A DNA stretch of 62,925 nucleotides, counting the filler, from Reticulomyxa filosa (taxonomy: Eukaryota; Protista; Foraminifera): the NCBI GenBank assembly GCA_000512085.1. It is 20 parts of 20 records of this genome, joined end to end, with 100 filler letters (N's around TTAATTAATTAA, not from the genome) between each part and the next. Parts side by side here need not be neighbours in the genome. Positions count along the whole stretch, not along the records: positions 38,505 to 47,879 come from ASPP01004828.1; 19 more parts are not named here. The stretch is one strand, 5' to 3'. The notes beneath the pieces are model-generated. The model searched no databases and was not told the DNA's origin. It was given only the letters and a program-made list of their open reading frames with translations. Both the position numbers and the translations under genes were made by a program. Shown in pieces: positions 1-62,925 of this stretch (its first letter is position 1; every line of letters begins with the position of its first letter).

Positions 1-34
<34 letters not shown>

Positions 35-36
<2 letters not shown>

Positions 37-2741
37 ATTGTTATCTTTATGGTCCTTTTCAAAAATGTTGTTTTCGTATCAAGCGGACAGACAGAACATA
101 TTCAGCGGCCAAAAGACAGGAGTGTTGTATGACATATCGGTCCACAAACCCAACCCCAATTATCGACATGTGTTCGATTCCTTTTCTTTGTGCGCAGTCA
201 CCAATCGCAATTGCGTCTTCTTTGTGTCCCTCGAACCCACCAGAATTCTGTTGCCAAGGATCCAACACGAGCCTGAAGACGGTTGCGTGCCAGTTGTGGC
301 ATGGATGAATTCTGTATCACCTCGTTCCGAGTCATCATACAATACACATACATATATACATATATACATATATATGTATATGTACATATATGTATATGTA
401 TATATACCATCTTAAATCCAATTATATGTTGTTGTTTTCTTGCTCAAGCTCGTGGAATAGTGGGAACTGGACGAGTGCAACAGTCGCATGACCCATCTAA
501 TAATGCAGTCATCCCACAACCGCCCACGAAACTGCCTCCGCCCTCGCCTTTGGCAATCGAAAGTTCAAGTACTCATATGCGTGTAGTGTCCTCCACGTCT
601 CTGCCCTCTGCTGCCGGCGGGACGCCTCCTCCCCCTCCCCCTCCCCCTCCTCTCCCTCTTCTCCCTCCGCCTCCGCGTGCGCCAGGGCGATCCACAGGCG
701 GCGAGGAACTCGCCTCGCCGCGTACGAGCAAGGTGGACATATCATCGACCACACGTCCGTCCAAGGCTAGCACGGCTCCGTTTTATCGCAACCCCATTAT
801 CGCGTGTGGGGCCGGCAGAATACTGCAGTACTTTGAAGTGTATTGCTCGGACGAGCGCGAGCTGACGCAGTCGAGAAACACCGACTTGATTAAGCTGCGA
901 GGAATTGGAGAGTTGCAATTGGACAACATTATCATTGCCATGAGATGGCTCAACGATCAAGGTTTTTTTTTTTTTTTTTTTTTTATTTACAATAAATGAA
1001 TTGAATTGAATTGAATAAACATGCTTTAATATATGTTTATGTTATGATATGGCGTAGATGTTGGCCGTACTCACGTCCGATTTCAAAGTGCTAATTTGCA
1101 ATAGTAGTCCGAGTGAAGTGACTGACACAATAGTGACGGACAACCGATCCTTAGTGACTCATACTCATTTCCCTGACCCATTGAACCAAACGCGTCCGAT
1201 CCCTTCGTATGCAAACTCGATTGAAGTACTGTACGGCGAAGATAAAGGCGGCCAAGACAACAAACTACTATGTCTGGGTGCGAACGCCGCCACGCAAATC
1301 GAACTGGTGTCATGGAACGACCGAGTGTCTCGACTCATCGGACAATCCGAATGGGATAAGGCATTATGTTTGGTCATTCAACTCTTTGAAGTTTTGTATT
1401 TATTTATTTATTTATTTATTTATTTATTTGTGAGATTCATTCAATTTATTAAAAAAAAATTATAAATATAAATATAAATAGGACTTTGGACAAGATAAAA
1501 TAGTAATGAATCCTAGTGTACGGCATCTAATAGATCGCATGGACGAACTAATTGTAGACTATGCCGACTTTGTGCTAGGCAAAGACCAACAGACTTCGCT
1601 GATGAAATTTGGAAGTGTCGCCATGGACTATTGCGTTTGCACACAGCAAATGACGCTGCTGTTTGATTATGTGTTTGTGCGAATGCAACAAATTACGGGC
1701 GGAGTAGAACTGTTTTGGCAACTGCTGCAGCCCTATGTGCTGTGTGGACGAATCACGAAAATATCGCCCGATTTGGTCGAACAGTTTATTCGTTATTTGA
1801 TCCAACAAAATCGAGCCATGGAAGCAGAACAGGTCATTTTGCATTTGCCTTGGAATTCTTTCAGCTTGGATCGAATTATCAAAGCTGCCAAAAGAACCAG
1901 TTTTTCATTGCCTTGTGTTACATCCACAATGAAGCCTTTGAAGACTTTGCAACTCCGCCCATGGATATGTTTTATCGCTTCATTCAGCCCCTCTTGCAAT
2001 CCACTTCTTCCAATGCCAACTTACAACAACAGGTTCGACAAAAGACCTACTTGCTGCTCGTGTATTTCCACTCCATTGTCCGAGGAAAAAGTTTTCCCTG
2101 GAGAAAACCCTTGCCGTCTCCGACCAAAGTCCGACAGCAAATTATCACAACCATTTTCGATAAAACCAGACATTATGTCCTTTTGAAACACTTGCTTTCC
2201 TTTGATTTGGAAAACGCCTTGCCCATTTTCAAAATCATTTTTGATGATCAATATCTGTTTGCAATTCGTTCCAATCCTCAGAAACTGTCTCCTACTGTTA
2301 CGTATACGCTAATCATTTATATACACATATATATATGTATATATATAATTTTGTTGTTGAATTTGATCACAGTCAGCCAGCAAACGAAAACATCGAACCA
2401 GTTTGCAAGTGAATGACATGTTGATGCTTGCGCAACTGGACGCGATGAGGAGCAGCAAGTTGCGCAATCGATTGGACAATGGTTACAACAATGATAATAA
2501 CAATGGCAATGTCGATGACATTGACAGCGAGAGAAAACGAGAAGAAGAAGAACAAGAAGAAGAACAAGAAGAAGAACAAGAAGAAGAGAGACAGCGTATT
2601 TACAGTAACAGATCAATGCCTCCAAAGATCAATGTCGATCATAGCGTTGATCCAAACATCCAAATTCCAACCCGTCAGGAGATGTTCGATAAGTTGGTTG
2701 AATTGCTCAGCAAAGACGAAAATTCCATTGGAAAAGATAAA
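35..2741 (+). CDS. VPS8: Vacuolar protein sorting 8 (CORVET subunit) homolog, internal multi-exon fragment; 1-nt frameshift near 1890
   Basis: Approx. exons 35-330, 449-961, 1058-1390, 1482-2298, 2374-2741. The segment 'LLQPYVLCGRITKISPDLVEQFIRYL...AEQVILHLPWNSFSLDRIIKAAK/KNQFFIALCYIHNEAFEDFATP' matches the Vps8 central domain pattern (LEPYIL...I.P...E..I.H.D...LD......LY.A.IY.YN...DF..P). The frame switch is at an A-run (gccaaaagaac). Confidence 0.8.
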
Positions 2742-2754
2742 GTATATGTACATA

Positions 2755-2788
<34 letters not shown>

Positions 2789-2888
2789 NNNNNNNNNNNN
2801 NNNNNNNNNNNNNNNNNNNNNNNNNNNNNNNNTTAATTAATTAANNNNNNNNNNNNNNNNNNNNNNNNNNNNNNNNNNNNNNNNNNNN
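2789..2888. other. Artificial contig-joining linker (44 N + TTAATTAATTAA + 44 N); first of 19 copies
   Basis: Identical 100-bp spacers also start at 5185, 12694, 13851, 14951, 16163, 21024, 23104, 25498, 27380, 29368, 32763, 36414, 38405, 47880, 49251, 54493, 56473 and 57672. The 12-mer gives stops in all six frames. Confidence 0.98.
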
Positions 2889-4559
2889 TTCCCGCAGGAG
2901 TTTCGCCAACTGGGCCGACATGTCATAGCGGCTACGTTCTTCATTTCCAATTTCGCACTCCTGAACGAAGTCGGTTACTTCGACATGGAGGCACATACAA
3001 AGCCACTACTCCATTTATGGTCCCTGGCCATTGAAGAGCAGTTTATCTTTTCTGGCCGCTCTTTGCCTGGGCCACGCGGAACCGACGACGTCTTTCGTGA
3101 CAGGAACTCTGGCCATCACGATAGGCTCTTTTGCCCTAAGCACTACCTCCGCCGACAATTCAGTAGCCTTCTATTCACCGTTTACCCGAGCGTGGGAACT
3201 GACCGCAGGTGTCTTGATAGCGCACTTGCCACGCCAAGCACTGGCGAATTGGCTTACGGCTCCTATCGTACGCCATGCTGCCAGCATGATCGGACTTGGT
3301 GCAATTATCTCAGCCGGATTGGTCACCGACGCCCGATCATTCCCCGGGTACTGGCCATTGTTGCCGGTGCTTGGAGCGGCATTGGTAATTGTAAGCGGGC
3401 CCCATACCCTTGCGAATTCGTATCTGCTTGCTTCCCGGCCGATGACTTGGATCGGAAAGATTTCCTACCCGTTGACCTTTGGCACTGGCCGTTGTTTTCC
3501 TACGCTTGGCTGGCTTATGGAGCCAAGCCGCCCGTGGATGTGCGGCTCGTCCTATTAGCCGCAAGCGTGCTGCTTGCGTGGCTAACCTACACACTCGTTG
3601 AAAAGCCTATCCGCTTCGGAGTTGTTCGCTCATATCCTGTGCCCACTCTGAGCATTGCCATGTTGTTGCTAGGGACCACAGGCGTCGCCGTATTAAGTTG
3701 GCATGGTTTGCCGGAGCGTAGAGTCGCAAAAATCAACCAGTCTCTTGCTTACGATCTACGTGTCCCAACTGATAGCAGGACCTCAGATGGCACCTGTGCG
3801 ATGAGATATGGCATCGAAACGGGTGACACGTATGTTTGCTTCGCGAACTCGCCAGATCCTCGAATGCTCGTCATTGGCGACAGCGTTTCCATGGCGTTCT
3901 ATTCTGGAATTCATGCAAATCTCGTAGAAGAGAGGGCGGTTTTCGTTGGCGCCCACAGCTTCAATTGGGCTCGCTCCGACTGCATAAGTCCGGGCAATCT
4001 CGAAAAATGGATGGCAGGTGGGGAAGTTTGTCAGCGCGTTGTACGCAGCGCCTTCGAAATCCTAGCACGCGAACCCTCGATTGAGGTCGTCGTCGTCCCT
4101 ACCTACTCACGCAATCCCTTCTTTACAGATGAAACAGCGCTCGCAAGTTTCCAGCAGGACGTTCAAGCCCTTGGTAAGAGCGTCGTTTACGTGATGTCCG
4201 TTCCGCAGTTTGGCAATCCACCAGGAGGCTGTCATCCCAGACGCCTCTTTGTGTGGGGATTCGATGTTACTCGTCCTGGCAATGACTATTCCTGTCGCCA
4301 GTTGCGATCGCAACTCGAGCCCGACCTCCTGCGGCAGCGTGACCTTTTCCTGAAGATGAGCAGGGCATACCCCAATACATTTGCATTCGATGCTTTCGAG
4401 CCCTTCTGCGACAGGCTGGAATGCAATCAGTCCGATGAGAGCGGACCCCTATATTGGTCGTGGGCGCACATCAACGAGCGAGGTAGCAGCCTTGTCTTGC
4501 ACGTATTCCTGCCTTGGCTGCACAAGGCGATTTTGCCTCAACTACCGCGCCCGCACTAA
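2889..4559 (+). CDS. Bacterial acyltransferase family 3 (OafA/OatA-like O-acetyltransferase) with C-terminal SGNH domain; 5'-truncated, three apparent 1-nt deletions (~3043, ~3094, ~3474)
   Basis: Motifs 'GYFD...KPLLHLWSLAIEEQF', 'PFTRAWEL', 'IGKISYPL[Y]LWHWP', 'TYTLVEKPIR', SGNH block I 'IGDS' and C-terminal 'AHINERGS'. GC-rich and intronless. Confidence 0.9.
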   Translation, partial: FPQEFRQLGRHVIAATFFISNFALLNEVGYFDMEAHTKPLLHLWSLAIEEQFIFSGRSLPGPRGTDDVFRDRNSGHHDRLFCPKHYLRRQFSSLLFTVYPSVGTDRRCLDSALATPSTGELAYGSYRTPCCQHDRTWCNYLSRIGHRRPIIPRVLAIVAGAWSGIGNCKRAPYPCEFVSACFPADDLDRKDFLPVDLWHWPLFSYAWLAYGAKPPVDVRLVLLAASVLLAWLTYTLVEKPIRFGVVRSYPVPTLSIAMLLLGTTGVAVLSWHGLPERRVAKINQSLAYDLRVPTDSRTSDGTCAMRYGIETGDTYVCFANSPDPRMLVIGDSVSMAFYSGIHANLVEERAVFVGAHSFNWARSDCISPGNLEKWMAGGEVCQRVVRSAFEILAREPSIEVVVVPTYSRNPFFTDETALASFQQDVQALGKSVVYVMSVPQFGNPPGGCHPRRLFVWGFDVTRPGNDYSCRQLRSQLEPDLLRQRDLFLKMSRAYPNTFAFDAFEPFCDRLECNQSDESGPLYWSWAHINERGSSLVLHVFLPWLHKAILPQLPRPH

Positions 4560-5184
4560 CGGGCGAAAAGCCATTTCAGCATTGACACAGGCGTAGACTT
4601 ACCTCGCCCTAAAGCAGCCCTTAGCTCCTCGTTCTCACGAACCAACTCTGCCATCTCCGCCGTAAGCCGTTTGAGGGACAAAACCTCTGGATGGCGGTCA
4701 TTAGAAGTCATCGGCGATGGTAGTAGTGAGCGTTGCTCACCGCTATAACGAGACCACGCTTCGGGCGTTACAAAAACGTCACCATTCCAATGCGCAGGAC
4801 TCTGAGAGCCAACCCAAGCCGGCGCGAAACAGATATGTACTGTCTTCCGCACTCGCTCCATGACGTTTGGATAGCCGCCATGGCGCAGATTCTCGGTGAA
4901 AAACAATGCATCACCCGCTTCCATAGGCAACGGCACCATTCCTGGCTCATGGAGAGGATCGTTCCCGTAAGGAGATTGGAAGTTTGACTTGTGCGACCCT
5001 GGCACAACGCAAAGTGGTCCGTTCTCTAAAGGCACGTCATGAAGAGCATAGAGGACCCGCACTGAGAGAAGGTCGAAATGCCGGCTGGCTTTACCATCTG
5101 GATCCGGCGTTGGGTCAGTTACAAATGTGTATCGATTCCGGCGATCAATCGGCCCGCCCATATGGGTGCCGGTGATGTTGCCGC
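4556..5184 (-). CDS. Bacterial phytanoyl-CoA dioxygenase (PhyH)-family Fe(II)/2-oxoglutarate enzyme, 5'-truncated, with C-terminal coiled coil
   Basis: 'YALHDVPLENGPLCVVPGSHK', 'AGDALFFTENLRHGG' and downstream Arg 'RKTV'. The frame is open to the contig edge (GNITGTHMGGP). Convergent with the acyltransferase, 3' ends overlapping by 4 nt. Confidence 0.88.
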
Positions 5185-7212
5185 NNNNNNNNNNNNNNNN
5201 NNNNNNNNNNNNNNNNNNNNNNNNNNNNTTAATTAATTAANNNNNNNNNNNNNNNNNNNNNNNNNNNNNNNNNNNNNNNNNNNNAAAGTTATTAAAAATC
5301 AATATCATATTTAAAAACTACAAGACTTATAAAAAAAAAATTAGGTATAAATGTTGATTTTTCATTGATAAAATCAATTATCATCATAAGATATGTTTTA
5401 GGCGTTCAGTTTTCTTTGCAACCTACTGTATATTTTATGCAAATGAAAAGCATTACTTACATTTGCATATAAATGTTTAGTCTATAAAATTTAGATATTT
5501 TGAATAAGAAATAAAGAAATATGACTTGAATATTATAATTTGAAAAAGTTAAACAATAAATTATGTTTAATAATATATGATAATTATCATTTATTACAAT
5601 TTCCGAATGAAAGGATTAGTGAAGAATAAGTTAATGAAAAAATAATTTTAGTACATACAATATTAGAAAAATTTGACTTCGAACATGGGGACTTTGACTT
5701 AAGAAATGTCTATTTATATTTTGATCGAGTAAATTAAATTAAAGTTATTGATTTAGAAAAGTGATTTTTTAATACTTGAATATATCAAAATTTTGCAGAA
5801 ATTTTTTTTTATTTAATTGAGTTAGCGAATCTATGATAAATACCATTTCCTATCAAGAGTTAGCAGTAAGTATCATTTTGTTGATAGTGTCATCGACTTG
5901 ACATGAATTTTTTTCCGAAAACAAATAAAAGATATACATTCAGATTACACAAGAAAAATACTGAAAATTGATTATCAACATTGTTATTCAACTTTGAAAA
6001 AAAAAAATTAAGTCAGAACTGTAATGTTACCTACATAGACATAATTTTTTCAATTCAACTGAACGAATCTAACTTTCCCAAACTTATTCAAAGTGTTAAA
6101 GAGATTGACCGTGAATGAACTTAATTTTATTTTGATTCTGGGTGTGTCATTGTCAAGTAATTCCTTCATTATCTCCTGTTCCTTGAAATTATACAAAATA
6201 TCATTCAAATGGTTTGAACAAATTAACAAAAAAAAATTGAAGTATTTACACGATTATCTTATTATATTTGAAAAACAAAGTAACAATTTCCAAGTTTTAC
6301 AATATTTGACAAAATTTCTTTACAATACCAATTAATCATTTGAACAAAGCCTTCATTTACATCAAATAATTATATCTCGTGATTATTTTAACTATTCACA
6401 CAAATGCAATATGACTACATTGCTCTTTTTATTGTATATTAAAAGTTTCTTATCTGGATTACTTATTGCTTGTCATACATGATTGACACAATTTGATTTA
6501 ATTTCTTTTGCTTTTTTTTTATATTATGAAGATACAAGTAAACTCATTTATAAAGATCTTGAGAATTTAAAAAAACAAACAAATAATCTTGTTTCAAATG
6601 AAATAAACATTAAAAACATGATGTAATTGAATTGTTCAATCAATATTTAGTATTGTAAAGAAATTGTGACAAAAATATTGCCAAAACTTGGAAATCTTTA
6701 CTTTATTCGTTTTGGCATAATTTTATTTATACAAAGAGAATATTGGAATTTACAATTGCGAGCACACGAATAAATAAAAGAGGTATTTCGAGAAAAAATT
6801 AAAGAATAATGTCTCAGGATATTTCTTCATTTTCCTATTATATATATTTTAATAAATACTGCCATGTTATAAAAAAACATTTCCTTTTCACGAAGTAAAA
6901 GTTGTAGCAATTGATTTGTAAACCACTACCAGATTCTCAATGAAATAAATGTTAAGAACACTTTGAAAATAGTCTTTCTGTGCAAAACATTTGTAAGTTT
7001 GGTAGGTTTTCTGAAAAAAAAAGTGCAAAATATACTGTTGACCATTTGTGATTACCTGTTGAGGTGACGTTGTTTTTATTTTCGGAAGTGATAATTCTGT
7101 ATTCGTGAAATTATGCCAGTAAGCGTATTTTTTCACTATTTTCTCCAGTTTTTTAGCGAGACACTAAAATCATGCGCTTTTTTTCAAAATAATTTTTTTG
7201 TTGTCTCTAAAA

Positions 7213-8436
<1,224 letters not shown>

Positions 8437-9566
8437 AACCAAGTGTCAAAAGTCTATTAAAAGGGTGAATGCAATCAAATCAAAAAATAAAGAGAAAACT
8501 TCTCTTTTGGCGGTGTCTGTGGGAAACGGAAAAGAGTTGTTTGACGTTTTAATTTGGGAAGTACGTGTTGAAAAGGTGTTTCCTTTTTTTGTTGTTATGC
8601 AACAGCTCCAAGTTGCACTACTGAAATTTAACTGATTTCCAATATCTCAAGGAATTCAAATCTCCTTTTTGCTCCAACTTTTTTTTTGCTTGCACAAGAT
8701 TTTTCAAAGTTATTCCTGAATCATTAACTATTTTTAATTCAATAGATACACTGTTTAGTTTTTCCCCCAAAAAATGTTGTGTGGAATTTAGAGACAAAAT
8801 TAGAAAGTAATTTATTAAAAAAACAGAGTGGTATTGTTTCCACTTTATCACTGGATTTCTTTCTGTGATACTATTCAAATCTGCTTTTGTACGCGACAGT
8901 GGAATTTGAGATGTCCACTCTGTTGCCCGTTCACAAAAAAAACTTGTCAAAAAAAACCAACTGTTCGAAAGGAACATAAACAAGCGATGCAGCAAGAAGG
9001 ATTAGAATAGTGTTTTCCTTGGTATAATTCCATTCAATTTCTTTTTTTTATTTGGGATTGATTTTTTTGGAAAGAAAAATACACGTTTTTCTGCGAACCT
9101 GAAAATTTTTGTTAGAAAGATGGTCGATGTGGATGTTTGTTCTGTTGTGAAAGAGATCAAAGGAATCTGTACCAAAGCAAAAACAGTGGGCAAGGCCAGC
9201 ACATGTCATTTTACGTGACACAAAACCTATTTGGGACTTTACTGGTGTTAGCCTTGACAGTAGTACTTTTGCTGTTGCTTCATCTGAATGCCAAAGTTAA
9301 AGCCAACACAAAAAAAATAAAAATAAAAACTAAATAAACAACAAACTCAACAAACCAACAAATCCAATCAGCAACAAAATGTATCAATATGGGATTTCGT
9401 GAGAGTGCCAGCAAAGGAATATTACAAACAGCACTGGCAATGTGGTCAACAGGTACTAACCAAATTAAATAAATAAAAAAAAAAAGTATTGTGTTTTGAG
9501 TGGATCGTGTAAGACACAATAAATGAAGATAGTTTTGTGTAATTAATTGTGATTGCACAGCAATGG

Positions 9567-10600
9567 ATGTGTAGCCGTGTTTGTGAACTGGTACACAATG
9601 GAATGGAAGGGCTGGAAAAGCAATGGACGGAATGGCAGTCCAAGACAGGGCGTGTGAGATGGAAAAGAGCAGAAAGTGGAATGGAAGACCAACAGGCTAA
9701 TAAGGATACGAACGAGAGTGTAAAAGATGCGCGAAAGCCAGCTAAAAAGCGCGTCAGTTTTGCATTGGATAAGAATGAAGTATACTTGGTGCCTGACGAA
9801 GACCCAAGTCGTTTCTCTGCCATACATTACTTGGCCGACCTTGAAAGGCATGTGACCGCGTTATTCCACGAATGGATGACCGCACTTAGTTATGACGATG
9901 ACGACCCCTCCTCTGTCCGTCATCCTGGAGGCGTATGGAAGCATGTAGATGACGTTATTTGCAGTACGCATCACAGATTAATCGCAGACGATCTCATCAG
10001 CGAAACAGAAACGGAAACAGAAACGAATACCACCACGTCCTTGTCCACGTCCATGTCCGCATCTGCGTCCACATGCTCTCCATCACCCTCTCCACCGCCC
10101 TTGTCGTCACCATCACCACATGCCCCTTGTTTGGAAGAGAGCGAGTCCGATACTGAACCCTTCCCGTTTCAAAACCTGACAATTTTTACAAGTTGTGCTG
10201 TGTTTTTTTTTTTAACAGTGAACCTTTTTTTTTTTTTTGTGCGACCCTCAATCGCAAACTTTCTTCTTTTCCTCTCATAACACACAATAAAAAAAAAGAA
10301 GTAAATGAGGTGAAAATTGTCTTGGAAGAAATACTGCATACAATAAGTGAAATTCGTAAAATGACCGGTTTTGCAGTTTCCACGTATCCCCGTTTAATGG
10401 CGACGTTACGTCGTGCGCAATTGCCTTGCCAGTTTAATCAACCCAAATATTATTATTCAACGTTTTTCCAATCTCGTTGGGAGCATTTTTTGGAAGCTGC
10501 TTCTATTCGTTCACTTATTCGATCGCCTTTCTCCGCTTCGAAACGTACTTCTTGTCATGACTTGAATCGTCAACGCGTTTCGAAAAGCTCAACGCGATAA
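9567..10600 (+). CDS. Hypothetical protein with RVxF-type PP1-docking motif (KKRVSF); probably 2 exons
   Basis: Long ORF 9549-10280, GC-richer than its flanks. KKRVSF at 9744-9761 followed by an S/T/P/E-rich region. Likely second exon about 10302-10600. Confidence 0.5.
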
Positions 10601-12793
10601 CTACGACAAATGTAATCGACTACTCCGTCTTGTTGTTATTACTTTGTTGTTGGTGAGTATGTGTGCAAAGGGTTTGGTTCAATTTTGTACTTTTGTTTTT
10701 TGAAAGGATAAAAATAACCAGGTGCTATTATTATGGTCCAAAACTTAAAATCATTTGTTGCAAGATGCACACAAAAAGTTGTTGCCATTATATATGTATG
10801 AGTGTTTGTGATCGCTTTTGTTTCAATTAGGTTAGTGGCCCGTTTTTATTTTGTTTTGGAGTGTGTAGGGTCAACTTGTTTTGTGTGAAAGTTACCTAAA
10901 AAGCAAACTTCATTCTTTTATCCTCTCATTGTCAAATTTCGATCATAATGTAAGAGATGAACAGTTGCATACCTTTTTCGTCACTCTCTAGGACAAAGTT
11001 GATTTATGTTCTAGCCACAATATTATTATATTTTCTAACACGAAAATTCCTGAAAATTTGAGTCGCATTTATATTAATTTTTGCACAATTTCATCAGGGA
11101 CGAAATAACACAACTTGAAGAGTTGAATTTACACGAAAAACATTACATTACACTCTCCAAGACAATCAATTGATCACATTCCAAAATTATATTTGTGATA
11201 ATCGTCGCCAGAAAATATGTTTTTTAATTAAATAATGCAGTGGATTTTGTTATCATTTTAAAACAGAATTTTTAATCTCAATTGAATTACATTCTAATTT
11301 AGCAACTAGCAAAATAAAAGTGATAAAAATCAATAGCAATTCACAATATATTAGCAAAATAAATAACATAAAAATAATGCAAAACAATACCAAAAGTTAC
11401 ATCATACGAAATATCGAAGTATTACATGTATGCTGGCCGAAGCAAATTTATCGTTATTAATCTTTTTTAAAGTTAAATAAAACGCTAATATTTTAAGGTA
11501 CAAATTCCCAAAGATTACTTTGTGTTGCATTGTAGTTATTGTATTTGCTTTATGAGGTAGTAACTTTCTTTTAATGTTATTTGAATTAATTTAGCTTTAA
11601 TTTAAGGAAAAAATCTCAAATATTTTGCTATTTTAGATATGTGCACTGTTTCAGAAGGATTAAGATATTTTGTTTTACTTAACGCTTATGTTGCCCAATT
11701 AATTGCAGAAAAAATGATAACAACTGTTTCACTTTATTGTTATTTAGTGAACATGTTGTAGCTCTAATGTTCACTTAGACTTTGAAGCTCGTAATATGGA
11801 CTTACCCTACAATATAAATCGTGTTTTTTGAAAAGAACATTGAAACAGAAACAGCTATAGAACCAATTCTATGTCTTGTTTAGTATGTGAGTGATTATAA
11901 AGGTGACCGTTGTGTTAGTATGTATTGCTCTCTATCAATTGATAACTTACTTTTTAAAAGATTTGCAAAAGAGTTTCATAAAAGAACTAAATTAATTCAA
12001 AGTTTGATTGTTTATCCTTAACAAGTAATTAATTGCAACACGATTATTTTTCTTTGAAGATTATACATATGCGATCATTCTAATAATCCAATTGCACAAA
12101 TTTTTGAGCGTTTATTCAATATCTGAATAATCAAATTTTATACTTTTTCATTGATAAATGTGAAAGGGTCAATTTTTGGCATAAATTCTTTAGCAAAACT
12201 TACAATTTTTTCAACTGCAGATAAGATACTTTTTTGTTCTTTAAAAAAATTATAAAAAGTGTGTTTCATGGATTGAAACAGTCATATAAATACACTTTAT
12301 AATATATTATATATCGTATAAACAAACAATTATTGCTCAAATAAAAGATATTACATTTATGTATATTTGTTTTTTATATTTATTATAATTGTATAAATAA
12401 ATAATTAAATGTATACCACTTTCATTTTACATGAATCACAATTCTTTTTTTAAAAATACTTTTTTTTAATAAATTCGTTTGATCTTTAAAAATTGATTTA
12501 AAACATCTTTTGCATGACAGAACAATAAATGTAATTGTTGATTTAACAAGATAATCTTTATGAATTAGCTGAATAATTTTCAATTTGGATCAGTTTTAAA
12601 TTCATGTTTCCTTTGATTGAAATGATTAAATTATATCGATTGCAAAAATTTCTGAAATTTGGAAACAAAAAATCTTGGAAAAGTACTTATCTCNNNNNNN
12701 NNNNNNNNNNNNNNNNNNNNNNNNNNNNNNNNNNNNNTTAATTAATTAANNNNNNNNNNNNNNNNNNNNNNNNNNNNNNNNNNNNNNNNNNNN

Positions 12794-25597: not shown

Positions 25598-27250
25598 ACT
25601 GCGATAATGAACTTGTCCGGTCCCTGGTAAGAGGAAAATTCAACTTCTGAACAACCACACGCACAGTGAAAAAAAGAATTTGGAGATGATAATGACACAT
25701 TTAAAAAAAATCACCGGCTTTTAAAACAAAGTCTAACTGCGTAAGAAAGCGCAGAAAAGCAACTTGTCTTCGACGGATCGAATACGAACAACGCGATGAC
25801 TGAGACAGGTATCCCAATGCTTGAACCAATGTATGTTATCGTTTGGATTTTTTTCGTGGGATTTGCCAGCTGCAACCAGATGCTGCAGAGCCAAAATAAC
25901 AGCAATGCAGTGCTCTTCTTTATCAAATACATTGGACAACTGACAACGACCCCCAGCACAACAGGAGTCCTTGCAGGCGAATCCTTTTAACTCGGTTTCT
26001 TCTTGTTTGTTTTATTTTTGTGATATTTATTCATATATGCACGTACACATACACATACACATATAATCTCTTTTAAAAATATACACTTGTAAGCAAGTCA
26101 GGATAGGACTCTATCAATTCGGCAAGCGACTTTCCTCGTTTTTGTTTATATCGTTGTTCATATGTTTCCGTGTCAATATCAGGAACAGAAAAGTACGACG
26201 TATAAACAGCAGCTTTTTCTTTTGCTGACAAGGCATCCCATAAATCCAAGCGCATACACCACTTGACTTCCATATTTACTTAGCACATTTGTGGTATTCG
26301 TGTTAGGGTTTCCATTTGCTTCAAAAAAGTCAGTAGCCTTTTGTTCCAGGGACTCCAAATCGACAAATTTGGTATACTTTTGCAAATTGCATGATATTGT
26401 TGTTGTTTTTGTAAGCCAAAAAAAAAAATATGTTTGTTTGGTGGTGTCGAAATTAATTAAGAAAGTAAACTGCGTCAATGATGTGAGAAAAGTTCAACAC
26501 AAGTCGCAAGATGACCGGAGGGAGCTCCGTGCACGTTTCACACAGCTCGTCAAACAAATACGGTGGCAAAATCCAATAAAAATTGCTAACTTGGAAAAAT
26601 CCGTTTATCAATGACTTCACTGATATAGCCGAGTTACCATATGGAAAAAAATGCTGCAATTCAATTCGTACTCTCCAATCATCTTTTTTTTTTATTTTTT
26701 TTTTTTTAGAGATGCAAAAAAAAAAATAACAATATCCTACCTTTTTTTATATCATTCACAATCAATTGTATCGCAACAATGAAATGGCCCACTTGATAAC
26801 GCTCGCATGCCACGTAAACATATTGAGGCTTATATTGATCTGTTACCATTGATATTGGACACGCAGACTCAAAAATACCACGATACATTATGTTTATTTT
26901 GTACTTCATATCGTAGAAATATAATACTGGCACTGCGTGACATGATAGTACAATCACATCAAAGAAACTGTCTTTGATTGTGTCATTTGGGGTAGAGCTT
27001 ATACTCATTATATCAAACGCCTGAATTTTACGATTGAAGTCGTAATGAGAGCCAATCAAACCGTGTTCTTGAGTGGTATCTTTTGTTTCATACAATATAG
27101 GCTCTCCTGTTAATTCGTCCACACCAACCCGCTCTTCGCGGGCTGTTATGCGACGAAATGATAATAGATCTATTTTGGACATGTAAATCTTTGAAATATT
27201 CTGCGTGGCTTCCCTCTCCAAAAAAGCAACACGCGTTCTCCATTTGATTA
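25598..27250 (-). CDS. Hypothetical multi-exon protein fragment
   Basis: Series of minus-strand ORF blocks (26706-27221, 26453-26659, 26073-26273, 25711-25959) separated by A/T-run introns. No family recognised. Confidence 0.45.
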
Positions 27251-27946
27251 ATATTGAATCTCAAGTTTTTAAATTTATTATGGATTGAGTGCACATTGAT
27301 AAAAGATTTTTCAAGCTTTCAAGACAAATGACAAGTTTTACAAGAATGTAACTTATTCTTAAATTAAAATGAAAATCCANNNNNNNNNNNNNNNNNNNNN
27401 NNNNNNNNNNNNNNNNNNNNNNNTTAATTAATTAANNNNNNNNNNNNNNNNNNNNNNNNNNNNNNNNNNNNNNNNNNNNTTTTTTTTTCAATTTTTGTAA
27501 TAACGAAAAAGTAAAAATATAGCTTGATTTAAATACAACAACATCATTTTGTATTGTAACAGATATTTAATGAGAAGATAAAAGTTTATTTCAGTAAAAT
27601 AATTCATCATAATTTGAAGGCATAGTCAACAATTAAACCATGTTTTTTGTATAAATTATGTAAGTCTATACTATCAGTTGTTCGATTTTTTACTTCATTA
27701 GACAGTGAGTGAATATAAAAAAATTAAAATAAAGTTCAATTTTTATCGTTATTATTACTTTTGTATTCATAATTTACTTTATTCACAATATAAAATTTCC
27801 ACAATTTCTTTTAATTTGTTGAATGGAAAAGATAAGACAGTAAATTGATATTTGTGAAAAATTGTAATACGCAACTCTTTTTTGAAACAAGTTAAAACAT
27901 CATTCCCTTTTTTTTTTTAAAAATAAATTGCATTAATATTACCAAT

Positions 27947-29367
27947 ATGGGTAATCAAAACACAGCACAAAAATCTATTGAAAGAAACTGTGAACAAAGT
28001 CAAAATATTACTTCAACTTACTTTGAAAGTTTGAAGGATATGCCTGTTTCACTTTCAAAGTCTCAATGTGTATTGCACAAACACGAAATCCTTATTTGTG
28101 GAGGTTGGAACAAAAGAGAATGTTATTCTTATCATCTGCTCAAAGATGAATATAAGTTTATTTGTAAGTATCCAAGAGATGTTATAGTAGCAGGACACTG
28201 TATAGTGAAACTGGTAGATAACAACAACGAAGACAGCAATCAGATCACCCTGTTGTCTTTTGGTGGATACGTACGTTCAAAAAAGCATACATTGGTAATG
28301 AAATATATAAGTGTTTGGAGTAACGACAGTAATGGAAAAGAAATAAATAAATCGAAGAATTCAAAGAAATTAAAGGATTCAAGCGATTACAATAAATGGG
28401 TCCCTTTCACAAATAATGACAATAATCCAATCATCATTGGAAGAAATACAGATCATTATAATGGAGCGCGTGCAGTGATTGGTGGAAGCAATAGCCATTT
28501 GTTATTTATTACTTATCATCCATGGAATATTAGTGTGTTTGATTTAAATACATTTCAATTTATTAAACATAATGATTTACCGGCAAAAAATGAAATATGG
28601 TATCATTGCTTTGTATCAAAGTCAGCAAAAAAAAATGAAGAAAATAAGAGTAAAAGGAATAAAAATGATGAAGAAATGTTGTTATTTTGTGAGCAAACAG
28701 GATTATCAATTAGATATGATGAAGACAACAACACTTTTCAATTTTATCAATTACCTGTTTGTGATGATATTACAGCATTTCGTCAATATGCATATGTATG
28801 CACCAATGATAGCATATTGTTATTTGGCGGATATGGTTGGAAAAATGGTGAATGTGCTGTCTCAACAGCAGCGCACAAGTATTTTATACAAGAAAGAAGA
28901 TGGATTACATTTAATAATGCCTTTTCTATTCCATTGCATAATTGCGTTGGGTTATTAAATGAAGACAACAATAATATACACGTAATTGGAGGAAATAATA
29001 ATAGCAATATCGCAGTAGCAGTGCACATAAAGACAAAGACGAGTGTATGGATTGATTCTTCACAATTGGTAGTCTTCATTTTGATCTTTCAAAACTATCT
29101 TATTTTATTTTTTTTTTTGTAGTCAAATATACATTAATTTTGTTTGTATGCAACTGGATCAACAGTCGAAAAGTGAACTAAAATGCATTATCCAACACTG
29201 GATTCGAGTTTTAAAGATAAAATTAGGATGGATAGATGACTTTAACAAAATCATTGTCAAATATGTTAAGTAATGTTTTATATACAAATGTATATAAATA
29301 ACTGGGCTACTACATAATTTACATTTTTTAAATAGATGAGAGGTTTTCAATTGTTAATGATTTTACA
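27947..29367 (+). CDS. Kelch/galactose-oxidase-type beta-propeller protein with MG N-terminus, followed by a helical 'HWIR...LGWIDDF' exon; 3'-truncated
   Basis: Kelch GG motifs ('ILICGGW', 'LLSFGG', 'AVIGG', 'LLFGGY', 'IHVIGG'). Exon ~29159-29263 'LKCIIQHWIRVLKIKLGWIDDFNKIIVKY|gttaag', next exon 'MRGFQLLMIL' at the contig end. Confidence 0.8.
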
Positions 29368-29489
29368 NNNNNNNNNNNNNNNNNNNNNNNNNNNNNNNNN
29401 NNNNNNNNNNNTTAATTAATTAANNNNNNNNNNNNNNNNNNNNNNNNNNNNNNNNNNNNNNNNNNNNAAAAAAAAAAAAAAAATCACTC

Positions 29490-30250
29490 CCCCTTTTGAC
29501 GCACCTGCTATTTTGTCGAAAAAGTCCAGATTTACGATCATATGGAAATGGCCCTTCTGATATCTCCCAAGACTTTTGCTGACCGTGACCTTGACCTACT
29601 TTTGGCGGTGCGGAATCGTGCAACGATGTCTGTGGCATCATCAGTTCGTCGGGTGCTTCGGGGTCAAGGTTGTTATCCAGTGCTATGTCGACTTCATTGT
29701 TGTTGTTTTCTTCTTCTTGATTCGCCGAGCTTGCTATTGTTTCATGCGTGTTTTTTATGTGCTGTTGTAATGCTTCGCTTGGGTTTTGCAGTTGGAATTT
29801 TCCTAAGTACATTTGCTGCTTCCAATGCAATGTCATCTGATCATTCCCTAGCTTCCAATCGAAATACAGAAACCACATTCGTGGAACTAATATTAATAAT
29901 AGTAACACTGGCAGTGCTGTTATCAACAGATGATTAGGTTCAAATTTGGGTAGAAACATTGCATACTGACATGCTGGTTGGATCACTTATTTTTTTTTTT
30001 TTTTTTTATGAGGTGGTGCAAAAAAAAAAAAAAAGAAAAATTTGAGAGGCAAGGAGGGGTTACCAGTAGTGCATAACAAAGATAAACCAACTATCGTGAG
30101 TATAAGATTAGGTCGTCTTTTGTGAACAAAGTCCACATGAGTGTAAACGTAAAATTGACGCATATGGAAAATGATTAATGGTGCAAACAATAAGTTTAGG
30201 CATGTCAAGATTAACCAATGCACTTTCACGGCACTTAGGTGGAATACCAT
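29490..30250 (-). CDS. N-terminal part of a multi-TM protein resembling the membrane region of TM-RGS proteins
   Basis: TM1, then 'FVHKRRPNL', TM2, an intron (29986-30062) and TM3 ending 'RMWFLYFDW'. Truncated at the contig edge. Confidence 0.5.
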
Positions 30251-30713
30251 CGAATATCTTTTTTTTGTTGGTGAAAGAACAACCGCGGAAAATTTTTTTG
30301 ACAAAATTTTTTGCAAAAAAAAAAAAAAGCAAATAATGATATAATTGCAAAGTTATCCAAATTTCTAGCTTGTGAAAAGAGAAATGCAATGAAAAATTGG
30401 CTGTTTCAAACAACATTTGGGAATCGATGTGAGAAAAAGTTTTCTGGCTTGGTTTTAAACATACTTATCGCAGTCTTTTTTTAAACGTATATCAAGAGGA
30501 TCAATGCCTAGTGAAATAGTAAAGGTTTTGAAAAATTGTTCATAATACAACTGCTTTTTGTTTGAAAGGGAAAAAAAGAAGTAAATTGTTGTGGTGTTTG
30601 ATGTGTTTTTTTAATGAAAAGTTTTAGTTTTGTACTAATAACATCGCAACGAATATTTTTTTTTGGACATCAACAGATGATGCCAGCAGTCCAGACAATC
30701 AAAGGTTCGTGTA

Positions 30714-31147
30714 TCACATATCATCTTTCGTTTTAGACTCGGATTCATCACTGGCGTCTTGTTCTTCTTTCTCTTTGTCATCATCTCCCCACCACCACTT
30801 TGGAATGTCCACTCCAGTTTTGTCATTAATAACAGTAAACATGGGTGAAAGTAGGGGTGACGTTTTAGATGCAACAAAAAGAGTGATTGGAAGGATTGCA
30901 TTGTCATAGACCCAATCACTGCAAGGTTGGATATATTGTTTTCCCCATGACGTTGACACTAAGACTAAATAAATGAAATATAGCAAGAATAAGGTGAGCA
31001 AAAACTCCCAAAAGGTTTCGTTCCATAAATAATACCACTTGGGACGTGGATGATATTCTTCTTCCTCTGGTATTTCATAATTGGTTACTTCCTCAGTTCC
31101 TTCAAAGTGGAACGAGAATACATAACATACAAACACAAATGAATTGC

Positions 31148-31179
<32 letters not shown>

Positions 31180-32723
31180 TATATGTACATATATAATATA
31201 TTGTGTATTTATTTATATAAACATAAATTTTTTTTTTTTTTTTTTTTAATTAAATAAAGTGGCGACTTTGTCATACCTTCTTTCACTTGTTGTGATGGTT
31301 TTACATTGACAACAAATTCCACAGCTTTGTCAGCACCCAAATAAGAGTCACATTTTGCGACGAGAATGTAAGGATATTGTCCTGGTCCTCTCATCATGCG
31401 GAAGTGCAAATCGATAATTTTCTTGCTCGTGAGCGCTGGAATGGCACATTGATCGACCACAGCGGGCACCATTTTGTCCACCAGCATGACCATCCATTTT
31501 TCGCGGACACGAAAAGGGAAGCGATTTACATGCACGACAGGAGCATTTTCGCGAAGAATTTGCAGTCGTTGTTTTTCGTCCATCTCACCGTCCACAAAAT
31601 CGAGTCCATGTTCGTCTTCGTATTGTCCTACATCTGTGTCATTTTTTGATTCTTGTTTTTCTTTTTCTTTTCGCTTTCTGTCAAACTCAGGGGGCGTCAT
31701 TGCCTCAACCGTTACTATCTTTTTCAAGTCCACCGTCCAAGGTTCGTGCAACCGGTTCAATTCAACGGTCACTGTGATGATATCTCCTTCGTGTACTTCC
31801 TTCTCATCGTACGTGCGTGCGCAATACTGCATTTGCACGACTATTTGTAATTTCGTCACAAGAGTAAGCAAACTCAATTGAGTGCATACAGTTATATTGC
31901 AATACACATATAAATAAATAAATAAATATATATATATATGTATATATATGAATATATATATGTATATATACATATACATATATACACTATAATATTTGTA
32001 CGATATTACCTGGATACATTCGCGTCATAGCCTCTGCATGATTAATCATCTGCTCAATTTCTGCACTATTCAATTGCTTCCCTGGGGGCAATATGTTCAG
32101 ATCCTTTACTGTTTTGGCTATCGTTTCGAAGAGAGAGAGAGAGAGATAGAGGAGAAGAAACAAGCAAGCAAACAAACAAGCAAGCAAACAAACAAATTTG
32201 CAAATGTTGTCAAACTTCACTCACTTTTTTAAAAAGCATTGCTTAACGTTGATCTGGTGTTTTGGAGTCAGGTGACTGTGCATTTTCGGACTCGCTGATC
32301 AAATGGCTGACATCATTGGACCCCTTTGTGTAAGCCTCGGAGAGGATCTCTCTCAGTTTGACTGGATCCAATGAATTCAATTGTGTCAAGTCAAAAAAGC
32401 CTTTAGTATTCAATAATTTTTCGATGCCGAGAGTCCAGTGTGGCAATTGTTTCAACTTGGGTTCAAACGGCCAAACACCTTGCACAACGGCTTGTTTGAC
32501 CTGGATCAGCTGCGTGCCTTGCGCCCAGTAGCGCTCTCTGGACAAGGTCATATCGATCATCACGTCCAACAGACGAGGGGCTTCTTGGAGCACAAACAAG
32601 TATTCATCATGCAGCACTTCCGGGATTGGCAAGCCCATCAAATGTGCCGTCAACAGTGCGCATGATTTCTTAACATATGACGCTTCAAACACGTTTTCTA
32701 ATTCTGTGTTCTTTCCCATTTCA
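30714..32723 (-). CDS. SEC63: Sec63 (Brl)-domain protein, C-terminal portion, about 4 exons
   Basis: 'KSCALLTAHL...APRLLDVMI...QAVVQGVW...LKQLPH', 'GDIITVTVELNR', 'APVVHVNRFPFRVREKW' and 'PGQYPYILVAKCDSYLGAD'. Confidence 0.78.
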
Positions 32724-32762
<39 letters not shown>

Positions 32763-33330
32763 NNNNNNNNNNNNNNNNNNNNNNNNNNNNNNNNNNNNNN
32801 NNNNNNTTAATTAATTAANNNNNNNNNNNNNNNNNNNNNNNNNNNNNNNNNNNNNNNNNNNNTCAAACAAAGGAGAATCAGATTTTGTACTATAAATATT
32901 ACACTTCAATGCATCAAATGCAGAAACAATAATGCATCATAATATCCTTGTGATAAAAGAGACAATTAATTACTCAGAAACCTGATTGATGCTTCTGACC
33001 AATCATTCATATATTAATTTTTTAAAATGTTTTTCGCGCCATTTTAATGTTGTAATTTTATTATTGCAGTGACACTCCAACTGTGACAAGCAATTGACAT
33101 AGCATAATGCAAAAAAACTTTAAATTTTTTTATTTTTACCAAAATAAATCTTAATGTCTAGAGCAAAATATGCATTTTCACACTGATTTGTTTACATGTA
33201 AATAAACTGAATGCTAATAAAACATGGCATTGATTAAATAAGATTTTTGTTATTAGTGAAAAGGCAGAAATGAAAAATTGTATTTAGGTAAAAGATTGTC
33301 AACTATGACTCTATTGTGTAGCACTTGTGT

Positions 33331-33714
33331 TATACAGTATGTTGCACAAAAAATTGTCATACTTAAATGGTACAAATATGAAGAGAACTAATTTTCTACA
33401 TGAAAAACATTTAAAATTATTTTTTAAAAAATACATACAAATAGTAGTTTTTAAATATGAAATTGGTTTTATGATAGCTTTTTTTTGTGTTGGTTAAAAT
33501 CAATGTTTTTCACATGATTTTTCAAAATTTCTCAATAATTATATAAATCAAAAATATATTACAATATGAAATTTTAAATTTTTTGTTTCTTTTAAGATAT
33601 CCAAGTTATATATTTTTTAAAAATTAGTTTTAAATGTTTATTTTTCATGTAGAAAATCGATTTTCTTCATAGTTGTGACATTTATGTATTACACTTTTTT
33701 CAACATAATGTATA
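33331..33714. repeat. Diverged long inverted repeat (arms ~33331-33437 and ~33607-33714)
   Basis: Left arm '...tatgaagagaactaattttctacatgaaaaacatttaaaattattttttaaaaaata' versus reverse complement of the right arm '...tatgaagaaaatcgattttctacatgaaaaataaacatttaaaactaatttttaaaaaata'. Confidence 0.8.
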
Positions 33715-34513
33715 TTGTATTTGATTAATTTGTCTTTTTACACTCAATATTTTACAATTTCTTTTTTATCTTTAGTAAATATTAACTCTATTATACAACT
33801 TACTTTAAATTGTCTACAAACATTATTAGTCAGTAAATTGGCAATTATATGTGGTCAATTATTTCATAAAGATTACAGTGATTATTATTATTTACAGCGT
33901 AATTTTTACTAAAGTAAATTAACTGTTTAAGTACTAGTGTTATATCATGTTATCAATAATCTTATGTAGAATAATTCACTTGATATTAATGCATGATTCT
34001 TCAACATCTTTGTGATGTTTAATCTACACCAAATTTGATCATTTATTAGAAAAGTTTTAAAGTTTTCGCCTTTGAACGGCACAACGAAGAGGCGTTGTTT
34101 GTGTCAGGAATGGATGCAATCAAGGTACATATGATTGTGGCATCTTTTTCCTTACACGTTATATTAAAAATATCTGTTTTAGCATTTTGTTTTATAAACT
34201 CACCACTCTCCGATACACTTTGATAAATGATTATTTTCCAAATAAATGTGATTGCTATGAAAATGCATTAAATAAATAGTTCACTGGAGTGCAACAATAC
34301 CAAGAAGAAAATCAAGGAAAAAAAAATTGACAAGGGAATAAGTTTAAAATGTGGTTGATAAAGAGAGAACAAGAGTATCCAAGCAAGCAAAACAACAACA
34401 AAAAAAAGTTCAATGTCTCAAACTGAAATATTAAGCATTTTTGTTTGTTTTTTTTTTTCCTGTACAGAGTCTGGCATAGCACATTTGTATCCAAAACAAA
34501 AAGGAAAAATTCC

Positions 34514-34910
34514 TTAAGCTGCACGGGCAGCACCCTCATCTTTTGCTTTCTTCATTTCCTGGAGGGACACCAATATGTACACAAATGCAAATATAGTGGC
34601 TATGATCATGAGTATAAATGAGCTAGCGATCCAAGGGGGGAAACAAACACACATACACAGAAGAAGGTATTTGGTTTAACAATGTGATAAAATCTAGTAA
34701 TGTTTGGAAGAAAAAAAAGAAAAAAAAAGAATCATGGACATACCTTCCCAATTGATTGAAATGGTCGGGTATGGGACTACCAACAAGAGTGACAAAAGCA
34801 ACAAGAGTGCATATCATCCCCCATGAAGCAAGACCGATACAAACCCATCGCATTGCTGATTTATGTAGCAAAAGGGAGGACCCGATAACAAACCCGCACA
34901 ATCCATATGA

Positions 34911-34945
<35 letters not shown>

Positions 34946-35678
34946 CATATATATATATGGCATGAAAATATACGTGTATATTTATTGTAAACAGCACAGC
35001 ACGAAAAAACATAGTTACCAAAGGGGTACTACGATATTTGGCATATGCATATATGAAAACAACACACAAAAAAAAAAACTCTGTCAAATGTACGAAACGA
35101 TGTGAGACTAATTGTCGAAATTCAGTTCTGGAAATTAATATAAACAGTACGAAAAATGTCAGTACGCCTAATACGCCAAAGGCTGTCCACACCTTTTTTT
35201 TTTTTTTTTTTGGTTAGGTCCGTATCCCCCCCCTTCCTCCCCTCCTCGTCCCCAACACGGAAATTTCCCTTTTTTTAAAGAAACACATTACACAATATGC
35301 ACATATACAAAAAAAAAAAAAAAAAAAAAAAAGTTAAACTTCTGAAGCGAATACAATTTTTTTGCAATCCGATGTCGTGATACTCAATAGATTGAGGCTA
35401 ACTAATGTCTGACAACCATTGCTACTGGTGTAATCGACAGTGATGCTTGCAGTAGTACTTGTACTAGACCCTTGGGTCGTGTTGAGATTAAATGTTGTTG
35501 TAAACTTTATTTGTGAGCGGCCCAACGCCTCGTCGATCCCTTTGTCCTTTGCTGACGCCAGGCGGTCCACTCCTAACGCCGCGGCTATCAAGTTTATTGT
35601 GATAAAGAGTATCAGCAAACGCGAACGTCCGTATCCCACATCCGCTTTTTCCACGCCACATTTACAGGAGGTATCCAT
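34514..35678 (-). CDS. Four-TM claudin/amastin-like tetraspan membrane protein, about 4 exons
   Basis: TM1, a long first loop with two Cys (SNGCQ...SDCKK), TM2 'VWTAFGVLGVLTFFVLFILI', TM3, a short loop, and TM4 preceded by 'LG.SFILMIIATIFAF'. Confidence 0.5.
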
Positions 35679-35918
35679 TTCTTAGATGATGTTTGTTCAA
35701 AAAAGATTAGGGGAAAGTTCCTTTGACAACAACCTTGTTCGAGTTTTCGAAGTTTTAGAACTGTGGAGACTAGGTTTATTGGAATTATTTTTGTAAAACA
35801 GAGAAATTGCCTATTGTTTGAGAAGTTACAAAATAAACATGGAAGTCGGGTTCAAACTTTTGAAATAGATGCTTGCCAAAAAAAAAGGCTTTTTACGCGT
35901 TAAAAAAAGCCACAAAAT

Positions 35919-36413
35919 ATGGCGTCAATACTCTCAGAAAAAAATTCAAATCAGGGTTCAGGTAAACATCGAAAGCGGCGCAAAGCGGTAACAGAACACA
36001 CAGAAGTGCCAGTGGTACCGATGAGTGAGAAAGAGAGAAGACAAGAGAAAGTGCACGAGAACGAAGAAGAAAGGAAGTGCGAAGAAGAGAAGGAGGCGAC
36101 GACGACAGATCGAGAAATGGAAAAAAAGAAGGAAAGTGAAGAAAAGAGGAAAGGCATTGGACTTGAATCAAGTGAGTCGAAGGAAAGCAAGCCAATGGGA
36201 ATGACACAGACAGGATTGAATGATGATTTGGAATTAAAAGGAGCAGCGATGCATGTCCGCTCCCCTGCAAAGCACATGCCAGCATGTAACAAGCCAAGAC
36301 ACAGAAATATGCATGGAGGTGAGATACCAATGATGACAGAGCTCGACATCGAGAAGGTTCAGATTCAGATACAGACACAATGAGCAAAAGCGAAAGTGAA
36401 AGTGAAAGTGGAA
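35919..36413 (+). CDS. Hypothetical charged low-complexity protein, 5' fragment
   Basis: 154-aa Glu/Lys-rich ORF starting at ATG, divergent from the tetraspan gene. Confidence 0.4.
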
Positions 36414-36551
36414 NNNNNNNNNNNNNNNNNNNNNNNNNNNNNNNNNNNNNNNNNNNNTTAATTAATTAANNNNNNNNNNNNNNNNNNNNNNNNNNNNNNN
36501 NNNNNNNNNNNNNCCGCTTGCGCCTCACACCTCAGTAAGGTATGTACAAAC

Positions 36552-36583
36552 AAAAAAGCCCTATCACAGGATAGGGCTTTTTT
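36552..36583 (-). terminator. Rho-independent (bidirectional-type) terminator downstream of rpmA
   Basis: AAAAAA-GCCCTATC-acag-GATAGGGC-TTTTTT: a perfect 8-bp stem flanked by A6/T6. Confidence 0.9.
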
Positions 36584-36597
36584 CCGTCAACGCGAGA

Positions 36598-36874
36598 TTA
36601 CTCGGCGTCAACACCGGTGTACGGAACAACGGTAATGGTCTTGCGGTTGAAGGAGCCTTTAACGGCGAATTCAACGTAACCATCCACCTTGGCGAACAGG
36701 GTGTGGTCTTTGCCCATGCCGACGTTTTCGCCAGCGTGGAACTTGGTACCGCGCTGACGCACGATGATGGAACCTGCCGGGATCAGTTCGCCGCCGTAAA
36801 CCTTAACGCCCAGGCGTTTGGCTTCGGAGTCACGACCGTTGCGGGAGCTACCGCCTGCTTTTTTCGTGTGCCAT
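36598..36874 (-). CDS. rpmA: 50S ribosomal protein L27; 1-nt insertion after codon 3 (probable sequencing error)
   Basis: ATG GCA CAC (g) AAA AAA GCA gives [22 protein letters not shown]...[25 protein letters not shown]-like TAAGGA overlaps the rplU stop. Confidence 0.97.
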
Positions 36875-36886
36875 GTCTGTTTATCC

Positions 36887-37198
36887 TTACTTGGAAATCG
36901 CGTCGATGCGGATTTCGGTGAAGTTTTGACGGTGACCTTGGTGCTTCTGGTAGTGCTTACGACGACGCATCTTGAAGATACGTACCTTTTCGCCACGACC
37001 GTGGGCAACAACGGTAGCTTGTACTTTTGCGCCAGCTACCAGCGGGGCACCTACGGAAACCTGATCACCGTCCACAACCATCAGCACTTCTTCCAGTACG
37101 ATTTGGCTGTCGATGTCTGCAGGTATCTGTTCTACTTTGAGTTTTTCGCCAACGGCAACTTTGTATTGTTTACCGCCAGTTTTTACGACCGCATACAT
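36887..37198 (-). CDS. rplU: 50S ribosomal protein L21
   Basis: [14 protein letters not shown]...[16 protein letters not shown], 103 aa. AGGAG upstream. Confidence 0.98.
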
Positions 37199-37250
37199 TC
37201 GTATAGCTCCTAATATTCTGTCCACGCGCGGTGTGCGCGAGGAACGCAGC

Positions 37251-37279
37251 ACTATACGCAAGTGCCTGTTTGCTGTCAA
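37251..37279 (-). promoter_or_regulatory. sigma70 promoter of the rplU-rpmA operon
   Basis: Minus strand TTGACA (37279-37274), 17-bp spacer, TATAGT (37256-37251). Confidence 0.85.
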
Positions 37280-37389
37280 TTTTTTCTGTAAAACTACACG
37301 CCGCAACAGGCCGGCAATGGCAAGACCAGCGTGATATCTGCTAATATCGCGCGGTTTTCCAGCCAATTCCGATAAAGAACACGGTCGCG

Positions 37390-38361
37390 ATGACTTCTAC
37401 CCCGCACTTCCGCACGCTTGTAGCCGGCGACATGAACACGGTCGATCAGGCCATCCGCCAGCGCCTGCACTCCGATGTTGTCCTGATCCGCCAGGTAGCC
37501 GAGTACATCATCTCGGCCGGCGGCAAACGCCTGCGTCCGATGCTGACGCTGCTGGCCGGCCGCGCGCTGGGTTACGGCGACAAGCACCTGTTCGAGCTGG
37601 CTGCGATGATCGAATTCATCCATACCGCCACCCTGCTGCACGACGACGTGGTGGACGAGTCCGACATGCGCCGTGGCCGCCAGACCGCCAACGCGCTGTT
37701 CGGCAACGCCGCCAGCGTACTGGTAGGCGACTTCCTGTACACCCGCGCCTTCCAGATGATGGTGTCCACCGGCAGCATGCGCATCCTGGAAGTGATGGCC
37801 GACGCCACCAACATCATCGCCGAAGGCGAGGTGCTGCAGCTGCTGAACATCGGCAACGTGGACGTCAGCGAAGACGACTACCTGAAAGTGATCCAGTACA
37901 AGACCGCCAAGCTGTTCGAGGCCGCTACCCGCGTCGGCGCCATCATCGCCGCCGCCACGCCGGAGCAAGAGCAAGCGCTGGCCGAGTACGGCATGCACCT
38001 GGGCACCGCCTTCCAGATCATCGACGACGTACTGGATTACAGCGGCGACGCCGCCACCATCGGCAAGAGCCTGGGTGACGACCTGGCCGAAGGCAAGCCC
38101 ACGCTGCCGCTGATTTACACCATGCGCCAAGGCCCGGCCGACGCCGCCACCGTGGTACGCGAAGCGCTGGAAGCGGCCAACCGCGAGCGTTTCAATGACG
38201 TGCTGGCTGCGGTACAATCCTGCGGCGCGCTGGACTACGCCCGTCACGAAGCCGAAAAAGCCGCCGAACGCGCGGTGGCCGTGCTGGCCCCGCTGCCCGA
38301 CAGCGAGCACAAGGCGGCGCTGGTGGAAATCGCCCGCCTGTCGGTAGCGCGCAACGCCTGA
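37390..38361 (+). CDS. ispB: Octaprenyl/polyprenyl diphosphate synthase
   Basis: 'GGKRLRP', FARM 'LLHDDVVD...RRG', SARM 'FQIIDDVLD'. Classic divergent position next to rplU in proteobacteria. Confidence 0.96.
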
Positions 38362-38732
38362 CCAGGCAACGTTTTTCTGGCTGTCCCTGTAGTTAAATGG
38401 ATATNNNNNNNNNNNNNNNNNNNNNNNNNNNNNNNNNNNNNNNNNNNNTTAATTAATTAANNNNNNNNNNNNNNNNNNNNNNNNNNNNNNNNNNNNNNNN
38501 NNNNTAGTTAACAAGGAGAAGCACATTACACGCTAGTTTTTTTTTTTTTTTTTTTTTTTGCATGAAGAGTGAGGACATAAAACGTATACGTTTTATTTTT
38601 GTTTTTATTTGAGTAAGATATTTATGCAAATTGTATATAAATATGTGTAGGTATATTGAGATATACCTACACATAAACGAACATATATATATATATATAT
38701 ATATATGTATATGTATTTTGTTGTTGTTAAAG

Positions 38733-40199
38733 ACTTAGGACAAGTAGTAGCATGCTGTACAACAGTAATTGCGATTGATGTAATAATAATCCTTCGACTG
38801 ATGTTTACAATATTGTCATTTGTCGATTTGTGGTATATCCAAAGAGAAATAAAAGTACATTTGTTAATAACAACGGTGACGTGGCTGGTGTGTGTCCCTG
38901 CAGTCTGTCTCGCACAGACGTATGGGTCGGGTCACAAGGGTACGATTCAAGGCCAGCCGGATTCGGATATATTGTGGAATAACTACAATGTTGTAACAGT
39001 AATCATTCAATTGTCATTAATTGCGATGATGTTCACAAGTGGTGTTTTGGTCATTCGTTGGAATGAGTCGCGTTTTTATGTGATTAGACAAAGACTTCTC
39101 ACCATCTCACAACTTCCGAATTCCTCCGCATCGGCCATTTCCATGTCCACTCCTATGAGTCCCGACGTTGTAGACGCTCCTTTTCCTGAAAGACTGACAT
39201 CTTCCGAAATATTGGTCAATGGCTCATCTAGCATTAACAATCCAAATGACCCTACCATCTCCGAAGACAAGGCTAATGCTCTTCTCGCACATGCTAGCAC
39301 CGAAGCCAAAAAAACACCTGCTACTATTGATGTAAATAAAGCGCCCTTGCTCAATTTATTAGAAAATGCAAAAGGCTATGAAGCTTTCATGATCCATTTA
39401 ACCCGAGAATTTAGTATTGGTTTGTATATATGTGTGCGTGTGTAATGTATACAAATATATATACATACATATACATATTATGTACTTTTTTTTAAATGTA
39501 TGTATACGTGCATGTATGTGCATATCCTTTTTATAACCACTTGTAACTTGCGTGTTTTATACTTTAGAAAATCTGCTGCTGTTAACTGAACTAGCACAAC
39601 TTCAAGAAATTTTAATCGAGTTTGAATATTTGGAGAAACATGAGCCCGAATTTCACTTGACAAACATTCGGATCCCGAAAAATATCGATATTCCACTCTC
39701 GCCATCATTGGTCAGATTGCGCACTGTTCTGTCGTCTGAAAATTGCAGTAGTTCAAATCCAAATCGCTATAATTTGTTGTTTCCCGCTTGGGTATACATT
39801 TATAAGAAATATATTGATGGAAAAAATGCTCCTTATATGGTGAACCTTTCTTCAGTAGTGAGGGTAGAAGTAACCCGTTTTTATAATTGCATTGACAAGT
39901 GGATGTCACAGTCCGCACCAAATCGACGCACTATTTTTAAAAGGTTCCACGGATTATCTGAAGCGGTGATTATCATCAACAGAGAAAAAAACGAAGAGAA
40001 AAAGGAACCACAATTGCCTCGTCCACAAGATAACAAAAATGATGCACGGCCGTGGTTCGAGAGTGAAGGAATGAAAAAAGAGAATTTCTTATTGCTTGTC
40101 AAGGCTGTTCGAAATGCCGCAAAAGAAATTTTTGATTTGATGAAAGACTCTCATACAAGATTTCAATTTCAAAGAGCTGTTGTCGTCACCAAAACTTGA
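38733..40199 (+). CDS. Transmembrane RGS protein (last TM helices plus RGS domain), 5'-truncated; intron ~39420-39567
   Basis: TM helices with 'DLWYIQREIK', then RGS motifs 'LLENAKGYEAFMIHLTREFSI|ENLL', 'IYKKYI...APYMVNLS..VR' and 'AAKEIFDLMKDSHTRF'. Confidence 0.85.
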
Positions 40200-40566
40200 C
40201 ACTTTCTATTTTCAAAATTCCTCAAATCATTGTGTGTACTTTTTTTCTTAGTCACATATTTGCTTGTGTCTGTCAAAATTTCTCATTGTGATAACGTGGA
40301 CAAGATTCTTGGCATTGCCAATAACATTTTTTTTGGTTTGTTGTTTATTGTGATTCGGGACTAATATTATGAAGCTAATAAAGTGATTTTTTTTTTGTTG
40401 CTCGCAGGATAGAAATGCTTGCAGTAACTAATAGTGAGGAATTCACCAAAAAACAAAAAAGCTGATCATTGATGTTGTTCGAAAGGTATCAGCAAAAAAA
40501 AAATAATAATAAACATCAAATTCAAAAAATAACCGAGCAACACAAACATGACCAGCAAGTCTTTTT

Positions 40567-42167
40567 TTAAGAAAAACATGCAATTCTAGATTCGTAAATA
40601 TTGTGCATATTAAAAAGTCTGATAATTTCCTTTGGTACTCTTTTTGTCAACAATCGGCCAGTTTGTGACGAGACATATTGTGACACAGTTGAGGGTCCCA
40701 TCGTGTGCCGTGTAGAAGCAATTTTTTTGTAGTTAAATAGTCGTTTGAGTTGCTGAATAATACATCCTCGAGCTACTGCAATTGCAAGCATAACAGCTAA
40801 CACAACCACGAAAGAAATAGCAACAACTGCGCTCTTCTTGGAAGGAGGCCGATGGTGTGGATAAGAAGGCCCATACGTATTGTATAGACCAGCCGAAAGT
40901 TCAATATGTTGTGGAGTACTTCCGTCCTTGGGAATGATCAGTTGTCCGTACAATGAATCGCAGCCAGTCGATTGATTGACTTCCATTACATAGACATGCG
41001 ATCGATCTACGTTTTGACCTTCTAAATCGCTGTCATCAAATGCTTCTGAGCTCAAGGCCAATTTCATTATGGTGCCAAAGTTGTCATTGAATATTTCTAC
41101 TTGATGTGACCAGTCCATATCATACAATCTTCGCAAAAAGGGATGTTCCAAAAGAAAAAAAGCAAATGTTATTATTTTATTAACTTCAAAAAAAAAAAAA
41201 AAAAAAAACAAAACCAAACTCTTGGAAATCTCGGTCGTGTTGAGTTAAATGTCTTCGGAAAAAATCAGCCCAATAAAATTCGAAAAAAGGCTTGTTATCA
41301 ACTTTTTCCCACCGGCACTGGAGGCATTGCAAATAGAAAACACATCCATGCCAGCGACACCACATTTGATATAACCGTGAGCATCACGAATGTACTCAGA
41401 CAAACTACGAAAAGGATCATCAGTCAGCGATTGCATGTTATTTGGTAAGTCATACCAAGACATCGACTCACCATGACGATCTTCTAACCAGGCATAGCCA
41501 TTGTTTACCAAATAAGCCCAAAATTCACTTTGGGATAGCATACGTAAGTCTTCGATCACACAAATTTTCAACCAGCGATAGTTGCTAAAGCGAGTGTCCC
41601 CTGGGAAGGCGTCAATTATTGCTCTTGCCAAATGATGATGATCGGTTAAGTAAATATCCCATTCATGACCCCAACTTGGTGCTATGATTGCTGGCGCTTT
41701 GTTATTTTTTTTTTTTTTTGTGTATGCGTGTGTATTCCATTGGATAACCAATAACCTTCCTTTTTTTAAATACAACGGGGAACATATAATATACCGGGAT
41801 TGTCGAGTAGATAGTTTACTAACCATTGACTTCCGTGGAGAAATTTGCTTTGGATAATTTCTGTTTTACAGTTCAGCAAAGAGTAACCAATTGCGGACTG
41901 CGTTGGCAATAAGTCACGCGCATTTGCGATACACGCGCTTCCCATCGGCACATACCCGTACTGACTAAGCAGTTTTGGAATCACTACATTGCACCATGAC
42001 TCCTTACTTGTGTAATCTAAGTCCACTTGTGCGCATTGCACCAAAGGGGTAACTTGGGTGTTATTTAGATGATTTTTATGGAAAGGGAAAGGTGAAGCGC
42101 CTGAGGAGGCATTGGAAAGCAAACAATGAAATGCAAATACCAGAAAAGTAACCAAAGCGCGCATCAT
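40567..42167 (-). CDS. Signal peptide + ParB-like nuclease (ParBc_2/Srx-like) domain + TM helix; 3 exons, 1-nt frameshift at 41303-41307
   Basis: 'LLPTQSAIG', 'YLTDHHHLARA', 'DLRMLSQSEFW', 'LPNNMQSLTDDPFRSL...GYIK', and after the shift 'PFFEFYWADFFR' and 'LALSSEA'. N-terminal 'MMRALVTFLVFAFHCLLSNASS', TM 'AVVAISFVVVLAVMLAIAV'. Introns 41697-41794 and ~41130-41218. Confidence 0.82.
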
Positions 42168-42795
42168 CACAGACAAGAGTTTTTTCACGTGATTTTCTTG
42201 GACCTTTTTCTGTCCGAACGTTTTTAAAAAATTTTCTAAAATACTCTTGAGTGTATCCTTCATTAATTATTTTATTTTTAAAAATTTATTTAGCTAATTT
42301 TTTGGTGGCAAAATAACAATCATTTTAAATCCTTTCTTAATTGGATTTGTTTTAAAAAAAAAGGATACATTTATATTCTTGTGAAAGCAGTTTTCATAAA
42401 ACATTTTTATGCACTATTAGCTTGTCACAATTTAATGACGCTATTTGTTCTTAGCTGCAGAAAATCCACTAACAAAGCGTATTTACCAAAAACTTAAAAA
42501 AACGCACTAAACACAATGATATGTCTACAAAACCAACAACTATAAACACACTTTAAAATTACTTTTTTGAATGGAACAGTATTCCCTCGCCTTACCCACT
42601 CCAACAATAACCCTTTTTAAACAATTTGCATTTTGTTGTTACAATGAAAATGCTACATGTATTTTCAAGAAACTGTCCGAAGAACAAAAAAAGTGACCTT
42701 TTTACATTTCAAGCTGAATCGTTGTTATTTTATTTGCTTCGACGCTTGAAAGACATTCAACAATCCATTCTGTAAATTCTGTATTGCAGCGATAC

Positions 42796-44444
42796 TCACA
42801 AGCCAAGTTGATTGATGTCACATTTTTGACATGGGATTGGGTAAACAACACAATTGCTGGGACAATTGCGGAGTAAAGGATTGTTACAAAAATAACATTT
42901 GGCATCAAAAAACCATTGACCCTCTACAGTAGTGTCCGTTATTGTATAGACAGACAAATCCGGATTATTTGGGTAATTTCGTGAATCGTGCGACAAGCCA
43001 CGACCGGAAGCTGGAAATACGTTATTGGAAATTCTGTGTTGTACGCTAAAGTAATCCATTTCAAGGTTATTTGAATTGCTATTTTCAGTCCGAATTTTTG
43101 GATTGTTATTAGAAAGATTTATTGGAGACAAAGGACATGACAATGACGAAAGCACAGGACTGTCAAGTGAATCAGAAGGTATATCAGCTGGATCAGATCG
43201 CAATTTTTTGATGCTTTCTCCTTGGCTTGTTTTTTGAGCGGTTGTCGTGTTTGTTCTGGAACGAAATGGAAACTTATGGGAACTCAACACAGGGGCTTCC
43301 GACACGATCGCATATTTTTTGCTTGTTTTGTCACTTGTACAATTTCGATTTTCTTTCTCAACTGCCTCGGAAGCAGAGTTCGAAACGTGACTTTGACGAC
43401 TACGTTTCTTTGGTTCATATGCGTCGGCATAGTCCACGCGAATTGGGCGGCTGTGGATCATGCATCCATCTAGTGCAATAGCGCGCTCTATTGATGCTTC
43501 ATCCTTAAATTCGACGTAGCAAAATCTGTCGGTTCACAGCAACAAAAAAGTATTAAATTTTTTTTTAAACAAAGTGTTCTCAAAATCCATTTCCGTCTTG
43601 TGTCTGATGGGCTCAACACGAGAACAATATTAAAACAAAACGTAAAGTTTACCCTCTGGACAATTGTGAAAATTTTTGACGAACAATTCTGACTGCAGCA
43701 ATCTCTCCACAATCGTGAAACATTTTGCGGATATCTTGTTCCATTGTTTCAAAAGGAACGTTACCAACATAAATAGTCCGACAGTTGCATGGCTTCAGTC
43801 CTTGTGATATTCTTTTTTATTTTTTCCCAATATCAATAATTACTTTTACTTTTGAATAAAATTTGTATTTTTATTTAGAAATTAAAGAGAATATTCAAGG
43901 GGCGAAACTTATTTGATTCTTTTGTTAAACTCTCATATTGCTCTTCTAAAAAATGTATTGCTTTTACTTCTTTAGTATTGCCGTTCGTAGTGTTGCAATT
44001 TTCATTGTTTACTGATCGTTTTGTGCTTATTTTTCCTTTGTTTCTGCGAACTTCTACTTGTCTACTTAAACACAAGAAATAAAAAGTGTTTATGCTCTTC
44101 GATTTTTTCTTAACGCTTATACTGCATAATTTAGTCAGGACAAAAAAAGCTCAAACAGCTAACCTTCCAAGATGTTGGCTACCATCCAATTGGCATGCAC
44201 GTAGTACCTCTTCATTATTGGAAAACTTTATAAAACAAAAGCCTTTCAACTTGCCATTGACAGAATCTCGAGGCAAAGTAATTTTTTCAATCTTTCCGCA
44301 CTGAGAAAAGTATTTGCGAATATCTTCCTCATGGGCCTGATAAGATATATTTCTCACGTAAACTTCCAATACTGACTCTAAGTCAGGGATGTAGCGATTG
44401 TCATCACTCGTGTTGCATTGTTCATTCCACAAATGTCGGTCCAT
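42796..44444 (-). CDS. RNA-binding protein with two RRM domains and a Cys-rich C-terminus, multi-exon
   Basis: RRM1 'VYVRNI...KGFCFIKF'; RRM2 'TIYVGNV...RFCYVEF...RPIRVDYA'; C-terminal 'CYFC...CPSNC...CQKC'. Confidence 0.82.
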
Positions 44445-45191
44445 AAAAACAAAATATTTATTATTTATGCACTTTTCCTTGCACCTTGATTAAATTGTGT
44501 ATTAAATTTTTGACGCAAAAAATTTTGCAATTTGACAGGATCATGAGTTTAAAAATGAAAATGTGAAATGCCTTTATCCTTTGGTTTCAAATCTTAATGT
44601 GATGTTTGCAATCTTATAAAAGAGTAGCTTGTGTTAAAAAAAAAAGAGTTTAAAGACACCATATTACTTCTATTTAAAAGTTAAGGCTCAATTAGGATTT
44701 CAAAAACATTTAAACATTAATTGACGATGCTATGAAAATATAATTTCCCTTCTGTTGTAGCCAATTTATCGGCCAAATGGAATTTCTTGTTTAATAAAAG
44801 TGACACTGTCAACTGTTGAACATGACTCGGATTGTTTCGAGGAAAAAAAAAAAATAAACAAACATTGTCAACTAGCTTTGTAAAAATATTAACACGCTGT
44901 TCACCATTATTACTCAGTTTCAGTTTGTTGATGTGTTTTGTGCAAATTTGGCGTTGTTTCGTGGTTTTTGTTTGCTTTTCTCTCGTTCTATCCTCTTTGC
45001 CGTAAACTAGTACCCACCTAGCAACAGCTACTACCATGTGTTGTAGTTTGCGTTTGACAATAAACACCAAGAAAGCAAAAGGTACACAGTAAGCGTATAA
45101 GAGATGTTTTATCAAATAAATGGTATCCCTGGAGTGCGTGTTGGAACTGTTGTAGAAACGTGTGTTGAACTGAGACTAGGAGTTTGTCTGA

Positions 45192-46210
45192 TTATACAAC
45201 AACAAAAACATTACAATATTTACAACCAACATTTGAAAGGCCACAATAACCAGGATTCTGTTTGGATTCTCTGCAAATTTGTTTAGAATGATGAGAGCAG
45301 CATAGTGATCTCGTGTTGGATCCAATACTATTTGCCATTGCATGGAGGATTAAGCCTTGCGCACATAGATAAAGCACATCAAATTGCACGACAGCAGCAA
45401 TGCATATAATAACATCATCAAATTGACTGTGAGAATCTGTTGCGACATATTTGATTGAAAATTTGGAAGAACTTCGAGTCAGTTTTGTTTGTGAACGCAT
45501 TGGATTGAGAGTTAGCTCCAGTATCGCTAAGATTGGTTCTTGCGCTGGCTTTTTACTTAGGGACAACGTTGCAAGTGCTGGCTTTAAAGTAGGAGTATTA
45601 CTTGTCGTATGAATATGGATGGGGGTTGGAGAATTGCTTGGTTCTATTGTGTAAAAATTGAAAACATCGAGAATGCCCGTCGTTGGTAAATCTGTATATA
45701 ATGTGATTGGCACTGATTGATGAGAAATCGACCAGATTGGTGTCAACAAGTCGCATATTTTGTTCAATGAACAAATTTGCATTGAAATGTCAAAGTGATA
45801 TATGTCTAAAGCACTCACTTTACTTATCATCACAAAAGTGAACAGTTACGACAAACACCTGTCAAGCACAGTCGTAGCAACAAAGAATAAATCATTTTTT
45901 TGCGATCCAAGGCCACTTCATCGTTTGCCACATCTTTGAGCGTAAAGATTCTTGATAAATACTTGGAATTGTTTGTATCAAACAGACAATAGAAATTTTG
46001 CTTATAGCGTCGTCTTTTATGATTGCAATCATTTCCAACTTAGATAAATGACTTTTAGTTTTTTGCGCCAGCTTGAATGTCTCCGCCAGTTTTCATCGTT
46101 AATAGCCAATATAATCAATCATTCTTTGCCTTTCTGATACATTCACATACAACTGGAAATCAAACAAGTCTTCAATTGCTTTTTTCACTGCACTCGAAAT
46201 GTCGTTCACC
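45192..46210 (-). pseudogene. Possible decayed gene for a Pro/Thr-rich surface-type protein
   Basis: 213-aa ORF with P/T/S-rich segment ('EPSNSPTPI...TPTLKP'). Upstream codon-like sequence is broken by stops. Confidence 0.25.
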
Positions 46211-46906
46211 AAACTAAAAACAAAAACAAAGTAAGAGATTTAGATAGTGCTGTTATGAAGAAACAACTCAACATTTTTAAAAGTTAAAAAAAATACATTG
46301 AAATACGAGAAATTTCCATATTACCAAAAAGTAGCATACTTTTTTTTTTTCCAAAAACGAGAAAAAACACATAGTGCTTAAGAGTAAAGCTTAGAAATAA
46401 ATTATAAGCTTACACATTCGAACCAATGTGTGGTTATCTGAATTAGATTGTAAAAAGGTGTTTATATGCGTTCATCAAATGAATAGTATTCGATCGATTA
46501 TCGACAGGTTTGTAAATGTATTGAACTTTATTTAAACAACTTTTTTTCACATTATGACTTTTCAATATGTCTTATATTTATTTTTCAAAATAGAACATAC
46601 AACTCTTGGGTTTAGTCTTTATCCAAAAAGTTTGCTGTGTCTCAATTTGTTTTTTGGAATAAATATTCAAAAGTAACAAGAGACGAGATTTAATTTAAGG
46701 AACAAGCTTATTAAAAGACGCCAATTTAGTTTCAAGGAATTGTATCAGTGAATCCTTAAAAAAGATCTTTTTGAATTATCACAGGATGGCAAAATGATAG
46801 CAAGCAATCAAAACGCTAACACGTTTTAATTCAAGCATATCTTTCACAGTGTGATTCCTCCAAAAAGTCGAAAGAAGAAGGAGAAAAAAGTTATTGCAAT
46901 TGAAAT

Positions 46907-47770
46907 CTACTTGAGCGGTAAATGTTCGATTTTCAACATATCACCATAGCCAGGGGGCAACAATTTGTCTCGGATGGCATGTAAAGGTCGAAGAGCATTT
47001 TGAATGGTAGTTTCGGTAACACTGGAGACCGAACTGATGTCTTTGAAGCTTTTGTTTAGCTTTTCCTCGTCCAAGACAGCCGAGCCCAAATAAACAGCTA
47101 CAGCGGCGATAGTAGTGGGTTGTTTTCCGGACAAAAGTCCAAATTTTTCAATGTTTTTCACAATTTCTTGAATATTTCTGCCGACAGTGTGAAAGGGTAA
47201 TTTTAATTCATTGCAATAGCGCAAAGCATAAATTTCAGCAGTTGACTCCTGCATTATGTATGCACGTATGTGTGTTGTGTATGTATTGTATATGACACGT
47301 CCAACCAATCAGAAAAACAAAACGAAACTCTATTAAACGTTCGCGAAGCCTTTGGCATGACAATGCGACCCGCAGCTTGTTGTTTTTTGATTTCGGTGTG
47401 AACCTTCTTGACATCAGCGGTTGTAGTTTGAAACTCTTGGCACAGCTCCTTCAAAGGTCGGTCACAACGACATTGCTTTGCGGCAATGTACACACAGCAA
47501 GCAACCTTGGGAGTGAATTGCTTCCCTTTGAACTCCTTCAGTTCCGATATTATTTTGAACAGCTCTCCGGCCATGTTCTGTACGTCGATGGGCAAGTGCA
47601 AACCACTGCCACTCGCTGCGTTTGCTCCGCCGCGACATTTCCGTCGAATCAGTGCCAACGCTTGTGCCAACCTCTTTTGCATCATGTTGCCTGCCGTGCT
47701 TTGTTGCAACGCTTGCAAACGAGTGCTGTTGTCACCACCAATGCTTGTTGACCAGTCATTTGTGTCCGCT
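46907..47770 (-). CDS. GTF2B: Transcription initiation factor IIB, two cyclin-fold repeats, 5'-truncated; intron ~47255-47330
   Basis: 'LHLP..VQNMAGELFK...FKGK...ACCVYIAAKQ...RPLKEL' and 'RYCNELKL...SGKQPTTIAAVAVY...KDISSVSSVTETTI'. Confidence 0.9.
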
Positions 47771-47987
47771 ATTTATAATTTTTTTTTTTTTTTTTTTACA
47801 ATTTATTAATTAATTTATATTTTTTGTTTTTTGTTGCTTCGTTCAGCCTTTTTTTTTTTTGCTCCTTTTTCTCCCCCCCNNNNNNNNNNNNNNNNNNNNN
47901 NNNNNNNNNNNNNNNNNNNNNNNTTAATTAATTAANNNNNNNNNNNNNNNNNNNNNNNNNNNNNNNNNNNNNNNNNNNNCAAATAAA

Positions 47988-48075
47988 ATGAGAGAAATTC
48001 TCACAATTGAGGTGGCATACAACTAGGAAATGCCATCTCGGACAATATTGCGCAGAGCACGCAATTGACAACAGT
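47988..48075 (+). pseudogene. Decayed 5' stub of a divergent alpha-tubulin
   Basis: 'MREILTIEV..GIQLGNAI..QYCAEHAID' across frameshifts, matching the tubulin N-terminus (MRE...GIQ.GNA.W..YC.EH.I). Confidence 0.6.
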
Positions 48076-48159
48076 CAAACAATTATGTTCAATTTTACTA
48101 CTTTGTTCTTTGACGACAATGAAATAACATCTGAACAATTTGTCACTGTCATCACGTTC

Positions 48160-48900
48160 TCAAATATTTTGGTAATATCTTGACTAAAACGATTTTTACA
48201 TTTGAATACAGTGCAATTCGAAATAGATGCATTAGATAAAGATAAAAGAGCATCTTCTTGAGGAGACCGTTCAAATTATCATAATCCTTCAAATTCTAAA
48301 ATGACGCCCAAACCACCATTTGTTCAACGATAGCACCAGAAATACTGAATTTGCATCCAAGTAAATGATTTAACATGTAAGAATTGCCAGTGGATTGTTT
48401 CCCATACTAGTTATTACTCGATTTGCCTTGCCACGAGTTGATTAGTGCATCATAGCTTCCAGATCGAACACATTCAACAAAACTGCTGTTTGTGGTGCAA
48501 TGTGTATAACGTGCTTGATAATTTTCGCCATTGTGAAGTAATACAAAGTCGTCGCCAGATACGCTGGCAATTTGCATTGGAAATTGCACAATCACTTGCC
48601 TTATAAAATCGATTTAATTTCTGGAAGAACTATGATTTTCACTAATTTAAAAACATCTTTTAGATGAATTTGCTTGTTTGTTCAATCAATCATAAGGGGG
48701 CTCACATTACCAATCCATTTTTTAGTGTCACGATTTACCTTAGCGCATGCGTGTAAGTCTTTCCTTCGAAACCCATGATGATTTGCTTTCATTTACATCC
48801 ATTCATGATTGAACAAGTCAGTATTCAAAGCAATACAATAAATTGTATTTCTGTTATCCAAAATATAAATTACCTCTTTATTATCAAAACACATACTCAT
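48160..48900 (-). pseudogene. Decayed VLIG/GB1-RHD3-type large GTPase domain
   Basis: Across stops and frameshifts: 'VITSMGKQSTGNSYMLNHLLGCKFSISG' (G1, GKS to GNS) and 'ILEFEGL**FERSPQEDALLSL.NASISNCTVFK' (G3 DxEG region). Confidence 0.7.
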
Positions 48901-49350
48901 GACATAAAAATCATCAGACAATTCGCGTTCACGCAAATTAATAATTTTTTTTTAACTTTGCAAAGTCTGCAATTTGTTCATTCCACTTACATATATGAAT
49001 ACGTTATTGCTTTGAAAACAAAAAAAAATAAGCATTCTTTCTTGTGCTTTTGCTTACACATCACCAATCTGCTTTTTATGTTCATAAATTCAGCAATAAC
49101 TCAAATACCAACGTACAGTCTTGCACTTTAAACATCAACTGCTGCAATTTAAACGCAATAAACTTCTCATTGCAAAATCCGCTAGCACAACTAAGTATAA
49201 CTTCAATTATTAATTTTTATATTTATAAAAAATAAAAAGTATTTTCTAGTNNNNNNNNNNNNNNNNNNNNNNNNNNNNNNNNNNNNNNNNNNNNTTAATT
49301 AATTAANNNNNNNNNNNNNNNNNNNNNNNNNNNNNNNNNNNNNNNNNNNN

Positions 49351-51660
49351 GCTTTGATATATAAATAAATATTATAAATAATAGCCATCTTGATCAACCA
49401 AAAAACAAGCATCATTGGAATAATGCCGTTTTTTTTTGCACAAATAAAACTCTTCTTGGCCAGTGCTTTCGGCCTCTCATACTCTTTTCGCTCGAACTGA
49501 AGTTTAATGTCGTTTTATTGACGTTTTTGCACAATACTTGAGCCATGTCAATTATCGATTTCGTAATATTGTGTTTCCATTGGAATGGATTTTTTTTTTT
49601 TATCTATCTTCAAATACTCATTTCGTAGCAACGGCGATTCTGCCAGCGGCTTGAACGGTGGACGTAGGTAGTGGGAAATTGGGCGACAGAAAAAGAATAA
49701 GTAGAAGAGTTTTTTGGGAGTTAAAACGGCAGTGAGATCGCTCAAAGTGGAAGGGAGTTCGATGAGAAAGACCATGTCGAAGTCAACATGAAAGCATTGA
49801 CACATTTGGGAGTTGGAGTTAATATGTTGCAAAAACAAGAGTTCAAAGAGGAAGTCACTGATCTGTTCGGAGACGCAAGGAAGATATATTTAAATGGTAC
49901 ACGATCAACGTATCGAATTGACGTTCAAGTTTGTCATGTTCCATGTGGCAAGTTTGCAGCATCAGAGCAAGGATGATGACTCCAAAGACTTTTCATCATT
50001 TTGACCCCCCAGTCGATGTCTTTGCTGTTGAAAGCGACACAAGCATCTTTCACCATTTTGATGTCTTTGTGCATAGTCTGAATTTTTTTTCATTTCCTTT
50101 TGGGTCAGTGTGCTTTTGCCCAGAGCGACACCGTCGGATATGTAGAGTTGGACCCAATGCTTGATGAGGATACTCTGACGCGAGTCAAGTGAATTGGTCC
50201 ACGACTTGCAATAAAGCTGGGATAGCATTTTTGCTGACAAATGCCTTTGGATGATAAGCTTTGAAGAAATGACTTGGAACTGCGAAAGTGATTTCCTGTA
50301 ATTGCTTCACAAACTCCTTCCACTGATCGTCTTTTTCAATTACGTCTTTGCATCGGTGGTTGGTACTCCTTCATTTGCTCAGTCACCTTTTTCAATGCTT
50401 TCCAAGGCCCAAAGTGCTTCTTCAGCTCTATTTCCTTCCGCTTGCGGCTCAGTACCTCGTCTATTTTCAACTTACGTGCCGCTTCGTTGAGGTCCGGACA
50501 ATAGATACTCCATTTCCGCCATCAACGTCGCTTCTTTATCAAATGAGAGTTTCTCCAATTCTTGGAATGTCAATGTGTCATTTTCAACAGCCTATTATAT
50601 ATATATATATATATATAGTGTATATTATCAAATAACAATTGAAAAACACACAGAGACAATGAAGATCAAATACAGCAAATAGATTAAAAGCTGACGCGAA
50701 CAACGAGATGAAGATGACAAAGAGCTTGGCCATGTGCAATTGTCCAAAGTAAAGAGTTTGCTTGAAGAAGTAGTGGATGGTCCGCTTGACGTATACGTTG
50801 GTTTTGACTTGCATGCAATTTGTCTTTGGAGGAAGACGCTGAATTGGAGAAACGAATTGATCAAAGCCAAGACATGGTGGAGAGGAATGACAAATAAATT
50901 GGTTTTGTCTTTGCGAGTCAAGCCAATGTCTTCAAGTGAAATATATACGTATTGTTCCAATATTTGAGATACAATGAATCGCGCAGCCATCGGTCAATAA
51001 AGTCATATTGCACCCGCGTACAAACAACCGAAAGCCAGTATGCAGTATGTCACGACAAATAGCCAAAAATATTCGGACTTTGGACCAGACGTTGCTCAAA
51101 TATTGAATGAATCAGCAAAGCAATCAACACATAGCCCAAATTGATTAGATGCAACTCCGACAATCCGATCAACAGGAACACCACATATGTGATCAGAATC
51201 CACCCATCCAAAGGGATAAAGTACGCGAAATACAACAATGCGAATCCCAAACTGTTTCGACGGATCGACGTGTTTTTCAATACGTAATCCTCAAAGTTGA
51301 ATTGCGACATGTTCATGGCCTCCAATTGCGTCTGGAAGAAGTTGTATTGAATCAACAAAAATATCATCAAAAGTGAGGGATAATAGATGCCCGCGTAATC
51401 GCTCTTCACACTTGGACGCAGACCAATGTTCGACGCCAACGTCTCGTTCATGTCAATCGCAAACGCCTCAAAGATATATCAAATCAATATCACGCACCCG
51501 TTGTACACGATCAGCATCCGCCAATACTTTTTCGCCAAGTCCGTCGACGTCACAAACACCACAAAGAATATTATGTAAACAAAGTGAAGCAAGTCGGCGT
51601 GTTCCATTGACACTACAAATACTAACATTAATACGGCTTTTTCACTTACTGCAAAGAATC
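49351..51660 (-). CDS. Piezo-like large multi-pass membrane protein fragment, several frameshifts
   Basis: Repeated 4-TM-like units ('LHFVYIIFFVVF....KKYWRMLIVY', 'NIGL', 'LINLGYVLIAL', 'FSVFLQRQI') followed by a long hydrophilic region. Pattern reminiscent of Piezo blade/beam. Confidence 0.45.
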
Positions 51661-52259
51661 CTGACGAAAAAACTGTACATATAATGTATATGTATGGACC
51701 AAACAATTATAAAGTTGCTAAACATCTCCACACTAATGTGAAAAATGAATAGGACAAAAGGAGTGGAGGGAAGAAGATACAAAAGTTAATAGAAGTAAGA
51801 AGGAGCTGCTCTGTCAATTCACTCCTTTCACTTTGCTTACTTTTCTTATTTTTTGTTTCCGTTTCGTTCATCTTCCTTTTCATAAATGTCGGCCAGATGT
51901 CGTTTTGAGTACTATGAGGGTCCAAGTTTCATTGCACTCATCATTTTCAATGTCTGGGTCATTATTGATGTTGAACTCATAAATATTGTGATGGCTTTGT
52001 CAGCGAGCTTTTTTTTATTAAAAATAACTATTGCACTTGGTTGCTAGAGTTCCTTCCATTTGAAAGATTTGTAAATTGTACAAATACACTTTTTTTTGTT
52101 TTAGAATAGTATATTTTGTCACTTTTCTAAGTTAATTTTGGGTTCTTTATTTCAAAAAAGCGAAAGAGATTTATAATGTATTGAAATGTAATTCTATACG
52201 CGAAACGTTTAAGAAAAAAAAAAAAGTTGAACTAGAAAATTTGTAAAAAAAAGAATCTC

Positions 52260-52733
52260 TTGTATTTGGTTTTGCATCAAATCTATCTCCAAAGATTCAA
52301 AATATTACTACCACACATTCCCTTACCAAAGTTCTTACTCTTTCTCCAAGGCATTCTCCCATCACACTCACGACTAGATTTCCCACAAAGTCGCATATTC
52401 GCTTTTCAACAAAATCCCCCACGCATTCCCTCGTCAAACATCCAAACACTAGGTTTCCCACAAAAGCACCTACTCCTACTCCTTCGAAGGCGCTCATGCA
52501 TTATATCAAGAGCACCCGTACGTTATCCTTCAAAAGTCCCGACGCGTCATCCGACCAATGATCCAACCAAATACCACTCGATGAATCCAATCCATAGTCC
52601 AACTCAAAAGCTCACTGCGCATCCAAGCAAACAGCCAACCAACTCGGACGGGCTCATGTCCAAAGACCGGAAACTAATCTTTCTTGCTTTTTTTTGCTTT
52701 CTTTTGGTCAAACTATCCATCTTCTTTTCCTGA
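52260..52733 (+). pseudogene. PT/PS-repeat stalk plus TM fragment (surface-protein remnant)
   Basis: 'YPSKVPTRHPTNDPTKY..NPIHSPTQ...HPSKQPT' followed by hydrophobic 'LIFLAFFCFLLV'. No clear start and frame disruptions upstream. Confidence 0.35.
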
Positions 52734-53006
52734 TCGCAGGTGCTGGTTAAACGAGGAGCCGTGGCAGTCTTGGTAAGCCATTTAGTTGCGAAGATAGAAT
52801 GTTTATTTTTTAGTTTTCCAAAATGAATACGTATTAAGAAAATCGAAATTTCGTACCATTAAAAGTATATATTTTTTGTTTTGAATTTTGTTTATAGGAT
52901 CACTCCTGAATAAATCAAATTTTATCAACACAAATTGCTTGGGAAAAAAAAAATACAAAGATCAAACTTAATTAAAGAATTATGAACTATCGTAGCCATT
53001 TTTTTT

Positions 53007-53910
53007 TTATATTTGTTTTTGATTAGATGAAATTTCATTATTCATCTGATTAAAATTCCTTTTCAACGAGTGATTTATTTGGTGTTGCAAGCTTTGGAGT
53101 AAATTTTCAAATGATAACCTAAGATTTACATCTTTATTTTCGTTTTGGGATTGATCTAATTTTTCTTTGATTGTATTGTTTTCTTGTTGGGATTGATCTA
53201 ACTTTTCTTTGATAGTATTGTTTTCGTGTTGGAATTGATCTAATTTTTCTTTGAGATTGTTATTTTCATTTCGTAAATTTTTCAATGCCACTTTAAGGGC
53301 ATTGTTCTCATTTCGCAAATAATCCAGTTCATTTTCCTGAATTTCATTAAAATAAAATTGCTCGTGCTCTTCTTTTTGGCCTTCTTTTTGCTCTTCTTCG
53401 TCATTTTCTTTTTCTCTTGTCTTCTTCCGATTGAAGCAAGTACTCTTCTTGGTCTTCTTCTTCATTTTCTTTTTCTTCTTGTTCATCTTCTGATTGAACC
53501 AAGTATTCATCTTCAATCGGAATATTATTCCTATAATTTCTTAATTGCTCTCTGAGCCCTTTTATTATTTCAATAGTATCACTTGTAAAATTTTTCATTC
53601 TTGCAATACCGGTATGCTGGTTACATCGAATATCCAAAGATAAATTAAATGCATCACGAAAATCTCTGCACCAAGAACTTCCGCATGCACAGTAGGTGGG
53701 ATGACTTCCACAAAATAAGTTAACTGCCGCTTGAATAAAACCACCATACTTAAACTTAGGGTGAATTAAGTTCCAAAAATTATTATTTGAATTAAAATCC
53801 AAGTTGTCAATTATATTGTGCAAAGAATTTCTTTGACACTTGCGACAAATGACATGACCTCGATTACAATTACAACGAACTTTAGCAACAGTATGATTGC
53901 AATTGCTCAT
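53007..53910 (-). CDS. Hypothetical protein: Cys/His-rich N-terminus, duplicated acidic linker, coiled coil; frameshift ~53410
   Basis: ORFs 53401-53952 and 53007-53516 overlap in a purine run. 'CNCNRGHVICRKC...HPTYCACGSSWC' and 14-aa repeat 'ENNTIKEKLDQSQ'. Confidence 0.55.
53140..53270 (-). repeat. 42-bp coding tandem repeat x3 (two heptads per unit)
   Basis: 'ttgatctaa(t/c)ttttctttga..gt.ttgttttc.tgttgg' recurs at 42-nt spacing. Confidence 0.85.
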
Positions 53911-54592
53911 AGCTGTTATCAATGGAAAAGAAAACATAAGTAAAAAAAACACAAATAAAAAAAAACTAACAAAAAAAAAGGGAAATGCAAAAAATTATTC
54001 AAGTTTTTTTGTGACCTACTTTAATTTTTTGTACAAAAATCACACTATTTGAAAAAAATTAATTTGAAAAGTTGTTTTAAAATTTTGATCTACTGGGTTT
54101 TTTTATGGAACTTGGAGACTATTGTATTCTTACTGTATTCCATGTGAGTGGTGTTATTTCTTTTCTCTCTAAAAAAAAAATGTGCAAATTGTGACATTTG
54201 GCCAAGTCAAAAAGTATTTTTAGTTTAAAGGCAATTTGCTTCCGCTGCTAAACTTGATTATTTTGAAGTGATTGCAAATGTGCAATTTGAAAATTTTAAT
54301 ATTGAAGAAAATTGACTATTTAATTGGAAGGAGTCATAATTTTTTATTTGAAATTTATTTTGATACAAGATACAAATAAAATTGTATATATTAGCATTGT
54401 TTTTTTTTTTTTAAGGGAATAATAAACACAAAATGTGGAAATATTTTATGTTGTCTTTTAATAATCCAAAAAATAAAAAATCTAATTTGTTANNNNNNNN
54501 NNNNNNNNNNNNNNNNNNNNNNNNNNNNNNNNNNNNTTAATTAATTAANNNNNNNNNNNNNNNNNNNNNNNNNNNNNNNNNNNNNNNNNNNN

Positions 54593-54761
54593 CGTATGGG
54601 TTGGTCGGTTGCTTCCAATGCACCAAGTAAGAAAAACAATCCTCTTCAGGAACGTACTTGCGATCCGATATTTTCTCAACTTCCCACTTTTGTAACCTTC
54701 TTCATTTTTTTTTTTTAATGTTTTACATTTTTTTTTTTTTGTCAAATAATTATATATGCAC

Positions 54762-54804
<43 letters not shown>

Positions 54805-55388
54805 ATAACTTCGTTCTTATTATGGATACTTGTCTTCTGTATACCCCCTCTCCCCTTTTGCTGACGTTGTCGCTGTCGGTGTGGGTCTTGTGCTTCGTAC
54901 GTATTCACACCGATACATTGGCTCCGACTTTGCTTGAACTTTTGCAATTTGTAAAACTCCTTTGGATGCATTTCCAGAAATGAATTCTCACTGTAATCCA
55001 ACACACGTCCATTTTTATATTTCACTTCATATTGTTGGTTCTGCGTTCGTCCATCGGGGTCCATTATCATCACTATATCCGTCACCGCCTCGACTTCGCT
55101 TTCCTCGTCTGCTACTATCTGTTGCTGCTGTTGCTGCTGCTCAAGTCCTGCTTTTTCTTGCTGTCTCTCGTCGCTTGTTAGTACTACTTCTTGTTTTTCT
55201 TCGCTCCTGCTCGTTGCGCCATTTCCATGCCCGTTCTTGTCCTTTTCTTCCCACCGTAAATAAGAAAAATCATTCAGGTCGGATGGAAAATGCGATGAAT
55301 CACTATCTTGAATAGTTTCTGGAATAGTATCTTGAACAGTCTCTTGGACTGTAGTTTGTTTTGGTTGATAGTGCAGATTACTAAACAT
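54593..55388 (-). CDS. Hypothetical protein, 5' fragment
   Basis: ATG-initiated 212-aa ORF with Q/E-rich region, running into a (TA)n intron. Confidence 0.5.
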
Positions 55389-55904
55389 TAACTTTGAACT
55401 TTTTTTTTTACTGAAACAACTATACTAGCCGATTTTTTTAACAAAGATTTGTAACGTGTTTATCAATTCATATCCAAGCTGGTATTTAACAAAACATTTT
55501 TGAAAAAGCTGCACAGTGTCCATTCTGCGAAAAGCCGAAATTAGCAAATTCAAAGAGTACTCTTGTCTACCAAAAAAACTTTTAATTTACCCTTTGAAAT
55601 TATCCTTAAAAATAACTAAAAGAAAGTTTTTTTACCACTCAAGTGTTATAAAACATGGCGTTGGTATTCTTTATTTCTCTTTACTTGATCTTCCGTCACA
55701 ATAAATGAAGGAAAGGGAGGTCAGAAAAACGGGCAAGCAAAACAGCAGTCTTTCATATAAAACGTACAAAAAAAAAAAAATAAAATAAACCCCACAGCAG
55801 AACAACGAAAATGAACCACAGCCAACAGGTGCAAAAAAAAAACTTTGTATTTTTTTTTTTTTAACTGTTATAAAAAAAAAAAAAAACTCGAATAAAAAAA
55901 GTAG

Positions 55905-56450
55905 GCGACACGGCGGCATTGATTAAAAATGAAGAGAACGTAGTGACGAACGAAGAGAAGCAAGACAAAATAGAGAACCTAGATATTGGACAAGAATTGA
56001 GCGACGAAAAGCAAGATAGAATAGAGAGTGAGGACGCGAATGAAAATGGCACAAAAGAAGACACTACAAATGAGAATGTGAATGGGGGTGAGAATGCAGC
56101 TGCGAATACAAGTGAGAATGTGAATGGGACTGAGAATGCAAATGGAAATGCAGATGCAAATGGAAATGACGAAGCAATAAATGCAACACAAACGATACTA
56201 TCGGAAGAAGATTTGAATCAATTGAAAAAGTATTTGCCTTATTTCCACGAGTTTATAAACAAGCCTGAGCATTCGGTGTTGAGCATGAGCGAGTACAAGG
56301 AAAACCCGGACTTGTACTTGCAAGCCATTTTGAGAAAATATAACGTCGATCATCCCAAGACGCTGCAAAGCAATGCCCCCAAAAAAAGTGAAGAAAACCT
56401 ATCAGCTTATCACGAACAAGAAATGCCACTTCGACCTTGGATTGAAGGTT
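55905..56450 (+). CDS. Hypothetical protein exon (N/E-rich, then helical)
   Basis: 177-aa ORF flanked by intron-like A/T runs. Confidence 0.5.
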
Positions 56451-56572
56451 AACTAGCAAAAAAAAAAAAAAANNNNNNNNNNNNNNNNNNNNNNNNNNNN
56501 NNNNNNNNNNNNNNNNTTAATTAATTAANNNNNNNNNNNNNNNNNNNNNNNNNNNNNNNNNNNNNNNNNNNN

Positions 56573-57607
56573 TGCTGAATATTGGAGAAAAACAAAGTTA
56601 TTCTCCAGTCCAACATATTATGAAGACGAACTTGCAATCTTAAAACAATATAATATTCCTGTTCACGCTTTTTATGTGGATTTTCTTCATGAAAACAACA
56701 TTTAAACATAATTTTTTAAAATATATAAATTCGAAAAAGATTATAGGTATACCACATCATCGATGAAATGCCCACTGTTGACTGGGCCAATTGCTGCCAT
56801 CCATCTGTACAATAATTTTTTGAATTACTTGCATCTTCGAAGTCTCACATGACTTAGGTAATCCTGATTTGGTTTTCGAATCTGTGCCAGTGCTCTCTGA
56901 AGCGTAAGATGAGGAGGGATCCAAACCGTCCTTGTGTTATCTTCAGTTTCTTGATCATAAAAAGAGTAGTTCTTACAAAAACAAAACCAATATTCTTAAA
57001 ATTCGAATGCGACAATGCTAAACAATTGGTTATGTGCAATGTGCATTACGTATACAAAAACCTAGTTTTATTCTTTTGCACTTTGCAGAGGAATATATTG
57101 GAGAAGGAGTATTTGAAAGTGAGTTCCATGTTGTATAAGTTTCTCTCTTCAAACAAGCTAACAAACCATTTGCAGAAGCAGAAGTTTTTTGAAAAAAAAA
57201 AGGAAAACTATTCCACTTTCTGAGATAGAAAAAAAAAAGGTGTGAATAATATTCAATTAAATATTCATTCCAAAAGACAATTATACTTTTCAATTATGTG
57301 TCACTACGTTGTTTTTGGAAATGAAATACTGTCAAATTTCAACAACTATTTACTTTTAGTTGTTTCGTCTAAAATATGTAAATATTTCAAAAATTGCAAT
57401 TTTGCATCTTTCTTTTGTGGACACATTACATTTTACTGAACAAAAAAAAAAAAGGATTTTTCCTTTTTCTTTTTGTCGTCTTTCCTTATCCAACCTGTAT
57501 TTGGGGGGAGTGCTATTATCACAGTCCAAGGCTGCAGCTGCATAATTTGTTAACAAGAAAGAAACCAGCAGTACGTAAAGCTTTTTAGTGAAAAAAAACT
57601 TTTGCAA
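56573..57607 (-). CDS. Hypothetical secreted protein, multi-exon 5' fragment
   Basis: Signal-peptide-like 'LYVLLVSFLLTNYAAAA|LDC' and downstream exon-like blocks with frameshifts. Confidence 0.3.
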
Positions 57608-58965
57608 CTTTTATTACGAGCACATTGAAAAAAAATTTTGTTAAAAACTATAATAACGTTTGAAAAATAAANNNNNNNNNNNNNNNNNNNNNNNNNNNNN
57701 NNNNNNNNNNNNNNNTTAATTAATTAANNNNNNNNNNNNNNNNNNNNNNNNNNNNNNNNNNNNNNNNNNNNCCGGTTGAGAACTTTAATAGAAGGCCCAT
57801 CAGTGGTACAAACCGCAATTACCTCTCAACACGATTTTCTCGCGGAGACACATAATTGTTCAGTTTTGTCCTCCTGACGGTTTTTAACCTTCCAACTCCC
57901 CTCTTCCCCAATTCACATCTTATTAAAAATCATTATCATTATTATTTTTTTTTTTTTTTAAATTCAGTCGCATCCCTCCCATCTCATTCTTCTCCCTCCG
58001 CCAATGAAGGTGGTCGATTTTCAACGACAATAGCGCAGCCAGTTTCAACAATATCTTTGGTTTGTTTTGTTTTTGTTTTTATTATTTTACTTATCAAAAA
58101 AATAAAATAAAATAAATGCACTTTTTTTTTTTTTTTTTTGGACTTATCTGTTTTAGAAGATGGAGTGATGGATTGGTGAAGATAGACGCAGTAAAAAAAA
58201 AAAATTATTGATAATGTTGAGTATTATGACTCAATAATTTTTAATAATGTTCCTGATGTTATTGGGCGTTTTTTGAGTCGTTTTTTTGTATCAAATCAAA
58301 ATTATATTCAAAAATATTTCATTTAAAAAGATTTTCTGATGATTGGAAAAATAATTTCAATAATTTTTTTTTTAGTATTAACCAGATTAAATTTGAAATT
58401 TTTTTAAAAAATTTGCTTAACTCATTGCAAAATATGACATTCAACTTAATCGAAATAATTGAAAGTTTATTACGTTTATTTTATGAAAAAACTGTGCAAC
58501 GTCTGAAGCGTGCTGATTGTCCACTTTGACTAGAAACAATGTACTACACAAACACTGAATAATTTTTCAAAGGATGCAAACAAATGACAGCAAACAAGAA
58601 GAAGAGATGAGAGAAGGCGTGAAGTAAGTAAGTTTAGATTAAAGTAGTTTTAGAGTCCCTCCCTCCTAAAAGGTAGAGCCTTGCTCTACAAAAGTGACTT
58701 TCGTTTTGTGGAGGATTCTTGTGATATTTTTTTGTTTACGAATTGTTACCAAGTACTTACCCGAATGACCTTATATGAAAAAGATGAAAGGGGAAATGAA
58801 ATTCGTTTATGTAAGTAGAAGCACATTATCACAGGAGAAGATATTCTAATGAAAATTATTAAAATACAAACTAGAGGCAATGTGATAAAGTAAAAACTTA
58901 TACACTCAAAACAACAGTTTTACAAAGTATTTTACGTGCGATGTTACAATTTAAGAATTTCAATT

Positions 58966-60483
58966 TTATTTTGAAACTTGTGAAGACATCCACACAACTT
59001 TCCATTCGTTTACAATTCTTTTTTGCAATGCTTCCTTTGCTTGGTTGAAATCAACAATGGTTCTCTTTTTTTTTTTCCATTCGGTAAGAAATATTGCGAC
59101 AAAACTAACAAAAAGTCGATTTAACACAGACATGATCGATTTGGCTTGGATGCTTACATCATAAATGTGGGTTGTGCGCAACAAGGAATTAATCAGAAGT
59201 CCAGTAATTTCAAAAGCTGTAATTGCAAAAGGAAAACTATATTGTGGGTCATTACAAACAGCAACAATATCATTCAAACTCATGAGTTCATTGGTCGACG
59301 ATGCTTGTAAGTATTCAATCAGCCATAATAATTGAAGAACTCCCAACATTCCATAGCCTCGCACATCTGTCGCAGGATCAGTCCCTTGGAAACCTATTTT
59401 CTCCCACTGACTACCAATTTTGACATAAGCTACCTCAAGCCCGTGACTTTTGATTAACTGGCTCCATATTTTTTGCATTATCCTATTACATATGCAATTT
59501 GTATTCTTGAAGGGAGAGTGCTTATTTGTTAAAACAGAGGCCTTATTTTTTTTTTTTTTTTTGCTTGTCTCCTTTCTTGCACTTATAACGTTACCGCGAA
59601 TGTAATTTGTTTTCTTGATTTAATCCAAGTTTTGCCATTTTGAATATTTGCTCTCTTTCCTTACATAAAACCTTATCCAACTTTGGAGGACCAACGAGCT
59701 TAAGATAGAGCCACTCTGTACACCCTACGTCACGAAAGTCATACATATTTGTGGCCTATTTGTGTAATTATATATATTATATATTCGAAATGAATGGCGC
59801 ATCTTTTTTCAAAAAAGTTACAAAAATACCTCAAGCTTTTCGCATTCTTTACACAACTCTGCCCATGCTTCTGCAAATGTTATCGTCGTTTCGCCTGTTG
59901 TCAGACGGTTTGTCTCTGAAACCTTTTGTGAGGATTCTATTACATTTTTATTTTCCAAATCCAACCATTGTTTTTGTACATCTTGACATTCTTCAAGATT
60001 TGTCACGTCATCGTTCTTGCCATTCGCAGGCTTTTCTTGACTTTGCCCCTGAACATCCTCGGTAAATTTTGCAAGAGTTACAGAATTTTGCACGTACGGT
60101 GCCAAAATGTTGGTTGGTTGTAGATATTCGGATAAGATATTTGCTTGTATTAAGAGTGGAGAAGGACTCTTGTCTGTATTCAAAGAAGAGTTTCTATTGT
60201 TGACTTCAACGACATCAGTGAAACTTTTTTGATAGCATTTGCGTGCGTTGTCTTGTGCTTGTTGTTGTGCTGATGGCTTTAATCTTTTGGCTGTGTGTAA
60301 GATATTATCAAAATTGAATTCCTCTGATTCTTGGCCGTCTTTTTCACCTTTTTCTGTTTTAATATATCGATCAGTTTCAAATTCAAAGTCACTTAATGAT
60401 TCTGATCTTTGTTCGTCTCTAATCATTTTAATGCCAAGAAAAGTTTTTGCTTTTATTTTAAGTTTGTTTATGAGAGCACTCAT
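58966..60483 (-). CDS. ELMO/CED-12 domain protein (ELMOD-type Arf/Arl GAP), 3 exons
   Basis: 'WEKIGFQGTDPATDVRGYGMLG' (with catalytic Arg), 'FPFAITAFEIT' and 'TIVDFN'. Confidence 0.9.
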
Positions 60484-60763
60484 AGAAAATTAGTGACTTG
60501 ACGTCATGAAGAAAGTAGTTGCTGTGTAATACCATTTTTAAATTCATTTGTTGAATATGAACAGTCAAAGTACAATGGTAGCAAGTAGCTATAAAAAATA
60601 ATGTGATCAAGATCATATCTTTATCAGTAGTGACAAAAAAATTGTTTATTTAAAGCAAATATCGAAATCTGCTAAACGAATATTCTGAGATATAACAAAG
60701 GATTTTCTCAACAAAAAAAAAAGTGCAAATCCTAACCAATAAAAATAATTATCAAAAAAAAAA

Positions 60764-61113
60764 ATGGCCGTTGGTTTGCTTTCACTATTGAAACCGGTAA
60801 ATATCTTTGTAGTAGGATGTGTGATAGGAGGTTGTATTGGTTATAAAACAGGTGTTACTCCCACACCGCCTTCAACGTCTTTTGAAATAACGGAAGATGT
60901 TCTTGTGATCACTTTGATTGTTATCGCACTTGTTGACATGGACTCCTGGTTGTCCATTGACTTGTTGAGTTGCATCTGCATGTCGTATGTGGGTGGGAGA
61001 TTTATGTATGATATAGTTACTTCCTATATCTTCATGTCCACCCAATTCATTATTCATCACATATTAGGTAATGTGCCTCCCCTGTTTGTATTTGTCTAAA
61101 AAACAAAAAGTAG

Positions 61114-61150
<37 letters not shown>

Positions 61151-61717
61151 GGTACAATAGGACTGTTTTGGGTACACCAATACGAATGTGGTGGACATGC
61201 AATCTGTGCATTGTTAGTGGATTGCGTAACGGATACGTTATTGGATTGCTATCATGCCAAGTTATTGCCAAGACTATACTACAAATACTATTACTTCATA
61301 TCCAATGTCGTATTATTTTTTGCAGTGAGAATTGTATGGTACAATTATGTGCTATATGAAACCACCAAAGAGGCTTGGAGTGTGTCCAAGTTAGGAACGA
61401 AATGCCTCCGCATGTGGCAAGAAAAATGCATGGACCAACACAATGTGCAGACAGGGACATTGCATCATGGCTTGGCTTGCACTGCGGTGATTCTTAGAGA
61501 ACTGCAATTGGATTGGGATACGATCAATGACAAATATTTATTATTTGCATTTTTAATGGTCAGTTGGTGGATATTTAGTATCATTTATCATTTGTCCATG
61601 GCTTATTCTCGCGTGTATTTAGTATATTCGTATTCGTTCGCGGCAATTGTCAGTCACTACGTACAAGTGTTTAAAGGAATGTTTGGAATTTCTACCGCAT
61701 CACAAAAAGAAAAATAG
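60764..61717 (+). CDS. TLC (TRAM/LAG1/CLN8) domain membrane protein, 2 exons (intron 61068-61151)
   Basis: Spliced in frame: 'GGRFMYDI...FIIHHILGTIG...LLVDCVTDTLL...VLFFAVRIVW', with the TLC-like YD, HH and F...R pattern. Confidence 0.6.
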
Positions 61718-62850
61718 ACAAACTTCATTTGAAAGTATTTTTGTTTTTTCTGGTTTCATTTGAAGCTTGGCTTTGCTTTTCTTTTTTCTCTCTCCCCTTT
61801 CTTAATTCGTTGAAGTACTGGTTGACACCAAAATGCTGCTTCACAATGCTAAAATTTTTGATATCAATACCTATCATTTAAAAAACATCCATCTTTTTGT
61901 TACTATATTCAGAGCTCTCATAAATTAGAACCAACAACAACAAAAATTCATTTTTTCCTTTCTGAGCGCATTTAAAAACGTTACTTTTCCCCAATTCACA
62001 TAAATAATCTATTTATCTACACAGATCTTTTCATGTTAACTATTTTCTTTTCAGTTTTGAATTTTTTATTTTTCCGGGGTTCTCGGTTTCCTACGTTCAT
62101 TTTTAAGTTTTTTTTTGAAAATATATATATTAAGAAAAATGATGCTAACATCAAATTTTATACAAGCAGAATGTATATCCAATCAAAATGAAGGTTTATC
62201 TAACTCAAACATTTGCAAAAGATCATTGGTGAGATGAAGGTTTTTCCACAACAAAAAAAAAAGGGGGAGGAAAAAAAAAGAAAAAAACATTTGTGTTTTT
62301 GGTGTATGAAACTCACAAGTAGCAAATATTCACTCCATTTAGCCGCTTTCCTTTGCTGGTCACAATAAGCGAATAAAACTGTCCTTGTCGACTCACGATG
62401 CTAACCTTTCAATGGCATGTTCCTCTTCGTTAGAAAGCTTTGACTTTTTCAATTTGGGCGTAGTGCTTGGCAACGTGCGTAGTTATGACCCTGATCAAAC
62501 TAATCCAGTTTGGTTTTTGCATTTTTTGTTTGTTTATTTGTTTCTCTCTTTATTCCGCTCCCGTTATTTTCATGGTACGTGTGACGCGTTTTCGCGCACT
62601 TAAAATTTTCTCGCCTCTCCAAGAAAAAAAAGGGGGGTGTAAAATTGGGAAGATAAGGGGGGGGGAAGGGAGAAGAAAAAAAAAAATTAATAATAATAAT
62701 GATAACAACATCTATCAAATAAACAAAAGGCATGTACGATGATGGCACCTGAATGTCCGTCGAAACCAAATAACCGAAAAGTGATAAAGCGAACTTGGGA
62801 TCCACCACTTGTTCAAGTAAAAGTTTTTGTAACATACTAAGCTTGAACAA

Positions 62851-62880
62851 CCCAATCCAATCCAATCCAATCCAATCCAA
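62851..62880 (+). repeat. (CCAAT)n microsatellite
   Basis: About 6 copies of ccaat before the terminal poly(A). Confidence 0.9.
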
Positions 62881-62886
62881 ATTGGC

Positions 62887-62925
<39 letters not shown>

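What the first reader, a model, noticed from the sequence alone, without database searches (positions are those of the whole stretch)
40567..42167. Bacterial-type ParB-like nuclease domain rebuilt as a eukaryotic type I cell-surface/secretory membrane protein
Seen: signal peptide, Cys-containing leader, then the full motif series of the bacterial 'putative ParB-like nuclease' (ParBc_2, ParB/Srx fold): LxPTQ..G, P.I.AP, YLTDHHHL..A, DL..L...FW, W..D..G, LP....L.DDPFRSL....R...GY.K, PF.EF.WA.FFR and LA.S..A. The PFFEFYWADFFR motif is hidden from the ORF track by a 1-nt slip in an A5 run. These are followed by a stalk, one TM helix and a basic cytosolic tail. Two GT-AG introns and host genes (RGS, RRM, TFIIB) on the same contig show it is host-encoded, not contamination. 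Extra Cys residues fit an oxidising compartment. Established: ParB/Srx domains bind or hydrolyse NTPs or act as nucleases/kinases, and are normally cytosolic. Inference: a horizontally acquired domain repurposed as an ecto-nucleotidase/nuclease or nucleotide sensor on the cell surface or food vacuole, possibly undescribed.
Basis: partly seen in the sequence, partly recalled or inferred. Interest (0 to 1): 0.75.

Follow-up and report, generated by a model that had tools for sequence, protein, structure and literature searches.

The report
Membrane-anchored ParB-fold enzyme in foraminiferans
A spliced gene of the protist Reticulomyxa encodes a membrane-anchored member of the uncharacterised "ParB-like nuclease" family that is predicted to face the cell exterior or a vacuole lumen; it belongs to an overlooked, likely secreted branch shared by bacteria and several protists, and it likely releases phosphate from polyphosphate or nucleotides.

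Summary
The gene is Reticulomyxa filosa ETO31589.1, already labelled 'putative ParB-like nuclease' but mis-spliced in NCBI. It has two GT-AG introns, a ParBc_2 (PF08857) domain with the 2HWJ fold, one TM helix and a tail (470 aa). The A5 slip is very likely an assembly error: a second R. filosa contig reads through it in frame, and the loop is conserved in a relative.

The 'rebuilt in this eukaryote' reading is only partly right. Signal-peptide-like leaders and most cysteines already occur in bacterial relatives (47 of 77 loci) and in five other protist lineages. The C-terminal anchor is nearly confined to a foraminiferan-containing clade (4 of 5 cases among 228 proteins). The arginine of the GxxR NTP motif is absent from all 196 aligned relatives, which argues against a ParB-type NTP switch.

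Best guess: a lumenal or surface phosphate-releasing hydrolase. Polyphosphate is the leading substrate hint: the family occurs in 36 of 40 Accumulibacter genomes but only 6 of at most 246 other genomes sampled from that family. Activity is untested.

The parts
42261..42263 (-). Alternative upstream in-frame ATG (would add 32 residues before the hydrophobic leader)
   Evidence: open frame with ATG in 2.5% of random draws; relatives P0004, P0040, P0042 start at the leader
41795..42167 (-). Exon 1: leader, Cys45/59/79/100, PTQ motif (41906-41898)
   Evidence: conservation
42102..42167 (-). Predicted signal peptide, aa 1 to about 22 (hydropathy only)
   Evidence: no SignalP available
41697..41794 (-). 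Intron 1, GT-AG, 98 nt, GC 0.28
   Evidence: 252 vs 236 bits against the NCBI short form; retained part has pLDDT about 51 in the P0001 model
41220..41696 (-). Exon 2: core ParBc_2 domain with DHHH, DDPFRSL, GYIKC, Cys loop, PFFEFYWADFFR
   Evidence: Pfam
41632..41643 (-). DHHH motif (aa 143-146), in the register of Box II GxxR but without Gly and Arg
   Evidence: D 98%, H145 99%, H146 100%; Arg at position 5 in 0 of 196
41303..41307 (-). A5 run, one base short of the frame; very likely a homopolymer assembly error
   Evidence: P0002 reads through; 252 vs 231 bits against an intron reading
41129..41219 (-). Intron 2, GT-AG, 91 nt, GC 0.22 (31-nt alternative 41214-41184 not excluded)
40567..41128 (-). 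Exon 3: end of the domain (to about aa 351, Cys340), short linker, TM helix, tail, stop
40771..40830 (-). Transmembrane helix aa 384-403
   Evidence: hydropathy 3.1; helix in the model
40570..40770 (-). Basic 67-residue tail with one YxxPhi-type motif (aa 417-420)
   Evidence: the motif alone is no more than chance (p 0.65)

Best explanation
The gene encodes a ParBc_2-family protein with one membrane helix whose likely disulfide-bonded domain is predicted to face the lumen of a food vacuole or lysosome-related organelle, or the cell surface, where it likely acts as a metal-dependent hydrolase releasing phosphate from polyphosphate, pyrophosphate or nucleotides. Shown: gene structure, family, conserved residues and distribution. 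Predicted: the fold. Inferred: topology, compartment, catalysis and substrate. Proposed working: Asp143 with His145/His146 and Gln90 would bind metal and water at the ParB/Srx phosphate site. The family's second lobe (Arg221, Arg228, Lys235, Glu264, Trp267) would supply the phosphate-binding charges that GxxR supplies in ParB. History: a secreted Cys-rich branch arose in bacteria, entered protists once or a few times, and gained a C-terminal anchor in the foraminiferan-containing clade.
Against: No member of PF08857 has a measured activity in anything I read. The taxon groups were chosen after seeing hits, and kin are not independent. Predatory Bdellovibrionota also carry the family often (56 of 201), while the genus of 'Ca. 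Dechloromonas phosphorivorans' rarely does (7 of 121), so the pattern is not specific to polyphosphate storers. Most neighbourhoods are unrelated to phosphate. The window's own tail motif lacks the Gly and is at chance level (p 0.65). The start codon and signal cleavage are unverified. R. filosa is not among the species I saw measured for phosphate in the passages read.
Confidence: 0.4

Rival explanations
1. It is a digestive nuclease or nucleic-acid end-processing enzyme (3'-nucleotidase or cyclic phosphodiesterase) that works with acid nucleases on prey DNA and RNA.
For: Pfam name. One betaproteobacterial-family locus has RNase T2, DNase II and ParBc_2 in one run, 12-18 bp apart (L142). The family is common in predatory Bdellovibrionota (56 of 201) and present in several phagotrophic protists (feeding modes recalled). 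A His-rich site suits a phosphodiesterase.
Against: That operon occurs in one genome only, and its ParBc_2 lacks a leader while the two nucleases have one. No DNA-binding domain was found. The Pfam name is 'putative'.
Confidence: 0.2
2. It is a non-catalytic binder or receptor for a phosphorylated ligand, signalling or sorting through its tail.
For: Anchored relatives P0040 (Bolivina) and P0042 have lost the Asp (NHQH, NHHH) and sit on a long branch. The GxxR arginine is absent family-wide.
Against: The window protein and P0004 keep every conserved polar residue. The tail has no recognised domain and did not align between them. Most relatives are soluble.
Confidence: 0.13
3. It is a small-molecule phosphotransferase like SerK or SbnI, using ADP, ATP or polyphosphate as donor in the secretory lumen.
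Confidence: 0.12
4. It is a ParB-type NTP-hydrolysing switch or ecto-NTPase in the canonical sense (part of the first reader's reading).
Against: Arg at the GxxR position in 0 of 196 and Gly in 6 of 196. That arginine is required for ATP hydrolysis in ToxB (bioRxiv 10.64898/2026.05.05.722872, passages). No HTH domain and no ParA motif in 170 loci.
Confidence: 0.08
5. The frameshift is real and this copy is a null allele or pseudogene.
For: As assembled, the spliced frame stops at codon 275. No reads could be laid.
Against: A second contig of the same species encodes the same 152 residues in one frame. All motifs are intact on both sides and the slip lies in a homopolymer.
Confidence: 0.07

Closest known systems
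Pfam PF08857 ParBc_2 / Agrobacterium Atu1540 (PDB 2HWJ)
   Different: Atu1540 is a 205-aa protein whose domain starts at residue 4 and has no known function. This protein adds a leader, four probable disulfides, a Cys loop, a C-terminal extension, a TM helix and a tail.
NCBI ETO31589.1 / UniProt X6P0I4 (this locus) and RFI_33556
   Same: The same gene, already named 'putative ParB-like nuclease'.
   Different: The deposited 550-aa model has a longer N-terminus, keeps parts of both introns and splices out the conserved Cys loop to bridge the slip; no topology is noted in its name.
ParB-CTPase fold (PF02195): ParB, Noc, KorB, ToxB
   Different: No GxxR, no HTH or dimerisation domain, no ParA motif in 170 bacterial and viral loci. 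The 2025 survey of the fold used PF02195 and its main text has no 'signal peptide', 'secret' or 'transmembrane'.
Sulfiredoxin, SerK and SbnI
   Different: Intracellular (recalled), keep the Box II arginine (recalled), and no sequence-level similarity was detected.

Membership tests
PF08857 ParBc_2 | Score above the Pfam gathering cut-off (23.6 bits) | tested here: met
   80 bits on exon 2 alone; 112.5 bits on P0001
PF08857 ParBc_2 | Fold of Atu1540 (2HWJ) | tested here: met
PF08857 ParBc_2 | PTQ, DxHH, DDPxR, GYxK and ExxW motifs | tested here: met
PF08857 ParBc_2 | Nuclease activity implied by the name | not testable with these tools
   No measured activity found
ParB-CTPase switch (PF02195 type) | Box II GxxR phosphate-binding motif | tested here: not met
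   DHHHL here; Arg at position 5 in 0 of 196 rows, Gly at position 2 in 6. The register is inferred from DGHH variants and the conserved Ala at +7, not from a residue-level structural alignment.
ParB-CTPase switch (PF02195 type) | HTH and C-terminal dimerisation domains | tested here: not met
   Pfam finds only ParBc_2; leader, domain, linker, TM and tail account for the whole chain
ParB-CTPase switch (PF02195 type) | parA neighbour in bacterial relatives | tested here: not met
   KGG[VT]GK[TS] in 0 of 170 loci, 1.21 Mb, flanks 1.5-6 kb
SerK/SbnI/sulfiredoxin-type enzymes | Structural and active-site equivalence | tested here: inconclusive
Type I membrane protein | Cleaved N-terminal signal peptide | tested here: inconclusive
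   Hydropathy 2.25; relatives start at the leader; upstream ATG not excluded
Type I membrane protein | Single C-terminal TM helix followed by basic residues | tested here: met
   aa 384-403, hydropathy 3.1; same in P0004, P0040, P0042
Lysosomal/vacuolar membrane protein | GYxxPhi tail signal | tested here: inconclusive
   Present in 3 of 3 anchored clade relatives; here only YxxPhi, at chance level

The most novel reading that the evidence does not exclude
PF08857 is an unrecognised class of polyphosphate-processing enzyme built on the ParB/Srx fold. Its secreted Cys-rich branch serves the periplasm of polyphosphate-accumulating bacteria such as Accumulibacter, and its anchored form serves the acidocalcisome-like phosphate stores or food vacuoles of foraminifera. 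One enzyme family would then link wastewater phosphorus removal and marine benthic phosphorus storage.
Probability: 0.2. Interest if true: 0.82.

Novelty: new variant of a known kind. Interest (0 to 1): 0.52.

Why it matters
The ParB/Srx fold is described as an intracellular nucleotide-binding module or a delivered toxin, with sulfiredoxin as its main eukaryotic member. A resident extracytoplasmic branch that lacks the GxxR arginine, spans bacteria and several protist supergroups and is membrane-anchored in foraminifera would be a new compartment and probably a new chemistry for the fold. It also gives a cheap test: soluble relatives from Guillardia or Accumulibacter can be expressed and screened. 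A polyphosphate activity would name a near-core Accumulibacter gene and a candidate enzyme for foraminiferal phosphate storage.

Tried and rejected
No genome is held for the window, so I could not search for paralogues genome-wide. No sequencing run was listed; this is no evidence on expression, and no reads were laid. NCBIfam gave no family for 9 of 9 proteins. Sequence searches of the PDB found only 2HWJ as a significant match. The metagenome scan with the closest relatives gave 13 loci, the best segments at 23-38% identity, so no further close relative.

Giant-virus-like contigs carry only the short leaderless form, closest to bacterial rows, so I rejected them as the donor. Contamination was rejected: two introns, and RRM and TFIIB on the contig. 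NCBI's third intron was rejected (GC 0.51, conserved loop). No informative domain fusions were found in 27 of 27 longer or odd proteins scanned, apart from tandem ParBc_2 copies and weak hits.

Two slips of mine: one search used a wrong intron-2 acceptor (fixed), and the four 'i1_short' rows used a wrong acceptor (invalid; redone). A homodimer prediction was not run, so oligomeric state is open. The 2014 Osa/ParB-Srx superfamily paper (recalled) is not held and may mention secreted members. Supplements of two Accumulibacter papers showed no PF08857 entry (one file not searched, one cut, 2 of 4 'ParB' rows seen). bioRxiv supplements were closed. Earlier scan notes did not bear on this gene.

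Full report
1. The locus. The window is 20 contigs joined by N spacers; the gene lies on contig 38505-47879. A homology search returned the deposited protein of this locus: Reticulomyxa filosa ETO31589.1, 'putative ParB-like nuclease', 550 aa, on a 9,375-bp contig. RRM and TFIIB genes on the same contig are confirmed by Pfam. The RGS gene was not detected on its separate exons. With two AT-rich GT-AG introns, the gene is host-encoded.

2. Gene model. Exons 42167-41795, 41696-41220 and 41128-40567, read with X at the A5 run (41307-41303), give 470 residues without a stop. As assembled, the frame stops at codon 275. NCBI bridges the slip with a 59-nt intron of GC 0.51. Three results favour a one-base slip. 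RFI_33556, on a separate 596-bp contig of the same species, reads straight through and matches 151 of 152 residues, the other being my X. The closest relative P0004 (unnamed, 43% over 341 residues) conserves the two-Cys loop. A profile of 33 relatives scores the slip model 252 bits against 231. Intron 1 is supported over NCBI's short form (252 vs 236). The intron-2 acceptor is nearly a tie (252.1 vs 248.4). The start is open: relatives begin at the hydrophobic leader, but an in-frame ATG lies 32 codons upstream in an open frame that chance gives 2.5% of the time. No reads were available.

4. What is old and what is new. The 50%-representative search found 532 proteins at E 0.001 or better and listed 150. 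Relatives named by source include Guillardia theta (476,957-bp scaffold), Amoeba proteus, Jenningsia fusiforme, Ichthyophonus hoferi, a cluster holding a Bicosta minor protein, and the foraminiferan Bolivina argentea (20 hits looked up, 6 clusters with a eukaryote name; transcriptome entries could include prey). An ESM Atlas cluster of 52 members is 63% eukaryotic. A scan of GTDB genomes gave 232 related stretches, 80 kept. Of 77 ORFs recovered, 47 have a signal-peptide-like leader and none has a C-terminal TM helix (hydropathy rule only). Cys45, 59, 79, 100, 247 and 340 are 84-100% conserved in 58 Cys-rich bacterial or unnamed rows, Cys236 in 54%, and Cys170 only in the eukaryote-containing clade. 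A C-terminal TM helix occurs in 5 of 228 proteins: this one, P0004, P0040 (Bolivina), P0042 and the distant P0136. So secretion and most disulfides predate this lineage, and the anchor is the local addition.

5. Tree. From 228 proteins, 3 lacked enough domain and 29 near-duplicates were dropped, leaving 196; P0001-P0003, P0044 and sequences under 195 aa had been left out beforehand. In a 76-row IQ-TREE subset chosen by hand, the window protein, P0004, P0040, P0042 and P0107 form one clade (SH-aLRT 96). That clade sits in a 27-row clade (95) holding all named eukaryotes and no named bacterium, nested in the Cys-rich group (96). In a 41-row subset the Bicosta-cluster pair moved among bacterial lipoprotein-like rows (92), so a single eukaryotic origin is not secure. 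Forcing the four anchored proteins together with the eight nearest bacterial-type rows is rejected only marginally (p-AU 0.0485). A foraminiferan-specific transfer is therefore disfavoured but not excluded. Ancient inheritance with losses and spread between protists were not told apart.

6. Active site. Q90, D143, H145, H146, D218, R221, R228, K235, E264 and W267 are 89-100% conserved over 196 rows and intact here. The DHHHL motif stands in the register of Box II GxxR, inferred from six DGHH/NGHH variants and the Ala at +7. Arg occupies the fifth place in 0 of 196 rows. [quoted passage not shown] A canonical NTP switch is therefore unlikely. An Asp/His metal site with basic residues from the second lobe is my inferred alternative. 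P0040 and P0042 have lost the Asp and may be inactive.

7. Clues to substrate and place. Neighbourhoods show no conserved operon and no ParA motif (0 of 170 loci). SulP lies in 9 of 170 loci and overlaps the gene in Ensifer and Sphingomonas plasmids, with a CHAD gene beside one (the 4 other plasmid loci read, lack it). CorA and MgtC each lie in 5 loci, mostly one lineage. One genome has RNase T2, DNase II and ParBc_2 in a row. Prevalence: Accumulibacter genus 36 of 40; its family sample 11 of 251, 5 of them genus members; two proteobacterial classes 6 of 401 and 3 of 400; Magnetococcales 20 of 56; the family of L044 19 of 121; Bdellovibrionota 56 of 201; the genus of 'Ca. Dechloromonas phosphorivorans' 7 of 121. 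These groups were picked after seeing hits and are not independent, and the last two cut against a pure polyphosphate reading. Accumulibacter is the model polyphosphate accumulator (PMC11361876, abstract). Foraminifera store polyphosphate in probable acidocalcisomes (PMC11864969, passages). Tails of the three anchored clade relatives carry GYxxPhi (shuffle p 0.02-0.09), while the window protein has only a chance-level YxxPhi.

8. Verdict on mechanism. Most likely a lumenal or surface phosphate-releasing hydrolase (0.40), with polyphosphate or pyrophosphate as the leading substrate guess. Rivals: nucleic-acid digestion (0.20), binder or receptor (0.13), phosphotransferase (0.12), canonical NTPase (0.08), null allele (0.07). 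All catalytic statements are inference.

10. Score. A new variant of a known but uncharacterised family. The locus is already annotated and the 'rebuilding' is older and wider than proposed, which lowers surprise. The overlooked extracytoplasmic branch, the missing GxxR arginine and the Accumulibacter enrichment make a direct test available. Interest 0.52.

Noticed in passing
window 36514-38404: Separate contig of GC 0.59 with an intronless polyprenyl synthetase ORF (37345-38361, Pfam E 1.2e-81); probably a bacterial contaminant contig in the assembly. Contig 2889-5184 (GC 0.545) is also GC-rich and was not examined.
   Followed up: partly
window 38660-40199 (+): Gene with a hydrophobic N-terminal part and an RGS-like motif split by an intron near 39.42-39.56 kb; Pfam did not detect RGS on the separate exons.
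   Followed up: partly
genus of G001 (L016; G001:C1:3106158-3106658 and 3812418-3812858): PF08857 is in 36 of 40 Accumulibacter-genus genomes, often as two copies (one leaderless, one with a leader), against 6 other hits in a 251-genome family sample. No paper with both terms was found.
   Followed up: partly
L081:2391-4585, L082:749-4582, L066:3744-6035: Short ParBc_2 genes abut or overlap SulP anion-transporter genes in Ensifer, Sphingomonas and Aquirhabdus; a CHAD gene or an inorganic pyrophosphatase gene lies nearby in some.
   Followed up: partly
L142:3363-7155: Co-oriented run of leader-bearing RNase T2, leader-bearing DNase II, ParBc_2 and a DUF2235 protein in one genome.
   Followed up: partly
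L164:4941-5564, L165:4974-5549, L166:4956-5606: AT-rich viral contigs of 100-548 kb, giant-virus-like by size and gene content, encode a short leaderless ParBc_2 near an alanine dehydrogenase or mitochondrial carrier gene.
   Followed up: partly
L146:1696-4665, L147:1535-4480: Genomes of the phylum of G004 (Bdellovibrionota) encode about 985-aa leader-bearing proteins with repeated Cys-containing beta-type modules and a C-terminal DGHH-type ParBc_2 domain, preceded by what looks like a degenerate copy.
   Followed up: no
proteins P0033, P0034, P0043, P0051: Tandem two- or three-copy ParBc_2 proteins, three of them with DGHH in place of DHHH.
   Followed up: no
proteins P0040 (Bolivina argentea) and P0042: Anchored relatives that have lost the motif Asp and end in a GYGxPhi tail; possible inactive, vacuole-sorted paralogues.
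   Followed up: partly
window 40567-42300 (NCBI ETO31589.1): The deposited gene model appears wrong at the N-terminus, both introns and the slip.
   Followed up: yes
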